Shown: piece by piece, positions 1 through 64,000 of the stretch
Position numbering within the stretch: position 1 is the stretch's first letter
Layout of the letters: every line of letters starts with the position of its first letter
Assembly (NCBI GenBank): GCA_038060295.1
Contig: JBBTHR010000028.1
Coordinates: 234-64,233, forward strand
Reading direction: 5' to 3'
Length of the DNA: 64,000 bases
From: Candidatus Eiseniibacteriota bacterium
Lineage (GTDB): Bacteria > Eisenbacteria > RBG-16-71-46 > SZUA-252
The notes under the pieces: generated by a model
The model's input: the letters and a program-made list of their open reading frames with translations, nothing else
What the model was told of the DNA's origin: nothing
Databases searched by the model: none
Position numbers and translations under genes: made by a program

Positions 1-1362
1 GAGAGCCCCGAAGCCGTGGCCTACAAGCACGACATCCATCGCGCGCGTGGCGTCACCTGCGCCGACTGCCACGGGGGAGATCCGCACCAGGACGACCAGG
101 ACGCGGCCATGAACAAGGCGAAGGGGTTCATCGGCGTGCCGAAGAAGCAGCGGATCCCGGTGCTCTGCGGCTCCTGCCACGGCGGACAGGACTCCGGATT
201 CGCCGCCCGGTACAAGCTCAAGAACGTGCTCGACGACTATCACGGGAGCGCGCACGAGCGTTCGCTCGACGCGAACGCGAAGGGCGCGCAGTGCGTCTCC
301 TGCCACGGAGTTCACAATATCGTGGCGGTGACCGACTCCCGTTCTCCGGTCCACGCGGGCCGCGTGGTCGACACGTGCGCCAGGTGCCACGGCGACGCCC
401 TCTACATGCGCGATTTCAATCCATCGCTCCCCGTGGATCAGAAGGAGAAGTACCTGACGAGCGTCCATGGGCAGCGGAACGCCAAGGGCGACTGGAAGGT
501 GGCTACCTGCGTCAGCTGCCACTCGAATCACGCGATTCGCCAGGTGAAGGACCCGCGGTCGCCGGTCTATCCGACCCTGATTCCGGCCACCTGCGCCCAC
601 TGCCACGCGAACCAGAAGTACATGGCGGGGTACGACATACCGACGACGCAATTCAAGGACTACAAGGAGAGCGTCCACGGTCTCGCGCTCCTCCAGAAGT
701 CCGATCTGAACGCGCCGGCCTGCAACTCCTGCCACGGGAACCACGGGGCCGCTCCGCCGGGCGTCGCCTCGGTGACCGCGGTCTGCGGCCAGTGCCACCA
801 GTTGAACGAGGAACTCTATCAGCGCTCGGCGCACCAGCCTGTCTTCGCGGAGAAGAAACTCCCGGCGTGCGTGGTCTGCCACGGCAACCACAAGGTGAAG
901 CCGACGTCCGACGCCATGATCGCCTTCGACGAGCCGGCGCCCTGCGCCGCCTGCCACAAGGACGACGCCGGCGACAAGGCGGCACCCGGCATGCGGCGAA
1001 TCCGCGGACTCATCGACAGTCTCACGGTCGGCCAGAAGGAGGCCGAGGCCGTGCTGGCGCGCGCCGAGAATCTGGGCATGGACATCGCCGACGCGCGGTA
1101 CTCGTTGAAGGATGCCCGGCAGGCGCGCGTTCAGTCGCGTGTCGCCATTCATAGTTTCGTGGAGAAGGAGTTCGAGGAGGCGGCCCGGCCCGGCATTCAG
1201 GTCGTGGCCAAAGCGCACGCCGCTGGCGAGGCGGCGATTCACGAGCATCGGTTTCGCCGGCAGGGGCTGGTGGTGTCGACGCTCATCGTCACGTTCGCGG
1301 CTCTCTTGCTGTGGTTGAAGATTCGTCAAATCGAAAGGAGGCAACGAGGTGAAGACGGCTAG
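1..1362 (+). CDS. multiheme c-type cytochrome, membrane anchored (5' end probably cut by window edge)
   Basis: Frame is open from nt 1. Ten CxxCH motifs (CADCH, CGSCH, CVSCH, CARCH, CVSCH, CAHCH, CNSCH, CGQCH, CVVCH, CAACH). C-terminal hydrophobic helix LVVSTLIVTFAALLLWL. TAG stop at 1360-1362. Confidence 0.85.
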   Translation, partial: ESPEAVAYKHDIHRARGVTCADCHGGDPHQDDQDAAMNKAKGFIGVPKKQRIPVLCGSCHGGQDSGFAARYKLKNVLDDYHGSAHERSLDANAKGAQCVSCHGVHNIVAVTDSRSPVHAGRVVDTCARCHGDALYMRDFNPSLPVDQKEKYLTSVHGQRNAKGDWKVATCVSCHSNHAIRQVKDPRSPVYPTLIPATCAHCHANQKYMAGYDIPTTQFKDYKESVHGLALLQKSDLNAPACNSCHGNHGAAPPGVASVTAVCGQCHQLNEELYQRSAHQPVFAEKKLPACVVCHGNHKVKPTSDAMIAFDEPAPCAACHKDDAGDKAAPGMRRIRGLIDSLTVGQKEAEAVLARAENLGMDIADARYSLKDARQARVQSRVAIHSFVEKEFEEAARPGIQVVAKAHAAGEAAIHEHRFRRQGLVVSTLIVTFAALLLWLKIRQIERRQRGEDG

Positions 1363-1945
1363 GCTGAGTTGGATGCTCGTCGCGGCCCTCATCGCCTGGA
1401 GCGGGATCGCCCAGGCGCAGACGGCGACCGCCCCGATGTACGTCGGGGTGAAGCGCTGCAAGACGTGCCACAATCTGGAAAAGGCCGGTGGCCAGTTCGC
1501 CAAATGGACCGAGTCGAAGCACGCGAAGGCGTTCGCGAGCCTCGCGAGCGATTCGGCTCTGGCGATCGCGAAGGAGAAGGGGATCGCCGATCCGCAGAAG
1601 GCCGAAGAGTGCCTCTCGTGCCACGTGACCGGGCATGGCGAGGCGGCCGACAAGTTCAAGGAATCGTTCGTGGCCGCCGATGGCGTCGGCTGCGAGTCGT
1701 GCCATGGAGCGGGCAGTAACTACCTCAAGAAGAAGACAATGGAGGGGCTCCGCGACAAGAGCCTCAAATACGAGGATCACGGGCTCATGATGCCGACCAA
1801 GAAGACCTGCGAGAAGTGCCACAACGAGAAGGCCACCGGCGGGAAGTTCGTCGACTGGGCGGCCGACAGCGCGAAGATCTCCCACGCCATTCCGGCCGGA
1901 TTCAAGCGCGGCGCGGAGGCGGCCGCGGCGCCCGCGGGCGAGTAG
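1349..1945 (+). CDS. tetraheme cytochrome c (cytochrome c554-like), secreted
   Basis: GGAGG 8 nt upstream of GTG 1349. Signal peptide MKTARLSWMLVAALIAWSGIAQAQ. Four CxxCH motifs (CKTCH, CLSCH, CESCH, CEKCH). Overlaps the upstream cytochrome by 14 nt. Confidence 0.85.
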   Translation: MKTARLSWMLVAALIAWSGIAQAQTATAPMYVGVKRCKTCHNLEKAGGQFAKWTESKHAKAFASLASDSALAIAKEKGIADPQKAEECLSCHVTGHGEAADKFKESFVAADGVGCESCHGAGSNYLKKKTMEGLRDKSLKYEDHGLMMPTKKTCEKCHNEKATGGKFVDWAADSAKISHAIPAGFKRGAEAAAAPAGE

Positions 1946-1983
1946 GTCCCGTTCGGACGGCCCTTCGGGGCGGGGAAGCAACG

Positions 1984-2024
1984 CGAGGCGGCCGGCTCTC
2001 ACGAGTCGGCCGCCTCGTTCGTTT
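1984..2024 (+). terminator. rho-independent terminator after the cytochrome pair
   Basis: 11-bp GC stem CGAGGCGGCCG / CGGCCGCCTCG (1984-1994 / 2007-2017), 12-nt loop, followed by TTCGTTT. Confidence 0.6.
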
Positions 2025-2139
2025 CAGCCGCGCCGCGCCGGGGATCCGACCCCCGCTTCCCTCGTTTGCCTCCGGCGCGATTCGCGCTATTCTGACGGGG
2101 CCCCTCGCGACTCCGTGACGCGCGGGACCGACCCCGACC

Positions 2140-2655
2140 ATGACCGAGCCCAAAGATATCCGACTCCTGTCGCCACGCGTCACGCCCAAGGCGGACACGC
2201 CTCCGATGCGGCCACCCCGGCCGCCCATCGGCGTGCCCCTCTTGAACGATGGTCGCTACGCGCTCCCCGAGGGGAACCCGTGCGCCGGCTGCGACCACTG
2301 CTGCCGCTACGTGTCCATCGAGATCCCCACGCCGCGCACGAAGCGGGACTTCGACAACATCCGCTGGTACGTCCTCCACAAGAACGTCTCGGTCTTCGCG
2401 GACTGGGAGGGGAGTTGGATGGTGCAGTTCGACACGCCGTGCGAATGGCTGGTCGAGGGCCGCTGCACGCACTACGAATTCCGCCCCCACATCTGCCGCG
2501 AGTACGATCCCACGGAGTGCGAGCGCTACTGCACAACCCCCGCCGAGAAGATCCTGATTCGAACCGAGCAGGACCTGGAGGGATACTTGGTCGAGCGAGC
2601 CGTGCGGAATGCGGCACGGAAGGCGAAGTTGGAGAAGGCGGCCTGGACGAAGTGA
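2140..2655 (+). CDS. YkgJ-family cysteine-cluster protein (UPF0153, putative Fe-S/Zn binding)
   Basis: CAGCDHCC (CxxCxxCC) motif plus downstream Cys residues (PCEWLVEGRCTHY, HICREY, ECERYC), typical of this family. Confidence 0.7.
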   Translation: MTEPKDIRLLSPRVTPKADTPPMRPPRPPIGVPLLNDGRYALPEGNPCAGCDHCCRYVSIEIPTPRTKRDFDNIRWYVLHKNVSVFADWEGSWMVQFDTPCEWLVEGRCTHYEFRPHICREYDPTECERYCTTPAEKILIRTEQDLEGYLVERAVRNAARKAKLEKAAWTK

Positions 2656-4589
2656 GCCGGCTCGTGTTTGCGCGTGTCGTTTTCGCGTCGGTCATCGTGG
2701 GCCTGAGTCTCGGCGCCAGCCCCGCTCGGAGCGCCGCCGTCGCCGCCGTCGGGCCGGGCGGCCCCGTCTTCGCGACCTCGCCGCCGCCGATCGAGTGGCG
2801 CGAGTGGTCTCGCGAGGCGTTCGACGAGGCCAAGGCGAAGCACAAGCTGGTCCTCCTCGACATCACCGCGACCTGGTGCCACTGGTGCCGGGTGATGGCC
2901 GAGGAGTCCTACGCCGACAGCGCCGCCGTCGCAGAGATCGCCGCCAACTTCATCCCGATCCGCGTCGACTACGACCTCCGTCCCGACATCGGCGACCGCT
3001 ACCTCACGAACGGCTGGCCCACCACCGGAATCCTGAGCGCCAACGGGCATCTCCTTCTCGCCAAGACGTACCTGCCGGCCGTGCCCCTCCGAGAATTCCT
3101 GAACGAAGCCGTTCGTTTCTATCGAGTGAATCGCCAGCAGGTCGATCGCAAGGTCGCGGAGGCGGAGAAGGCCGTGGCGCGGACCTGGCAGCCCGACTCG
3201 CTCCTCCCGCCGACCCTCTCCGAGGAGGAGTACATCGAGCGGAACATCGAGGCGCTGCGCGACTCCGAGGACAAGGAGCACGGCGGCTTCGGCGCGGCGC
3301 CCAAGACGGCGCATTGGGACGCCATCTCCTTCCTGCTTCGGGCGGCCGACGCGCGCCGCGACGACGGACTTCGGGCGCTGGCCGTCCGCGCCACCGCGGC
3401 GGCGTTGGCGCTCCAGGACTCCGTGGACGGCGGCTTCTTCCGCTTCGCGCTCGAGCCCGACTGGACCAAACCGCGCTACGAACGGCTCCTCGACGAGCAG
3501 GCGAAGGCGCTTTCGATCCTGACGCGCGTCTATCGCGCAACGGGGGAGGAGCGGTTCAGGAAGGCGGCGGATCGCGTGGCAGGGTTTGTGGGGAAATTTC
3601 TCCACACCAGAGTCCCTGGCCACGGCGCCGAGGCGAGTGGACTCGGCTGGTACCAGTCGGTGCGACCTGACGTTCGGAGAAGGGATGGCTCCTGGATGGC
3701 CGGAGAGGTCTACTTCCGCCTGAGCCGGGAAGCTCGAGACAGGGCCGGGCCGCTCACGATCTCACGCATCGCAACAGCCGATGCCGCAGCCAGGATGGGT
3801 TCCGCGTTCATGAATTACGATCGCACGATTCAAAGCACCCGCCTGTACAGAAGAGTGCCAGGGAATATCATTCGCCTGATGAGTCAGGCGGGAGGCGGCC
3901 TCTACCATGCGCGCTCAGGCGTGGCGCGCCATGGGTTCGGGCTACTCGCGGACCAGATCCTCGTAGGGGAGGCCCTGCTGGATGCCTATGAAGGCCACGG
4001 GGGGACCGGAATGCTGGCGCGGGCCGATTCGATCGCCACCTGGGTGCGAGCGAATCTCGAGGACCCCGATGGTGGAGGCTTCCGATACGCGCCGCGTGAC
4101 ACGGCGGCCATGGGGCGATTGCGCGCGGGGGATAAGCCGGAGGCAGCGAACGTCGAGGCAGGGCTGTTCTTCTTGCGGCGCTATTGGCTGAACGGCCGCC
4201 AGGAGGATGGGGAGGCCGCCGAGCGGACGGCGCGCCACCTTCAATCGGGGGACAAGATCGTTCTCGACCCGGCCCGTGCGGAACTGGTGCTGCGGCTCCG
4301 ACAGGAACCGGTGAGGCTCCTCGTGATCGGCGGAGCGCGAGAGGCTCGCGTGGGAAGGGCCGCGGAGGAACTTCGAATCGCGGCGCGGAACGCACCGGTC
4401 CCCGAGGTCGTGGTGCGCTTTCTCGATGCGGCTCCTCGGACGAGCGGCCCGATCGCTTGGCCCGACGGACCGCCTCCGAACGCGAAATCCCCGGCCATCT
4501 ACCGCTGGACCGCCACGGGCTGGCGCGGTCCCGTGACCGATCCCAAGAAGCTGGACGAGATCCTCGACAAGCCCATCGCCGAACCGTAG
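2652..4589 (+). CDS. thioredoxin-domain protein, DUF255/YyaL (SSP411-like) family, N-terminal signal/anchor
   Basis: GTG 2652 overlaps the TGA of the upstream gene (GTGA). N-terminal hydrophobic segment. Motif LVLLDITATWCHWCRVMAEESY...FIPIRVDYDLRPDIGDRY is typical of DUF255. The upstream part of ORF 2115-4589 overlaps the YkgJ gene out of frame and was rejected. Confidence 0.8.
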   Translation: MSRLVFARVVFASVIVGLSLGASPARSAAVAAVGPGGPVFATSPPPIEWREWSREAFDEAKAKHKLVLLDITATWCHWCRVMAEESYADSAAVAEIAANFIPIRVDYDLRPDIGDRYLTNGWPTTGILSANGHLLLAKTYLPAVPLREFLNEAVRFYRVNRQQVDRKVAEAEKAVARTWQPDSLLPPTLSEEEYIERNIEALRDSEDKEHGGFGAAPKTAHWDAISFLLRAADARRDDGLRALAVRATAAALALQDSVDGGFFRFALEPDWTKPRYERLLDEQAKALSILTRVYRATGEERFRKAADRVAGFVGKFLHTRVPGHGAEASGLGWYQSVRPDVRRRDGSWMAGEVYFRLSREARDRAGPLTISRIATADAAARMGSAFMNYDRTIQSTRLYRRVPGNIIRLMSQAGGGLYHARSGVARHGFGLLADQILVGEALLDAYEGHGGTGMLARADSIATWVRANLEDPDGGGFRYAPRDTAAMGRLRAGDKPEAANVEAGLFFLRRYWLNGRQEDGEAAERTARHLQSGDKIVLDPARAELVLRLRQEPVRLLVIGGAREARVGRAAEELRIAARNAPVPEVVVRFLDAAPRTSGPIAWPDGPPPNAKSPAIYRWTATGWRGPVTDPKKLDEILDKPIAEP

Positions 4590-4614
4590 TCCCCGCGGGG
4601 CGGTCCGGAAACGC

Positions 4615-5346
4615 TTACGGCCGCGGCTCGATCTCCCGCACCAGCTCCATCGGATTTCCGATCCGAAGCGGCCCGCTCGCCAGATACGCCTGCGCGTACT
4701 TCGTGCCGATCGACCAGCCGTGGGTGCGCGCCGACATCTCGACGACCTCGGCTAGCGACTGCTGGTGGGCCTTGAGTTTCGGCTTCTCGGGATTGCTGAA
4801 CTGCGTCCGATGGACTTCGAGCGCCTGGATCCACGTCTCGAAATAGGGAGTGACGTCGACGACGAAGGTCGGACGGGTTCCGGGCGGGATGTAGTAGAAG
4901 TAGATTGCCCGGGCCTGGTAGGCGTCGCCGGGGACCGGCGCCTTCCGAAGATGCGCGAGATTGAACGCCTGCGCCGCGAGGATTCCCGTCTTCCAGTGAT
5001 CGTTGTGTCCGAGGCCGCGCCCGATCGGAAGGCGGTAGTAGGGCGCGAAGATGATCTGGGGGCGATACTCGCGGATCACGCCTGCCAGCTTGCAGCGGTT
5101 CTCGAACGTGTCCTCGATCCGGCCATCGCCGAGGTCGAGATTCACGCGGATATCGAGCTTCAGAAGTTTCGCCGCCTCGTCGCACTCCGCGACCCGCTCC
5201 TCGGGCGTGCCCCAGCCCATGTCGCCGGTCGTCATGTCGCAGATGCCGGTCGCGTACCCCAAATCTTTCATCTTGAGCAGGAGGCCGCCGGCGCCGATTT
5301 CGGCGTCGTCGGGGTGCGGACCGAAGACGAGGACGTCGAGCTTCAT
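4615..5346 (-). CDS. PIG-L/LmbE-family N-acetylglucosaminyl deacetylase (BshB1-like)
   Basis: MKLDVLVFGPHPDDAEIGAGG (PHPDD-x-E motif) and HNDH. Start ATG at 5346 chosen; the upstream part of the 480-aa ORF is low-complexity and overlaps the next gene. Confidence 0.85.
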   Translation of the reverse strand: MKLDVLVFGPHPDDAEIGAGGLLLKMKDLGYATGICDMTTGDMGWGTPEERVAECDEAAKLLKLDIRVNLDLGDGRIEDTFENRCKLAGVIREYRPQIIFAPYYRLPIGRGLGHNDHWKTGILAAQAFNLAHLRKAPVPGDAYQARAIYFYYIPPGTRPTFVVDVTPYFETWIQALEVHRTQFSNPEKPKLKAHQQSLAEVVEMSARTHGWSIGTKYAQAYLASGPLRIGNPMELVREIEPRP

Positions 5347-5648
5347 TCGGTGTCGGGCTCCTTGGTCTTGAAGAGGTCGTCGAGCTTCATTCGGGCCGAG
5401 TCGGCGCGGCCGCGAGTCGCCCCCGGCCGGCCCGCCGGGTCGAGCTTGAAGTAATCGCAGAAATTCCGCCGCTCCCGGTCGGTGACCCACTCGGCCTGGG
5501 GTTCGCGGCACTTGTTGTGGGCGTGCGGATCGTAATGACGGCACTGAACGCAGGCTCGGAGATCGCGACGGCAGTACGGGCACTCGGTGTCCCGCACGAT
5601 CCTCATCGCCCCCTCCAAAGCCCCACCGCAGAAATAGCAGGCGCTCAC
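5343..5648 (-). CDS. small cysteine-rich (zinc-ribbon-like) protein
   Basis: GGAGGA 6 nt upstream of GTG at 5648. 101 aa with three CxxC pairs (CYFC, CPYC, CVQC) plus 2 further Cys. Its TGA overlaps the ATG of the deacetylase (ATGA). Confidence 0.55.
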   Translation of the reverse strand: MSACYFCGGALEGAMRIVRDTECPYCRRDLRACVQCRHYDPHAHNKCREPQAEWVTDRERRNFCDYFKLDPAGRPGATRGRADSARMKLDDLFKTKEPDTE

Positions 5649-5857
5649 TCTGATTCCTCCGATCGTCCGACCACGTCTGCCGAGCATAGCGACCGCCTCG
5701 CCGGGGCGGCCAGGTCTTTTTCGCCGTCGCCGGCGGCGCCAGGGCACAGTTTTTCTTTGGCTGGTGGGAGGAGCGATGGTATAAGCTGCAGGCTGGGAAA
5801 TTGGTTGTAGGGTCCTCAGCGAAGCCACGGCGCAAAAACTCGAGGCAGGGAGGCCTT

Positions 5858-6205
5858 ATGCCGTCACCAGCCGCCTCAAACACGAAGACCACCATCCGCG
5901 CCCGGGTCAAGGAATTCGGCGTCCCCCCCATCCACGACGGGCTCGTCGTGGGCAAACGCGCCCCGATCGGATGCGCCGCCTTGCGCCAGTGCCTCAAGCT
6001 TCTCGCCCCGAGCGCCTTTGAACACATCGAAATCGAAGACGACGTCATCAGCGACATCCTGGTTCGGCATCAGATCCTCAAGCGGATTCCGCAGGAAACT
6101 CTCATCGCATTCGTGGTCGAGCGGATCAAGCCGCTGATGGGCGACGAAGAGATCCTTCACCTCGATCTGGAAGCCGAGGTGATCTTGGAGGAGGAGCGGA
6201 GGTGA
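5858..6205 (+). CDS. hypothetical protein, first gene of the sensor kinase operon
   Basis: GGGAGG 4 nt upstream of ATG 5858. 115 aa, no recognisable motif. Stop overlaps the GTG of the kinase (GTGA). Confidence 0.45.
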   Translation: MPSPAASNTKTTIRARVKEFGVPPIHDGLVVGKRAPIGCAALRQCLKLLAPSAFEHIEIEDDVISDILVRHQILKRIPQETLIAFVVERIKPLMGDEEILHLDLEAEVILEEERR

Positions 6206-8913
6206 CCGTCCACGGGATGGCCGGGGCCGTCAGCTCCCGGGTGTCCCGCGTCTTCACGGATGATCGGCCCGGGGACTTGGGACAGGAGAGCTTGGGGTCG
6301 GAGGCGTACGCTGTTTTCGAGAGGGGGATACCACCGGACACAGACCGGTTCCTCGGATTGGTCCCCAACCGCATGAGCAGTCGCCATCCCACCCGCATCT
6401 TCGCGGACCTGCTGGACAAACCCGCGCCACCCGCCATCTCGGAGGACACGGCGCTCGAAGATGTTCTCAAGATCATGGACGCGCGCAATCTGGACGCGTT
6501 GTCCGTGATCGACCGAGACACCCAGAGCTTCTTGGGCGCGGTGACGCGGACGAGCCTCCTCTCCGCGTTGCTCAAGCGGCAAGGGGACCTCGTGCGGGAG
6601 TCCCGGTTCCTGAAGGTCGTCGCGGAGCGGGAATCCCGGCGCCTGGACGCGGCGGCGCGTCAGAATCAGGAGTGGTACCGATCCGCCCGGGATCTCCTGA
6701 AGACCCTCGGCCGCCAAGAGGGCTCCGAGCGGGATTTTCTCGAGGAGGGGCTCCATGCGCTCGCGCGAATGCTCGACGCCCGTTACGGCGCGATCGGAGT
6801 CCTGGACGAAGCCGGCAAGATGGTCCAGTTCCTCCACTCGGGATTGACCGAGGAGGAGGCGGCGCGTATCGGAAAACTGCCCGAGGGGCGCGGGCTCCTG
6901 GGTCTCGTCATCAAGGAAAACAGGTCGATCCGACTCGAGGACCTGACCCAGCATCCTGAGTCCCACGGCTTCCCTCCGAACCATCCGCCCATGAAGTCTC
7001 TGCTGGCCGTCCCGATCGCTCATCGCGGCGAGGCATTCGGCAGGATCTATCTTTCCGAGAAGCGATCGGGCGAGCCGTTCACGGAGGACGACCAGGCCCT
7101 CGCCCATGGATTCTCGGGCGCCGTGGCGCTGGAATTGGCCCAGCGGCGGGAACTCGACAGGCGCCGGAAAACCGAGATCGATCTTGGCTCGAAGACGGTT
7201 CAGCTCGAGGCGATCGCAGCGGCGTTGACGACGTTCTTGCGCACGCAGCAGTGCGCGGAAGCTTGCGCCATGCTGCTTTCGGCCGCCCGGGATCACTTAG
7301 CCAGCCCCGACGCGGTGATCGCGGTCCGGCAGGAGGACTCAGCAATGCGTCTCCTCCTCCGATCGCCGGCCCCTCTCACAAGTCCGGACGGCCCCGGAGC
7401 CGCTTCGCCCGCGAGCCCTGAATTGGGCGAGGTGTTGGACGATAGGGAGCGTAGGCTCTGCTCCCTTCTCCGGAGGGTATTGCTCGACGCGCGGCCGGTC
7501 ATCGTGAACCAGCCCACCGCGGAAACGGCCGGCGGCCCGCCCCGTGAGGACTCCGCTCGAATCAGCCGGTTCCTGGGAGTTCCCTTTTTCCAGGAAGGCC
7601 GCGCCATCGGAGTGGTGGCGGTCATGAACCGGTCCGATGAATACACGGAGGGGGACGCGAACGGGGTGCAGATCTTCGTGGACGCGGTGGGGATGCTCTA
7701 CGATGGCGAATTGCGGAGAGCGCGGGAATCGTGTCTCGAGACGGACCTGCGTCAGGCGCAGAAGATGGACGCCGTCGGCAAGCTCGCCGGTGGCATCGCC
7801 CACGACTTCAACAACCTCCTCACGGTGATTCTGGGATATGGCCAGATGGCGCTCAACCGGCTCGAATCCACGGATCCGGCTTCAGAGGATATGCAAGAGG
7901 TCGTCAAGTCAGCGGTGCGAGCGTCCGATCTGACTCGGCGACTGCTGACTTTCAGCCGGCGCCAGGACGCGAAGCCCACGCTCCTCGACCTGAACGCGGT
8001 CATCGCGAACATGGACGGCATGCTCCGGCTGCTCATGGATAAAGACATCAAGATTTGCGTCACCGGGGCGCCGAATCTCTGGCCCGTGAAGGCGGATCTG
8101 CCCCAACTGGAGCAGGCCATCCTGAACGTCTGCTTGAACGCCCGCGATGCCATGCCGAACGGCGGGATCATCCGACTCCAGACGGAGAACATCGTGCTGA
8201 CGCCCGAGTACGCTTCTCCCGAAACCGGCGCTCCTCCGGGTCGCTACGTCCTTCTGAGCATCGCGGACAACGGCGTCGGCATGCCGCCGGAAATCCTGGA
8301 GCGGATCTTCGAGCCGTTCTTTACGACAAAGGAGCCGGGAAGGGGAACGGGACTCGGGCTCTCGACGACGTACGGGAGTCTACGGCAAAGCGGCGGTCAC
8401 ATCAGGGTGAGCAGCGAAATCGGGAAGGGCACGACGTTCCGACTTTACTTCCCCAGGGCCGAGGCTGATGTGGGGGAGCGCACCCAGGGAAGCACGAGGA
8501 CGAAGGCCGATCATGGCACCGAGACAGTCCTGATCGTGGAAGACGATCAGGAAATCCGGAAGATAGCAAGAGCGGTCCTCGAGCCGAGAGGCTACAAGGT
8601 AATGGAGGCCCCCGACGGCGAGAGCGCGATGCGCATTTTGCAGGAGTCGACCGGACCGATCGACCTCCTCCTGATCGACGTCATCATGCCCGGACTGAGC
8701 GGCACCGACCTGGCGAAGACGGCCGCCAAGCTTCGGCCCTCCACGAAGATCATGCTCATGTCGGGCTACCCGGGGGACGCGCTGTTCCAACCGGGGGAGC
8801 TGCCGAGCGAGATCCGATTCCTGCAAAAACCGTTCACGATCGAAGGCCTCGCGCGAATGGCACGCGAGACGCTTGACGCCATTGGGACCACCCCGCCATC
8901 GGAGGAAGTGTGA
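6202..8913 (+). CDS. hybrid sensor histidine kinase (CBS-like, two GAF-like regions, HisKA, HATPase_c, receiver)
   Basis: H-box [17 protein letters not shown]. ATPase G-boxes DNGVGMP and [10 protein letters not shown]-terminal receiver VLIVEDD...[14 protein letters not shown]...LMSGY. GAF-like block [16 protein letters not shown]...[20 protein letters not shown]. Confidence 0.9.
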
Positions 8914-9761
8914 TGGTTCCAATTCCCGAAACGCTGCTCGAAGCCCCGCGAGCGGAACGCGAAGCGATCGGCCGCCTGTGGTGGAAGATCGCGCCCGCGG
9001 CTCTCGCCGGGATCTTTCTGGCCGAGCTTTTCGTCATGCGGGTGCTGGGCGGCTTGGGGCTCATGGGCGCGGGACTAGGGGTCGCTCTTCTCGACTCGTT
9101 CCTTCTCACCCTGCTGATTCTTCCGGGCCTCTACTTCGTCGTCCTCCGCCCCGTCGCTCGACTGTCGGCGACCCTGTCGACGGTTTCGGCCGACGCCCGC
9201 TTCCGCACCGTGGTCGAAGCGGCGACGGATGGCATCATCGTGGGAGATCTGCGGGGCCGAATCCGGTTCGCGAATCCTGCCGCCTACCGGATGCTGGGCT
9301 ACGCGCCCGGGGAGATGGATGACATGCCGATCGCGACGATTGTTCCCGATGATCTGCGTGAGCGGCACGAGCAGGGAATGAACCAATTCTTGAAGAGTGG
9401 AGAAGGGAAGGTCGTGGGGGGTGGTCCCGTGGAGCTCAAGGCGCGGGCGAAGAACGGAGCGAGCATCCCCGTCGAGATCATGCTCAGCGCTCCCACGCTG
9501 CGCAAAGAAGGATTGATGGTGGCGGTCGTGCGCGACCTCCGCCAGAGCAGGCGGCTGGGGCTCTACGAGGCCCTTCTCCCGGTGTGCTGCGGCTGCGGAC
9601 GCATCCGGGATGACAGCGGGACGGAGCAGGGGAAAGGGGCATGGAGCAGCCTCGAGGATTATGTCGAGCGGCACGCCTCGACCCGCTTCAGTCACGGATA
9701 CTGCGCCGGTTGCGCCGCCGAGTACCGCCGCAAGGAGGGACTGGCGGTCCAGGGCGCTTGA
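8913..9761 (+). CDS. membrane-anchored PAS-domain protein with Cys-rich C-terminal module
   Basis: GGAGGAAG upstream. ATG 8913 overlaps the kinase stop (TGATG); GTG 8910 is an alternative start. Two N-terminal TM helices. PAS block FRTVVEAATDGIIVGDLRGRIRFANPAAYRMLGY. C-terminal LPVCCGCGRIRDD...FSHGYCAGC. Confidence 0.8.
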   Translation: MVPIPETLLEAPRAEREAIGRLWWKIAPAALAGIFLAELFVMRVLGGLGLMGAGLGVALLDSFLLTLLILPGLYFVVLRPVARLSATLSTVSADARFRTVVEAATDGIIVGDLRGRIRFANPAAYRMLGYAPGEMDDMPIATIVPDDLRERHEQGMNQFLKSGEGKVVGGGPVELKARAKNGASIPVEIMLSAPTLRKEGLMVAVVRDLRQSRRLGLYEALLPVCCGCGRIRDDSGTEQGKGAWSSLEDYVERHASTRFSHGYCAGCAAEYRRKEGLAVQGA

Positions 9762-9841
9762 CAGCGGGCGGGGCGAGGCCGATCATCGGGCACGAATGTC
9801 GTCGTTTCCCGATCCTCGGTACCACTAGGGGGAGGCCCTTC

Positions 9842-10729
9842 ATGGGCAAGGCCGGCAAGGCCTGGGGATGGACGGCGGTCCTCGCGCTCACGCTGGTCGT
9901 GGGCGCCTGCCAGCAGGCGAAGCAGGAAGTTCCGAAGGCGGTCTTGTGGAATCTCTCCATCGACGCCGCGCTCGCCGACGCGCAGAAGACGGGCCGACCG
10001 ATCCTCCTCGATTTCTATACCGACTGGTGAGAATGGTGCAAGGCTCTGGAAGAGTCTACCTACGTCGACAGTCAATTCATCGAATACTCGCGGAAGTTCA
10101 CTCTGGCGAAGCTGAACGCCGAGGTGGATACGGCGACCGCATCGAAATATCGCGTCCGCTCCTATCCGACCATTCTCGTGCTGAAGAGCGACGGGACGGA
10201 GATCGACCGGCTCGTCGGCTATAGCCGCGCGCCCGGCTTCATCCAGCAGGTGGACGACTACCTGGCAGGGAAGAACACGCTGGCCGCGCTGGAGGCCGAT
10301 GCCGCGACGAAGGGAAACGACCCCGAGTTCGTGTCGCGTCTCGCGGAGAAGTACTTCGGGCACGGACTCTACGAGCAGGCGCGCGCGCAGTACCTGAAGC
10401 AGGCAGACCTCGATCCGAAGAACGCGAGCGGCCAGGTCGACGACGCGCTCTACAACGTGGCCCGGATGTTCCGGAAGAACAAGGATTACGCCAACGCGCG
10501 GAAGTACGCGCAGATGATTCTCGACCGCTATCCCACCAGTGACATGTTCCGCCCGGCCCACCTCGAAATCGCGGGCGCCTGGCGGCGGCAAGGTGAATGG
10601 ACCACGGCTCGCAAACACTACCTCGACTACGTGAAGCACTTCCCCGACGACGAAGACGCGCCCTACGCGCGCGAGCAGGCCGATACGCTCGCCGTGAAGC
10701 TCGCGGCGTCGGGCGGGAAGGGCGCGTAG
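9842..10729 (+). CDS. thioredoxin-fold (Thioredoxin_7-like) / TPR lipoprotein, candidate selenoprotein with UGA-encoded Sec at 10028-10030
   Basis: GGGGGAGG upstream of ATG 9842. Lipobox LVVGAC. ORFs 9641-10030 and 10124-10729 share one frame, with TGA 10028-10030 the only stop between them. Read-through gives ILLDFYTDW-U-EWCK...SYPTILVLKSDGTEIDRLVGY followed by TPR-like repeats. Confidence 0.72.
10035..10060 (+). promoter_or_regulatory. candidate bacterial SECIS hairpin
   Basis: GGU(GCA bulge)AGGCUCU-GGA-AGAGUCU-ACC: 10 bp with one G-U pair. The G-rich apical loop starts 17 nt after the UGA. Confidence 0.45.
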
Positions 10730-10754
10730 CCGCCATCCGCGACCTCTCCACCTC

Positions 10755-11843
10755 GTGAAACTCGGAATCCTGGGGCCGCCACAAAGCGGCAAGACCACGC
10801 TCTTCGCGGCGTTGACGCGCGGGCAGGCCGATACCGGCACGTCCCGCGGCGAGAAGGTCCATCTCGGGTCGGTGAAGGTCCCCGATGCGCGCCTCGACAA
10901 GCTCCGCGACCTCTATCAGCCGAAGAAGTTCACGCCCGCGAAGGTCGACTACGTCGACGCGCCGCCGATGGAGACCGCGCCCGGCCGCGCCGAGCGTGGC
11001 ACGCTGGCCGCGCTCACGGCGCTGCGCGACGTCGACGCCTTCGTACTGGTCGTCCGCGCCTTCGAGGACCCCGCCGTTCCCCATTTCCGCGAGACGATCG
11101 ATCCCGCCGGCGACGCATCGTGGCTGGTGAGTGAACTCCTGCTCGAGGACCTGGCGGTCGTGGAGCGCCGCCTGGAGCGGATCGAGAAGTCGCTCAAGGT
11201 GGGGAAGAAGCCCGAGGATCCGGCCGAGCACGAGGCGCTCAAACTCGTGATGGAGGCGCTCGAGAACGAGCGTCCCGCGCGATCGGTCCCGCTGAACAAG
11301 CAGCAGGAGCGATCCCTCCGCGGCTTCCGACTTCTCTCGGCGAGTCCCTGGATCATGGTGGTCAACACGGACGACGAGACGATGAAGCGGGGCGAGGCGG
11401 CCGTCGTGGCTCCCGTCCTCGAGCGTCTGGCGGAGCCGCGCCCCCCGGTCATCGCCCTCTCGGCGAAGACCGAGGCCGAGCTGGCCGCGCTCTCGGACGA
11501 CGACGCGAGGGAATTCATGCAGGTCCTGGGCATCCAGGAACCGGGACTCACGCGCATGATCCGGCTTTCCTACGAGGCCCTCGGTCTCCTCTCCTTCTTC
11601 ACGGTCGGGCCGGACGAGGTGAGGGCCTGGACGGTGCGGGACGGCGCCTTGGCGCCGGAGGCCGCGGGGGCCATTCACAGCGACCTGGAGCGCGGCTTCA
11701 TTCGCGCGGAAGTGATTACCTACGATGATCTTATGAAGGCCGGTGCGCTGAACAAGGCGCGCGACCAAGGGCTCTTGCGGACCGAGGGTAAGGACTATAG
11801 AGTTCGGGACGGCGACATCCTCAACGTCCGCTTCAGCGTGTAG
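10755..11843 (+). CDS. ychF: redox-regulated/ribosome-binding ATPase YchF
   Basis: MKLGILGPPQSGKTTLF P-loop and C-terminal TGS-like end GKDYRVRDGDILNVRF. Length 362 aa is typical. Confidence 0.93.
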   Translation: MKLGILGPPQSGKTTLFAALTRGQADTGTSRGEKVHLGSVKVPDARLDKLRDLYQPKKFTPAKVDYVDAPPMETAPGRAERGTLAALTALRDVDAFVLVVRAFEDPAVPHFRETIDPAGDASWLVSELLLEDLAVVERRLERIEKSLKVGKKPEDPAEHEALKLVMEALENERPARSVPLNKQQERSLRGFRLLSASPWIMVVNTDDETMKRGEAAVVAPVLERLAEPRPPVIALSAKTEAELAALSDDDAREFMQVLGIQEPGLTRMIRLSYEALGLLSFFTVGPDEVRAWTVRDGALAPEAAGAIHSDLERGFIRAEVITYDDLMKAGALNKARDQGLLRTEGKDYRVRDGDILNVRFSV

Positions 11844-11914
11844 CGAAACAAGCCCCTGTTCCGGGGCGTAAAGACTGGTGAAGGAACCGGTTCCGGAACT
11901 CGAGGAGGGCGATC

Positions 11915-12817
11915 ATGAAGAACTTCGCAAGACGCGGGGCAGGAATTGGCGTGGCGCTGGTCGCCGCGCTCGCGCTCGTGCTGGTCGCGGGCGCCGATAC
12001 GGCCGCGGCGGCGCAGGCCAAGAAAGTCGCCGAGAAAGTCTTCGAATTCGCACCCGACGGCGAGGTCACGATCGAGAGCCGAAACGGCCGGATCGTGATC
12101 GAGGCATGGGATCGCCCCCAGGTGCGCGTTCAGATCACGCGGACCGTGCGCGCTGCGGACGATCAGCAGGCGCAGGCGCTACTCAAGGAACTGAAGGCGG
12201 ATGTCGAGCTGAGGCCCGGCCGGCTCGAGATCGTGAGCCGCTACCCGAAGCGGCGTGAAAACGTGGGGCTTTGGGACTTCCTGGGGCGGAAGATCGCGGC
12301 GATGGACATCCACTATTACCTCCAGGTCCCGACGGCGACGGCCGTGACGCTGCAGACGACGAACGGCGAGATCCGAGTGAGGGGAACGAGTCGCAGCGTT
12401 GACGCCGCCACGACGAACGGCGACATTCGAGTCTCGGGCGCCAGCGGACCGGTCGAAGTCGAGACGACGAACGGCGAGCTGGAACTCCTCGCGATTTCCG
12501 GCGACGTGTCGGGTACGACGACGAACGGGAGCATCCGGGCGGAAATCGGTTCCCTGACCGAGAACGGCAGCGTGGTCCTTGAGACGACGAACGGAAACGT
12601 GGCGGTCCTTCTGCCACCGTCGCTCAAGGCTTCCGTGACGGCCGCCACGACGAACGGCAAGGTGACGAGTTCGTTCCCGCTGACGCTGAGCGGGGCGATG
12701 AGCAGCAAGTCGATTCGCGGAACGATCGGTGGAAGCGGCAAGGGCGCCGCCCTCACGTTCGCCACCACGAATGGAAATATCCAGCTGCTGAGGATCGGGG
12801 AGCGCGGCGACCAGTAG
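11915..12817 (+). CDS. DUF4097-family beta-strand repeat protein (putative adhesin), secreted
   Basis: Signal peptide. Reiterated TTNG(E/D/S/N/K)(I/V/L) units about every 19-20 aa. Confidence 0.8.
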   Translation: MKNFARRGAGIGVALVAALALVLVAGADTAAAAQAKKVAEKVFEFAPDGEVTIESRNGRIVIEAWDRPQVRVQITRTVRAADDQQAQALLKELKADVELRPGRLEIVSRYPKRRENVGLWDFLGRKIAAMDIHYYLQVPTATAVTLQTTNGEIRVRGTSRSVDAATTNGDIRVSGASGPVEVETTNGELELLAISGDVSGTTTNGSIRAEIGSLTENGSVVLETTNGNVAVLLPPSLKASVTAATTNGKVTSSFPLTLSGAMSSKSIRGTIGGSGKGAALTFATTNGNIQLLRIGERGDQ

Positions 12818-12881
12818 CGGCACGCCGCCCCAGCGTCTCGATCCCGCAGCGACAGGGCCGCAGGGCCCGAAGGAGAGACGC

Positions 12882-13454
12882 TTGAGCAGCGGCATCCCGC
12901 ACGCCAACATCGCGGCCACCGGTCCCCTGACGCGGGGCGATTTCCTGATGCTCCTCTACTGGAATGCCGACACGCGCGCGGTGCCGCACGTGAAGGGGAT
13001 CGCCGGACTCGCGCGGCTGACGCGCCTGGCCCTGATCCTGGGCGAGGAGACCGGCGCGAGCCGCGAGATCGCTCCCTTCTTCACGTTCCACGCGACGCCG
13101 CAGGGCGGCATCGCGAGCGCCGACATCTGGACGGAGCTTCTCTCGCTTCGCGCCTATCAGGTCATCAAGCCGCTCGTTGAAGACGCGCCGGCGCCGCCCG
13201 AGGAGCGCTCGGAGCGGGCCTATCTGCTCGAAAAGCACATCCCGGCCCACGAGCGCGAGCACTACCCGATGCCCACCCTGTTCGAACGGGACGTCCTCAC
13301 GAACAAGGGGACCTTCTTCGCGGCGAAGCGGGAGGACCAGATGGTGGAGCGGCGCATCCAGGCCTTTCACGAGATCGTCGAGTGGAACGAACTTCCGCTC
13401 GCCGAACTGACCGCCAAGGCGTCGCGGTTCCTGCGTCAGACCGCCTCCCGCTAG
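12882..13454 (+). CDS. hypothetical protein
   Basis: AGGAG 6 nt upstream of TTG 12882. 190-aa ORF with coding-like composition. No motif recognised. Confidence 0.5.
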   Translation: MSSGIPHANIAATGPLTRGDFLMLLYWNADTRAVPHVKGIAGLARLTRLALILGEETGASREIAPFFTFHATPQGGIASADIWTELLSLRAYQVIKPLVEDAPAPPEERSERAYLLEKHIPAHEREHYPMPTLFERDVLTNKGTFFAAKREDQMVERRIQAFHEIVEWNELPLAELTAKASRFLRQTASR

Positions 13455-13484
13455 GCGCGGGCTGAACGCCGGGGGAGACGCTTC

Positions 13485-13727
13485 TTGTTCCGATTCCTGA
13501 GCCGCCTCTTCGTCGCGCTGGCCGCGCTCTTCGCGCTCCGCCTCGTCTTCGCCGCCATTCGGCGTGCGAATCGGGCCAACGAGCCGCGCCGGCCCGCGCC
13601 GCCCCATTCCGATGCGCGGCAACGGGTCGTCAAGCCGTCACGCACGCCCCGCATCGATCCCGCTCTCGCCGAGGACGTCCCCTTCGTCGAAGTCGGGCAC
13701 GAGCGCGAGAGAGTCCGGCAAGACTGA
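13485..13727 (+). CDS. small hypothetical membrane protein
   Basis: GGGGGAG upstream of TTG 13485. N-terminal hydrophobic helix FLSRLFVALAALFALRLVFAAI. Ends 3 nt before rarA. Confidence 0.4.
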   Translation: MFRFLSRLFVALAALFALRLVFAAIRRANRANEPRRPAPPHSDARQRVVKPSRTPRIDPALAEDVPFVEVGHERERVRQD

Positions 13728-13730
13728 GGC

Positions 13731-15095
13731 ATGGGCGATTCGCTCGATCTCTTCGGCGGCGAGGGCACGGGTCCCGGCGGGAAGCTGCCGCGCGTTCCCG
13801 CGAAAGCCCCTCTGGCCGAGCGGATGCGGCCACGGACGCTCGATGAGTTCGAGGGAAGCGATCGCCTCCTCGGCCCCGACTCGCTCCTGCGTCACGCCAT
13901 CCGTTCGCGCGCCATCCCCTCGCTGATCTTCTGGGGCCCGCCCGGCTGCGGAAAGACGACGCTGGGCCGGCTTCTGGCGGAGGCGAGCGGCGCCACGTTC
14001 GTGGCGTTCAGCGCGGTCACCTCCGGCGTGAAGGAAGTGCGCGAGACGATCGAGCGTGCCCGCGCCGCGCGCGCGGCCATGGGACAATCGACCATCCTCT
14101 TCGTCGACGAGATCCACCGGTTCAACAAGGGCCAGCAGGACGCCTTCCTCCCGCACGTCGAGGATGGGACGATCGTGCTCGTCGGCGCGACGACCGAGAA
14201 TCCGTCGTTCGAGGTGAACAACGCGCTCCTCTCGCGGCTGAAGGTCATCGTGCTCGACCTTCTCGACGAGGCGGCGATCGTGCGAATCCTGGATCGCGCG
14301 CTAGGGGACGCGGAGCGTGGATTGGGCGGGACCGGGCTCTCGGCCCCGGCGGACGTGGTCCGATTCGTCGCCTCCCTCGCCGGCGGCGACGCGCGCGTGG
14401 CGCTCACCACGCTGGAGATCGCCGCGGGGCTGGCACGACGGCGCACGCCGCCCACCCTCACCGAGGCCGACGTTCGCGAGGCGGCCCAGCGGAGGTCGCT
14501 CCCGTACGATCGCGTCGGGGAGGAGCACTACAACACCGTCTCCGCGCTCCACAAGTGTCTCCGGGGGAGCGATCCCGACGCGGGGCTCTACTGGCTGGCC
14601 CGGATGCTGGAGGCGGGGGAGGACCCGATGTTCGTCGTGCGCCGTCTCGTTCGGTTCGCGTCGGAGGACGTCGGCCTGGCCGATCCCGGAGCGCTCCGGC
14701 TCGCGATCGCCGCCAAGGAGGCGGTCCACTTCCTCGGCATGCCCGAGTGCGACACCGCGCTCGCCGAACTCGTCGTCTACTTGGCGCTCGCGCCGAAGAG
14801 CAATTCGATCTACCTCGCCTACAAGGCGGCGGCCCGGGACGCCCTGGAGAAACCGCCCTATCCCGTGCCGCTCCACATCCGAAACGCCCCCACGAAGTTG
14901 ATGAAGGAACTCGGCTACGGGGAGGGGTACCAATACGCGCATCAGCACGAGGACGCCATCGACGCGCAGCGCTATTTTCCCGACGAGATGGGAACGCCGG
15001 TCTACTGGCGGGGCGTCGCGCGGGGCGTCGAGAAGACGCTGCTCGAGCGCTGGGAGCAAATCAAGGCGGCCAAGGCGCGGAAGCGGACCCCGTAA
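13731..15095 (+). CDS. rarA: replication-associated recombination protein A (AAA+ ATPase RarA/MgsA)
   Basis: LAERMRPRTLDEF, Walker A GPPGCGKTT, Walker B ILFVDEIHRFNK, C-terminal MgsA region YQYAHQHED. Confidence 0.95.
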   Translation: MGDSLDLFGGEGTGPGGKLPRVPAKAPLAERMRPRTLDEFEGSDRLLGPDSLLRHAIRSRAIPSLIFWGPPGCGKTTLGRLLAEASGATFVAFSAVTSGVKEVRETIERARAARAAMGQSTILFVDEIHRFNKGQQDAFLPHVEDGTIVLVGATTENPSFEVNNALLSRLKVIVLDLLDEAAIVRILDRALGDAERGLGGTGLSAPADVVRFVASLAGGDARVALTTLEIAAGLARRRTPPTLTEADVREAAQRRSLPYDRVGEEHYNTVSALHKCLRGSDPDAGLYWLARMLEAGEDPMFVVRRLVRFASEDVGLADPGALRLAIAAKEAVHFLGMPECDTALAELVVYLALAPKSNSIYLAYKAAARDALEKPPYPVPLHIRNAPTKLMKELGYGEGYQYAHQHEDAIDAQRYFPDEMGTPVYWRGVARGVEKTLLERWEQIKAAKARKRTP

Positions 15096-15138
15096 CGTCG
15101 CGGTTCTCGCGTTCGGGCCGACCTGATAGGCTGGCCGC

Positions 15139-16398
15139 ATGACCATCCCGCTCGATCGTCACTGGAAGAATCTCAGCTGGATCTTCAGCGTGGAGATCTT
15201 CTGGGGCGTCGCAATGGCGCTCATCTCCAACATCGCCATTCTCCCCGTCTTCCTGACCCACCTCGGCGCCTCCAACACGACCGTCAGTGCGCTCCCGGTC
15301 CTCTTCCTGATCGCCACCGGAATCCCCGGGATCTTCGCCGCTCACTTCACGGGGCGAATGGTCCGCCGGAAGCGCTTCGTCATCGTGGCGCACGTCGTGA
15401 CCGCCATCCCCTGGCTCCTCACGGCCGCGTGGTTCGTGGCGGGGCCCCGGATCTCTCCCGCGGTCGACATCGCCGTGCTCCTGGCCGGATGGGGGCTCGC
15501 GTGGATCTGGATGGGTTTCCTCATCCCGGTCTGGATCAACTTCATCGGGAAGGTCACGCGTCCGGAGCTTCGAGCCCGCTCGTTCGGCATGCTCTTCTTC
15601 TTTCAGACGATGATGAGCGCGGTCGGCGGCTGGGTCGCGAGCAAGATCATCGGCGGCGGGATGCCGTTCCCGGCGAACTACGGAATCGGATTCGCGATCA
15701 GCGGGGCCGCGATGGCGATCGGGGGCATCTTCTTCGCGCCCGTCGTCGAGGAGCCGGGCGTGCTAGCCGAGGAAGAGGACCCGCTGCGGGGAATCGTCCG
15801 GCACACGCGCGAGATCCTGTCCGACCGCGGCGGAATCCGAACCTATCTTTCGATCTACATGCTGGGCGCGGGATGGCCGGTCCTCACCGCCTTCTATCCG
15901 ATCTGGGCGGAGAAGCGCTTCGGGCTGGAGGCGAAGGACTCGGCGATCTACACGGCGGTCTGCATGGCGGGGAACATGGTCGGAAGCCTGCTGTCGGGAG
16001 CGATCGGAGATCGCTACGGATACGCGAAGGTGTCGGTCATCGCGACCGTGGCGTTTACGGTCGGACTGGCGACCGCCATCTTGGGCGACACACGGCCGTG
16101 GTACTACGCGACCGCGTTCGCGCTGGGCGTCTACATCGTCAGCGACCGGCTGGCCATGTACAACCTGTCGATGGCCTTCTCGCCGCACGAGGACAACACG
16201 TCCTACCTCGCGCTCGTACCCGCCATCGCCACGCCGATCCTCGTCGTCGCCGCGGCCCTCTGCGGACCGCTGATCGACGCTTGCGGATTCGTTCCGGTCG
16301 CCGCCGGATCGCTGGCGCTCGGGCTCGTCGCCGTCTACCTGGCGGTCTTCAAGCTGCCGGAGCCCCGCTTCTCGCTCGCGGGGAAGCGGCGGCCCTAG
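15139..16398 (+). CDS. MFS-type transporter
   Basis: 419 aa with about 12 hydrophobic helices. No soluble domains. Confidence 0.8.
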   Translation: MTIPLDRHWKNLSWIFSVEIFWGVAMALISNIAILPVFLTHLGASNTTVSALPVLFLIATGIPGIFAAHFTGRMVRRKRFVIVAHVVTAIPWLLTAAWFVAGPRISPAVDIAVLLAGWGLAWIWMGFLIPVWINFIGKVTRPELRARSFGMLFFFQTMMSAVGGWVASKIIGGGMPFPANYGIGFAISGAAMAIGGIFFAPVVEEPGVLAEEEDPLRGIVRHTREILSDRGGIRTYLSIYMLGAGWPVLTAFYPIWAEKRFGLEAKDSAIYTAVCMAGNMVGSLLSGAIGDRYGYAKVSVIATVAFTVGLATAILGDTRPWYYATAFALGVYIVSDRLAMYNLSMAFSPHEDNTSYLALVPAIATPILVVAAALCGPLIDACGFVPVAAGSLALGLVAVYLAVFKLPEPRFSLAGKRRP

Positions 16399-16431
16399 GC
16401 GCCGCTCCAGCCGCCGCCGCTCCTGCCGCCG

Positions 16432-17598
16432 CTACTTGTACGCCGGGATCCCGGTGATGGCCTCGCCGATGATGAGCGTGTGGATGTCGTGCGTTCCCTC
16501 GTAGGTGTAGACCGACTCGAGATTGCACATGTGTCGCCCGCACTGGTACTCGTCGGTGATTCCGTTCGCGCCGAGGATCTCCCGCGCCAGCCGGGCGCAC
16601 TGGAGCCCCACCTGCACGTTGTTCATCTTCCCGAGGGAGACGTGGTGTGGCTTGGCCTTCCCCTGGTCTTTCAGGCGCCCCAGCTGCAGCACGAGTAGCT
16701 GCCCCTTCGTGATTTCCCGGATCATCCACGCCAGTTTCTCCTGGACCATCTGGAAGCCCGCGATGGGACGGTCGAACTGGATGCGCGTCTTGGAATAGCT
16801 CAACGCCTCGTGATAGCAGGCCATGGCCGCGCCGATGCCGCCCCAGGCGATGCCGTAGCGCGCCTGGTTGAGGCAGCCGAGGGGACCCTTCAGGCCGTCG
16901 GCCTTGGGCAGGAGATTCTCCTCCGGGATCTTGCAGTCCTGGAACGAGAGTTCCGAGGTCACCGAAGCGCGGAGGGACCACTTACCGTGAATGTCCGACG
17001 TGGAATAGCCGGGCGTTCCCCGGTCCACCAGGAAGCCGCGAATGCGGCCGTCGAGCCTCGCCCAGACGATCGCGACGTCGGCCACGCCGCCATTCGTGAT
17101 CCACATCTTGCTGCCGTTCAGCATGTAGCTGTTACCGTCCTTCCGTGCCGTCGTGAGCATACCGCTCGGGTTGCTGCCGAAGTCCGCCTCCGTGAGCCCG
17201 AAGCAGCCGATCAGCTCGCCGGTGGCCATCTTCGGCAGGTACTTCTGCTTCTGCTCTTGCGTGCCGTACTCGTAGATCGGCCACATGCAGAGCGCGCCCT
17301 GCACGGAGACGAACGAGCGGAACCCGCTGTCGCCGCGCTCCAGCTCCTGCATGATGAGCCCGTAGGCGACGTTGCCGAGACCCGCGCAGCCGTAGCCCTC
17401 GAGGTTCGCGCCGAGGAACCCGAGCTCGCCGACCTCCGGGATCAGGTGGCTCGGAAAGGTCGCGTCGCGGTTGTGCTTCTCGATGATCGGCATCAGCCGG
17501 TCCTGGACGAACTTCCGAGCGGTGTCGCGGATGAGGATCTCTTCTTCGCTGAAGAGGCTGTCGATCTCCATGAAATCGACGCCGTCGAACTTCTCCAT
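16432..17598 (-). CDS. gcdH: acyl-CoA dehydrogenase, glutaryl-CoA dehydrogenase-like
   Basis: GCFGLTEADFGSNPSGMLTTARKDGNSYMLNGSKMWITNG and C-terminal TYEGTHDIHTLIIG, typical of GCDH-type ACADs. Confidence 0.85.
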   Translation of the reverse strand: MEKFDGVDFMEIDSLFSEEEILIRDTARKFVQDRLMPIIEKHNRDATFPSHLIPEVGELGFLGANLEGYGCAGLGNVAYGLIMQELERGDSGFRSFVSVQGALCMWPIYEYGTQEQKQKYLPKMATGELIGCFGLTEADFGSNPSGMLTTARKDGNSYMLNGSKMWITNGGVADVAIVWARLDGRIRGFLVDRGTPGYSTSDIHGKWSLRASVTSELSFQDCKIPEENLLPKADGLKGPLGCLNQARYGIAWGGIGAAMACYHEALSYSKTRIQFDRPIAGFQMVQEKLAWMIREITKGQLLVLQLGRLKDQGKAKPHHVSLGKMNNVQVGLQCARLAREILGANGITDEYQCGRHMCNLESVYTYEGTHDIHTLIIGEAITGIPAYK

Positions 17599-17808
17599 GA
17601 CCCCTCCGAGGGTAGCGCGCGATGCGCGTGATTGGCAGGTGAATTCACGAGTCTAGCCCGCGCGGAGGGGGGGCGCAACGGGGGACTCCCACGGGGGACT
17701 CCCGGGTCGGCGGGACGTGGCCGCGGCGCCGAAAACGAAGCGGCGCCGGCGAGAAGGGGTCGCACCGGCGCCGCGGAGACGGCGGGATCCTCTCGGACTA
17801 CCCGCCCG

Positions 17809-18663
17809 TCATGGGTTCGTCATGCGATGAGACGCCCTGCCGCGAGGCAGCGCCGAGGCCGCGGTGCGGCTGATCGTGTCGGCGGTGTAGCGGACGTAGG
17901 CGTCGCGAATGAAGTAGGTCACGAAGACGGCGACGAAGGCGCTCATGTAGCCCCAGGCGTGGAAGAGCGCCGCGAAGACGAAGCCGAGCAGGTGGAGCAC
18001 CACGACGCCCACGAGCTCGTAGGAGAAGGCGAAGCTCTCGCGCCAGACGGTCCACACCGGGTGCTCGCGGTGGAGCGCGATGACTCCGGAGACGAGCCAG
18101 GTGTTCACCAGGAAGTAGGCCGCGGTCGCCGCGGCGAGCGGCAGCGCGTTGAGCGGCGACGTGAGCGCCTCGAGCGATCCGCTCGACCCGCCGGTCCGCC
18201 GGAAGACCTCGGACGCGACATAGACCGTGACCGCGCACGTGCCTGCGTTGAAGAGCGCCCGGTACCACGCGCGGCGGCGGAAGATCAAGTCCGCGAGGAG
18301 ACCGGCCAGCGCCGCCACGGGGACCGCGAGCGCCACGGGGAGGACCAGGAGCGTCGCAAAGTTCGACGCATTCGCCATGCTCAGGTACCCGCGGCCCTTG
18401 GGCGCCGGCAGCCAGAGAATCTCGCCGAGCAGATTCGCGAGGAGCCAGAAGAGAAGCGGCAGCGCTCCCACGGAAAGATCCGGAGCGCCCGCCGCGGCCA
18501 TCGAGGCCGACCCCGCGAGCACCACCAGACCGACGTAGAGTGCCACCACGATCGCGTTCAACGCTCCCCCCTCGGCGCCCCAGTGGCGCCATTCGATCCC
18601 TTCCGCCGGGCCCCTTCGGGTCCGCGCCGGACGCTGGGCCTCCCTGGCCGTCCCAGCCTCCAT
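17809..18663 (-). CDS. hypothetical polytopic membrane protein
   Basis: 6-7 hydrophobic helices. Start set at ATG 18663 (MEAG...); TTG 18738 is an alternative start. Confidence 0.55.
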   Translation of the reverse strand: MEAGTAREAQRPARTRRGPAEGIEWRHWGAEGGALNAIVVALYVGLVVLAGSASMAAAGAPDLSVGALPLLFWLLANLLGEILWLPAPKGRGYLSMANASNFATLLVLPVALAVPVAALAGLLADLIFRRRAWYRALFNAGTCAVTVYVASEVFRRTGGSSGSLEALTSPLNALPLAAATAAYFLVNTWLVSGVIALHREHPVWTVWRESFAFSYELVGVVVLHLLGFVFAALFHAWGYMSAFVAVFVTYFIRDAYVRYTADTISRTAASALPRGRASHRMTNP

Positions 18664-18915
18664 GCCCTTCCATCCGACTAGTAAAGAAGGCATGGGCCAT
18701 GCCGCGGGAGGCGTATTGCTTAAAATCCTGTAACACAATTAGTTATGGTGGTCGTCGGAAGCGGGCGAGAGTGCCGGTTGGGTCGAATGGACCAGAGTCG
18801 TGGCTCGTTCCAGCCAGCTCCGTGGCCGGGGAGCCGGACTAGCGGAGGAAGGCGGAGTGGGGTATAGTGGCCCGGCTCTGGTGAGATTTTTCGCCGAGCC
18901 CCACAGTTCAAACAG

Positions 18916-18990
18916 GTCCCCATCGTCTAGCCTGGCCCAGGACACCGCCCTTTCACGGCGGCGACAGGGGTTCGAATCCCCTTGGGGACA
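18916..18990 (+). tRNA. tRNA-Glu (anticodon UUC)
   Basis: GTCCCCATCGTCTAGCCTGGCCCAGGACACCGCCCTTTCACGGCGGCGACAGGGGTTCGAATCCCCTTGGGGACA is near-identical in architecture to E. coli tRNA-Glu. 7-bp acceptor stem, anticodon loop CUUUCAC, T-loop GGTTCGAATCC. Confidence 0.93.
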
Positions 18991-19035
18991 CTTTGTTTCC
19001 CGGCGCGCCCGGGAGAGAGGGGCGATTCCGTGCTC

Positions 19036-19554
19036 ATGAGCCAGAAGATGAACGACGCGCTGAACACGCAGATCGGAAACGAGTTCGGGGCGTCGATGCA
19101 GTACGTCGCCATCGGATGCCACTTCGGCGTGGAAGGGCTTCCGGAACTCTCCGCCCACTTCCTCCGGCAGGGTGACGAGGAGCGGATGCACGCGATGAAG
19201 CTGGTGCAGTACGTCGTCGACGCGGGCGGCCGCGTGGTCATCCCGCAGATCGCGGCGCCGAAGCCGAATTTCAAGACGGCCGAGGAAGCGGTGCAGCTCT
19301 CCGTCACCTGGGAAGTCACCGTCACGAAGCAGATCAACGGCCTCGTCGATCTCGCGATCGCGGAGTCGGATCACATCACGCGGAATTTCCTCCAGTGGTT
19401 CGTGAACGAGCAGCTCGAGGAGGTCTCCAGCATGGAGCAGCTCCTGAGCATCGTTCGCCGGGCCGGCGAGGGCGGGCTTCTCTTCGTCGAGGACTACCTG
19501 GCGCGCCGCGGCGCGCCGAAGGTGGCGTCGGCGGGAGGCGGCGCGGCCGAGTAG
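19036..19554 (+). CDS. ferritin (non-heme, Ftn-type)
   Basis: MSQKMNDALNTQIGNEFGASMQY...EERMHAMK...QWFVNEQLEE carries the ferroxidase-centre residues. GTG 19030 is an alternative start. Confidence 0.9.
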   Translation: MSQKMNDALNTQIGNEFGASMQYVAIGCHFGVEGLPELSAHFLRQGDEERMHAMKLVQYVVDAGGRVVIPQIAAPKPNFKTAEEAVQLSVTWEVTVTKQINGLVDLAIAESDHITRNFLQWFVNEQLEEVSSMEQLLSIVRRAGEGGLLFVEDYLARRGAPKVASAGGGAAE

Positions 19555-19594
19555 CGCCGCCGCCGGACGCGCGCCTCGCGCGCGGTGAATGGAA

Positions 19595-19626
19595 GAGGGC
19601 CGCCCCGGTTCGACCCGAGGCGGCCC
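19595..19626. terminator. bidirectional hairpin between convergent ferritin and M16 peptidase genes
   Basis: 9-bp stem AGGGCCGCC / GGCGGCCCT with a 14-nt loop. No clear U-tract. Confidence 0.45.
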
Positions 19627-19670
19627 TTCGCTCTGCATTCCCCGCTGCCGGAGCGGCGCGGAGGGCGAGG

Positions 19671-22514
19671 CTAGTTGCTGGTGGCGGTCACCTCGTTGCC
19701 GTCGGCGTCGCGAATCGCCATGGCGCCGAGGTTCAACTTCTGCAGCTGCGGCTCGATCGTCTTCCGATCGCCGACCGCGACGACCACCATCCGCTCGGGC
19801 GTGAGATATTTCTTCGCGACGGTGGCCACGTCGGCGGCCGTGATCGCGTTCACGCGCGTGGGAAGCGTCTCGTAGTAGTCGAGCGGGAGTTCGAAGAGGT
19901 AGAGCCCCGACATGGTGCCGGCCGTGCTCGCCGTCGTCTCGAAATTGGCGGGGAGCGGGCGCGTGATCGATTCCTTGGCCAGCGCCAGTTCCTCCTCGGT
20001 CACGCCGCCGTCCCGGATCTTCGTCACTTCTTTAAGGAGTTCCTCGGCCGACGGTCCCGTCACGTCGCCGCGAACCTGGGCGCCCGCCATGAACGGTCCG
20101 ACGCCGCGATTCTGCCCGATGAAGGAGAAGGCGCCGTAGGAGTAGCCCTTGTCCTCGCGCAGATTCAGGTTGATGCGGCTCGAGAAGAGCCCGCCCAGCA
20201 CGGTGTTCATCACGTCGAGCTTCTCGTAGTCAGGGTTCGAGCGGGTCACGCCGAACTGGCCGACGAGAAGGGCCGTGGAATTGGATCCGGCCTTGTCGAC
20301 GATCACCACGCGGGCGTTCGTCATCGCGCCCTCGGGGGGCGTCGACGTGGCGGCGGCATCGCCCTTCCACGATCCGAAACTGTCCTGAGCCAGCTTCTTC
20401 GCCTCGGCCTCGGTCAGGTTTCCGACCAGGATGAGGGCCGCGTTCTTCGGACTGTAGGAACTCTTGTAGAAGGTCTCCATGTCGGCGCGGGCGATTTTCT
20501 GGAGCGCGGCTTCCGTCCCGAGCGACGTATGCCCGTACGGGTGCGTCGGTCCGAAGAGACAGGCATTCATCACGCGCATCGCCGTCGGGAACGGAGCGTC
20601 GCGCTGCTGCATGAGCGCCGTCAGGCGCTCCTTGCGGACGCGTTCGATGTCCTTCTCGGGGAACGTGGGGGACGTCACGACGTCGGAGAGAATCGAGAGC
20701 GCCGGGAGCGCGTTCGCCTTCAACGCACGGGTCGAGGCGCCGCTCCCGTCCACCTGGGAGCTGGTCCCGAGGGTGGCGCCGAGGGCATGAATCTCGTCCG
20801 CGATCTGCATCGCGTCACGCTTCGAAGTTCCTTCGTCCAGCATCGAGGCCGTGAAACCAGCCAGGCCCGCCATGCCCTGCGGATCGCGGGCGCTTCCCGA
20901 GCGGAAGACGACGTTCGCCGAGACGATCGGGAGGTGGTTCGACTCCACGAGGTAGACCGTGAGTCCGTTCGGCATGCTGAACTTCTTTGCGCGCGGGAGC
21001 TTTGCGGTCGGAGCCGGGCCCGGCTTCGGCTGCTCGCTCCGCCACGGCTCGGCAGACGTTACCTTCTGCTCCTCGGCCGTCGGCTTCGGTGGCGCCGCTG
21101 GATCCGGCGGGAGCTTCTTGTCGCCGGGGATGGCGTGTGCCACGACCCGCTGGTTCTTGCCGAGTTGCTCCTGGGCGAACTTCTTCAGGCTCTCGGCCGT
21201 CACGGCGCCGTAGCGGGCGAGGTCCTGGTTCAGGTAGCCCGGATCCTTGTGAAACTGGTTGTACTTGTTCATCCGATCGGCGATGCCCTCGAATCCGCCG
21301 AAGCTCTCGAGGCTCGTCACGATCTCGGAGAAGATCGAGTTCTGCGCCGCGGCAACCTCGGCCGCGGTCGGGCCCTCGGCCGCGAACCGGGCGAGTTCCG
21401 CGTCGATCGCCGCCTCGACCTCGTCCACCGTGTGGCCCGGCTTCACCGTGGCCGTCACCTGGAGCTGGGAGCCGAGCAGGTAGGAACTCTGGAAGACCGT
21501 GACGTCCTGCGCGATCTGCTTCGTGTAGACGAGCGCCTTGTACAGCCGGCTCGCCTTGCCGCCGCCCAGGATGTTCGCGGCGACGGTCGCCTCCGCGTCG
21601 CCCGGCTTGAAGATCGGGGGCGTCAGATAGAGCATGTAGACGCGGGGGAGCGTCACCTTGTCGGTCATGGCGACGCGGCGCTCCGCCGTGATCGGGGGCG
21701 TCGTCGCCGTGATCGCGGGAATCGGCTCGCCGCGGGGGATCGAGCCGAAGTACTTCTCGATCAGCGCCTTCGTCTTCACCTTGTCGATGTCGCCGACGAT
21801 CACGAGGCTGGCGTTGTTGGGGCAGTAGTAGCGCTTGAAGAAGTCGCGGACGTCCTCGAGCTTCGCGGCCTGGATGTCCTCGTGCGATCCGATGATGTAG
21901 CCGTAGTACGGGTGCCCCTTCGGCAGCGCCGTCTGCAGCATCGCCTCTTCCACCAGCTGGTAGGGCGCGCTCTCGAGGCTCTGGCGCCGCTCGTTCCGCA
22001 CCACGTCCTGCTGATTGGCCAGCGACGCGGCCGTGATCGTGTCGAGGAGGAAGCCCATCCGGTCGCTCTCGAGCCAGAGCGCCGTCTCGAGCTGGTTCGC
22101 GGGAACGTCGCTGAGGTAGTTCGTCCGATCGGCGTCGGTGGTGCCATTGATGAACGACGCGCCCGCGCCTTCCATGTACTTCCAGAACTGGTCCTCGCCC
22201 ACGTGGCCGGAGGACTGGAACATCATGTGCTCGAAGAGATGGGCGAAGCCGGTGCGACCGGGGAGCTCGTTGGCCGGGCCGACGTGGTACCAGATGTTCG
22301 TGGCCACGATCGGAAGCCGGTGGTCCTCGCGAAGGATCACGTCGAGGCCGTTGGGGAGCGTGTACTTCTCGAAGTCGAGCTGGATCTGCGGCGGCTTCAC
22401 CGTCGATTCCTTCGAGGGGGCGGCCGCGGCGACCGACGCCGTGAGGGCCATGGCGAGGGCCAGGCCGAGTACGGCAAGCCGGTCGCTAAACTTGCGTTGC
22501 AGCGAGAACTTCAT
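19671..22514 (-). CDS. M16-family (pitrilysin/insulinase-like) zinc peptidase, double-length, secreted
   Basis: Signal peptide. HxxEH zinc motif FAHLFEHMMFQ. 947 aa consistent with two M16 active/inactive domain pairs. Confidence 0.9.
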   Translation of the reverse strand: MKFSLQRKFSDRLAVLGLALAMALTASVAAAAPSKESTVKPPQIQLDFEKYTLPNGLDVILREDHRLPIVATNIWYHVGPANELPGRTGFAHLFEHMMFQSSGHVGEDQFWKYMEGAGASFINGTTDADRTNYLSDVPANQLETALWLESDRMGFLLDTITAASLANQQDVVRNERRQSLESAPYQLVEEAMLQTALPKGHPYYGYIIGSHEDIQAAKLEDVRDFFKRYYCPNNASLVIVGDIDKVKTKALIEKYFGSIPRGEPIPAITATTPPITAERRVAMTDKVTLPRVYMLYLTPPIFKPGDAEATVAANILGGGKASRLYKALVYTKQIAQDVTVFQSSYLLGSQLQVTATVKPGHTVDEVEAAIDAELARFAAEGPTAAEVAAAQNSIFSEIVTSLESFGGFEGIADRMNKYNQFHKDPGYLNQDLARYGAVTAESLKKFAQEQLGKNQRVVAHAIPGDKKLPPDPAAPPKPTAEEQKVTSAEPWRSEQPKPGPAPTAKLPRAKKFSMPNGLTVYLVESNHLPIVSANVVFRSGSARDPQGMAGLAGFTASMLDEGTSKRDAMQIADEIHALGATLGTSSQVDGSGASTRALKANALPALSILSDVVTSPTFPEKDIERVRKERLTALMQQRDAPFPTAMRVMNACLFGPTHPYGHTSLGTEAALQKIARADMETFYKSSYSPKNAALILVGNLTEAEAKKLAQDSFGSWKGDAAATSTPPEGAMTNARVVIVDKAGSNSTALLVGQFGVTRSNPDYEKLDVMNTVLGGLFSSRINLNLREDKGYSYGAFSFIGQNRGVGPFMAGAQVRGDVTGPSAEELLKEVTKIRDGGVTEEELALAKESITRPLPANFETTASTAGTMSGLYLFELPLDYYETLPTRVNAITAADVATVAKKYLTPERMVVVAVGDRKTIEPQLQKLNLGAMAIRDADGNEVTATSN

Positions 22515-22674
22515 CCATTTTCTCCTTGGTGGGTGGATTTTGTTCGGGGGTGTATGGCGACATCGAACCTGTCACACGTACGACGTTGAATCGCTGGATG
22601 TTCCGCGAAACCGGGGACGCCTGTCAAGACGGCCGCGGGATCTCTCTTTCGGCGGTCGGATGCGTTTCCAGCGG

Positions 22675-23739
22675 CTAGGGTTGGAGGACGGTTCCGCGGT
22701 AGCGGGCCAGGGCGAGGTCGACGATCTCCTGGATCAGGGCGCCGTGGTCCCGGCCCGAGTCCTTGGCGGCCATGGCGAATTCGGCCGTGGTGTGGAGCCA
22801 GGGGTTGGGATTCACCTCCAGGACGTAGAACGAGTCGTCGTCGCGGAGCCTCAAGTCGACCCGAGCGTAGTCGCGGATCTCGAGGGCGCGACAGGCCCGG
22901 ACGGCGGTCTCCTGAATCGCGGCGGTGAGATCTTCCGGCAGGCGCGCGGGGACGCTCAGCTTCGTCTTCTGGTACGCCTCCGTGCCCCGATCCCACTTCA
23001 CCTCGGTCCCGGCGATCCGGGGGAGCCCCGCCGGAACGCCGGCGAGATCGAGCTCCACGAGCGGAAGCGCGGTCATCGGATCGTTCCCGAGCACGGCGGC
23101 GTAGATCTCCCGCCCCTCGATGTACTCCTCGATCAGCACGGGGCTGTCGAGGTCCGCGTGGAGGGCGTCGATCCGTTCCATCAACTCCTTGATGGAGCCG
23201 GCGACCGCGTTGAACTCGATTCCGATGGAACCGTCCTCGCGCTTCGGCTTCACGATGACCGGGAACTGGACGTCGTCCGCCCACTGGAGCCGTCCCTGGT
23301 AGACCGTCGCGAAGTGGGGGGTGCGAATGCCGTGAAACGCGAAGAGGCGCTTCGCGACCGCCTTGTCCTGCGCCAGGTGGAGTCCCGCGGGCCCGGAGCC
23401 GGTGTAGGGAAGTCCGAGAAGATCGAGGTAGGCGGCCAGGTGGACATCCTTCGTGTCGTCTCCCGCGTACGACTCGGTGAGGTTGAAGACGAGGTCGACG
23501 TCGGCGCCCGCCAGCGCCTTCAGCGTCCGCGCGCGGCCGTCGACGCAGAGGTAGCGGCAGGTGTGGCCGCGCTTCACGAGCGCGTCGTGGATCTCCTCGC
23601 GGTCCGACTTCTCGCGGCGCCGTTTCCGCTTGGGCGCGGTACCGTTCGAGGCCTCGGCGGCGGCCTCGGCCTCGGTGGCCTCGCGATCCACGTACCACTC
23701 GTCGTAGAGAATGCCGATGCGAAGCGGGATGTCACTCAT
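22675..23739 (-). CDS. ATP-grasp enzyme, D-alanine--D-alanine ligase family
   Basis: Start ATG 23739 (MSDIPLRIGILYDE). Ddl-like blocks FPVIVKPKREDGSIGI, LIEEYIEGREI, RVDLRLRDDDSFYVLEVNPNP. Basic insert KRKRRREKSDRE near the N-terminus. Confidence 0.85.
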   Translation of the reverse strand: MSDIPLRIGILYDEWYVDREATEAEAAAEASNGTAPKRKRRREKSDREEIHDALVKRGHTCRYLCVDGRARTLKALAGADVDLVFNLTESYAGDDTKDVHLAAYLDLLGLPYTGSGPAGLHLAQDKAVAKRLFAFHGIRTPHFATVYQGRLQWADDVQFPVIVKPKREDGSIGIEFNAVAGSIKELMERIDALHADLDSPVLIEEYIEGREIYAAVLGNDPMTALPLVELDLAGVPAGLPRIAGTEVKWDRGTEAYQKTKLSVPARLPEDLTAAIQETAVRACRALEIRDYARVDLRLRDDDSFYVLEVNPNPWLHTTAEFAMAAKDSGRDHGALIQEIVDLALARYRGTVLQP

Positions 23740-23828
23740 GGAGACGAACCGTACCACGCGATGCGCGGCCGGGGTAGGGGGAACGGCGCCTCTTGCACCG
23801 GGAGGCCCCGCGGCCCCACATTCTCCGC

Positions 23829-24602
23829 ATGACCGCCTCTGAAGCAGCGCTCTATTCCAGCCCCGAGATCTACGAGGTCGCGTTCGGCTGGGATCTGACG
23901 CGCGAGCTCGATTTCTACGAGAGCTGCTTCCGCGCCCACGTGCGCGGCCCGGTGCGGCGCCTGATGGAACCATGCTGCGGAACGGGTCGCATGCTGGAGG
24001 CGCTTGCCCGGCGCGGCTACGAGGCGGTCGGCTACGACCTGAGCGCGGAGATGGCGGCGTTCGCCGACGTGCGTCTCCGCCCGCTCGGCGGGGCGGCCTA
24101 CGCGGGCGACATGGAGACCTTTCGGGCCCCGGGCGTCTTCGACGCGGCCCTTCATCCGGTGAATTCCATCGGCTACCTGCTGGACGACGCGCCCTTCGCG
24201 TCGCATCTGGAGCGGATGGGAGAGATGCTCCGCCAGGGAGGGATCTACGTCGTGCAGATCTCCTATGGCGGAGAGCCGCCCGAGCTGGCCCGATTCGGCC
24301 CCTGGGGCAACAAGGGGAACGGACTCTCGACGACCCTCACCTGGTCGGTGGAGCGGGAAGACGCGGAGGCCAAGCGAAGCTACCAGCATTGCGTCGTGAC
24401 CGCGCGCCGCGGGAAGTGGCGCCGGCGGATCGAGGAGGATCATCTCCTCCGGTACTGGACGCAGGAGGACTTCGACCGGCTGGTGGAGGGGAGCCCGTTC
24501 CGGCTCGCCGCGATCTACTGGGATCGGTTCGAGCCGTTTCCGCTGGAGTGGAAACGCTTCGGAGAGCACGGCAACCTCTATCACGTGCTCCAGCGCCGCT
24601 AG
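23829..24602 (+). CDS. class I SAM-dependent methyltransferase
   Basis: Motif I LMEPCCGTGRMLEALA and post-I acidic residue GYDLS. Confidence 0.8.
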   Translation: MTASEAALYSSPEIYEVAFGWDLTRELDFYESCFRAHVRGPVRRLMEPCCGTGRMLEALARRGYEAVGYDLSAEMAAFADVRLRPLGGAAYAGDMETFRAPGVFDAALHPVNSIGYLLDDAPFASHLERMGEMLRQGGIYVVQISYGGEPPELARFGPWGNKGNGLSTTLTWSVEREDAEAKRSYQHCVVTARRGKWRRRIEEDHLLRYWTQEDFDRLVEGSPFRLAAIYWDRFEPFPLEWKRFGEHGNLYHVLQRR

Positions 24603-24627
24603 GGCGGCGGCGTTCCGCGGCAGCGGC

Positions 24628-25458
24628 TCAGCGCTTCGGGAGGTCGTTCGCGATCTTCAGAAGAATCGCCGCCAGCGTGTCGGGCTGGTCTCGCATCACG
24701 AGGTGGCCCGATTCCAGCACTCGGTAGCCCTCGGCGGACCCCGCGGTCATGTACCCGAAGCGGTGTCTGCCTCGCTCCCACGGCTGCGTCACCGGCCACG
24801 ATCCCTCCGCCGCGATCACGTGAATCGGAATTTCCAGATCGCGGATTCTCGTACGCAGGTCGGTCCGCCAGGCGTCGCGCAGGTAGGCGGAGAGCACCTC
24901 CCGCGGTACGCGGAGCGCCTGCACGACGGCGGAGTCGGATTCCGCCGGATTCTGCGACATGACCTCGAAGATCGCCCGAACCAACGAGGGGTAGCGTTCC
25001 TCGATGTAGCGCTCCAGGGCGACGGTCCGCGCGCTGTCCTGCGGCGTGTAGGAACCCATGTCGATCACCGCGACGGCCGCCACGCGCTTCGGGCTCGCCA
25101 CAGCTTCCTCCAGGGCGACCCAGGCGCCGTAGGAGTGCCCGACCAGGAGGGCCCGCTCGACATGCTGTCGCTCGAGCGCCTTGTCGACGGCGCGCGCGAC
25201 GCTCTTCACCGTGATCTCCCCGATCATCGGGGACGCGCCGTGCCCCGGCAGTTCCACGCGAACGACGCGGTGCGTCTTGGAGAGGGCGGGCAGGACCAGG
25301 TCCCACAGCGACCGATCGCTGCCGGCGCCGTGAAGGAGAACGATCGCCGGCTCCCCCTTGCCCTGCGAATCGCCCCAGAGCGGAATGTCTCCGGCGAACA
25401 GGGCGGAGGAGGCCACGAGGAAGAATGCCGCGAGGATCGGCGAGAGAGTGCGTCGCAT
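24628..25458 (-). CDS. alpha/beta hydrolase, secreted
   Basis: Signal peptide. HGAGSD oxyanion region. Nucleophile elbow VGHSYGA. Confidence 0.8.
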   Translation of the reverse strand: MRRTLSPILAAFFLVASSALFAGDIPLWGDSQGKGEPAIVLLHGAGSDRSLWDLVLPALSKTHRVVRVELPGHGASPMIGEITVKSVARAVDKALERQHVERALLVGHSYGAWVALEEAVASPKRVAAVAVIDMGSYTPQDSARTVALERYIEERYPSLVRAIFEVMSQNPAESDSAVVQALRVPREVLSAYLRDAWRTDLRTRIRDLEIPIHVIAAEGSWPVTQPWERGRHRFGYMTAGSAEGYRVLESGHLVMRDQPDTLAAILLKIANDLPKR

Positions 25459-25461
25459 GGG

Positions 25462-26241
25462 CTAGGGAGTCCTCCGGTGGAGCGCGTGAGCCGAGGCTTG
25501 GTCGGTCGGCATGAGAAGAATCTGCTGCACGTTCACGTGCGCGGGGCGGGTCACGGCCCACGCCACCGCGTCCGCGACGTCCTCGGCCGCCAGCGGCCGC
25601 ACCCCCTGGTACACCGACCTCGCCCGATCGGCGTCACCCTTGAAGCGGACCAGGCTGAATTCGGTCTCGGCCAGCCCCGGCTCCACGTTGATGACCCGGA
25701 CGCCAGTTCCGAGGACGTCGTAGCGGAGCGCGTCGGAAATCGCCCGCACGGCGAACTTGGTCGCGGCGTAGACGGCGCCTCCCGCGTAGACCTGATGCCC
25801 CGCCACCGAGCCGATGTTCACGACGTCGCCTCCGCGGCGGCGAACGAGGCCGGGAAGGCAGGCGCGGGTGACGTGGAGGAGCCCTTTCACGTTGGTGTCG
25901 ATCATCTGGTCCCAATCGGCGGGATCGCCGCTCTGAACGGGATCGAGGGCGAGCGCGAGGCCGGCGTTGTTCACGAGGATGTCGAGGCGATCGAGGAGTT
26001 CCGCGGCGGCGCCGAGGGTCCGTTCGACCGATCCGCGGTCGCGCACGTCGAAGGCGAGGATTTCCGTCTCGACGCCGTGACGCTCGCGGAGGTCGGCCGC
26101 GAGGCGCTCGAGCCGGTCGGCGCGCCGCGCGTTGATCGCCACGTGGCACCCCTCCGCCGCGAGACGGCGCGCGATCGCCTCGCCGAATCCGCTGGAGGCG
26201 CCCGTGACGAGGGCCCAGCGGCCCTTCAAGGGAAGAATCAT
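25462..26241 (-). CDS. SDR-family NAD(P)-dependent oxidoreductase (YdfG-like)
   Basis: Start ATG 26241 (MILPLKGRWALVTGASSGFG). NNAG and catalytic YAATK motifs. The rest of ORF 25462-28308 is antisense to glpD. Confidence 0.9.
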   Translation of the reverse strand: MILPLKGRWALVTGASSGFGEAIARRLAAEGCHVAINARRADRLERLAADLRERHGVETEILAFDVRDRGSVERTLGAAAELLDRLDILVNNAGLALALDPVQSGDPADWDQMIDTNVKGLLHVTRACLPGLVRRRGGDVVNIGSVAGHQVYAGGAVYAATKFAVRAISDALRYDVLGTGVRVINVEPGLAETEFSLVRFKGDADRARSVYQGVRPLAAEDVADAVAWAVTRPAHVNVQQILLMPTDQASAHALHRRTP

Positions 26242-26271
26242 GGCGCGAGGATAACACGCCCCGGCGGCTCC

Positions 26272-27909
26272 ATGCCTCTGCCGGAGCGCCGCAGGGAGCG
26301 CCGCAGGGAGCGCCACAGGGAGCGCCACAGAGCGCCGCGGCGGGTTGACGGCGCGCCCAGGTCGACTAGACTCGGCGGCGCGGCCACGCGCACGGAGGCT
26401 CGTGGCGACGCTCGCTCCAGGGAGGGTGTCATTCTCGATCTGCTCGTCGTCGGCGGTGGAATTCACGGGGTGGCCGTCGCGCGCGACGCGGCGCTGCGCG
26501 GCCTGTCGGTCCTCCTCGCCGAGCGAGGCGACCTCGCCGGGGCGACGAGCAGCCGCACCTCGAAGCTGATCCACGGCGGCATCCGCTACCTGGAGCGCGG
26601 CGAAGTCCCGCTGGTGCGCGAGGCGCTGCGCGAGCGCGCCATCCTCCTCCGCATCGCGCCCGATCTGGTCCATCCCCTCACGTTCCTCCTTCCGGTCTAC
26701 CGCGGCGAAGGACGCCCGCCCTGGATGATCCACGCGGGGCTCTGGCTCTACGGCGCGCTGGCGGGCCGCGACCCGCTCTCCGCGCACCGGCGCCTCGACG
26801 CGGCCGGCATGCTCCGGTTCGAGGCGGCGCTGAAGCCCGAGGGGCTCCGGGGAGGCTTCGTCTTTCGCGACGCGCAGATGGACGACGCCCTTCTCTGCGT
26901 GGCGACCGCGGTGTCCGCGGAACGGACGGGCGCGGAGATCCGGACCTACACCGAGGTGCGCGGCCTGGAACGGACCTCGGCCGGATGGCGCGCCCGGCTG
27001 GCCGATCTGGAGCGTGGCGTCGAGGAGGCCGTGGAGGCCCGCTGGGTGGTGAACGCCGCCGGTCCCTGGGCCGACCGTGTGCGCGCGCTCGGTCGGCCCA
27101 GGGTCGAGCCGATGGTCCGCCGCACGCGGGGGACTCACGTCGTGCTGGAAGGGTCGCTCGTCTCGAGCGCGATCCTGCTCACCGCGCGTCGCGACGGCCG
27201 CGTCTTCTTCGTCATTCCATGGGACACGCACACCATCATCGGCACGACCGACGTGGACGACGAACGCGATCCCGATCAGGTCGGACCCGACCCCGCCGAT
27301 GTCCGCTACCTCCTGGAGGAGGCGTCGCGCGCGTTGCCGGCTCTCCGCGAGGGGGCGCGGCCGGTGCGCGCGTTCGCGGGGGTGCGCCCCCTCGCGGGCC
27401 GCGCGTCGCGAGGCGGCGCCCCTTCGGCGAATCGGCGGGAGCACCGGCTGCTGGAGGAGGACCGCATCGTCAGCATCGTGGGGGGGAAGTACACGACGCA
27501 CAGGGCGCTCGCAGCTCACGTCGTCGATCGGATCGTCGCCCGCGATGGACGCCGGGCCCCGGCATGCACCACCGCCGACTCCCTCCTCTCGGTGGGCCGC
27601 GAGGCCGGCATTGCGGGGCTGGCTTCGCAGCACCCCCGTTCGCTCGATCTTCCGGGGGGCCTCGGGCTCCGCGAGGCGGAAGTCGCTTTCGCCGTCCGAT
27701 TCGAGAAGGCGAAACGACTCGAGGACGTGCTCCTGCGACGGACCCGCCTCTGGCTCGACGCGCGCGCGCTTCGCGAGGCGGCGGGGCCGGCGTCGGAGTG
27801 GATGGCGAGGATCCGGGGATGGAACGAGACGGCCCGGCGCGACATGCTGGAGGGCTTTCGCCGCTCGCTCGACGAAGAAGCCCGCGTCCTGAAGGAGGGA
27901 ACGACGTGA
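26272..27909 (+). CDS. glpD: FAD-dependent glycerol-3-phosphate dehydrogenase/oxidase
   Basis: DLLVVGGGIHGVAVARDAA dinucleotide fold, SSRTSKLIHGGIRYL, GGKYTTHR. Start uncertain: ATG 26272 is the only canonical in-frame start upstream of the GxGxxG motif. Confidence 0.85.
   Translation: MPLPERRRERRRERHRERHRAPRRVDGAPRSTRLGGAATRTEARGDARSREGVILDLLVVGGGIHGVAVARDAALRGLSVLLAERGDLAGATSSRTSKLIHGGIRYLERGEVPLVREALRERAILLRIAPDLVHPLTFLLPVYRGEGRPPWMIHAGLWLYGALAGRDPLSAHRRLDAAGMLRFEAALKPEGLRGGFVFRDAQMDDALLCVATAVSAERTGAEIRTYTEVRGLERTSAGWRARLADLERGVEEAVEARWVVNAAGPWADRVRALGRPRVEPMVRRTRGTHVVLEGSLVSSAILLTARRDGRVFFVIPWDTHTIIGTTDVDDERDPDQVGPDPADVRYLLEEASRALPALREGARPVRAFAGVRPLAGRASRGGAPSANRREHRLLEEDRIVSIVGGKYTTHRALAAHVVDRIVARDGRRAPACTTADSLLSVGREAGIAGLASQHPRSLDLPGGLGLREAEVAFAVRFEKAKRLEDVLLRRTRLWLDARALREAAGPASEWMARIRGWNETARRDMLEGFRRSLDEEARVLKEGTT
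26283..26330. repeat. 12-nt tandem repeat x4 (GGAGCGCCGCAG x2, GGAGCGCCACAG x2) plus a partial fifth unit
   Basis: Read directly from the sequence. Lies between the divergent SDR start (26241) and the GlpD FAD-binding fold. In the glpD frame it reads RRRERRRERHRERHR. Confidence 0.9.
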
Positions 27910-29417
27910 ATATTCTCGCCATCGACCAGGGAACCACCGGAACGACCGCGCTCGTCCTCGACGGCCGCGGCCGCGTCGCGTCCCGCGGCTACGCGGAGTT
28001 GTCGCAGCACTTCCCGAAACCAGGCTGGGTGGAGCACGACGGAGAGGAGATTTGGGAGACGACGCTTCGCGCGGTGCGCACGGCGCTCTCCGCGGCCGGA
28101 ATCCGGGGTGGGACCGGAGGCGGTGGCCGCGACCCGCGCGGCGGCCTGACGGCGATCGGGATCGCGAATCAGCGAGAGACCACGCTCCTCTGGGATCGGC
28201 GGACGGGTCGCCCCGTGGCGCGAGGAATCGTATGGCAGGACCGGCGAACCTCGGAGCGCTGCGCCGTGCTGAAGAAGGCGGGGGCGGAACGGGCCGTCGC
28301 GCGCGCAACGGGACTCCGGCTCGATCCCTACTTCTCGGCCACCAAACTCGAGTGGTTGCTTCGGCACGTTCCGCGCGCGGCGCGGCGCGCGTCGGCCGGA
28401 GGGCTGGCCTTCGGCACCGTCGATACGTGGCTCCTCTGGAAGCTGACCGGGGGATCGGTTCACGCGACCGACCCGACCAACGCCAGCCGGACGCTACTCT
28501 TTCACCTGCGGCGTCTGGCGTGGGACGACGCGCTCCTCGATCGCTTCGGCATTCCGCGCTCCCTGCTTCCCGAGGTGCGGCCTTCGGCGGGCGACTTCGG
28601 CGTGACGCGAGGCGTTCCCGGAATTCCGGATGGGATTCCGATCCGCGGCATCGCGGGCGATCAGCAGGCGGCGCTCTTCGGGCAAGGCTGCGTCACGGCG
28701 GGCGGCATCAAGAACACGTACGGAACCGGCTGCTTCCTGATGCTCCACACGGGGAAGCGGCCCGTTCCTTCGCGCGCCGGTCTCCTGACGACCGTGGCGT
28801 GCGGGCCGCGCGGGGAGCCCGCCTACGCGCTCGAGGGAAGCGTCTTCGTCGCCGGCGCGGCGATCCAGTGGCTCCGCGACGGGCTCGGCATCGTGAGCGA
28901 CGCGGTGGAAAGCGAGCGGATCGCGCGCTCGGTTCCCGATACCGGCGGAACGTATCTCGTGCCGGCGTTCGCCGGTCTCGGGGCGCCCCACTGGCGGCCC
29001 GACGTGCGCGGTCTCTGGTGCGGTCTCACGCGCGGCACGACGCGCGCCCATCTGGTCCGCGCGGCGCTCGAATCGATCGCGTACCAGACGCGCGACGTCG
29101 TGGACGTGATGCGGCGGGAGAGCGGATCGCGCATCCGGTCGCTTCGGGTCGACGGAGGCGCGACCCGGAACGATTTCCTCATGCAGTTCCAGGCCGATCT
29201 TCTCGGTATTCCCCTCGAGCGGCCCGCGATGGTGGAGACGACCGCGCTCGGAGCGGCCATCCTGGCGGGAATCGGCGCGGGAATTTGGGATCGGCGCGAG
29301 ACGGCGCCGGCCGCGGCGGGCCGCGTGACACGCTTCCGCCCTCGGATGGGCGCGCGCCGGCGGTCGGGACTGCTGAGGGAATGGGAGGTCGCGGTGGCCC
29401 TCCTTACGAGATCCTAG
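27906..29417 (+). CDS. glpK: glycerol kinase
   Basis: GTG 27906 overlaps the glpD TGA. NILAIDQGTTGTT, HFPKPGWVEHD, GIANQRETT, GDQQAALFGQ. Confidence 0.95.
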   Translation: MNILAIDQGTTGTTALVLDGRGRVASRGYAELSQHFPKPGWVEHDGEEIWETTLRAVRTALSAAGIRGGTGGGGRDPRGGLTAIGIANQRETTLLWDRRTGRPVARGIVWQDRRTSERCAVLKKAGAERAVARATGLRLDPYFSATKLEWLLRHVPRAARRASAGGLAFGTVDTWLLWKLTGGSVHATDPTNASRTLLFHLRRLAWDDALLDRFGIPRSLLPEVRPSAGDFGVTRGVPGIPDGIPIRGIAGDQQAALFGQGCVTAGGIKNTYGTGCFLMLHTGKRPVPSRAGLLTTVACGPRGEPAYALEGSVFVAGAAIQWLRDGLGIVSDAVESERIARSVPDTGGTYLVPAFAGLGAPHWRPDVRGLWCGLTRGTTRAHLVRAALESIAYQTRDVVDVMRRESGSRIRSLRVDGGATRNDFLMQFQADLLGIPLERPAMVETTALGAAILAGIGAGIWDRRETAPAAAGRVTRFRPRMGARRRSGLLREWEVAVALLTRS

Positions 29418-30312
29418 CCTGCAGCCAGTCGGCGATCTCGCCGGCGATCTTCGGTCCTTCCGGCTCGTTCAGGATCTCGTGGTAGAGGCCGGGATAGAGG
29501 CGTAGCTCCACGAGCCCGGCCGGAGTGGTGCGCACCCATCGCTCGCTCCCGAGCGGGCTCGACACCACGTCCTCCGCTCCATGCAGGACCAGGGTCGGCA
29601 TGGAGAGTCGCGAAGCCGACTCCTTCAGCGCCGCGTTCATCGTCCGGAACTCGAAGAAGAGCCGTGCGCTCATGGTGTAGTGGACGAGCGGGTCCTCGTT
29701 GTGAGCCTGGACGACAGCGGGATCGTGCGACAGCATGCTCGGAAGAATGGTCGTCTGCTGGGAGAAGCCGGGCCAGACGCGAACGACCAACTGGGCGAGG
29801 CGCACCTTCAGCATCGTGGCGCGCAGCACCACCTCGAAGGGCGGCGCCGAGAGGACGAGGGCGCGCACCCGCTCCGGGTGGCGCAGGGCGAAGTCGAGCG
29901 CCACGAGCGAGCCCATGCTGTGACCCACGAAGGCGCTCGGGGCGTCGCCGCCGTCGCGCCGCCGGGCCCACCATGCTTCCACGGCGTCGCGGTAGTCGCC
30001 CCACGATTCCACGTGGCCGCGGGGTCCGTACGATTCGCCGTGGCCCGGCAGGTCGAGCGCTTCCACGGCGAAGCCCTGGCCGGCGAGCGCCCGGACCGCG
30101 CGCCCATAACGACGCGCGTGGTCGCCGAGGCCGTGGATGATCCCGACCCGGCCCGCCGTTCCTCCGGGATTCCACTCGATGCCGGCGACCGACCCGCGCC
30201 CCGGCAATTCGAGCGTGAAATCGCGCCGCTCCAAATCGTCGGGGGGGTACGTGGGATCGATGCGGCTGTTCGCTTCGGTCATGTCCTCGAAACTATAAGG
30301 GGACGGCGGCAT
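29404..30312 (-). CDS. alpha/beta hydrolase, lysophospholipase/monoacylglycerol lipase-like
   Basis: HGLGDH, GHGES, nucleophile elbow GHSMGS, C-terminal YHEILNE. 3' end overlaps glpK by 14 nt (convergent). ATG 30282 is an alternative start. Confidence 0.8.
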   Translation of the reverse strand: MPPSPYSFEDMTEANSRIDPTYPPDDLERRDFTLELPGRGSVAGIEWNPGGTAGRVGIIHGLGDHARRYGRAVRALAGQGFAVEALDLPGHGESYGPRGHVESWGDYRDAVEAWWARRRDGGDAPSAFVGHSMGSLVALDFALRHPERVRALVLSAPPFEVVLRATMLKVRLAQLVVRVWPGFSQQTTILPSMLSHDPAVVQAHNEDPLVHYTMSARLFFEFRTMNAALKESASRLSMPTLVLHGAEDVVSSPLGSERWVRTTPAGLVELRLYPGLYHEILNEPEGPKIAGEIADWLQARIS

Positions 30313-30629
30313 GGTATCCAGAGTGGTCTACCCGCCCGCCGGGTCCGCCCGCATCCGGCAGGAGGCCTCGGCATCTCATTGGATGCCGATTCGGGCCTTC
30401 TCGGCGCCGCGCTCCATCCCGGCCATTCTGGCGGCTCACTTGCGGGCACACAAGGAGAGGGAAACGGGGTAAACTCGGCCGGCATTCTGCCCGCCCGCGT
30501 AGGAATACAGGAAGGCGATTGGCTCCTTTCGTTCGGGGCGCGCACCGCGCCGAACGCGTCATCATAACCGTGGTGCCGGCCGAAGCGGACTAGCGGTCCG
30601 ATCGGAGGCGTGGGCCACGAGGAGGGGAC

Positions 30630-32285
30630 GTGACCCGAGCATCCTTGCTGCATGCATGGCGCCGCGCCGCGGGAATCGCGGCATCCGCGGCGATTCTCAC
30701 CGTTCTGCCGGCGGGGCCGGCCTATGGCCAGGGCGCGGGCGATTCGCCCGAGCCGACCCGGGCCATTCTGCTGGAGTCGAATCCCGACAGCGCGCTGACG
30801 ATCGCGCTTTCTCAGATCTCGGGCGCGCCGCTCACGCTGGCTGAGGCCGAAGCCGCGGCGCTGGATCAGGCGACCGACGTCCGCGAGGCGCGAGGCGCCC
30901 TGATGGCGGCGCGAGGCGCGATGCGCTCCGAGAAGGGGGCGTTCGATCCCGAGCTCTTCGCCGAGATCTCGCGGTCGGAGGCGGACACGCCGACGGCCTC
31001 TCCCTTCAGCGGCGCGAGCCTCATCCGGAGCAAGGAGGCGTTCGCCTCGGGGGGCGCCCGCGTGACGCTTCCAACCGGAACCGAACTGACGGCATCCATC
31101 CAGACCGCGCGCCTCGAGGCGGACTCCTCGCTCTCCGGCGCGAATCCGGAGTACGACGCGGCGGCCGCGCTCGAATTCCGCCAGCCGCTCCTCAGGGGTT
31201 TCGGTCCGGGAGCCTGGGGTAGGCGGAGTGCCGCGGCGCGCTCGTTCGAAGCGGCCCGCGCTCGGTACGACGACGCCGTGCAGCGGACTCGCGCCGTGGT
31301 GGAGCAGACCTACTGGGACCTCTATGCGGCCGAGCGCGATCTCGCCGTTCAGCGGCTTCTGCGCGACCGCGCGGCGGCCTTTCTCGATCAGGCCGAGAAG
31401 CGCGGCAAGGCGGGCATCGTCGGGCCGAGCGTCGTCGCGAACGCGCGCGTCTTCCTCTCCGAGCAGGAGCAGGCCGTGCTCGACCGGGAAGAGCAATACG
31501 ACAAGATTTCCGATCGCCTCGGATCGCTCCTGGGCAGGCGTCCCGCCTCGGGACAGACCCGATACCGTCCGGTCGACCATCCTCCTCGCGAGTTCGTCGT
31601 AGAGCCCGAGGACTCGGTCGTGGAGCGCGCGATGGAGCGGAACCGCTCCCTCGTCTCCAACGAGCGCGACGTCGCCTCGGCTCGCGCCCTGGCGCAAGCC
31701 GCGCGATGGAACGCCTTCCCGCAGCTCGATCTCTTCGGATCGGTCGGTGGCGTCGGACTGAACGGAACCCCACGCGTCATCAACTTCGGAGGGACGGGCT
31801 ACGTAGCGAACGTCTCCGGCGATCGCGGAGACGCCATCTCCGACGCGATCGATCGCCGCTATCCCAACTGGACGCTCGGAGCGCGAATGACCATCCCGAT
31901 CGGATTCCGCCAGGGGATGGGAGACCACCACCGCACGAAGGGTGAGCTGGAGCAGGCGGAGCAGCGCTACCTGGCCGCCAGGCGGTTGCTGGAAGAGCGC
32001 GTCCGATCCGCCCACCGCGATCTGGTCCATTCCGTGAAGCGCCTCGACGCGGCCCGTATGGGTGTCGACGCCGCGCTCGAGCAGGCCCGCATCGGACTCC
32101 TGGAATACGGACTCGGCAGGACCACCTCGTTCGATCTCGTCCGCCTCGGAGCGGACGTCGCGTCGTCGCAGCAGCGATTCTCCCAGGCGCTCGTTCGCAC
32201 CGCCAAAGCCGTCGCCGAACTCCGCTGGCTCACGTCGAGCCCGGACGTGGCCGGCTCCACTTCAACGGGGAAGACCACGCCATGA
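30630..32285 (+). CDS. TolC-family outer membrane efflux protein
   Basis: GGAGGGGAC then GTG. Signal peptide. Two-repeat OEP-like sequence. First gene of the efflux operon. Confidence 0.8.
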   Translation: MTRASLLHAWRRAAGIAASAAILTVLPAGPAYGQGAGDSPEPTRAILLESNPDSALTIALSQISGAPLTLAEAEAAALDQATDVREARGALMAARGAMRSEKGAFDPELFAEISRSEADTPTASPFSGASLIRSKEAFASGGARVTLPTGTELTASIQTARLEADSSLSGANPEYDAAAALEFRQPLLRGFGPGAWGRRSAAARSFEAARARYDDAVQRTRAVVEQTYWDLYAAERDLAVQRLLRDRAAAFLDQAEKRGKAGIVGPSVVANARVFLSEQEQAVLDREEQYDKISDRLGSLLGRRPASGQTRYRPVDHPPREFVVEPEDSVVERAMERNRSLVSNERDVASARALAQAARWNAFPQLDLFGSVGGVGLNGTPRVINFGGTGYVANVSGDRGDAISDAIDRRYPNWTLGARMTIPIGFRQGMGDHHRTKGELEQAEQRYLAARRLLEERVRSAHRDLVHSVKRLDAARMGVDAALEQARIGLLEYGLGRTTSFDLVRLGADVASSQQRFSQALVRTAKAVAELRWLTSSPDVAGSTSTGKTTP

Positions 32286-33415
32286 CCCGTCCGTCCCACG
32301 ATCGGGCCCGCGCCGCGGCGCGCGCCCTTGCTTCGCTCCTCGCCTTCACTCTCGTCGCCGGCGGATGCAAGGGCGGCCCGAAGGGCGGCTTCTCCATGCC
32401 TCCGATGCCGGTCGAAACCGCGGTGGTCGCGCCCCGAAGCGTGGCTGACCGTTTCGACGCCGTCGGCACCATCGAGGCGGGCGAGGCGATCACCGTCGTC
32501 AGCGAGATCGACGCGAGCGTCGAATCGCTTCCGTTCCGCGAGGGGCAACCGATCGAGCAGGGAGCCCTCATCGCCCAGCTCGACGACGAGACGGCGAGCG
32601 CAGAGCTGAAGCGCGCCGAGGCGCTCCGCGACCAGAGCCAGGTGACGTTCGACCGCGTGAAGTCGCTCTTCGATCAGAAGGCGGCGGCTCCGCAAGATCT
32701 GGACGACGCGGAGGCGGCGCGGAAGGTGGCCGAGGCGGACGTTCAGCTGGCGCGGGAGCGGCTCCGTAAGACGCGCATCACCGCGCCGTTCGCGGGCTTG
32801 GTCGGCGCGAAGCGCGTGAGCCCGGGGGCCTACCTCCGGGCCGGCGACGCCATCACGGAGCTCGCCTCCCTGCGCGAGATCAAGGTCGTCTTCTCCGCGC
32901 CCGAGCGCTATTTCGGCACGCTGCAGCGCGGCCGGCAGGTCACGGTGTCGACGACCGCCTATCCGAACTACGAACTCCACGGACGAATCGACGTCGTGAG
33001 CCCGGTGCTCGACCCGGCGACACGCGCGGCGCGGATCATCGCCCGCGTCGCGAATCCGGGTGGCAAGTTCCGCCCCGGGATGTCGGCGAGCGTGTCGGTG
33101 CTCCTGAGCGAGCGCGCGCAGGCCCTGGTCGTGCCGAGCGAGGCTGTCTTCTCCGAGGGAGGCCAGTCGTTCGTCTACGTCGTGAAGGCGGACAGCACGG
33201 TGGAGCGCGCGGCGCTCACGCTCGGCACCCGCCAAGCCGACGTGGTCGAGGTGGTGCGGGGCATCACGAGCGGCGCCCGCATCGTCACCGCGGGCCATCA
33301 GAAGCTCTTCCCGGGCGCCAAGGTGATTCCGGCGGAGGTCGGGGCGGCTCCGCCGGGCGGCGCAGGCGGCGCCGAGGAGGAGAAACCGGCCGCACCGGGC
33401 GGGGAGAAGAAATGA
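32282..33415 (+). CDS. efflux RND periplasmic adaptor (MFP) lipoprotein
   Basis: Lipobox LVAGGC. HlyD/MFP blocks ITAPFAGLVGAKRVSPGAY, GMSASV. 4-nt overlaps with both neighbours. Confidence 0.9.
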   Translation: MTRPSHDRARAAARALASLLAFTLVAGGCKGGPKGGFSMPPMPVETAVVAPRSVADRFDAVGTIEAGEAITVVSEIDASVESLPFREGQPIEQGALIAQLDDETASAELKRAEALRDQSQVTFDRVKSLFDQKAAAPQDLDDAEAARKVAEADVQLARERLRKTRITAPFAGLVGAKRVSPGAYLRAGDAITELASLREIKVVFSAPERYFGTLQRGRQVTVSTTAYPNYELHGRIDVVSPVLDPATRAARIIARVANPGGKFRPGMSASVSVLLSERAQALVVPSEAVFSEGGQSFVYVVKADSTVERAALTLGTRQADVVEVVRGITSGARIVTAGHQKLFPGAKVIPAEVGAAPPGGAGGAEEEKPAAPGGEKK

Positions 33416-36400
33416 AGCTGAGCGAACTCTCGATCAAGCGTCCGGTCTTCGCGACGGTGCTGAGCCTCGCGATCGTCCTCTTCGGCGTGATCGCCTTCTC
33501 CCGGCTTCCCGTCCGCGAGTATCCCGACATCGATCCGCCGATCGTCTCGATCACCACGTTTTACCGAGGCGCGAGCCCGAGCGTCATCGAGACGGAGATC
33601 ACCGACATCCTCGAGGAGGAGATGGCGACCCTCGAAGGCGTGAAGACGCTCACCTCCTCGAGCCGCGAACAGGGTTCGGTCATCACGATCGAGTTCGAGC
33701 TCGCGCGGAACATCGAGGGGGCCACGAACGACGTGCGCGACCGCGTGTCGCGCATCCGCGGCCTCCTGCCGCGCGAGGCGGACGACCCCATCGTGGAGAA
33801 GGTCGACACGAATGCGCAGCCGGTCCTCTGGGTCGCGCTCTCCAGCGAGCGCCACACGGGGCTCGAACTCTCCGACGTGGCCGATCGGATCCTGAAAGAG
33901 AGGATCCAGCGACTTCCCGGCATTGGCGGCGTCTTCATCGGCGGCGAGCGGCGCTACGCCATGCGCGTCTGGCTCGATCCGCGGCGAATGGCCTCCCACG
34001 GGCTCACGACGCAGGACGTCGAACGGTCGGTGCGGCTCGAGAACGCCGAGATTCCCGCCGGCCGCGTCGAAGGGAAGGAGCGGGAATTCTCCGTCCGGAC
34101 GCGGGGCGACCTGGTCACCGCGGAGGAATTCGGGGCCATCATCGTGAAGCAGGAGGGGACCGAGACGGTTCGCCTCTCGGACGTGGCCGAGGTGACGGTC
34201 GGCGCCGAGGACGAGCGGACGGCGGCCCGGTGGAACGGCAAGGAAGCGGTGGGGCTCGGCATCATCAAGCAGTCGAAGGCGAGCACGATCGATGTCTGCG
34301 AAGCGGTGACGAAGGCGCTGCCGTCCCTGGCGACACAAGTTCCCGCCGGAATGAAGCTCGACATCGCCTACGACTCCTCCAACTTCATTCGCGAGTCGAT
34401 CAGCGAGGTGACGGAGACGATCTTCATCGCCATGATCCTCGTCATCCTCGTCATCCTCGTCTTCCTGAAGAGCGCCCGGGCGACGCTGATCCCGGCGCTG
34501 GCCATCCCGATCTCGATCATCGGCGCCTTCGCCGTGGCCTATTTTGCCGGCTTCACCATCAACATCCTGACCCTCCTGGCGCTCGTGCTCGCCATCGGGC
34601 TCGTCGTGGACGACGCCATCGTCATGTTGGAAAACATCTACCGGCACATGGAAATGGGGAAGGACCGCCGGCGCGCGTCGTTCGACGGCTCCAAGGAGAT
34701 CGGGTTCGCCATTCTCGCCACCACCATCGCGCTCGTCGCGATCTTCGTGCCGGTCGCGTTCCTCACCGGCGCGGTGGGAAGGCTCTTCAACGAGTTCGGC
34801 ATCACGGTGGCGGTGGCGGTGCTCCTCTCGGGGTTCGTGGCGCTCACGCTGACGCCGATGCTCTGCTCGCGCATGCTCCAGTCGGAGCACGGACGGAAGA
34901 AGAGCGCGCTCTCGGCGCGGATCGACGGCTTCTTCGACGCAATGAACCGCTCGTACGAACGGGCGCTTCGCGGGGCGCTCCGGCATCGAGGGATATCCCT
35001 CGCGGGAGCGGCTCTCCTGGCCGTTCTGATCGGGGCGATGTTCTTCGTCCTGCCGCGGGAACTGGTTCCGACCGAGGACCGCGGTGTGGCGTTCGGCATC
35101 GTCATCGCGCCCGAGGGCTCCACGCTCGATTACACCGACCGCTACATGCGGCAGGTCGAGTCGATCCTCCTCCCCCTCCCGGAGCGGCAGGGACTCTTCA
35201 CGGCCACGGGGCTCGGCTTCGGCGGCCCCGGGCGCGTGACGAACGGATTCGTCTTCCTCAACCTGAAGCCGCGCGACGAGCGCTCGAAGTCGCAGCAGCA
35301 ACTCGTGCAGGAACTCTTTCCCCGGCTCTTCGGCATCCCCGGGGTGCTGGCGTTCGTCATCAATCCGCCCAGCCTGGGGGGGAACTTCTCCTCGTCGCCG
35401 GTCGAGTACGTCCTGCAGGGAGAGTCGTACGACGAGCTGCAGCAGGCGGTCGGCGCTTTCATGCAGAAGGCCGGGGCGCTCGGTTACCTGATCAACCTCG
35501 ACACCGACCTGCGTCTCAACAAGCCGCAGCTCGACATCTCCATCGATCGCGAGCGGGCGGCGCAGCTGGGGGTCTCGGTGACCGACATCGGGACGACGCT
35601 CGAGACGTTTCTCGGAGGGCGCGCCGTCTCGACGTTCAAGCGCGGCACGAAGCAATACGACGTCATCGCCCAGGTAAAGCCGCAGGGGCGCGCGACGCCG
35701 GACGCGATCGAGGGGATCTATCTCCGCGGAAGCGGGGGGCTGGTGCAGCTGGCGAGCGTGGTGCGCGTGACGGAGACCGTGGCACCGAAGGAGCTGAACC
35801 ACTACAACCGCGTCCGCTCGGCGACCGTCACCGCGAATCTCCCGCCGGGCTTCCCGCTCGGCATGGCGCTCGACGCGCTCGACGGCATCACGAAGAACGA
35901 CCTCCCGGCGGGCATCCGTCACGAGCTGGCAGGCCAGTCGCGCGAATTCCGGGACTCGAGCACGAGTCTCTACCTCCTCTTCGTCTTCGCGCTCGTCTTC
36001 ATCTACCTCGTGCTGGCGGCGCAGTTCGAATCGTTCATCCATCCGCTGACGATTCTGCTCGCCGTGCCGCTGGCGGTGGTGGGAGCGCTGGTGTCGCTCT
36101 TCCTCTTCCGCCAGAGCCTAAATATCTACAGCCAGATCGGGCTGATCATGCTGATCGGCCTCGTGACGAAGAATTCGATTCTGATCGTCGAGTACGCGAA
36201 CCAGCTCCGGGCGCGCGGACGTTCGATCACGGACGCCGTCACGGAGGCGTCGAGGATCCGGCTCCGCCCGATTCTCATGACGTCGCTCGCGACGATCTTC
36301 GGGGTACTCCCGATCGCGATCGGCCTGGGCGCGGGAGGCGAGGCGCGACGGCCGCTGGGAATCGCCGTGGTCGGCGGGATGGCCGTCTCCACGTTCCTCA

Positions 36401-36540
36401 CCATGGTTCTCGTTCCGGTCCTGTACACCGTGCTGGCCCGCTTCACCGGCGCCGTCGCGGCGGAATCGCCGGTGGCCGCCGAGCAAGCCTCGGCCCCATC
36501 GGAGCGCGCAGTTTCAGCGGAGGCGGCGCCGGTCGGATAG
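33412..36540 (+). CDS. RND efflux permease (AcrB/HAE1-like)
   Basis: MKLSELSIKRPVFATVLSL start. 1042 aa. Typical AcrB-family blocks VVDDAIVMLENI, LIGLVTKNSILIVEYA. Confidence 0.95.
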   Translation: MKLSELSIKRPVFATVLSLAIVLFGVIAFSRLPVREYPDIDPPIVSITTFYRGASPSVIETEITDILEEEMATLEGVKTLTSSSREQGSVITIEFELARNIEGATNDVRDRVSRIRGLLPREADDPIVEKVDTNAQPVLWVALSSERHTGLELSDVADRILKERIQRLPGIGGVFIGGERRYAMRVWLDPRRMASHGLTTQDVERSVRLENAEIPAGRVEGKEREFSVRTRGDLVTAEEFGAIIVKQEGTETVRLSDVAEVTVGAEDERTAARWNGKEAVGLGIIKQSKASTIDVCEAVTKALPSLATQVPAGMKLDIAYDSSNFIRESISEVTETIFIAMILVILVILVFLKSARATLIPALAIPISIIGAFAVAYFAGFTINILTLLALVLAIGLVVDDAIVMLENIYRHMEMGKDRRRASFDGSKEIGFAILATTIALVAIFVPVAFLTGAVGRLFNEFGITVAVAVLLSGFVALTLTPMLCSRMLQSEHGRKKSALSARIDGFFDAMNRSYERALRGALRHRGISLAGAALLAVLIGAMFFVLPRELVPTEDRGVAFGIVIAPEGSTLDYTDRYMRQVESILLPLPERQGLFTATGLGFGGPGRVTNGFVFLNLKPRDERSKSQQQLVQELFPRLFGIPGVLAFVINPPSLGGNFSSSPVEYVLQGESYDELQQAVGAFMQKAGALGYLINLDTDLRLNKPQLDISIDRERAAQLGVSVTDIGTTLETFLGGRAVSTFKRGTKQYDVIAQVKPQGRATPDAIEGIYLRGSGGLVQLASVVRVTETVAPKELNHYNRVRSATVTANLPPGFPLGMALDALDGITKNDLPAGIRHELAGQSREFRDSSTSLYLLFVFALVFIYLVLAAQFESFIHPLTILLAVPLAVVGALVSLFLFRQSLNIYSQIGLIMLIGLVTKNSILIVEYANQLRARGRSITDAVTEASRIRLRPILMTSLATIFGVLPIAIGLGAGGEARRPLGIAVVGGMAVSTFLTMVLVPVLYTVLARFTGAVAAESPVAAEQASAPSERAVSAEAAPVG

Positions 36541-36576
36541 GCCGCCGGGCGACATTGCCTCGGCGATTCGTGCCGA

Positions 36577-36617
36577 CCCCGGAGCGCATGGTCCGCGTTC
36601 CGGGGTCTCTTCTTTCC
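36577..36617 (+). terminator. putative terminator after the RND operon
   Basis: Stem CCCCGGA / TCCGGGG (7 bp, 15-nt loop) followed by pyrimidine/T-rich TCTCTTCTTTCC. Confidence 0.4.
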
Positions 36618-36754
36618 CCGGCGCGTCCGGCGCGCTCCGAACCAGCCCGCTCGTCGAACGCGCGGCATGCTTCCTGCGATGCACGCCCTTGTCGCCGCTC
36701 CTAGCGGCGTCACGACAGCCATTGCTACGTGGGGGACACCAAGGGGGGAAGTCC

Positions 36755-37204
36755 ATGACCTATTCGCGTTTCGCCGCTACGCCCATCCGCCGTCTGCTCG
36801 CCTTCGCTGTCGTCGCCGCGCTCCTCGCGGCCGCCACCGAAACACTACACGCGCAAACCACCGGCACCACGGCCACGCTCCTCTGGACCGCCCCTGGAGA
36901 CGACGGCACCATCGGCCGGGCCTCCCGTTACGACATTCGGTATAGCTCCACCGCGATCTCCGGCGCCGACACGCTCGGTTGGTGGAACGCCGCCACGGTC
37001 CTTCCGACGACCGGGAAGGTGCCCGCGCTATCGGGAGCGCCCGATTCGATGGCGGTCACCGGTCTCACCGCGGGCACGCGCTACTACGCCATCATTCGCA
37101 CCGGCGACGAGGTGCCGAACTGGAGCGGTTACTCGAACGTCGCGATCATCGAGTTTCAGGATATGATCGCGCCGGCGCGGATCGCCGACTTTCGGGTCCG
37201 GTAG
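36755..37204 (+). CDS. secreted fibronectin-type-III-like domain protein
   Basis: AAGGGGGGAAG upstream of ATG 36755. Signal peptide ending HAQ. LLWTAPGDDGTIGRASRYDIRYS...GTRYYAIIRTGDEVPNWS. Confidence 0.6.
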   Translation: MTYSRFAATPIRRLLAFAVVAALLAAATETLHAQTTGTTATLLWTAPGDDGTIGRASRYDIRYSSTAISGADTLGWWNAATVLPTTGKVPALSGAPDSMAVTGLTAGTRYYAIIRTGDEVPNWSGYSNVAIIEFQDMIAPARIADFRVR

Positions 37205-37368
37205 GCGACACGTACCGATCCGGGGGAATGGCCCTCGCCAGTTTTGTCATATGCCAACCTTGTCATAAGACTTCGGGCGCCCAGAGGCCTCCCACCACCG
37301 CACCGCTTCAGTTCGTCGTGAAAACGCGCGATTCTTAGGCGTGGAGAGCGCGGGAAGGGACCCGCGAC

Positions 37369-37965
37369 ATGATCCCGCGGAGGAAGCGCGCCATGAAACT
37401 CAAGAAGCAGCGGGCGGCGAGCAGGGTGGCAGTCGAAGGAACGGTGCTGATGCGCATGAACGCGTTCTTGCGCGAGAGAACGCTGGACCGTTTTCTCGCC
37501 GCACGCGATGCCATGCTTGTCTCGCGTCACTTCGATCCCAAGTCGACCGTGTTGCCGGACGTCTATCGGCTGCTCGGCCGTGGCCGTCACCACCAGGTGC
37601 TCGCCATCGCCACGCAGGCGATGGCGAATTGGGTCCTGAACCCCGGAGTCCACTTCGTCGCGGCGCAGGCGTTTCGCGAACTGGGCGACGAGGATCGGGC
37701 GGAGCACGAGGCGGAGACCGGCCGCGCTCTCCTGGGCGGCCTCCTCATGACCGGGGACGGGTCGCCGGAGCGGCCCTACATCGTCCTACGGGCGGCCGAC
37801 GAGTACGACGTCCTGGCGAGCATGGGGCTTCGCTGCCGGGCGCACCAGGTCGCGTATCGAAATGGGCGGGCATACGACGCCCTGGCCTGCGACGACGGGC
37901 GAGACGTCTGGTTCGACGTCAGCGCGGCGGCCGGTGTGGGGCTGAGGTCGGGCGTCGCAGTGTAG
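37369..37965 (+). CDS. hypothetical protein (possibly DUF4919-like)
   Basis: 198-aa ORF with coding-like composition. ...PYIVLRAADEYDVLASMGL...GRAYDALACDDGRDVWFDVS resembles DUF4919 from memory only. Confidence 0.45.
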   Translation: MIPRRKRAMKLKKQRAASRVAVEGTVLMRMNAFLRERTLDRFLAARDAMLVSRHFDPKSTVLPDVYRLLGRGRHHQVLAIATQAMANWVLNPGVHFVAAQAFRELGDEDRAEHEAETGRALLGGLLMTGDGSPERPYIVLRAADEYDVLASMGLRCRAHQVAYRNGRAYDALACDDGRDVWFDVSAAAGVGLRSGVAV

Positions 37966-37999
37966 GAACGCGTAGGTTCGAGAGGGCGCGGCGGGGCGG

Positions 38000-39292
38000 C
38001 TAGCGATCGCGCGTCTGGAGCACGCGCGTTCCGATCGCGACGCCGGCGAGCCCCGACAACACGAGCACCGCGAGCACGGGGAGCATCTCGCTCCACCCGA
38101 AGCCGCGCCAGATCGCGCCTTCCACCGAGAGCACCGCGTACTTCACCAGGCTGAAGTCGCTGAGGCGCTGCATCCACGCGGGCATGGCGATCAGCGGAAC
38201 CATCCCACCTCCCGTCATCGACATGACCATCATGATCGCCCAGCCGGCTCCCGACACGCTGGGCGGAGTTCTCCCGAGCGTGGCCACGACCATCATGACG
38301 CCGGTGAAGCAGAATGCCGACGAGGCGATCGCCACGGCGAGGAGGACGGGGTTCGAGACGCGGACGTGGAACGCGACCACGCCGATCAGAAGGACGATGC
38401 TCACGGCCGCGATCGCGGCGAGGAAGGCGGCGAGCCCCTTGCCGGCGAGGACCTGCGCCCGCCCGATCGGGGCGAGCCGAAGGCGCAGGAAGGTACCTGT
38501 GATCCGCTCGTAGACGATGGAGACGGCGAACGACATGCAGACCCCGATCAGGGCCCAGGCGATCGACGAAGGGAAGGTCACCTCGTAGGCGCTTCGCGGC
38601 CCCGTGTCCTCTTCGGCGATCTCGACGACGCGGAGGTTGGGGCCGCCGGCGCCGCCGGCGGAGGAGCCGCCCGGCGCGGTCGTCGAACCGGCCGCGCCGC
38701 CGGTCGAATCGAGAACGCTCATGAACCGATCGAGCGACTGGAGGAGCCGGGAGCGCTGCCCGCGGACTTCCGGGTCGAGCGTGGGGTCGTCCCGGAGCCT
38801 GTCGAGGCTCCTCTGGATCATCTCGCGCCCCCCGCCCTCCGGCGAGAAGGAGCCCTGCATCGACTGGAACATCGCCGCTGTCACCAGGCCCCGCACATAT
38901 TCCCGCTCCGCGGTCCTCCGGGGATCGACGCCGATCTCGATTCCGCTCGTGCTGTCGCCGCCGAAACCGAAATTCTCCCCTGTCCCCGGAAGAAGGGCCA
39001 CGTAGGCGACAAGATCCCCGCGGCGCACCAGAAGCCGCGCGGAATCGAGCGACGCTTCCCGCGCGCGGAGCGCGTCCGACGACTTCAGCTGTTTCACGAC
39101 CGCCTGGGAATACGCGGTGCGGTCCTGGTCGACGAGCGCCACCGGCATCACGGCGCGCTTGCCGCCGCCGCCGCTGATCGACCCGAAGAAGAAGGCGATG
39201 AGAATGGGGAAGCCGAGGACCCAGAAGAGATCGGCCTTGTCCCGCAGGAGAAGGCGAAGGTCTTTCGAAGCGATCGCCCAGATGGCATTCAT
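38000..39292 (-). CDS. ABC-2-type transporter permease
   Basis: N-terminal helix, large extracytoplasmic loop, then 5 C-terminal helices. Directly downstream of the ABC ATPase. Confidence 0.85.
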   Translation of the reverse strand: MNAIWAIASKDLRLLLRDKADLFWVLGFPILIAFFFGSISGGGGKRAVMPVALVDQDRTAYSQAVVKQLKSSDALRAREASLDSARLLVRRGDLVAYVALLPGTGENFGFGGDSTSGIEIGVDPRRTAEREYVRGLVTAAMFQSMQGSFSPEGGGREMIQRSLDRLRDDPTLDPEVRGQRSRLLQSLDRFMSVLDSTGGAAGSTTAPGGSSAGGAGGPNLRVVEIAEEDTGPRSAYEVTFPSSIAWALIGVCMSFAVSIVYERITGTFLRLRLAPIGRAQVLAGKGLAAFLAAIAAVSIVLLIGVVAFHVRVSNPVLLAVAIASSAFCFTGVMMVVATLGRTPPSVSGAGWAIMMVMSMTGGGMVPLIAMPAWMQRLSDFSLVKYAVLSVEGAIWRGFGWSEMLPVLAVLVLSGLAGVAIGTRVLQTRDR

Positions 39293-39307
39293 TCGCGTTC
39301 GGCTCCT

Positions 39308-40204
<897 letters not shown>

Positions 40205-40287
40205 GAGGGTGGAGTATGGCGCAAGACGCTGGAGTCGGGCGAGTGCTATCCTCGGCGCCTACCATCATCGCCACCAGGGAGGGCAGC

Positions 40288-40911
40288 ATGGATCGACGTG
40301 GAGCAGATCACTCCAAGCGGACGCCGGGGCTCCTCCTGCTCGCCGTCCTCTCCGTCATCGCGCTCGGCGGGATCGCCGGCTGCGCCGGTCTCCGCCAGGC
40401 GATCGCGCTTCGCCAGGTCGATTTCCGTTACGACCGCATCTCGGATCCGGCGATCGCGGGGCTCCGACTTTCGCGTATGTTGCGCTACGAGGACCTCTCC
40501 ATCGTCGATGTCGGCCGCCTCGCGCTGGCCGTCGCCACCAAGGATGTCCCGCTCGACATCACCGTCCATCTCGAGGGGAAGAACCCCGCCACGAACAACA
40601 CCACGGCCCGCATGATGCGGCTCGATTGGGTCTACCTGGTGGACGAGAAGTCGATCATCTCCGGGCAGATGACACAGGAGTTCGCCTTCCCTCCGGGAGA
40701 GGCGCGCGACGTGCCGGTGGGGGTGCGGTTCAACCTGGTGGAGTTATTTGGAAACGACGGCCGCGTGCTCTTCGACACGGCGCTCATTCTTTCGGGACAG
40801 CGGACGACGACGAAGAAGGTGGCGCTCCGGCTCACGCCGACGATCGACACGTCCCTGGGACCGATCCGCTATCCGGCGCCGATCACGCTCGACCTGGCAG
40901 CGGGAAACTAG
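40288..40911 (+). CDS. LEA_2/WHy-like (LEA14-type) lipoprotein
   Basis: AGGGAGGG upstream of ATG 40288. Lipobox IAGC. Block HLEGKNPATNNTTARMMRLDWVYLVDEKSIISGQ...FPPGEARDVPVGVRF. Confidence 0.6.
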   Translation: MDRRGADHSKRTPGLLLLAVLSVIALGGIAGCAGLRQAIALRQVDFRYDRISDPAIAGLRLSRMLRYEDLSIVDVGRLALAVATKDVPLDITVHLEGKNPATNNTTARMMRLDWVYLVDEKSIISGQMTQEFAFPPGEARDVPVGVRFNLVELFGNDGRVLFDTALILSGQRTTTKKVALRLTPTIDTSLGPIRYPAPITLDLAAGN

Positions 40912-41068
40912 CGCGGCGCCGGGAACGGCGTGGCTATTCCCTTCAGGGGACGTAGGCTACGGGGCGCCTCGATTTCGCTGGCCCCCGAGCGTTTCTCCGC
41001 CGATACTTCTAGAAAGGACCCGCCATTCAGCGATCCCTCCATTTCATCACCCCGACGATCGGAGCTTC

Positions 41069-41701
41069 GTGACTATTCTCTACGGCATCCTCGCAGGTAC
41101 TCTCGCCGGCATCGTCCAGGGCAGCTTCATCGAGTGGGCGTTTCATCGTTACTGGCTCCACCGGCCCTGGCTTCCCAAGGGCGCCTTCACCGCCCATACG
41201 CTCGTTCACCACCAGCTCTGCAGGCACGACGACACGTTTCACGTCGTCGAGGAGGAGCAGCACGAAGCGCTCTCCTTCCAGTGGTGGGGCGGGCCGCTCC
41301 TGATCGCGATCAACGTCACTCCCTGGGTGCTCCTCTCCTTGTGGTTCGGTTCCATGCAGTGGGCGCTCCCCTACGCACCGTTCGTGGTCAGCCTGGGCGT
41401 CGCGTTCGCGCTCTACTACGCGGGCTATGAGGGGCTGCACTACCTGATGCACATGCCGTCGGTCCCCTGGATCGAGCGGACGAAGTACTTCCAGTTCATC
41501 AAGAAGCACCACCGCATCCACCACATCCACATGAATCGGAATCTGAACGTGCTCCTCCCTCTGGCGGATCTCTGCCTCGGCACGCTGGTCACGGCGATGC
41601 CGGAAGCGAGGCCGACGCCCCAGTCGGCCCGCGGCATCGCGCGGCGCCACAGCAAGGCGAAGAAGAAGGAAGGCGTGCGGAAGCGCGAGAAGGTCGCCTA
41701 G
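41069..41701 (+). CDS. fatty acid hydroxylase / sterol desaturase-family membrane protein
   Basis: GTG 41069 after GGAG. Histidine boxes HRYWLH, HTLVHH, HHRIHH. Confidence 0.8.
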   Translation: MTILYGILAGTLAGIVQGSFIEWAFHRYWLHRPWLPKGAFTAHTLVHHQLCRHDDTFHVVEEEQHEALSFQWWGGPLLIAINVTPWVLLSLWFGSMQWALPYAPFVVSLGVAFALYYAGYEGLHYLMHMPSVPWIERTKYFQFIKKHHRIHHIHMNRNLNVLLPLADLCLGTLVTAMPEARPTPQSARGIARRHSKAKKKEGVRKREKVA

Positions 41702-41737
41702 ACCTTCCCGCGCGCCAGACCTCTCGCCGCGCTCCGC

Positions 41738-41866
41738 CTACCGGGAGTGGAAGAACCCGGCGAACACGACGTAGAGAAGCAATCCGATCGTTGGCAGAAG
41801 AACGGCGAACGTGACGAGGGCGAAAGCGCCGAGAGCCGGTGGGACCTGCTGGATGCGGTGAGACAT
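41738..41866 (-). CDS. 42-aa membrane peptide, PLD-nuclease-N-terminal (PLDc_N)-like
   Basis: Not in the ORF track (under 60 aa). GGGGAGGT 5 nt upstream of ATG 41866. MSHRIQQVPPALGAFALVTFAVLLPTIGLLLYVVFAGFFHSR; the LLPxIGxLLY pattern is recalled from PF13396. Confidence 0.45.
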   Translation of the reverse strand: MSHRIQQVPPALGAFALVTFAVLLPTIGLLLYVVFAGFFHSR

Positions 41867-42096
41867 TGGATACCTCCCCGGAGGCGAGACTCACCTCGTA
41901 GGACGCCTCCGGGGGAAGTTGATGCAGAAGTTGTACCGGCCGCGTCGAGGGGTGCGCCGCGCCGGCGTAACGACTGCGAATACGGAAGATGGGCCTGCCG
42001 AACCGCCAAGCAAGGGTGGCCCGTCCACCAATGTGCCTCCTGACGGGATGTCAGGGAGCCTGACGCGCCGGTCCCCGACTGCCAGCCCCGCTATGC

Positions 42097-44073
42097 CTAC
42101 CGCGCGGCGCGCTTCAGAACCGCCAGGATTTCCTCTCCGTATTTCTCCACCTTCGCCGGTCCGATGCCGTAGCAGAGCCTCAGCTCATCGAGGCTCGCGG
42201 GGCCGATGACCGCGATGTCGTCGAGCGTTCGGTCGGAGGCGACGACGAAGGCAGGGACCGAGTCGGTGCGGGCGCGCTCCAGGCGCCACCGGCGGAGGGC
42301 GTCGAATCGCGCGGCATGGCCTGCCGGTTTGTCGTCGCCCAGAGCGCCGAGCGCGCCCGGCATTCCGGCGGCCCTTCCGGCGCCCGCCCCCGCGGATGGC
42401 GTGCGTCGCTGCTCCCCTCGCGCCGAGCGCCGCGGTCCGGTCGCCCGGAGCGGCGGCAGGATCAATCGCGCCTCGCGCTTTCCGGCGAGGACCGCCTTCC
42501 CGAGATCGGTCAGCCTGAGGAGGGGATACTCGCCCTCCGTGAAGTCGACCCACCCCGCCGTGACGCAACGCTGCAACGCCTGGCCGAGCCACGCTTCAGG
42601 ATAGCGCGCGAGCGCGCCGGCGTCGCGGTGCCCGCCCAAGCCGTAGCGGACCAGTCGGTCGTCCTTCTCGCCGCGTAGAAATTTCACGGTCACCTTGAAG
42701 CCGAGGCGCTGATCCACCAGCCGGACCGCTGAGAGGATCGCCATCGCGACCGTGTGGCTCTCGGTGCCTGGGCCGCCCGCGCCGCCATCGGGACCGCCCT
42801 CCGCCAACTCCCTGCAGACGTCGCAGCGCCCGCAGCCGTGGAGCGTCTCCACCTCGTCGCCGAAGTAGCGGAGGATGGCGTCGTGTCGGCAGGTGCCTCC
42901 CTCGGCCCAGCGCAGAAGATCGCGGAACATCGACCAGCGGTGCTCCACCCACGCCGCGCCCGTTCCTTCCTGACTTGCGCCGCGCTCGATCAGCGACTTC
43001 CGCCGCGGGATGTCCGAGAGGCGAAGAAGGAGGAGTCCGAAGGCGTCGGCGCCGTCCCGGCCGGCGCGCCCCACCTCCTGGTAGTACGCCTCCACCGAGT
43101 CGGGAGGGGAGAGATGAATCACCGCGCGAACGTCGGCGCGGTCGATCCCCATGCCGAAGGCGTTCGTGGCCGCGACCACGTCCAACTCGCCTGCCATGAA
43201 GCGTTTCTGGACTTCGCTTCGCAAGTCGCCTGATAGCCCCGCGTGGTACCAGCCTGCGCGCCATCCAGCCGCACGCAGACGTTTCGCCTCGGCCTCGGAA
43301 TCGGCCCGGCTGAGGCAGTAGAGGATTGCGGCGCCCGGTTTCCGGCCGGCGGGTCCCGGTCCTCCGAGAGCCTCGGCAAGGGCGTCGTCGATGCAAAGCC
43401 GAAGCTCGCTCGCCGTGTCGGGGGTGGACACCCGCAACGAGAGATTCGGCCTGGCGAAGCCGCGGAGGATCTGCGGCGTGTCGGCTCCCAGCTTGAGCTG
43501 CGTGACGATGTCGTCGCGCACGGCCGGCGTGGCGGTCGCCGTGCAGGCGAGGACCATGGCGGCGGGGAACTGCTTCACGAAGTCGCCGATGGCCAGGTAC
43601 TCGCGTCTGAAATCGTGCCCCCAGTGGCTGATGCAATGCGCTTCGTCGATGGCCACGAGGGGAGGATCGAGTTCGCGCGCCAGCTCCTGAAATCCGGGAT
43701 AGGGAAGCCGCTCCGGCGCCACGTAGACAAGGCGGTAGTCGCCCGCGCGAATGCCGCGAAGCCGCGCGCGCGCTTCCTCGTCGGAAAGCGTGGAGGCGAG
43801 GTAGGTGGCCGCCACGCCGCGCTGCTGGAGCCCCGCGACCTGGTCCTGCATGAGCGCGATCAGGGGGGAGATGACGAGCGTGGTCCCCTCGAGCATGGTG
43901 GCGGGGAGCTGATAGATGAGGCTCTTCCCGCCGCCCGTCGGCGCGACGAGCAGGAGGCGGCGATACTGGAAGAGAGTCTCCAGCGCCTCGCGCTGGCCCG
44001 GGCGAAACTCGGCATAACCGAGCTGGCGAAGGGCGGCCGTGAATTCCGATGTCGAGCGAGTCGTCGTTCCCAT
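42097..44073 (-). CDS. recQ: ATP-dependent DNA helicase RecQ
   Basis: FRPGQREA, Walker A APTGGGKS, DEAH box AIDEAHCISHWGHDFR, Zn-binding Cys cluster CRHD...CGRCDVC, C-terminal HRDC-like region. Confidence 0.93.
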   Translation of the reverse strand: MGTTTRSTSEFTAALRQLGYAEFRPGQREALETLFQYRRLLLVAPTGGGKSLIYQLPATMLEGTTLVISPLIALMQDQVAGLQQRGVAATYLASTLSDEEARARLRGIRAGDYRLVYVAPERLPYPGFQELARELDPPLVAIDEAHCISHWGHDFRREYLAIGDFVKQFPAAMVLACTATATPAVRDDIVTQLKLGADTPQILRGFARPNLSLRVSTPDTASELRLCIDDALAEALGGPGPAGRKPGAAILYCLSRADSEAEAKRLRAAGWRAGWYHAGLSGDLRSEVQKRFMAGELDVVAATNAFGMGIDRADVRAVIHLSPPDSVEAYYQEVGRAGRDGADAFGLLLLRLSDIPRRKSLIERGASQEGTGAAWVEHRWSMFRDLLRWAEGGTCRHDAILRYFGDEVETLHGCGRCDVCRELAEGGPDGGAGGPGTESHTVAMAILSAVRLVDQRLGFKVTVKFLRGEKDDRLVRYGLGGHRDAGALARYPEAWLGQALQRCVTAGWVDFTEGEYPLLRLTDLGKAVLAGKREARLILPPLRATGPRRSARGEQRRTPSAGAGAGRAAGMPGALGALGDDKPAGHAARFDALRRWRLERARTDSVPAFVVASDRTLDDIAVIGPASLDELRLCYGIGPAKVEKYGEEILAVLKRAAR

Positions 44074-44182
44074 GGCCTATCGATCAGGGGCTGTGGCGCG
44101 CGGGGGGCCGGTGGCGAGGAGCAGGGGGAATGTAGACGATGAACTCCTGCGAGGGAAGAGCGACCTGCTATGCTTCCGCCGC

Positions 44183-45331
44183 ATGTGCCGTCACGTCACT
44201 CCGCGCCTCGGGCTCCTCACCTTCGGCCATCTCACCATCGATTCGTATTCCTCCTTCTTCGCGCCGCTCCTTCCGCTGCTGGTGGCGAAGCTAGAGCTGA
44301 ATCTCACGTTGGTGGGAACGCTGGTGGCCCTCTCGTCGATCACCTCTTCCTTCTCCCAGCCGCTCTTCGGTCTTCTCTCCGATCGGATGCGGCGTCCCTG
44401 GTTCGTGGCGCTGGGGCCGCTCACCGCGGCGATCTTCATGAGCGCGCTGGGGCTGGCGCCGAGTTACGGCGCCCTGGTCGCGCTGCTCATGCTGGCGGGA
44501 CTGGGCGTCGCCGCGTTCCATCCGCAGGCTGCGGCGCTCGCGGCGGAGGCGACCGGGCGCCGGAGCATCTCCATGGCGATCTTCGTGACGGGCGGGACGC
44601 TGGGGTTCGCGCTCGGTCCGATGTTCGCCGTGGGGGTCGTGACCACGTTCGGGCTCGAGCGAACCTGGGTGGCGGTAGCCCCGGGAATCGCGGCGACCGC
44701 ACTGCTTCTCGTCTGGCTCGGGCGGACGGAGGCGAAGCCGCGGCACAACGAGAAGCCGCCGCCGCTGCGCGCGCTCCGTCCGGTGCTCCGCCCTCTCACG
44801 CTCCTCTATGCCGCGACGGTGTCACGCTCCGCGATCGCCACCGGTTACATGACCTTCCTGCCGCTCTACCTCCACGAACGAGGCTATTCGCTTTCGCGGA
44901 GCGGGGCGATGGTGTCGCTCTACCTTCTCAGCGGCGCCCTCGGTGGATTCCTCGGCGGATGGCTCGCCGACCGGATCGGGGGGCGCCGCGTGATCGCCGC
45001 CTCGTTCGCGGGGGCGCTGCCGCTCTTCGTCGCCTCACTCTTCCTGGGAGATCGGATCGGAATCCCCTGCCTTCTCCTGGGCTCGTTCGTGCTCCAGGCC
45101 TCGCTCCCGGTGAACGTCGTGCTGGGGCAGGAACTCTCGCCGGCTCATTCGTCCACCATCTCGAGCTTCCTGATGGGGGCGGCGTGGGGGATGGGAGCGC
45201 TCATCGTGGGACCGATCGGAGCCCTGGCGGACGCGCGCGGAATTCACGCGGCGCTCCTGGCGCTCGCCTGCATGCCGGCCGTGGGACTCGCCTGCGCGAT
45301 CGCGCTTCTGAGGACGGGTCCCCGGTCATGA
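44183..45331 (+). CDS. MFS transporter, Fsr (fosmidomycin-resistance)-like
   Basis: FGHLTIDSYSSFFAPLLPLL N-terminal signature and 12 predicted helices. Start ATG 44183. Confidence 0.8.
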   Translation: MCRHVTPRLGLLTFGHLTIDSYSSFFAPLLPLLVAKLELNLTLVGTLVALSSITSSFSQPLFGLLSDRMRRPWFVALGPLTAAIFMSALGLAPSYGALVALLMLAGLGVAAFHPQAAALAAEATGRRSISMAIFVTGGTLGFALGPMFAVGVVTTFGLERTWVAVAPGIAATALLLVWLGRTEAKPRHNEKPPPLRALRPVLRPLTLLYAATVSRSAIATGYMTFLPLYLHERGYSLSRSGAMVSLYLLSGALGGFLGGWLADRIGGRRVIAASFAGALPLFVASLFLGDRIGIPCLLLGSFVLQASLPVNVVLGQELSPAHSSTISSFLMGAAWGMGALIVGPIGALADARGIHAALLALACMPAVGLACAIALLRTGPRS

Positions 45332-45360
45332 CGGGCGGCCCCGCCTCGAAACCCTCGCCC

Positions 45361-45390
45361 TTGACCGGCGCCCCCGTAAAGCCTCACAAT
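45361..45390 (+). promoter_or_regulatory. candidate sigma70-type promoter for the oxidase subunit III gene
   Basis: TTGACC, 17-18 nt spacer, then TCACAAT. About 50 nt upstream of ATG 45440. Confidence 0.3.
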
Positions 45391-45439
45391 CCCGCGTCAA
45401 ACGGACACATACGACCCGAACAGGAGGATCCGAGAAGCC

Positions 45440-46225
45440 ATGTCCGACACCGCTCTCGCGCCGCACCACTCGCACGATCCGATCCCGAGCAAGTGGCCGA
45501 TCATCACGGCCCTCGGCGCCGGGCTTCTCCCCGTCGGAATCGTCCTGAACGGCCACGGGAACAAGAACGGCATCGCGATTCTCCTGGCCGGCCTCCTGAT
45601 CACGATCGTCGGGGCGGGGCGCTGGTGGGGCGAACTGCTCCGCGACAAGTTTTCGGGGAAGGACCTGGCGGACGCCGACGGGCGGTTGAAGACCTCCTTC
45701 AAGATCTTCATTGCGTCCGAAGCGGCGATCTTCGCCGCCTTCTTCGCCGCGCTCTTCTACGCGCGCTATCACGCCAAGGTCTGGCCGCCGGAGGGGATGC
45801 CGCACTTCAGCCTCCTCCTGCCGGCCGTGAACACGTTCGTCCTCCTCTTCTCCTCGGTGACCTGCCATTTCGCGCACATGGCGCTGGAGCGCGGCCGGAA
45901 GGAGCAGTTCGTCTCGGGTCTCCTCATGACGATCTTCCTCGGCGCCGTCTTTCTTTGTGGCCAGGCATACGAATACGGTGTCCTGAACGGAGAAGCGTTC
46001 TCGATCAAGAGCGGAGTATTCGGCACCACCTTCTTCATGCTGACCGGCTTCCACGGGCTGCACGTGCTGATGGGGGTTATCTTTCTGAATGTCGTGTACG
46101 CGGCGGCGATGAAGGGCCGCATCACGAAGGAGCAGCACTTCCCGTTCCTCGCGGCCGGCTGGTACTGGCATTTCGTCGACGCGATCTGGGTCGGGGTCTT
46201 CAGCGTCGTCTACCTCCTGCAGTAG
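45440..46225 (+). CDS. heme-copper oxidase subunit III family protein
   Basis: GGAGGA upstream. FFMLTGFHGLHVLMGV and WYWHFVDAIWV, typical of Cox3/CyoC. Confidence 0.88.
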   Translation: MSDTALAPHHSHDPIPSKWPIITALGAGLLPVGIVLNGHGNKNGIAILLAGLLITIVGAGRWWGELLRDKFSGKDLADADGRLKTSFKIFIASEAAIFAAFFAALFYARYHAKVWPPEGMPHFSLLLPAVNTFVLLFSSVTCHFAHMALERGRKEQFVSGLLMTIFLGAVFLCGQAYEYGVLNGEAFSIKSGVFGTTFFMLTGFHGLHVLMGVIFLNVVYAAAMKGRITKEQHFPFLAAGWYWHFVDAIWVGVFSVVYLLQ

Positions 46226-46259
46226 CGGAGGCGGGCGGCCGTCACAAGGGGGCTGTGCC

Positions 46260-46733
46260 ATGAACTTCCCGCGACCAAGGATGGTGGCCGCCGCGGCGGC
46301 GGCGATGCTGCTCGTCGTCGGTCCCATCGGATGCGACCAGATTCAGCAGCAGTTGACCGGGGCCAAGGACCAGGGGCCGGTTCTGGTGTCGCTTCGTGAA
46401 ACGCTCACCGCGAGACGGTCGCGCCTCTCGGTCGCGGTGTTGAACGGGCAGATGGACTTCGTGCCCGGCTATATGAACGATCTGAAAGCGACCCTCGATA
46501 GCCTGGAGACGCAGGCGGGGAAGATGAGCCTCATGGACAGCCAAGAGATGAAGCTGAAAGTCGCCTCGGCGCGGAACGCGGCAAACGCGGCGCAGCCGTT
46601 CATCATGCAGAACGACGTCGAGGGGGTGAAGGCGCAGCAGCGAAACCTCGACCAGGTGCTCTTCGAGATCGACGAGATTCTGGTGCGGGCGATCGGAATG
46701 GTCGATCCCGTGCCGGCCGGCGGCGGATCGTGA
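46260..46733 (+). CDS. hypothetical lipoprotein
   Basis: Signal peptide with lipobox PIGC. 157 aa, helical and Gln/Ala-rich. Confidence 0.55.
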   Translation: MNFPRPRMVAAAAAAMLLVVGPIGCDQIQQQLTGAKDQGPVLVSLRETLTARRSRLSVAVLNGQMDFVPGYMNDLKATLDSLETQAGKMSLMDSQEMKLKVASARNAANAAQPFIMQNDVEGVKAQQRNLDQVLFEIDEILVRAIGMVDPVPAGGGS

Positions 46734-47443
46734 TGAGTTCCCCCGGCGAGGCCGAAGAACTGGTCCGGGAGGGGGAAGAGTCTCTGGAAGAGGGTGAATA
46801 CGAGGATGCGCTCGTCGCCTTCGAGCGCGCCCTGGAGGAAGATCCGGAACACTGGGGCGCCGCGCTCGACCGAAGCGAGGCGCTCCATTTGCTTTGGCGC
46901 ACCGACGAGGCGCTCTCCGCCGTTCAGGAGCTCCAGCCGCCCGCGGACGAGGAAGACGACGCTGACCGCGCCGACCTGGAGGCACGAATCCTCGAGGCTG
47001 CGGGGGAGTTCACGGCCGCCGACGTGCTCTTCGAAGAAGCGTCACGCCTCGACACCGAGAATTTCCCGCGCCCGGTCCGCACGACGCGGGACGACTTCCG
47101 GGCGATCCTCGACGACGTCCTCCGCGGTCTCCCGAAGCAGATTCGCGACGTCGTGGCTCAGGTCCCCGTGACCGTGGAGCCCAAGCCGACTCCGGAGATG
47201 GCCGATCAGGCGCCGCACATTTCGCCGGAGATTCTCGGTCTCTTCGTCGGGACGTCGATCGGGGAAAAGGTCGGAGCGCCCTCGGGGTTCCCCGACGTCG
47301 TGCTCCTCTTCCAGCGAAACCTGGAGCGGGCCGGGAAGACCCGCGCCGAAGTGGCGAAGGAGATCCGGATCACGCTGCTTCACGAGTACGGGCACTATCT
47401 GGGCTTCGAGGAAGAGGACATGGAGGGGTTGGGGCTGGCCTGA
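46733..47443 (+). CDS. TPR-like N-terminus fused to Zincin_1 (DUF1025) metallopeptidase-family domain
   Basis: Overlaps the upstream stop (TGATG); GTG 46730 is an alternative start. C-terminal HExxH-type motif LLHEYGHYLGFEEEDM. Confidence 0.72.
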   Translation: MSSPGEAEELVREGEESLEEGEYEDALVAFERALEEDPEHWGAALDRSEALHLLWRTDEALSAVQELQPPADEEDDADRADLEARILEAAGEFTAADVLFEEASRLDTENFPRPVRTTRDDFRAILDDVLRGLPKQIRDVVAQVPVTVEPKPTPEMADQAPHISPEILGLFVGTSIGEKVGAPSGFPDVVLLFQRNLERAGKTRAEVAKEIRITLLHEYGHYLGFEEEDMEGLGLA

Positions 47444-47444
47444 T

Positions 47445-47472
47445 CCGCGTCTCGCCTCCCGCGTCTCGCCTC
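47445..47472. repeat. perfect 14-nt tandem duplication (CCGCGTCTCGCCTC x2, partial third to 47479)
   Basis: Read directly. Lies in the 56-nt spacer between convergent genes. Confidence 0.9.
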
Positions 47473-47499
47473 CCGCTCCACGCCGCTTTCCGCCGCGCC

Positions 47500-50073
47500 C
47501 TACTTGACCACGACGATCTTCCGCGTCTTCACTTCGCCCGCCGCGTTCAGTTTGAGCCAGTAGACGCCGGCCGCGGCCTTCGCACCGTTCCTCAGCGTTC
47601 CATCCCACCTCAGCGTGTGGCGCCCCCGCGTCAGGGTGCCCGCGAAGATGGCGCGCGCCAGCCGCCCCTGCACGTCGTAGAGGTTCGCGATGACGGGGCC
47701 GGCCTGCGGCATGGCGAGATCGAAGTCGCTGCCCCGCGTCGTGGGCGACGGGCGTGGCGCCCCGAGAGTCACGGAGGGGACCGGCGCGACCTCCTCATCG
47801 ACCGACGTGACCGTGGAGCCGGAGAAGAACATCAGATCGTCGATGGCCGCCTCCACGACCGATCCGGCGCCGAGATCCTGCGCGACGAATCGAATGCGGA
47901 ACACTCCTGGCGTGGGAAACCGATCGGTGACCTTGACCTCGACCCGCTCCCAGAAATTCCGCGTGTCGTAGAGCGAATCGGCCGCCGTCCAGGTCGCGCC
48001 GCCGTCGTTCGAGAGGAGCGTGATGAAGGGGTCCTCGCCCGCTCCCGAGCCGGCGTTGTTGGAATACCACCGCCAGTAGGCTACGCGCGGGTCGACGATG
48101 CCGGCGAGATTCAGGACGGGGCTCGTGAGCGTGGTCTTCCCGTTGTCGACGTCGGCCTCGCCGATCGCTCCAGTGGCGCCGTTGCCCGTGACGAAGCAGT
48201 TGATCCCGGGGTCGGGCGTGTTGTCGTTCGGGGGCTGGACTTCGCCGGGCGCTCCGACCCCGTCGCCGCCGGGCGCGGGATGCTGGGCGGCGCCGAGCGG
48301 CGTGCCGCGGCCGGACGGCAGGAACGGAAGCCGGGGGGCGCCGGAGATGACCCGCATCGTCGTGGTTCCGACGGGGGGCGCCTGCAGCCACTGCCCGGTC
48401 GTCGCGTTGTCGCTGGGATCGCCGATCGTCCAGGAGCCGAACGTCTCGGCGTCGTCATAGAAGGGGACCGGCGTCAGCGGGAAGTTCAGCGTCGTCATTT
48501 GTCCCTGGGTCACGGTTCCCGATCGTAGTGCCGTCAGGAATCCCGGGCGATCCACCTTCACGGGATAGGTGCCCACCGGAATCGCGTTGAAGGAGTAGAT
48601 GCCGCTCGGGCTCGACTCTCCGAGGAGCGGCGTTCCGATCACCTCCACCGGAGAGTTGCTCAGCAGGGCGCTGCTCACAGCATTCCGAGTCTCGCCTCGG
48701 AGGATGCCGGTGGGAAGGAGCGGTGTCACGAAATCGTGCGTGTAGCTGCCGCCGTTCCCCACGTTCAGCGTGGCGGTCGCGTTCTGATAGCCGAACTTGG
48801 AGGCCTCGAGCTCGCCGGCCGCGTTCACCGAGGCCGCCAGGCTGTAGGTCCCGTTCGCAGCCGTGATCGCCTCCGATTCCGACGTGTGGTCGTGAACCAC
48901 CGCTCCCGCCACGACCGCGCCGCCGGCGCTCTCCCGCACCGTCCCGCGCACGACGCCGTACTGCGCGTCGACCCGGAACACATGAAGTCCGTTCGAGATG
49001 TCGCTGGTGACGAAGATCCCCGAAGGGAAATAGGGCGCCACGCCCCACACGCCATCGTAGCCGCCGTCGGCCCCCAGGAAGGTGTCGTAGTAGGCGAACT
49101 CGACCGGCTTCGTCGGATCGGTGATGTCGTAGAGCCGGATGCCGGCCGTGTAGTAGGAGACGAATGCCGTGTCGCCCTTGACGTGGACGTTGTGCCCGAT
49201 GTGGGCCGGAAGATCGGTGAACGTGTAGCGCAAGATCGGCGTTCCCGGGCCGCTGATGTCGTAGACCTTGGGCTTTCCGCCCGAATTCTCCTCCGTCACG
49301 ATCAGATAGTCGCCATTCTTCGTCGTCCAGGAGTTGTGGGTGAAGTTGGCAGGTGTGCTCCAGCGCTTCAGCTCCACCGTCGCCGCTCCCGCGTAGAGAT
49401 TGGTCGGCGTCGTGAGGTCGAGGATCGACTCGAAGCCGTCGTTGATGGCCGAGACGTAGCCGAGCGTTCCCCGCAGGTGGAAATCGTGGACGTAGTAGTC
49501 GGAGAAGACGCCGATTTCCTGGGGGCTAGTGGGACTCGCGTTGGTCGCGCCCGCCTGCGGCTGGAGCGCGAGCGCCACCAGGCCGACCGAGGTACCGTTG
49601 CAGTAGAGAATGGCCCGCGTGGTATCGATCGACACCGTGTGAGCAGTGTCGAACCCGGTGCGATAGGTCTTCACGAGGCGCGGGTTGTCGGGGTTCTCCA
49701 TGCTGATGATTTGAATTCCACGCCCCGTTCCGGTGCCCTCGGAGCATACGTAGACCCAGTCGCGGTACTGCTTCATCTCGCGCCAGTCGCTGGCGGGGCC
49801 GCCGATGAAGTCGACCTCGACCGGATTTCGCGGATCGGTGAGTCGCACGATCGACGTTCCGGTCGTGGTGCCGAGGATGGCGTACTCGCGACCATCGTGA
49901 TGAACATAGGACCAGCAGGCAGAATAGCCCGCGTAGTTGTCCATCTGGGAGAGAAGCTCCACGTTCCGGCCCCGCGGCTGGGCGTGGGCTTGGCCGGCGG
50001 CGGCGAGAGCGCTTCCGACGAGGAGCGATGCGAGGACGAGCGTGCGAGCGAGACGGCGCGGCGATCCGGTCAA
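47500..50073 (-). CDS. large secreted choice-of-anchor-B/LVIVD-repeat protein with carboxypeptidase-regulatory-like domains and FlgD-Ig-like C-terminal domain
   Basis: Signal peptide. N-terminal LLSQMDNYAGYSACWSYVHHDGREYAILG beta-propeller-type repeats. C-terminal GRHTLRWDGTLRNGAKAAAGVYWLKLNA. Confidence 0.78.
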   Translation of the reverse strand: MTGSPRRLARTLVLASLLVGSALAAAGQAHAQPRGRNVELLSQMDNYAGYSACWSYVHHDGREYAILGTTTGTSIVRLTDPRNPVEVDFIGGPASDWREMKQYRDWVYVCSEGTGTGRGIQIISMENPDNPRLVKTYRTGFDTAHTVSIDTTRAILYCNGTSVGLVALALQPQAGATNASPTSPQEIGVFSDYYVHDFHLRGTLGYVSAINDGFESILDLTTPTNLYAGAATVELKRWSTPANFTHNSWTTKNGDYLIVTEENSGGKPKVYDISGPGTPILRYTFTDLPAHIGHNVHVKGDTAFVSYYTAGIRLYDITDPTKPVEFAYYDTFLGADGGYDGVWGVAPYFPSGIFVTSDISNGLHVFRVDAQYGVVRGTVRESAGGAVVAGAVVHDHTSESEAITAANGTYSLAASVNAAGELEASKFGYQNATATLNVGNGGSYTHDFVTPLLPTGILRGETRNAVSSALLSNSPVEVIGTPLLGESSPSGIYSFNAIPVGTYPVKVDRPGFLTALRSGTVTQGQMTTLNFPLTPVPFYDDAETFGSWTIGDPSDNATTGQWLQAPPVGTTTMRVISGAPRLPFLPSGRGTPLGAAQHPAPGGDGVGAPGEVQPPNDNTPDPGINCFVTGNGATGAIGEADVDNGKTTLTSPVLNLAGIVDPRVAYWRWYSNNAGSGAGEDPFITLLSNDGGATWTAADSLYDTRNFWERVEVKVTDRFPTPGVFRIRFVAQDLGAGSVVEAAIDDLMFFSGSTVTSVDEEVAPVPSVTLGAPRPSPTTRGSDFDLAMPQAGPVIANLYDVQGRLARAIFAGTLTRGRHTLRWDGTLRNGAKAAAGVYWLKLNAAGEVKTRKIVVVK

Positions 50074-50330
50074 GACGACCTCCTGAAGTCGTTGCGGGCG
50101 TTATTCCCCTGATAACGCGCCGCGCGGAACGCGGCGAGAGACGATGACGATATCACATATCATGATAAAAGGCAATGGGTTGCGGCCCATTTCTCCCGCG
50201 CCGCGCGAGCCGAGATAGATAGGGAATGAATCGCCTCCCCCCTCCCCGTACGATGGTGTGGCCCGGCGCTTGGGGGGGTAGCCCCGCCGGAGGCCCGGCG
50301 CTTCCCGTCGTCCCGACCGAGGAACTTCTC

Positions 50331-51608
50331 ATGTCCAACCCACTGCCTTCCTCCGCGCCGCGAATCGCCGTGATCGGCGCCGGGCCCATCGGGCTCGAGT
50401 CCGCGCTGGAAGGCGCGCGCCGCGGATTCGATATCGAGATCTACGAGGCCGGGCGCGTGGCGGAGCACCTGCGGCGCTTCGCGTGGGTCACCCTCTTCAC
50501 GCCGTTCGCCATGAACGCCAGCGAACGGGGTAGGGCGCGGCTGCGCGAGACCGGCGCCGACCTTCCCTCGGACGACGCGATTCTCACGGCGGGAGCGTTC
50601 GTCGCCCGCTACCTGGAGCCGCTCTCGCGGCTGCCGGAACTCTCAGGGCGCATTCGAGAGCGATCGCGGGTTTCGCAGATCGGACGCGAGGGGGTGTCGA
50701 AGTCCGAGGCGATCATGGCCGCCGGAGATCGGTCGCGGGTCGGCCGGAAGTTCCTTCTTCGCGTGGAGTCGAAAGGTGAAGCGACCCGATTCGAGAGTGC
50801 CGATGCCGTGATCGACGCCACGGGTGTCTACGGTACGCCGCGGGACACGGGCCCGGGTGGGCTGCCCGCGCTGGGCGAGGAGGAACTCGCGGAGCGGATC
50901 GATCGGCACCTCGTCCCGATTCTCGACTCGGCGAGTCCGAGATACGCGGGGCGCCGGGTCCTCCTGGTCGGGGATGGGTACTCGGCCGCGACCGCGCTGG
51001 TGGAACTGGCGGCGCTGGCCGATCGCGGCGAGGCGCCGGCCGTCACCTGGATTCCACGCGGTGCGGCCGGAACGGGGCCGTTCCACTTGCAAGCCGCCGA
51101 TCCGCTGCCCGAGCGCGCGCAACTCGGCGCGCGGGCAGGCAGGATCGCGCGGACCGCGGCGTGGCTCACGACCTTCCCGGGCGCGGTGATCGAGTCGTAC
51201 GCGCCCCGCGGCGGCACGGTTCACGTCACGCTTCGAGAAATGAACGGGGACGCGCGGACGGTTGAGGTCGACCAGATCCTCGCGCTCGCGGGGTATCGCC
51301 CCGACGCGGCGATCCACCGGGAGCTGCACGTACATCTCTGCTACGCCAGCGAGGGGCCGATGGCGCTCGCGAGCGCCGTCCTGGCGGCGTCGATCGCCTC
51401 GCCAGGCGCGGCGGGCGATTGCCTGCGGCAGACGACCCACGGGGCCGAAACGCTCCGGAATCCCGAGCCCGGTTTCTTCCTGGCGGGAGCCAAATCGTAC
51501 GGGCGGAACCCCCAGTTCCTCCTCTCCCTGGGCCACCGTCAGATCGAGGAGATCTTCGGACTGCTCGAGGCAGACCTGGCGGCGACAGGGGGAACCGTCT
51601 CGCCCTGA
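50331..51608 (+). CDS. FAD/NAD(P)-binding oxidoreductase
   Basis: GAGGAA upstream of ATG 50331. RIAVIGAGPIGLESALE Rossmann motif and second dinucleotide motif RVLLVGDGYSAAT. Confidence 0.7.
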   Translation: MSNPLPSSAPRIAVIGAGPIGLESALEGARRGFDIEIYEAGRVAEHLRRFAWVTLFTPFAMNASERGRARLRETGADLPSDDAILTAGAFVARYLEPLSRLPELSGRIRERSRVSQIGREGVSKSEAIMAAGDRSRVGRKFLLRVESKGEATRFESADAVIDATGVYGTPRDTGPGGLPALGEEELAERIDRHLVPILDSASPRYAGRRVLLVGDGYSAATALVELAALADRGEAPAVTWIPRGAAGTGPFHLQAADPLPERAQLGARAGRIARTAAWLTTFPGAVIESYAPRGGTVHVTLREMNGDARTVEVDQILALAGYRPDAAIHRELHVHLCYASEGPMALASAVLAASIASPGAAGDCLRQTTHGAETLRNPEPGFFLAGAKSYGRNPQFLLSLGHRQIEEIFGLLEADLAATGGTVSP

Positions 51609-51728
51609 GAGGGCCGCTGGAAAGAGCCCGCGCCGGAGCGTAAACTGGGCGGGAACCACGAATGAACCGCGGACCGCGGGGGGCGCCGGACGGCGCGCCG
51701 GGCGGCCGCCTCGGGAGGCACGTACTCG

Positions 51729-52862
51729 ATGTCCGACACGAAAGCCGCGACGGCCAGCCAGCCCAGCATCCAGGCGCCGGATGACTTCCTGAAAATCCGA
51801 GGAACCGACCATGTCGAGTTCTACGTCGGCAACGCGAAGCAGGCCGCCTACTACTACGCCCACGCGTTCGGATTCGCCGTGGTCGCCTACTCCGGCCTGG
51901 AGACCGGCGTGCGCGATCGCGCTTCGTACGCCCTGCAGCAGGGAAAGGTCCGCTTCGTCCTCACGGCGCCGCTGGGGCCCGAAGGGGCGCTCGCGGAGCA
52001 CGTTCACCGCCACGGCGACGGGGTGAAGGACATCGCCCTCGACGTGGAAGACGTCGATCGCGCCTACGAGGGGACGACGAAGCGGGGGGCCCGATCGATC
52101 GCCGAACCCCACGACGTCACGGACGAGCACGGCACGGTCCGTCGCGCCGCCATCGCCACGTACGGCGATACGATCCACTCCTTCGTCGACCGGACGAAAT
52201 ACCGGGGCCCCTTCCTCCCGGGGTTCAAGGCAACCGGGATGGCCGCCGCGGAAGGACCTCTCCTCTACGTCGACCACATGGTCGGAAATGTCCCGCTGGG
52301 AGACATGAACCGCTACGTCGCCTACTACCGCGACGTCATGGGCTTCTCCCTGTGGCAGCATTTCGACGAGAAGGACATCTCCACGGAATACTCCGCGCTC
52401 ATGTCCAAGGTAATGGCCGACGGATCGGGGCGGATCAAGTTCCCGATCAACGAGCCGGCCGAGGGAAGGCGGAAATCGCAGATCGAGGAGTACCTCGAGT
52501 ACTACCGCGGCGCCGGCGTCCAGCACGTCGCGCTGGCGACGAAGGACATCATCGGCACGGTTTCCCGGCTCCGCGACAGCGGTGTGGCGTTCTTGACCGT
52601 GCCGCCGTCGTACTACGAGATGCTTCCGGACCGCGTGGGGAAAATCGACGAGGACGTCGCGACCCTGGCGAAGTTAGGCATCCTGGTCGACCGGGACGAG
52701 GAGGGTTACCTCCTCCAGCTCTTCACGAAGCCGGTGGAGGACCGTCCCACCGTCTTCTACGAGATCATCCAGCGCAAGGGGAGCCGGGGCTTCGGCAAAG
52801 GCAATTTCAAGGCGCTCTTTGAATCGATCGAACGCGAGCAGGCGCTGCGGGGGAACCTCTAG
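51729..52862 (+). CDS. hppD: 4-hydroxyphenylpyruvate dioxygenase
   Basis: [27 protein letters not shown]-terminal [18 protein letters not shown]. Confidence 0.93.
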
Positions 52863-52867
52863 GCCCG

Positions 52868-53839
52868 ATGCGTCTCGTCTCGTTCGCCGCGGCCGGGCTC
52901 GCCACGGGCGCCGGCCGCGCGCTCGGCGCGCTCGAGGGGGACCAGGTCCTGGCCCTGGGGCGCGCCGCCGTGCTCCTGGGGCGCCCCGAAGTGGAGGCGG
53001 CTCGCCTCGCCACCCTCGAAACGATGCTCGATTCCTGGAACGAGCAGCTGGCGCTGGCTCGCGAGGTGCTCGCGGAGGCCGCGACCCCGGCCGGCGCCAC
53101 GGCGACCGCCATCGCCCGGCGGCCGTTCGATTCGCTCTCCATCCTTCCGCCGGTCGCGCACCCGCCGACGATCCGGGATGCCTACTGCTTCGAGGAACAC
53201 GTGAAGAACGCCCGGGCTCGCCGCGGCCTCATGGTGCCGCAGGAGTGGTACGAGATGCCGGTCTTCTACTACTCGAATCCTGGCGCGCTGGTCGGGCATC
53301 GAAGCCCCGTGCGCAAGCCGCACTGGACCGAGGCGCTCGACTACGAGCTGGAACTGGGCTGGGTGATCGGTACCAAGGCGCGCGACGTTCGCGCGGAGGA
53401 GTGGAGGAGCGTCGTCGCCGGTTTCACGATCCTGAACGACTGGAGCGCCCGCGACGTCCAGCGCCGCGAGATGGCGGTGGGGCTCGGACCGGCGAAGGGG
53501 AAGGATTTCGCCACGTCGCTCGGACCGTCGCTCGTGACGCTCGACGAATTCGAAGGCGCCTGGGACGGGGACCGGCTCCGTCTGGCCATGGAGGCGACCG
53601 TGAACGGCACGGTGCTCTCGCGGGGAAACGCAGGCTCCATGCGTTACACGGTCGGGGAGGTCATTGCCCGCGCTTCGCAGGACGTGTATCTTTTTCCGGG
53701 CGACGTCTTCGGCTCGGGAACGGTCGGAACAGGCTGTCTTCTCGAACTGGGCACAGACGTCCATCGCTACCTTCAGCCCGGCGACGAGGTGACGCTCACC
53801 ATCGAGCGGCTCGGCGCTCTCACGAATCCCATCGTCTGA
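52868..53839 (+). CDS. fumarylacetoacetate hydrolase-family protein (short, FAA_hydrolase C-terminal domain)
   Basis: YELELGWVIG, DWSARDVQ, GDVFGSGTVGTGC. Confidence 0.88.
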   Translation: MRLVSFAAAGLATGAGRALGALEGDQVLALGRAAVLLGRPEVEAARLATLETMLDSWNEQLALAREVLAEAATPAGATATAIARRPFDSLSILPPVAHPPTIRDAYCFEEHVKNARARRGLMVPQEWYEMPVFYYSNPGALVGHRSPVRKPHWTEALDYELELGWVIGTKARDVRAEEWRSVVAGFTILNDWSARDVQRREMAVGLGPAKGKDFATSLGPSLVTLDEFEGAWDGDRLRLAMEATVNGTVLSRGNAGSMRYTVGEVIARASQDVYLFPGDVFGSGTVGTGCLLELGTDVHRYLQPGDEVTLTIERLGALTNPIV

Positions 53840-53847
53840 GGTGACCG

Positions 53848-55038
53848 ATGCCGACCTACTTCTCACTCGGGCAGATTCCGCCCAAGCGGCACACGCAGTT
53901 CCGCCGCCCCGATGGAAAGCTCTACACCGAGCAGCTGATGGGCTCCCGCGGCTTCTCCGGCCGCGCCTCCCTCATCTATCACCACAACATGCCGACCCAG
54001 GTCCGTGAGATCCGGAAGATCCAGGATTGTTCGGTCGCCTACGCGACCGAGCAGGGGCTCCGCCACTACCACTTCAAGACGAAGCCGCTCGTGAAGAGCG
54101 GCGATCCGGTTACGGGGCGGGTCGTGCTGCTCCACAACAGCGACGTTTCCATGGCGATCGCGGTGCCCGACCAGCCGATGAACTACTTCTACCGGAACGG
54201 CCAGGGTGACGACGTCTACTTCATTCACGAGGGGACGGGCCGCCTTGAGACGATCTTCGGCGAGCTTCACTACCGGCCGGGCGACTACGTGGTGATCCCG
54301 CGCGGAACGACGTACCGGTTCCAGCCGAACGCGGACGCCCAGCGATACCTCGTCATGGAGTCGGTCTCGTCGGTGGAGACGCCGCAGCGTTACCGGAACG
54401 AGTACGGGCAACTCCTGGAGCACGCGCCGATGTGCGAGCGGGACATCCGCCGCCCGGAGCGCCTGGAGACGTTCGTGGAGCAGGGGAAGTTCGAGGTCCG
54501 GATCAAGGCGCGGAACCAGATCACCGCCTACGAGTTCGACTACCATCCGCTCGACGTGGTCGGCTGGGACGGGTATCTCTATCCCTACATCTTCAACATA
54601 GAGGACTTCGAGCCGATCACCGGGCGCGTCCACCAGCCTCCCCCCGTCCACCAGACATTCGAGGGACGGAACTTCGTGATCTGCTCGTTCGTGCCGCGGA
54701 TGTACGACTACCATCCGCTCGCGGTTCCGGTGCCGTACAACCACTCGAACGTCGACTCGGACGAGGTGCTCTACTACGTGAACGGAAATTTCATGAGCCG
54801 CCGCGGCATCGAGGTCGGCTCCTTCACGCTCCATCCGTCGGGGATTCCGCACGGGCCGCATCCGGGCGCCACCGAGGCGTCGCTTGGAGCCAAGGAGACG
54901 AAGGAACTGGCGGTCATGCTCGACACGTTCCACCCGCTCTACGTCACGACCGAGGCCGAGGCCTACGACGACAAGAGCTACCCCTATTCGTGGCTGGAGC
55001 CGACGGGGAAGTTCACGGGCGAAGGCGCGACCGGATGA
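53848..55038 (+). CDS. hmgA: homogentisate 1,2-dioxygenase (short ~390-aa type)
   Basis: MPTYFSLGQIPPKRHTQFR...GSRGFSG...LHPSGIPHGPHPG, and its position inside the hppD/FAH cluster. Confidence 0.82.
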   Translation: MPTYFSLGQIPPKRHTQFRRPDGKLYTEQLMGSRGFSGRASLIYHHNMPTQVREIRKIQDCSVAYATEQGLRHYHFKTKPLVKSGDPVTGRVVLLHNSDVSMAIAVPDQPMNYFYRNGQGDDVYFIHEGTGRLETIFGELHYRPGDYVVIPRGTTYRFQPNADAQRYLVMESVSSVETPQRYRNEYGQLLEHAPMCERDIRRPERLETFVEQGKFEVRIKARNQITAYEFDYHPLDVVGWDGYLYPYIFNIEDFEPITGRVHQPPPVHQTFEGRNFVICSFVPRMYDYHPLAVPVPYNHSNVDSDEVLYYVNGNFMSRRGIEVGSFTLHPSGIPHGPHPGATEASLGAKETKELAVMLDTFHPLYVTTEAEAYDDKSYPYSWLEPTGKFTGEGATG

Positions 55039-55048
55039 CGGGCGCCGC

Positions 55049-55696
55049 GTGAACGGCGGCGTCCCCGCGTTCCGGGAGATCGATCCCGCCGCCATCGCGC
55101 CGGCCGAGGCGTACGCGCTATTGACAGGGTGCGTGGTGCCGAGGCCGATCGCGTTCGTCTCCTCGCTGTCTAAGGCCGGGGTGGCGAACCTCGCCCCGTT
55201 TTCCTTCTTCAATGCGGGCGGCGCGCATCCTCCCTCCGTGGTCTTCATGCCGGTGACGACCGGGACCGGCCGCGACAAGGACACGCTCCACAACGTTCGG
55301 GAGACGGGGGAGTTCGTCATCCACATCGTTCCCTGGTCGCTGCGGGAGCGGATGAACCTGGCCTCGGCCGACTATCCGCCCGACGCAGACGAGTTCCTGG
55401 AAGCGGGGTTCACCAAGGCGCCCAGCGTGAAGGTGAAGCCCTTTCGCGCGGCCGAATGCCCGGTGGCGCTGGAGTGCAAGCTATTCCGGATCGTGGAGCA
55501 CGGCGAGGGGCCCTACCACGCGAACTACGTGATCGGTGAGGTAGTCTATTTCCATCTCGCGGAGGCGGTGCTCACGAACGGCCGCGTCGACGCCGCGAAG
55601 CTGGACGTGATCGCGCGGCTCGGGGGACCGAACTACACGCGGGTTACGAAGGAGTCGATCTTCGGGATGCCGCGGTCCGTCCTGCCGCCGAAGTGA
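55049..55696 (+). CDS. flavin reductase-family protein
   Basis: GTG 55049. VVPRPIAFVSSLSKAGVANLAPFSFFN is typical of the flavin reductase-like FMN-binding domain. Confidence 0.85.
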   Translation: MNGGVPAFREIDPAAIAPAEAYALLTGCVVPRPIAFVSSLSKAGVANLAPFSFFNAGGAHPPSVVFMPVTTGTGRDKDTLHNVRETGEFVIHIVPWSLRERMNLASADYPPDADEFLEAGFTKAPSVKVKPFRAAECPVALECKLFRIVEHGEGPYHANYVIGEVVYFHLAEAVLTNGRVDAAKLDVIARLGGPNYTRVTKESIFGMPRSVLPPK

Positions 55697-56043
55697 ACCC
55701 CGCGGAATTACGCCGCCTGGCCGCCATCCGGAAGGGACTCTGCCCGCAATGCCGGACGGGACGCGTCTTCGCGGGCGCGCTGACGATGAACGAGCGCTGC
55801 CCGTCGTGCGGGATCGTCTTCAGCCGCGAGCCGGGCTATTTCTCGGGCGCCATGTACTTCAGCTACACCCTGGCCGTCGGCGTCATCCTCGTGCTCTTCC
55901 TCGCGCTGGCGCTGGTCTTGCGCGGATGGCCGATGATGCGCCTTCTCCTCGTGGCGGGACTCCTCTTCGTGCCGTTCATTCCGGCGGTGTTCCGCTATTC
56001 GAGGATTCTTTGGATCCACTTCGACCGGCACTTCGAACCGTAG
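55693..56043 (+). CDS. DUF983 membrane protein
   Basis: CPQCRTGRVF...CPSCG zinc-ribbon-like N-terminus followed by two TM helices. 4-nt overlap with the upstream gene. Confidence 0.75.
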   Translation: MNPAELRRLAAIRKGLCPQCRTGRVFAGALTMNERCPSCGIVFSREPGYFSGAMYFSYTLAVGVILVLFLALALVLRGWPMMRLLLVAGLLFVPFIPAVFRYSRILWIHFDRHFEP

Positions 56044-56054
56044 TGGCGCGCGAG

Positions 56055-56154
56055 GGAGACTGGTCACGCTGGCTGGCGCCGGCCGCGGGCTTCAAACCCG
56101 CCGGGCAACCCCCGCAAGGGTTGTCGTTCGGTTCGATTCCGAAGCCAGTCTCCA
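56055..56154 (+). tRNA. selC: tRNA-Sec (selC-like), anticodon UCA
   Basis: Acceptor GGAGACUG(G) pairs with (C)CAGUCUCC. Anticodon arm GCGGG-CUUCAAA-CCCGC has a loop identical to E. coli selC. 8-bp extra arm GGCAACCC/GGGUUGUC. T-arm UUCGG-UUCGAUU-CCGAA. About 100 nt, no encoded CCA. The D-arm is ambiguous by hand folding. Confidence 0.78.
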
Positions 56155-56185
56155 GACGCACGCGGCGCACCGGAGGGGACATTCG

Positions 56186-56881
56186 ATGAAGCGTCTACAA
56201 GATCTTCTGGCCAAGAACGCCGCCTGGGCCGAGGCCGTCCGTCGCGACGATCCGGCGTTCTTCGAGCGGCTCTCGAACCAGCAGAATCCGGAATACCTCT
56301 GGATCGGTTGCTCCGACAGCCGCGTCCCGGCGAATCAGATCGTCGGGCTTCTCCCGGGGGAGATGTTCGTTCATCGAAACATCGCGAACGTCGTGGTCCA
56401 CACCGATCTCAATTGCCTCTCGGTGATCCAGTTCGCGGTCGATCTCCTCCGCGTGCGGCGCATCATCGTCTGCGGCCATTACGGCTGCTCCGGCGTCATG
56501 GCTGCGCTTCGGCGGCAGACCGTGGGTCTGAGCGACAACTGGCTCCGCCACGTCGAGGACGTCCACGAGAAGCACGAGGTGCTCATCCAGGCGCTGCCCG
56601 ACGAGGCGTCGCGCCACGCACGGCTCTGCGAATTGAACGTCATCGAGCAGGTGGTGAACGTCTGCCAGACCACCGTTCTGCGGGAGGCCTGGGCGCGCGG
56701 CCAGGAGGTCTCGGTGCACGGATGGATCTACGGCGTGAGCGACGGGCTGGTGCGCGATCTCGGCATCGACATCGAGGGGGAGCGCGAGATCGCGGTGCAA
56801 TACCGGGAGGCCCTGGCTCCGCCGTGCGCCCCCACTCCCCAGAGGGTTCTGGACACGGCACGGCCACGCCCGCTATCATAA
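56186..56881 (+). CDS. can: beta-class carbonic anhydrase
   Basis: Close resemblance to E. coli Can: FFERLSNQQNPEYLWIGCSDSRVPANQI, VHRNIANVVVHTDLNCLSV, ICGHYGCSG. Confidence 0.93.
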   Translation: MKRLQDLLAKNAAWAEAVRRDDPAFFERLSNQQNPEYLWIGCSDSRVPANQIVGLLPGEMFVHRNIANVVVHTDLNCLSVIQFAVDLLRVRRIIVCGHYGCSGVMAALRRQTVGLSDNWLRHVEDVHEKHEVLIQALPDEASRHARLCELNVIEQVVNVCQTTVLREAWARGQEVSVHGWIYGVSDGLVRDLGIDIEGEREIAVQYREALAPPCAPTPQRVLDTARPRPLS

Positions 56882-56885
56882 ATAG

Positions 56886-57203
56886 ATGATCGTGCGCTTT
56901 TTCCTGGCCCTCCTTCTCCTTGCGTCGTTCGTGTCTGTGGCCGTGCCCTCGTCGGCGGTGGCTTCCGATCCCTGCGGCGCCTGTCCGGCGGCCGGAGGGG
57001 CCGAGGAGGACTGCGCCGAGAATTGCCCGCTCTGCGTCTGCGGCCCCCATCGAGCGCCGATGACGGAACCGCCCGCGATTCCGAATCCGCTGCTTTCGCC
57101 CGTGGTCGAGTTCCTGGCGGGCGCCGATCTAGCCGCCCTCGCGCCCGCTCCTCACGACATCCTGCACGTCCCCAGGTTCGCCGCCGTTTCTCCGCAGTCC
57201 TAA
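56886..57203 (+). CDS. small secreted cysteine-rich protein
   Basis: Signal peptide MIVRFFLALLLLASFVSVAVPSSAVA, then DPCGACP...DCAENCPLCVCGPH (7 Cys in 27 aa). Sits directly upstream of the metal efflux genes. Confidence 0.5.
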   Translation: MIVRFFLALLLLASFVSVAVPSSAVASDPCGACPAAGGAEEDCAENCPLCVCGPHRAPMTEPPAIPNPLLSPVVEFLAGADLAALAPAPHDILHVPRFAAVSPQS

Positions 57204-57317
57204 GTACCCGACTCCGTACCTGATTCCACGTACCGGCTCACGCCACTCGGCGTGACTCGGAGGCGTTCGCCGTCGCGTGTCGCCGGCCCCGCCATCGACG
57301 CGAAGGAGGATCTACGA

Positions 57318-57683
57318 ATGAACCGCATTCTCACGTTTTCGTTCGCCGCCGCCATCCTGACGGCCCTTTTCGCCGCGGGATGCGGCGGTCGCGACCAGGG
57401 CCCGGCCTCGTCCGCGAAGGGTCAAGCGGCCGTGGCCACGCCGCCGGAGGCCGCTGCTGGCGGGTCGCAAGCCGAGGGGACCGTCCAGGGCTCCTACGCC
57501 GATTGGTGCGATGAACACGCTGTTCCCGAGACGGCATGCACGCGCTGCGACGCTTCTCTAGTCGCCGCGTTCAAGGCGACGGGGGACTGGTGCGAGGAGC
57601 ATGGAGTCCCGAAGTCGCAGTGCGTCGCCTGCGACCCCCAGTTGAAGATCACGCGCCCGCCCAAGCCGGACGGAGTCGAATGA
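57318..57683 (+). CDS. lipoprotein made of two C-x-E-H-x6-C-x2-C modules (putative periplasmic metal-binding protein)
   Basis: GAAGGAGGA upstream of ATG 57318. Lipobox FAAGC. WCDEHAVPETACTRC and WCEEHGVPKSQCVAC. Stop overlaps the adaptor ATG (ATGA). Confidence 0.65.
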   Translation: MNRILTFSFAAAILTALFAAGCGGRDQGPASSAKGQAAVATPPEAAAGGSQAEGTVQGSYADWCDEHAVPETACTRCDASLVAAFKATGDWCEEHGVPKSQCVACDPQLKITRPPKPDGVE

Positions 57684-59077
57684 GCGCCGGGCGATCGTAT
57701 TGGGCCGGAGGGGTGGTCGCTCTCGTGGCCTGCCTCGCGTTCGCCGCGGGATGCGGGAACGGGTCGGCGCCCGCGAAGTCGGAGCAGCGCGCCGCGGCGG
57801 CGCCGGCCTCGGGCGCCGCGGCGGCCACCGATCTATGCTCCGAGCACGGCGTACTCCGGGTCGTCTGCACCAAGTGCAATCCGAAACTCGCGGTGATCTT
57901 CCGGGCGAAAGGGGACTACTGCGAGGAGCACGGCCTCCCGCTCTCGCTCTGCCCGGTTCACCACCCGGAGCGCGGGGGACGGCCCCTCGTGGACGTCACC
58001 CGGAAGGAGGCGCCCGCCGACCGGACGAGGCTTCGCTTCAAGGATCGTGAGACGGCGCGCCAGGCGGGATTCGAAACCGTCGAGGCGACGCCGGACCTGG
58101 CCGGCGCGTCGATTCCGGCGACGGCGACCCTGGTCGTCGACGCGTCGCACCGGGCCCTCGTCGCGGCCGGCGCTCCGGGCGCCGTGCGCGAGATCTTCGT
58201 CGAGGAAGGGGCGCGCGTGGCCGCGGGCTCCGCGCTCGCGCGGATGGAAAGCGCGGCGCTCGCCGACGCGCGGTCGCGCCTCGATGCGGCGAAAGCGCGC
58301 CTCCAGAACGCGGCGGCGATACGGGACCGGGAGCGCTCGCTCTTCGAGAAGGGGATGACGCCCCGCCGCGAAGTGGACGCGGCCGAACAGGAGTACGGAG
58401 CCGCGAACGCGGAGGTCGAGGCCGCAGCGGGAACGCTGAAGGCGCTCGGCGCCGGTCCCGACGCGGGGGGGACGCTGATCGTTCGGGCACCCATCGCGGG
58501 CGTCGTCACGCGCCGTGCCGCCGTCGTGGGCCGTTACATGGAAGCGGAGGAGATGATGTTCGAACTCGTCGATCCGTCGCGGCTCTGGGCGGAAATCGAG
58601 ATCGGCGAGCGGCACGCGGCCCGGGTCGTGACGGGGGATGCCGTGTCGATCCATCTCGGGCCGGAGGAATCCGATCGCGTGACCGGGACGCTGGTCTACG
58701 TGGCGCCGGTGGTGGACGAGGCGAGCCGGGTCGTCCGGGCGCGAGCGCGCCTCGACCGGGCCGATCCCCGCGCGCGCGTGAACGCCGTCCACCGGGCTAC
58801 GATTCGCTCCCGGGCTGCGGCCGGCGCGGTCGTCGTTCCCCGCGAAGCGGTGCAGGAGGTGAGCGGGGCGAGTGTCGCGTTCGTCCGTCTCGCCGACGAT
58901 CTCTACGAATCGCGCCGCGTCCACGTGGAGCAGGCCGAGGGGGGGACGGTTTCGGTCCGGCGCGGACTCGCACGCGGCGAGCGGGTGGTCACGATCGGGA
59001 GCTTCCTCCTCCTGACCGAGAGCGACAAGAGCGCGATCGGCACCGGGTGCTGCGAGATCGAGGCCCCGTCGAAATGA
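57680..59077 (+). CDS. efflux RND periplasmic adaptor, CzcB/CusB-like, with N-terminal Cys/His module
   Basis: Lipobox FAAGC. N-terminal LCSEHGVLRVVCTKC and YCEEHGLPLSLCPVHH. MFP core VRAPIAGVVTRR, coiled-coil region. Confidence 0.88.
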   Translation: MSAGRSYWAGGVVALVACLAFAAGCGNGSAPAKSEQRAAAAPASGAAAATDLCSEHGVLRVVCTKCNPKLAVIFRAKGDYCEEHGLPLSLCPVHHPERGGRPLVDVTRKEAPADRTRLRFKDRETARQAGFETVEATPDLAGASIPATATLVVDASHRALVAAGAPGAVREIFVEEGARVAAGSALARMESAALADARSRLDAAKARLQNAAAIRDRERSLFEKGMTPRREVDAAEQEYGAANAEVEAAAGTLKALGAGPDAGGTLIVRAPIAGVVTRRAAVVGRYMEAEEMMFELVDPSRLWAEIEIGERHAARVVTGDAVSIHLGPEESDRVTGTLVYVAPVVDEASRVVRARARLDRADPRARVNAVHRATIRSRAAAGAVVVPREAVQEVSGASVAFVRLADDLYESRRVHVEQAEGGTVSVRRGLARGERVVTIGSFLLLTESDKSAIGTGCCEIEAPSK

Positions 59078-59087
59078 GGGCGCCCCG

Positions 59088-62000
59088 ATGCTGAGCGCCA
59101 TCATCGCCTGGTCGGTGCGGCGACGAATCGCCGTCCTCGTCGCGGCGGCGATTCTGGCGATTGCCGGGATCGCCTCCATCTGGCGCCTGCCGCTCGACGC
59201 CTTCCCGGACACCACGCCGGTCCAGGTGCAGGTCAACACAAGCGCCGCCTCGCTGGCGGCGCTCGAGATCGAGCGCCAGATCACCGCGCCGATCGAACAG
59301 GCGATCTCGGGACTCCCCGGACTCCTGGAGGTCCGCTCCACGTCGCGGCTCGGGCTCTCCCAGGTGACCGCCGTCTTCCGGGACGGCACTGAAATCTTCC
59401 TCGCCAGGCAGACTCTGACCGAACGGCTGGGATCGGTCGCGCTCCCGAAGGGGATCGAACCGCCGCGTCTCGGTCCCGTCACGACGGGACTCGGCGAGAT
59501 CTTCCACTATCTCGTCACCGGCGATCCGAAATTCACGGCGGCCGATCTGCGCGGCATCCAGGATTGGATCGTGAGGCCCCAGCTCCAGTCGGTCCCCGGC
59601 GTCGCCGAGGTGAATTCGTGGGGCGGGGACGAGCGGCAGATCCAGATCGCGGTCGACCCGGCGGCGCTGGCCAGCCGGGGGATCCATCTGGAAGATCTCG
59701 TGGAGGCGATCGAGCGGGAGAATCGGAACGTCGGCGGCGGCGTGCTGGAGGAGGCCGGACGGGCGAGCCCGATCCAGGGCGTCGGCGTCATCACGAAGCC
59801 GGCGTCGCTGGAGGAGATCGTGATCACGACCGACTCGGGTGCGCTGGTCCGCCTGCGCGACGTGGCGACCGTTGTCGAGGGGCGGGCACTCCGCCACGGT
59901 GCGGTCACCGAGGGAGGGCGAGGCGAGGCCGTGCTCGGACTCGGATTCCTCCTGAAGGGCGAGAACGGCCGGGAGGTCACGCACCGCCTGCGGGCGCGGC
60001 TTCAGGAGATATCCCGCACGCTCCCGGCCGGAGTCACGGCGGAACCGATCTACGACCGCACCGAACTGATCGATCACGTCCTCGAGACGGTCCGCGTGAA
60101 CTTGTTAGAGGGGGCGCTCCTCGTCGTCGCCGTCCTCTTCGCGTTCCTCGGCAACTGGCGCGCCGGGCTGATCGTCGCCGCCGCGATCCCGCTCTCCATG
60201 CTCGTCGCCTTCGACCTCATGCTGCGGACGGGCGTGGCGGGAACTCTCATGAGCCTCGGAGCGATCGACTTCGGACTGATCGTCGACAGCTCGGTCATCC
60301 AGGTCGAGAACGCCGTCCGCCGCCTCGACGCCGAGGGAGGCCCCGGCGATCGCGAACAGATCGTGCGCGACGCGGTCATCGAGGTGCGGCGCCCCACGAT
60401 GTTCGGGGAGATCATCATCCTCATCGTCTACCTGCCGATCTTGGCTTTGGAGGGCATCGAAGGGAAGATGTTCCGGCCGATGGCGCTGACCGTGATGTTC
60501 GCGCTCCTCGGGTCGCTCCTGCTCTCCCTCACGGTCATGCCGGCGCTCGCGGCCACGTTTCTCCGCTCCCGGCCGGCGCGCGAGAACCGGCTGATCGCCG
60601 CCCTGAAGCGCGTCTACCGGCCTCTCCTCGCCGGGGCGATGGCCCGGCCCCGCGCCGTGCTCGCGGCGGCGGTCCTCGCGCTCGGGATCGGCGTGGCGCT
60701 GGCGCCCCGCCTGGGATCGGAGTTCGTCCCGCGTCTGAGCGAAGGGGCCCTCGTCCTCAATACCGTACGGCTGGCTGGCGTCTCCGTGGACGAATCGGTT
60801 CGCTACGGGATGCGAATCGAGCGGGCGTTGCTCGACGCCTTCCCCGACGAGGTCGAGCGGATCTGGACGCGGACCGGCACCGCGGAGGTGGCGACCGACG
60901 CCATGGGCACCGAGGTGTCGGACATCTTCGTCACGCTGCGGGATCGGTCCGAGTGGAAGAAGGCCCGGACGCAGCAGGAATTGGTCGCGGCCATGGAGCG
61001 ATCGCTCGCGCCGCTCCCGGGGATGCGGGTCATCTTCACGCAGCCGATCGAGATGCGGATGAACGAGATGGTGGCGGGCGTCCGATCGGATCTGGGCGTG
61101 AAGATCTTCGGCGACGATCTGGAACTCCTTCGGTCGAAGGCCTCGGAGGTGGAACGTGTCGTGCGCGAGGTGCCGGGAGCGGCCGACGTGGTGACCGAAC
61201 AGTTGACGGGTCAGCCGACGGTGGAGATCGACGTCGATCGCCAGGCGGCGGCCCGCCTGGGCGTGCCGGCGGGGGAAATCCTCGACGTGATCGAGGCGCT
61301 CGGATCGCGCGAGGTCGGCGTCATGCAGGAGGGCGCCAGGCGCATTCCCGTAGCGGTAACCCTGGAGGAGGCGTATCGCCGCGATCTGGAGATGCTCGGC
61401 TCGATCGTGCTGACGGGGCGCGACGGCGCGCGCATACCGCTGGCGGACGTGGCGTCGATTCGGCGCGTCGAGGCGCCCTCGGCGATAAATCGGGAATGGG
61501 GACGACGCCGCGCGGTCGTGCAGGCGAACGTGAGAGGCCGAGACGTCGGGAGTTTCGCGGCCGACGTCCGGAGGGCGGTGGAATCGCGCGTCTCCTTGCC
61601 CCCGGGCTACTTCATCCGCTACGGAGGACAATTCGAGCACCTGGTGCGCGCGCAGCGGAGGCTTCTCGTCGTCGTGCCGCTGGCGCTACTCCTGGTGGCC
61701 GCGCTCCTCTACGCGAGCCTCCGCCGGCCGGGGGACGTGGCGCGCGTCTTCGCCGCCGTGCCGCTCGCCGGCGTGGGAGGGGTCGCCGCCCTCTGGCTGC
61801 GGGGTCTGCCGTTCAGCATCTCGGCGGCAGTCGGTTTCATCGCGCTCTCCGGCGTCGCGGTGCTGAACGCGCTCGTCCTCGTCTCCACGCTGCGAGATCT
61901 GGAGGCGGGTGGGATGCCGAGGATGGAGGCGATCCGGGCAGCCGCGGAACGCCGGCTCCGTCCCGTCCTCATGACGTCGCTCGTGGCGAGTCTGGGATTC

Positions 62001-62165
62001 GTTCCGATGGCGTTCAACACGGGGATCGGCGCCGAGGTGCAACGGCCTCTCGCGACCGTCGTCATCGGCGGTCTCTTCTCCGCGACGCTCCTGACGCTCT
62101 TCGTCCTGCCGGTGCTTTACCGCGTGGGACCGGGCAAGCGGGGAGGCCCGGCCATCACGTCCTGA
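59088..62165 (+). CDS. CusA/CzcA-family heavy-metal efflux RND permease
   Basis: 1025 aa. N-terminus MLSAIIAWSVRRRIAVLV, FPDTTPVQVQV, SLGAIDFGLIVDSSVIQVEN, typical of HME-RND pumps. Confidence 0.93.
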   Translation: MLSAIIAWSVRRRIAVLVAAAILAIAGIASIWRLPLDAFPDTTPVQVQVNTSAASLAALEIERQITAPIEQAISGLPGLLEVRSTSRLGLSQVTAVFRDGTEIFLARQTLTERLGSVALPKGIEPPRLGPVTTGLGEIFHYLVTGDPKFTAADLRGIQDWIVRPQLQSVPGVAEVNSWGGDERQIQIAVDPAALASRGIHLEDLVEAIERENRNVGGGVLEEAGRASPIQGVGVITKPASLEEIVITTDSGALVRLRDVATVVEGRALRHGAVTEGGRGEAVLGLGFLLKGENGREVTHRLRARLQEISRTLPAGVTAEPIYDRTELIDHVLETVRVNLLEGALLVVAVLFAFLGNWRAGLIVAAAIPLSMLVAFDLMLRTGVAGTLMSLGAIDFGLIVDSSVIQVENAVRRLDAEGGPGDREQIVRDAVIEVRRPTMFGEIIILIVYLPILALEGIEGKMFRPMALTVMFALLGSLLLSLTVMPALAATFLRSRPARENRLIAALKRVYRPLLAGAMARPRAVLAAAVLALGIGVALAPRLGSEFVPRLSEGALVLNTVRLAGVSVDESVRYGMRIERALLDAFPDEVERIWTRTGTAEVATDAMGTEVSDIFVTLRDRSEWKKARTQQELVAAMERSLAPLPGMRVIFTQPIEMRMNEMVAGVRSDLGVKIFGDDLELLRSKASEVERVVREVPGAADVVTEQLTGQPTVEIDVDRQAAARLGVPAGEILDVIEALGSREVGVMQEGARRIPVAVTLEEAYRRDLEMLGSIVLTGRDGARIPLADVASIRRVEAPSAINREWGRRRAVVQANVRGRDVGSFAADVRRAVESRVSLPPGYFIRYGGQFEHLVRAQRRLLVVVPLALLLVAALLYASLRRPGDVARVFAAVPLAGVGGVAALWLRGLPFSISAAVGFIALSGVAVLNALVLVSTLRDLEAGGMPRMEAIRAAAERRLRPVLMTSLVASLGFVPMAFNTGIGAEVQRPLATVVIGGLFSATLLTLFVLPVLYRVGPGKRGGPAITS

Positions 62166-63435
62166 CGGCGGCTCCGGCCTTCTGCCGGCAGCGCTCCGCG
62201 AAGCGGACCAGCCGCGACAGCCCCTCCCGCACGTCGTCGTCGGAGACGCAAAAGGCGATCCGCACGAAGTGGCGGGCCTTTGGATTCGACGGATAGTCGG
62301 GCGCCCCACCGGCCGTCATGGCGCCGAGCGGCACGCCGTCGGGCCCGAATTCTGGCGTCAGGGCGAATCCCGCCGCGGGCGCCACGCAGACCCTCTCCTC
62401 CTCGAGGAGCGCCTTCGCGAAGGCATCGCCGGTCATCCCGGTCGAGGAGACGTCGGCCATGATGTAGAAGGCCCCCTGCGGCGTGTAGTCGACCATCCCC
62501 GCCTCGTGGAGGATCCCCACGGCGATGTCGCGCCGCCGCCGGTAGGCATCGCGCATCGTGGCGATCGGCGCCGGATCGCGAAGCGCCGCCAGGCCGCCCC
62601 ACTGGATCATCGACGCGGTGCTTCCGACCAGCGGCTCCTGGGTCTTCCGGAGAATGGTCCCCAGGAGCATCGTCGGCGCCACGATGTAGCCGAGGCGGAA
62701 TCCGGTCATGGCGTACGACTTCGAGAAGGTGAAGAGGGAGAGGACGCGCCGCTCCGCCTCGGGAAGGTCGCGCTCGATGGCGCCCATCGAGAAATGCTTC
62801 GCGTCGAAGACGATGTCCTCGTAGGCCTCGTCGGAGACGATCCAGAGATCGTGCTCCCTGGCAACGGCGTAGAGGGCGCGAAGCGTTGCTTCCGGGATCA
62901 CCGCGCCGGTCGGATTCGACGGCGAGTTCACCAGGATGCAGCGGGTCTTGGGCGTGATGGAGCGCCGCGTCCCCTCGACGTCGGGCTGGTAGCCGGCGCC
63001 GACAGGGTAAAAGACCGGCTTGGCGCTCGCGAGGAGCGCCTGCTGCACGTAGTTCGGCCAGTAGATCTCGGGGATCAGGATCTCGTCGCCCGGATGTAGC
63101 GCGATCTCCATCACCGCCACCAGCGCCTCCGTGGAACCGGGGCAGGTGACCACCTGCTCCACGTCCGCGCGGACACCGTTCTGCTTCTCCACTTTTTCCG
63201 CGAGCGCGAGGCGCAGTTCATGAACGCCGACGCTGGGGGGATAGTGGGTCTTCCCGGCCTTCATCGCCGCGTAGGTCGCCTCGACCACGGCGGCGGGAGG
63301 CGCGAAGTCGGGATCGCCGACGTGGAAGCGGATGACCGGTCCCCTCCCGGCGCGCTCCATCTCATCGGCGAGACGGAACATGGCGCGAATGGGGGAGAAG
63401 GGAATCTGCTGGCTGCGCCTCGATGGCTGGGGCAT
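62155..63435 (-). CDS. pyridoxal-phosphate-dependent aminotransferase (class I/II)
   Basis: NPSNPTG and PLP-lysine motif FSKSYAMTGFRLGY. 3' end overlaps czcA by 11 nt. Confidence 0.9.
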   Translation of the reverse strand: MPQPSRRSQQIPFSPIRAMFRLADEMERAGRGPVIRFHVGDPDFAPPAAVVEATYAAMKAGKTHYPPSVGVHELRLALAEKVEKQNGVRADVEQVVTCPGSTEALVAVMEIALHPGDEILIPEIYWPNYVQQALLASAKPVFYPVGAGYQPDVEGTRRSITPKTRCILVNSPSNPTGAVIPEATLRALYAVAREHDLWIVSDEAYEDIVFDAKHFSMGAIERDLPEAERRVLSLFTFSKSYAMTGFRLGYIVAPTMLLGTILRKTQEPLVGSTASMIQWGGLAALRDPAPIATMRDAYRRRRDIAVGILHEAGMVDYTPQGAFYIMADVSSTGMTGDAFAKALLEEERVCVAPAAGFALTPEFGPDGVPLGAMTAGGAPDYPSNPKARHFVRIAFCVSDDDVREGLSRLVRFAERCRQKAGAAVRT

Positions 63436-63626
63436 GGCACTCCTCGATGGTTGCCGCTGGATCGTGACGGGGGATGATAGCAGAAGCGGGGCGCCCGATT
63501 CTGGATTCCCCCCCCCTCAGGGCTTGAATCGCGGAACCGGGCATTCTTGCAGGGGGTTACCCCCTCTGATACCCTGGGGGCTCGGGGTAGGACCCCCCCA
63601 ACCCAAGGTACGCACGGAGGACTTGA

Positions 63627-64000
63627 ATGAAGCCGTTTCGGTCTGTTGTCGCCGCACTCGCACTAGGATCCCTTTCGGTCGCACTCCTCGCGCCTCTCGC
63701 GATCGCCCAGACCACTCCTGCTCCCGCGACCACCGCGACGACCGCGACTCCGGCCGCACCGGCCGCACCGGCCGCCCCTGCCGCACCGGCCGCCCCTGCC
63801 GCCCCTGCCGCTCCCAAGGGCGTGACCGCGGGCATCAAGACGATCGTGGGCGAAGTCGTCGATCCCGCCTGCTGGATCGTGAATGGGGCCAAGGGAGACA
63901 CGCACAAGGAGTGCACCATCGCCTGCGCCAAGGCGGGCCAGGTCCTGGCGATCCTCGAAGCGAAGACCAACAAGCTCTACCTGATCGCCACCGAGAATCC
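63627..64000 (+). CDS. secreted hypothetical protein with (PAA)n linker, 3' end beyond window
   Basis: Not in the ORF track because it has no stop in the window. ACGGAGGA upstream of ATG 63627. Signal peptide MKPFRSVVAALALGSLSVALLAPLAIAQ. (PAA)x7, then VVDPACWIVNGAKGDTHKECTIACAKAGQ. Open to nt 64000. Confidence 0.55.
   Translation, partial: MKPFRSVVAALALGSLSVALLAPLAIAQTTPAPATTATTATPAAPAAPAAPAAPAAPAAPAAPKGVTAGIKTIVGEVVDPACWIVNGAKGDTHKECTIACAKAGQVLAILEAKTNKLYLIATEN
63750..63812 (+). repeat. seven tandem 9-nt units (CCGGCCGCA / CCTGCCGCC variants) encoding (PAA)7
   Basis: Read directly; in frame with the 63627 CDS. Confidence 0.9.

Follow-up and report, generated by a model that had tools for sequence, protein, structure and literature searches.

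tRNAs that resemble tRNA-Sec

Two features define tRNA-Sec, the product of selC, i.e., the discriminator base G73 and an acceptor/T branch of 13 bp (8/5). G73 is present in every credible tRNA-Sec among 3,213, and is deemed essential because it contacts both SerRS and SelA (PMC5330540). Genuine bacterial tRNA-Sec with a branch of 12 bp (7/5) also exist, including a type, 7a, which has an extra connector nucleotide (Santesmasses et al. 2017, PMC5330540). One natural tRNA-Sec with A73 has been reported as an exception; none with U73 is reported in the literature examined, and the Secmarker supplements contain nothing on U73 candidates.

The Rfam model of tRNA-Sec also recovers two classes of look-alikes, the allo-tRNAs and the selC* tRNA-Cys (Mukai et al. 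2017, PMC5389517). Allo-tRNAs combine a D-arm like that of tRNA-Sec and a long variable arm with an 8/4 or 9/3 branch, G73 or U73 and highly diverse anticodons, and nonsense suppressors are among them; they occur in Acidobacteria, soil metagenomes and other groups, often near toxin-antitoxin or transposon genes (PMC5389517). In the selC* tRNA-Cys the discriminator is U73 and the anticodon GCA or UCA, and every host genome encodes the full Sec machinery. Each of the selC* phyla has its own arrangement, and in some delta-proteobacteria selB* and cysS* lie downstream of the tRNA gene (PMC5389517). The name tRNA-ReC was given to selC* by Vargas-Rodriguez et al. (2018), as cited in PMC13582414. According to the rule used in the latter, a 2026 paper, a tRNA of at least 80 nt with anticodon UCA or GCA is a tRNA-ReC if the discriminator is U, and a SelC if it is G or A.

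A tRNA gene with anticodon UCA between DUF983 and carbonic anhydrase

The window, i.e., the whole 64-kb stretch of DNA that was analysed, encodes on its plus strand a DUF983 protein (55693–56043; Pfam PF06170) and a beta-class carbonic anhydrase (56186–56881; Pfam PF00484, E value 2e-51), and the closest homologues of the latter are named Candidatus Eisenbacteria. The 142-nt spacer between the DUF983 stop at 56043 and the carbonic anhydrase start at 56186 houses a tRNA gene with the anticodon UCA. All of the selC-like elements which a sequence-only reading had listed for this spacer are found there, and two of the checks that it had named, ARAGORN and the Rfam model, recognize the gene. ARAGORN calls a tRNA-SeC with anticodon tca, spanning 56057–56153, and the Rfam tRNA-Sec model RF01852 gives 62.4 bits (E value 2.6e-10) against a gathering threshold of 47. 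E. coli selC, which was used as a control, scores about 20 bits more (83.8 bits, without mismatches), and the alignment of the window tRNA to the model contains 3–4 mismatched or non-standard pairs; across the family of homologues, scores are 56–69 bits. The fold predicted for the 100-nt stretch is a cloverleaf of five arms with a minimum free energy of −56.5 kcal/mol (z = −4.4; 0 of 200 shuffles as good). Based on the ARAGORN and RF01852 calls, the folding z-score and the covariation in 21 homologues, the tRNA is a real feature, far beyond chance.

The mature tRNA occupies 56058–56154 and is 97 nt long from G1 to an encoded CCA, as defined by the conservation profile and by ARAGORN spans. Its acceptor stem pairs GACUGGU (56058–56064) with GCCAGUC (56144–56150), and is followed by a 3-nt connector, CAC (56065–56067), one nucleotide above the usual number and of the 7a type. 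The D-arm (56068–56083) has a 6-bp stem (56068–73/56078–83) and the 4-nt loop UGGC. The anticodon arm (56085–56101) has a 5-bp stem (56085–89/56097–101) and the 7-nt loop CUUCAAA (56090–96), with the anticodon at 56092–56094; it was read directly from the sequence as well as from the ARAGORN and RF01852 results and, as had been noted earlier, the loop is the same as in E. coli selC. A long variable arm (56104–56125) consists of an 8-bp stem (56104–11/56118–25) and a 6-nt loop, and the T-arm (56127–56143) of a 5-bp stem, UUCGG/CCGAA, enclosing the loop UUCGAUU; both arms had been described correctly beforehand. The discriminator is U73 (56151), and the 3' CCA is encoded at 56152–56154. As the tRNA-Glu of the window has no encoded CCA, an encoded CCA is not a general habit of this genome. 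Acceptor and T-stem add up to a branch of 12 bp (7/5), with one extra linker base.

Homologues, covariation and the ends of the mature tRNA

The final alignment includes 21 distinct homologous sequences. A pattern scan of species-representative genomes revealed near-identical genes in a Candidatus Eisenbacteria MAG, where the order DUF983-tRNA-carbonic anhydrase is the same, and in an Acidobacteriota MAG; the scan also yielded a distinct delta-proteobacterial tRNA class, discussed below. A metagenome scan in which acceptor and D-arm were left unconstrained provided 18 further loci, and three more lineages were obtained, with the tRNA sequence unconstrained, from contigs carrying close homologues of the carbonic anhydrase. 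The hosts are Eisenbacteria-like and Acidobacteriota bacteria as well as other uncultured bacteria from soil, groundwater and sediment. MAGs with the gene include JANOOP01 (Eisenbacteria), DATIQI01 (Acidobacteriota) and GCA_035760425.1, contig DASTSZ010000252. The anticodon is UCA in 21/21 sequences; this sampling was partly constrained, 18 having been found with a pattern that fixes UCA and three lineages (L029, L039, L041) by synteny alone.

Every helix is supported by the alignment. The acceptor stem (58–64/144–150, in the last digits of the coordinates) is paired in 96.6% of the cells, with a U-A to C-G change at 61:147 and U.G, U-A or C-G at 64:144. The D-stem is paired in 99.2% and shows 3 double-sided changes. 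For this arm the earlier reading had hesitated between alternatives; the one with a 6-bp stem and a 4-nt loop is correct, and does not compete with the anticodon stem as had been feared. The variable arm is paired in 91.7%, with compensatory double changes at 6 of the 8 pairs. The T-arm is invariant, which is partly fixed by the search pattern, and it is identical also in the relatives sampled by synteny, where that pattern was not involved. The connector varies (CAC, CUC, AUC, UGA, CAA, GUC). The core of the anticodon loop (U33, UCA, A37), the T-loop and U73 (21/21) are invariant across the diverged copies. The acceptor pairs G1:C72, A2:U71 (i.e., no G2:C71) and C3:G70 are nearly invariant across genomes of 45–69% GC. 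Together with the freely drifting variable arm, this near-invariance suggests that the acceptor is recognized in a sequence-specific manner by a protein partner.

The ends of the tRNA differ from those proposed originally. In the window copy, GGAGACUGG at 56055–56063 is complementary to CCAGUCUCC at 56145–56153, from which the sequence-only reading had derived a gene of about 100 nt (56055–56154) with an acceptor longer than 7 bp. The complementarity and the tRNA gene stand, while the conserved helix is limited to 58–64/144–150. The outer pairs 57:151, 56:152 and 55:153 are formed in 16/21, 15/21 and 4/21 homologues, respectively, and there is no covariation between the two sides in any of the three. 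The information per column is 1.7–2.0 bits from G56058 through A56154 and low outside these limits, with 0.5 bits at 56057, near zero at 56055, and no more than 0.5 from 56155 on. Downstream of U56151 there is CCA in 17/21 and UCA in 4/21, so that C56153 and A56154 are invariant, and then unconserved sequence. In the control with E. coli selC the ARAGORN span ran from G1 to A76, including G73-CCA, and in the homologue family it usually runs from the equivalent of G56058 to that of A56154. The conservation profile, the failure of the outer pairs and the ARAGORN control thus place the mature tRNA at 56058–56154. The apparent 9-bp acceptor results from a fortuitous complementarity, in the window copy, of the leader sequence G55-G56-A57 to U73-C74-C75, and the acceptor has 7 bp once the homologues fix the ends. 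Positions 56144–56145, thought earlier to sit awkwardly as spacers, are ordinary acceptor bases that pair with U56064 and G56063. The gene, its ends, fold, U73, UCA anticodon and encoded CCA are conserved under structural selection.

Other readings of the acceptor were rejected. A stem of 10 bp (the minimum free energy fold) or 9 bp requires 55:153, paired in 4/21, as well as 56:152 and 57:151, which fail in 6 and 5 of the 21, and is also contradicted by the invariant 3' bases. An 8/5 reading with 56057 as +1 would turn C-C-A into positions 73–75 and leave the invariant C56153 and A56154 unexplained; if forced, it would give C73, which is likewise not G. A reading with A73, as in the 10-bp helix, falls on the same grounds.

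The leader bases 56056 and 56057 are themselves mildly conserved (G in 15/21 and A in 13/21, respectively). They are able to pair with C74 and U73, which might influence RNase P processing; alternatively, the conservation may reflect no more than the relatedness of the copies.

Comparison with tRNA-Sec

The window tRNA has the body of a tRNA-Sec, as the sequence-only reading had recognized, with the UCA anticodon, the 6-bp D-stem with 4-nt loop and the long variable arm; the identity claimed for it fails at G73 and at the 13-bp branch. With E. coli selC it shares the CUUCAAA anticodon loop, the design of the D- and variable arms and the T-loop, but E. coli selC has an 8-bp acceptor, a 13-bp branch and G73, in place of 7 bp, 12 bp and U73. 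A would-be eighth acceptor pair, 57:151, fails in 5/21 and would use the invariant discriminator U. The closest counterpart among tRNA-Sec is the 7/5 type 7a, likewise with a 7-bp acceptor, a 5-bp T-stem, an extra base between acceptor and D-arm, a 6-bp D-stem with 4-nt loop, a long variable arm, UCA and an encoded CCA. However, the 7/5 tRNA-Sec all have G73 and are usually encoded in selABC operons (PMC5330540), whereas the window tRNA has U73 and no sel neighbours. As the two defining features of tRNA-Sec were looked for and are missing, the label selC is not justified. No literature linking Eisenbacteria with selenocysteine was found.

Comparison with tRNA-ReC and allo-tRNA

Given its length of 97 nt, its U73 and its UCA anticodon, the window tRNA is tRNA-ReC-like under the rule of PMC13582414. 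It resembles tRNA-ReC/selC* in the tRNA-Sec-like body that passes RF01852, in U73, UCA and the long variable arm, and in the encoded CCA. It differs in the branch, which in selC* is 8/4 (in delta-proteobacteria with the bulge A51a) and here is 7/5 with a 3-nt connector and no bulge. The missing 8-bp acceptor is not disqualifying, since the arrangement is specific to each phylum (PMC5389517). Further differences are that selC* mostly have GCA, whereas UCA alone is found in the window-type family, and that selC* hosts are anaerobic Firmicutes, Thermodesulfobacteria, Nitrospirae and delta-proteobacteria, whereas those of the window type are Eisenbacteria- and Acidobacteriota-like and apparently aerobic. 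In addition, the selC* loci of some delta-proteobacteria have selB* and cysS* downstream, and the window tRNA has neither.

The similarity to allo-tRNA consists of the 12-bp branch, the tRNA-Sec-like D-arm, the long variable arm, a U73 that is allowed in that class, and the occurrence in Acidobacteria and soil metagenomes. In contrast to the 8/4 or 9/3 branch, diverse anticodons and toxin-antitoxin or transposon neighbours of allo-tRNAs, the window tRNA has a 7/5 branch, UCA fixed in a sample that was partly constrained, and housekeeping neighbours. In the window copy 65:143 is a C.A mismatch while U127-A143 can pair; because C65 cannot pair with A143, the branch is split 7/5, unlike the 8/4 by which allo-tRNAs are defined. 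U65, present in 9/21 members, would allow a 65:143 pair and an 8/4 alternative.

The window-type family was set apart from the published look-alikes by means of their descriptions and of the delta-proteobacterial loci that were retrieved. The latter (L008, L005, L006 and L010, all from MAGs) encode UCA tRNAs of a distinct class, in which the acceptor has 8 bp and U73 is followed by CCA. In L008 (4097–6141) the tRNA gene lies between a CCG/4Fe-4S (HdrD-like) gene upstream and, directly downstream, the gene for a 637-aa SelB-type elongation factor. These loci match the published selC*-selB* arrangement and, as they reproduce the selC* picture, the window-type family is a different sub-class. The 7/5 fold plus linker, the host phyla and the unlinked context are undescribed in the look-alike literature compared, the 2018 tRNA-ReC survey aside. 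Judged by sequence and fold, the window tRNA would best be filed with the known tRNA-Sec look-alikes.

Genomic context and distribution

The absence of adjacent selA, selB and selD, which had been pointed out before, extends to the entire window, where a Pfam search revealed no SelA, SelB, SelD or CysRS domains, and where no canonical selC is present. No sel or cysS genes occur within about 10 kb in the syntenic relatives, or beside the family members of other lineages, in which the neighbours are transketolase, SecA, ABC-transporter, TonB-related or ordinary tRNA genes. Toxin-antitoxin or transposon genes do not adjoin the window tRNA or the family members examined. Viral contigs and a plasmid collection gave no matches to the window-type tRNA, and an origin from phage or plasmid was dismissed on this basis. 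The tRNA lies on the coding strand within a tight gene array. Because the spacer contains no consensus for a sigma-70 promoter or an intrinsic terminator, co-transcription with the flanking genes is plausible. The gene repertoire of the window, which includes cytochrome oxidase subunit III, the homogentisate pathway, RND efflux pumps and multihaem cytochromes, is ordinary and apparently aerobic.

Among syntenic relatives, the tRNA is present in L009, L029–31 and L039–42, whose carbonic anhydrases are 84–92% identical to that of the window, with compensatory changes in the variable arm. It is absent from L043 (81% identity), from L032–34 and L044 (77%), in which DUF983 and carbonic anhydrase genes overlap or are 16 nt apart, and from L035–38 (71%), in which they are 5 nt apart. 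Based on this patchy presence at the DUF983-carbonic anhydrase locus, the tRNA gene is an accessory insertion in an Eisenbacteria-like lineage, since kept under selection.

The place of the tRNA in L043 (885–1421) is taken by a 178-aa ORF without a Pfam family. As this ORF lies in the same junction, the latter appears to be a recurrent insertion point.

UGA as a stop codon

In the window (68% GC), the stop codons of 45 predicted genes are TAG (23), TGA (17) and TAA (5). In the other GC-rich loci with the window-type tRNA, TGA is the commonest stop (28 of 41 genes, with TAG in 13). With TGA ending 17/45 and 28/41 genes, respectively, a reassignment of UGA was rejected. Since UGA is still a normal stop, both wholesale reassignment and efficient general suppression are unlikely.

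The majority of TAG in the window is unusual for high-GC bacteria. The idea that a preference for TAG marks UGA suppression throughout the family was also considered, and the other loci do not show it. An in-frame TGA at 13725, a candidate for a selenoprotein, is just where a small ORF ends that precedes an MgsA gene.

Proposed function and alternatives

The UCA tRNA most likely belongs to a known class of look-alikes and is not a standard selC gene. Tentatively, and with a confidence that falls somewhat short of even, we favour a tRNA of the tRNA-ReC/selC* type, Sec-shaped but with cysteine identity, which inserts Cys at UGA; its amino-acid identity, delivery factor and targets are those which we infer from the features above. 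The body would be derived from a 7/5-type tRNA-Sec that has acquired a cysteine-type discriminator, U73. The gene would be co-transcribed with its neighbours, and the tRNA excised by RNase P and 3' processing. U73 is the main determinant for CysRS, and C35-A36 is common to UCA and the cysteine anticodon. Charging with cysteine by CysRS might accordingly employ U73, the anticodon bases C35-A36 and G1:C72. Cys would be placed at particular UGA codons while UGA stops in general would not be read, and the predominance of TGA in the GC-rich loci that bear the family argues against indiscriminate suppression. If the genome has Sec machinery, delivery could be by SelB at SECIS-marked UGA codons, by analogy to tRNA-ReC. 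Against a tRNA-ReC stand the lack of sel and cysS genes in the window and near the homologues, given that the published selC* hosts are all Sec-equipped, as well as the 12-bp branch without bulge, the aerobic-looking hosts, and the occurrence of UCA alone instead of mostly GCA.

Automatic annotation of the gene as tRNA-Sec would invite the inference that an Eisenbacteria-like groundwater organism uses selenocysteine. This inference is unsafe because the discriminator and the branch length point to the class of look-alikes with Cys at UGA, and it is advisable to check position 73 of matches to tRNA-Sec covariance models ahead of any claims about a selenoproteome. If confirmed, the tRNA-ReC-type reading would add apparently aerobic phyla to the known hosts of such recoding, and 7/5 plus one extra linker base to its known folds, and would provide a natural switch from G73 to U73 on a tRNA-Sec scaffold, useful for genetic-code engineering.

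The main alternative, unlikely but conceivable, is an opal suppressor similar to allo-tRNA, which depends on EF-Tu, carries Ser or another amino acid, and provides UGA read-through at a low level or conditionally, without Sec machinery. The earlier reading had itself named a better fit to a suppressor-like tRNA as evidence against a tRNA-Sec, and U73, the 12-bp branch and the existence of the look-alike classes go part of the way in this direction. A 12-bp acceptor/T branch is that of EF-Tu substrates, the gene is accessory, patchy and without sel genes nearby, and one homologue is from an Acidobacteriota MAG. Allo-tRNAs have the same D- and variable arms and may have U73, they are known from Acidobacteria and from soil, and some act as nonsense suppressors (PMC5389517); moreover, in the 9/21 members with U65 pairing to A143 could produce the 8/4 branch. 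However, the C65.A143 mismatch makes the window copy 7/5 rather than 8/4 or 9/3, UCA is the fixed anticodon where allo-tRNAs are highly diverse, and neither toxin-antitoxin nor transposon genes adjoin the gene. The pair G2:C71 favours SerRS in E. coli identity studies, and the window tRNA has neither this pair nor G73. An efficient general suppressor would also be costly to hosts in which TGA is a frequent stop.

We consider it improbable that the gene is a genuine selC with an atypical U73, whose product would be charged with serine by SerRS before conversion by SelA and delivery by SelB. The RF01852 score above threshold, the SeC call of ARAGORN, the UCA anticodon, the 6-bp D-stem with its tetraloop and the long variable arm would all agree with it; genuine tRNA-Sec of the 7/5 plus extra-linker type are known (PMC5330540), a natural A73 tRNA-Sec has been reported, and selC is often unlinked to selAB. 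On the other hand, an invariant U73 is at odds with the G73 of all credible tRNA-Sec among the 3,213 (PMC5330540), the deficit of about 20 bits and the 3–4 mismatched model pairs set the gene apart from the E. coli control, and there are no Sec genes in the 64 kb, while close relatives lack the gene at the locus.

A separate new clade, to which we also assign little probability, would consist of tRNA-Sec-derived opal tRNA-Cys(UCA) with U73 and a 12-bp branch that are compatible with EF-Tu and provide programmed or conditional UGA-to-Cys read-through independently of Sec. It would be found in aerobic phyla of soil and groundwater, Eisenbacteria and Acidobacteriota among them, and would be unlike both Sec insertion and the SelB-dependent tRNA-ReC. 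Should the hosts be without any Sec machinery, this would be a new Sec-independent system of UGA-to-Cys recoding. Finally, it is very improbable that the gene has no part in ribosomal decoding, as a decaying pseudogene or as a tRNA-like aminoacyl carrier or regulator, because the patchy presence, the unusual set of identity elements and a related sequence comprising only the 3' half in L022 and L027, without a detectable 5' half, are countered by strong purifying selection with compensatory changes on every helix, and by an anticodon loop core, T-loop, U73 and CCA kept across 21 diverged copies.

Further observations

The sequence in L022 (1856–1906, minus strand) and L027 (6841–6891, plus strand) includes the anticodon arm of the window-type family, a shorter variable arm, the T-arm and the 3' end UCUAGUU-U-CCA. 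Neither a matching 5' acceptor strand nor a D-arm was found for it, and both ARAGORN and Rfam pass it over, so that a decayed copy or a different architecture is conceivable.

In the syntenic loci L029, L032, L035, L039, L041 and L044, the carbonic anhydrase gene is followed by a gene for a peptidase S51 (cyanophycinase-like) and by two cyanophycin-synthetase-like genes. In the window (56881–59077) the genes immediately after it are a 105-aa ORF and a CzcB/CzcA-type RND pump; in L039 these are found downstream of the cyanophycin cluster. The lineage of the window seems to have lost this cluster. At the beginning of the window (1–1945) there are two genes for multihaem c-type cytochromes (cytochrome c7/c3, c554 and MtrC/MtrF-like domains), and the identical Hainich contig L001 encodes a similar multihaem cytochrome of 681 aa downstream.
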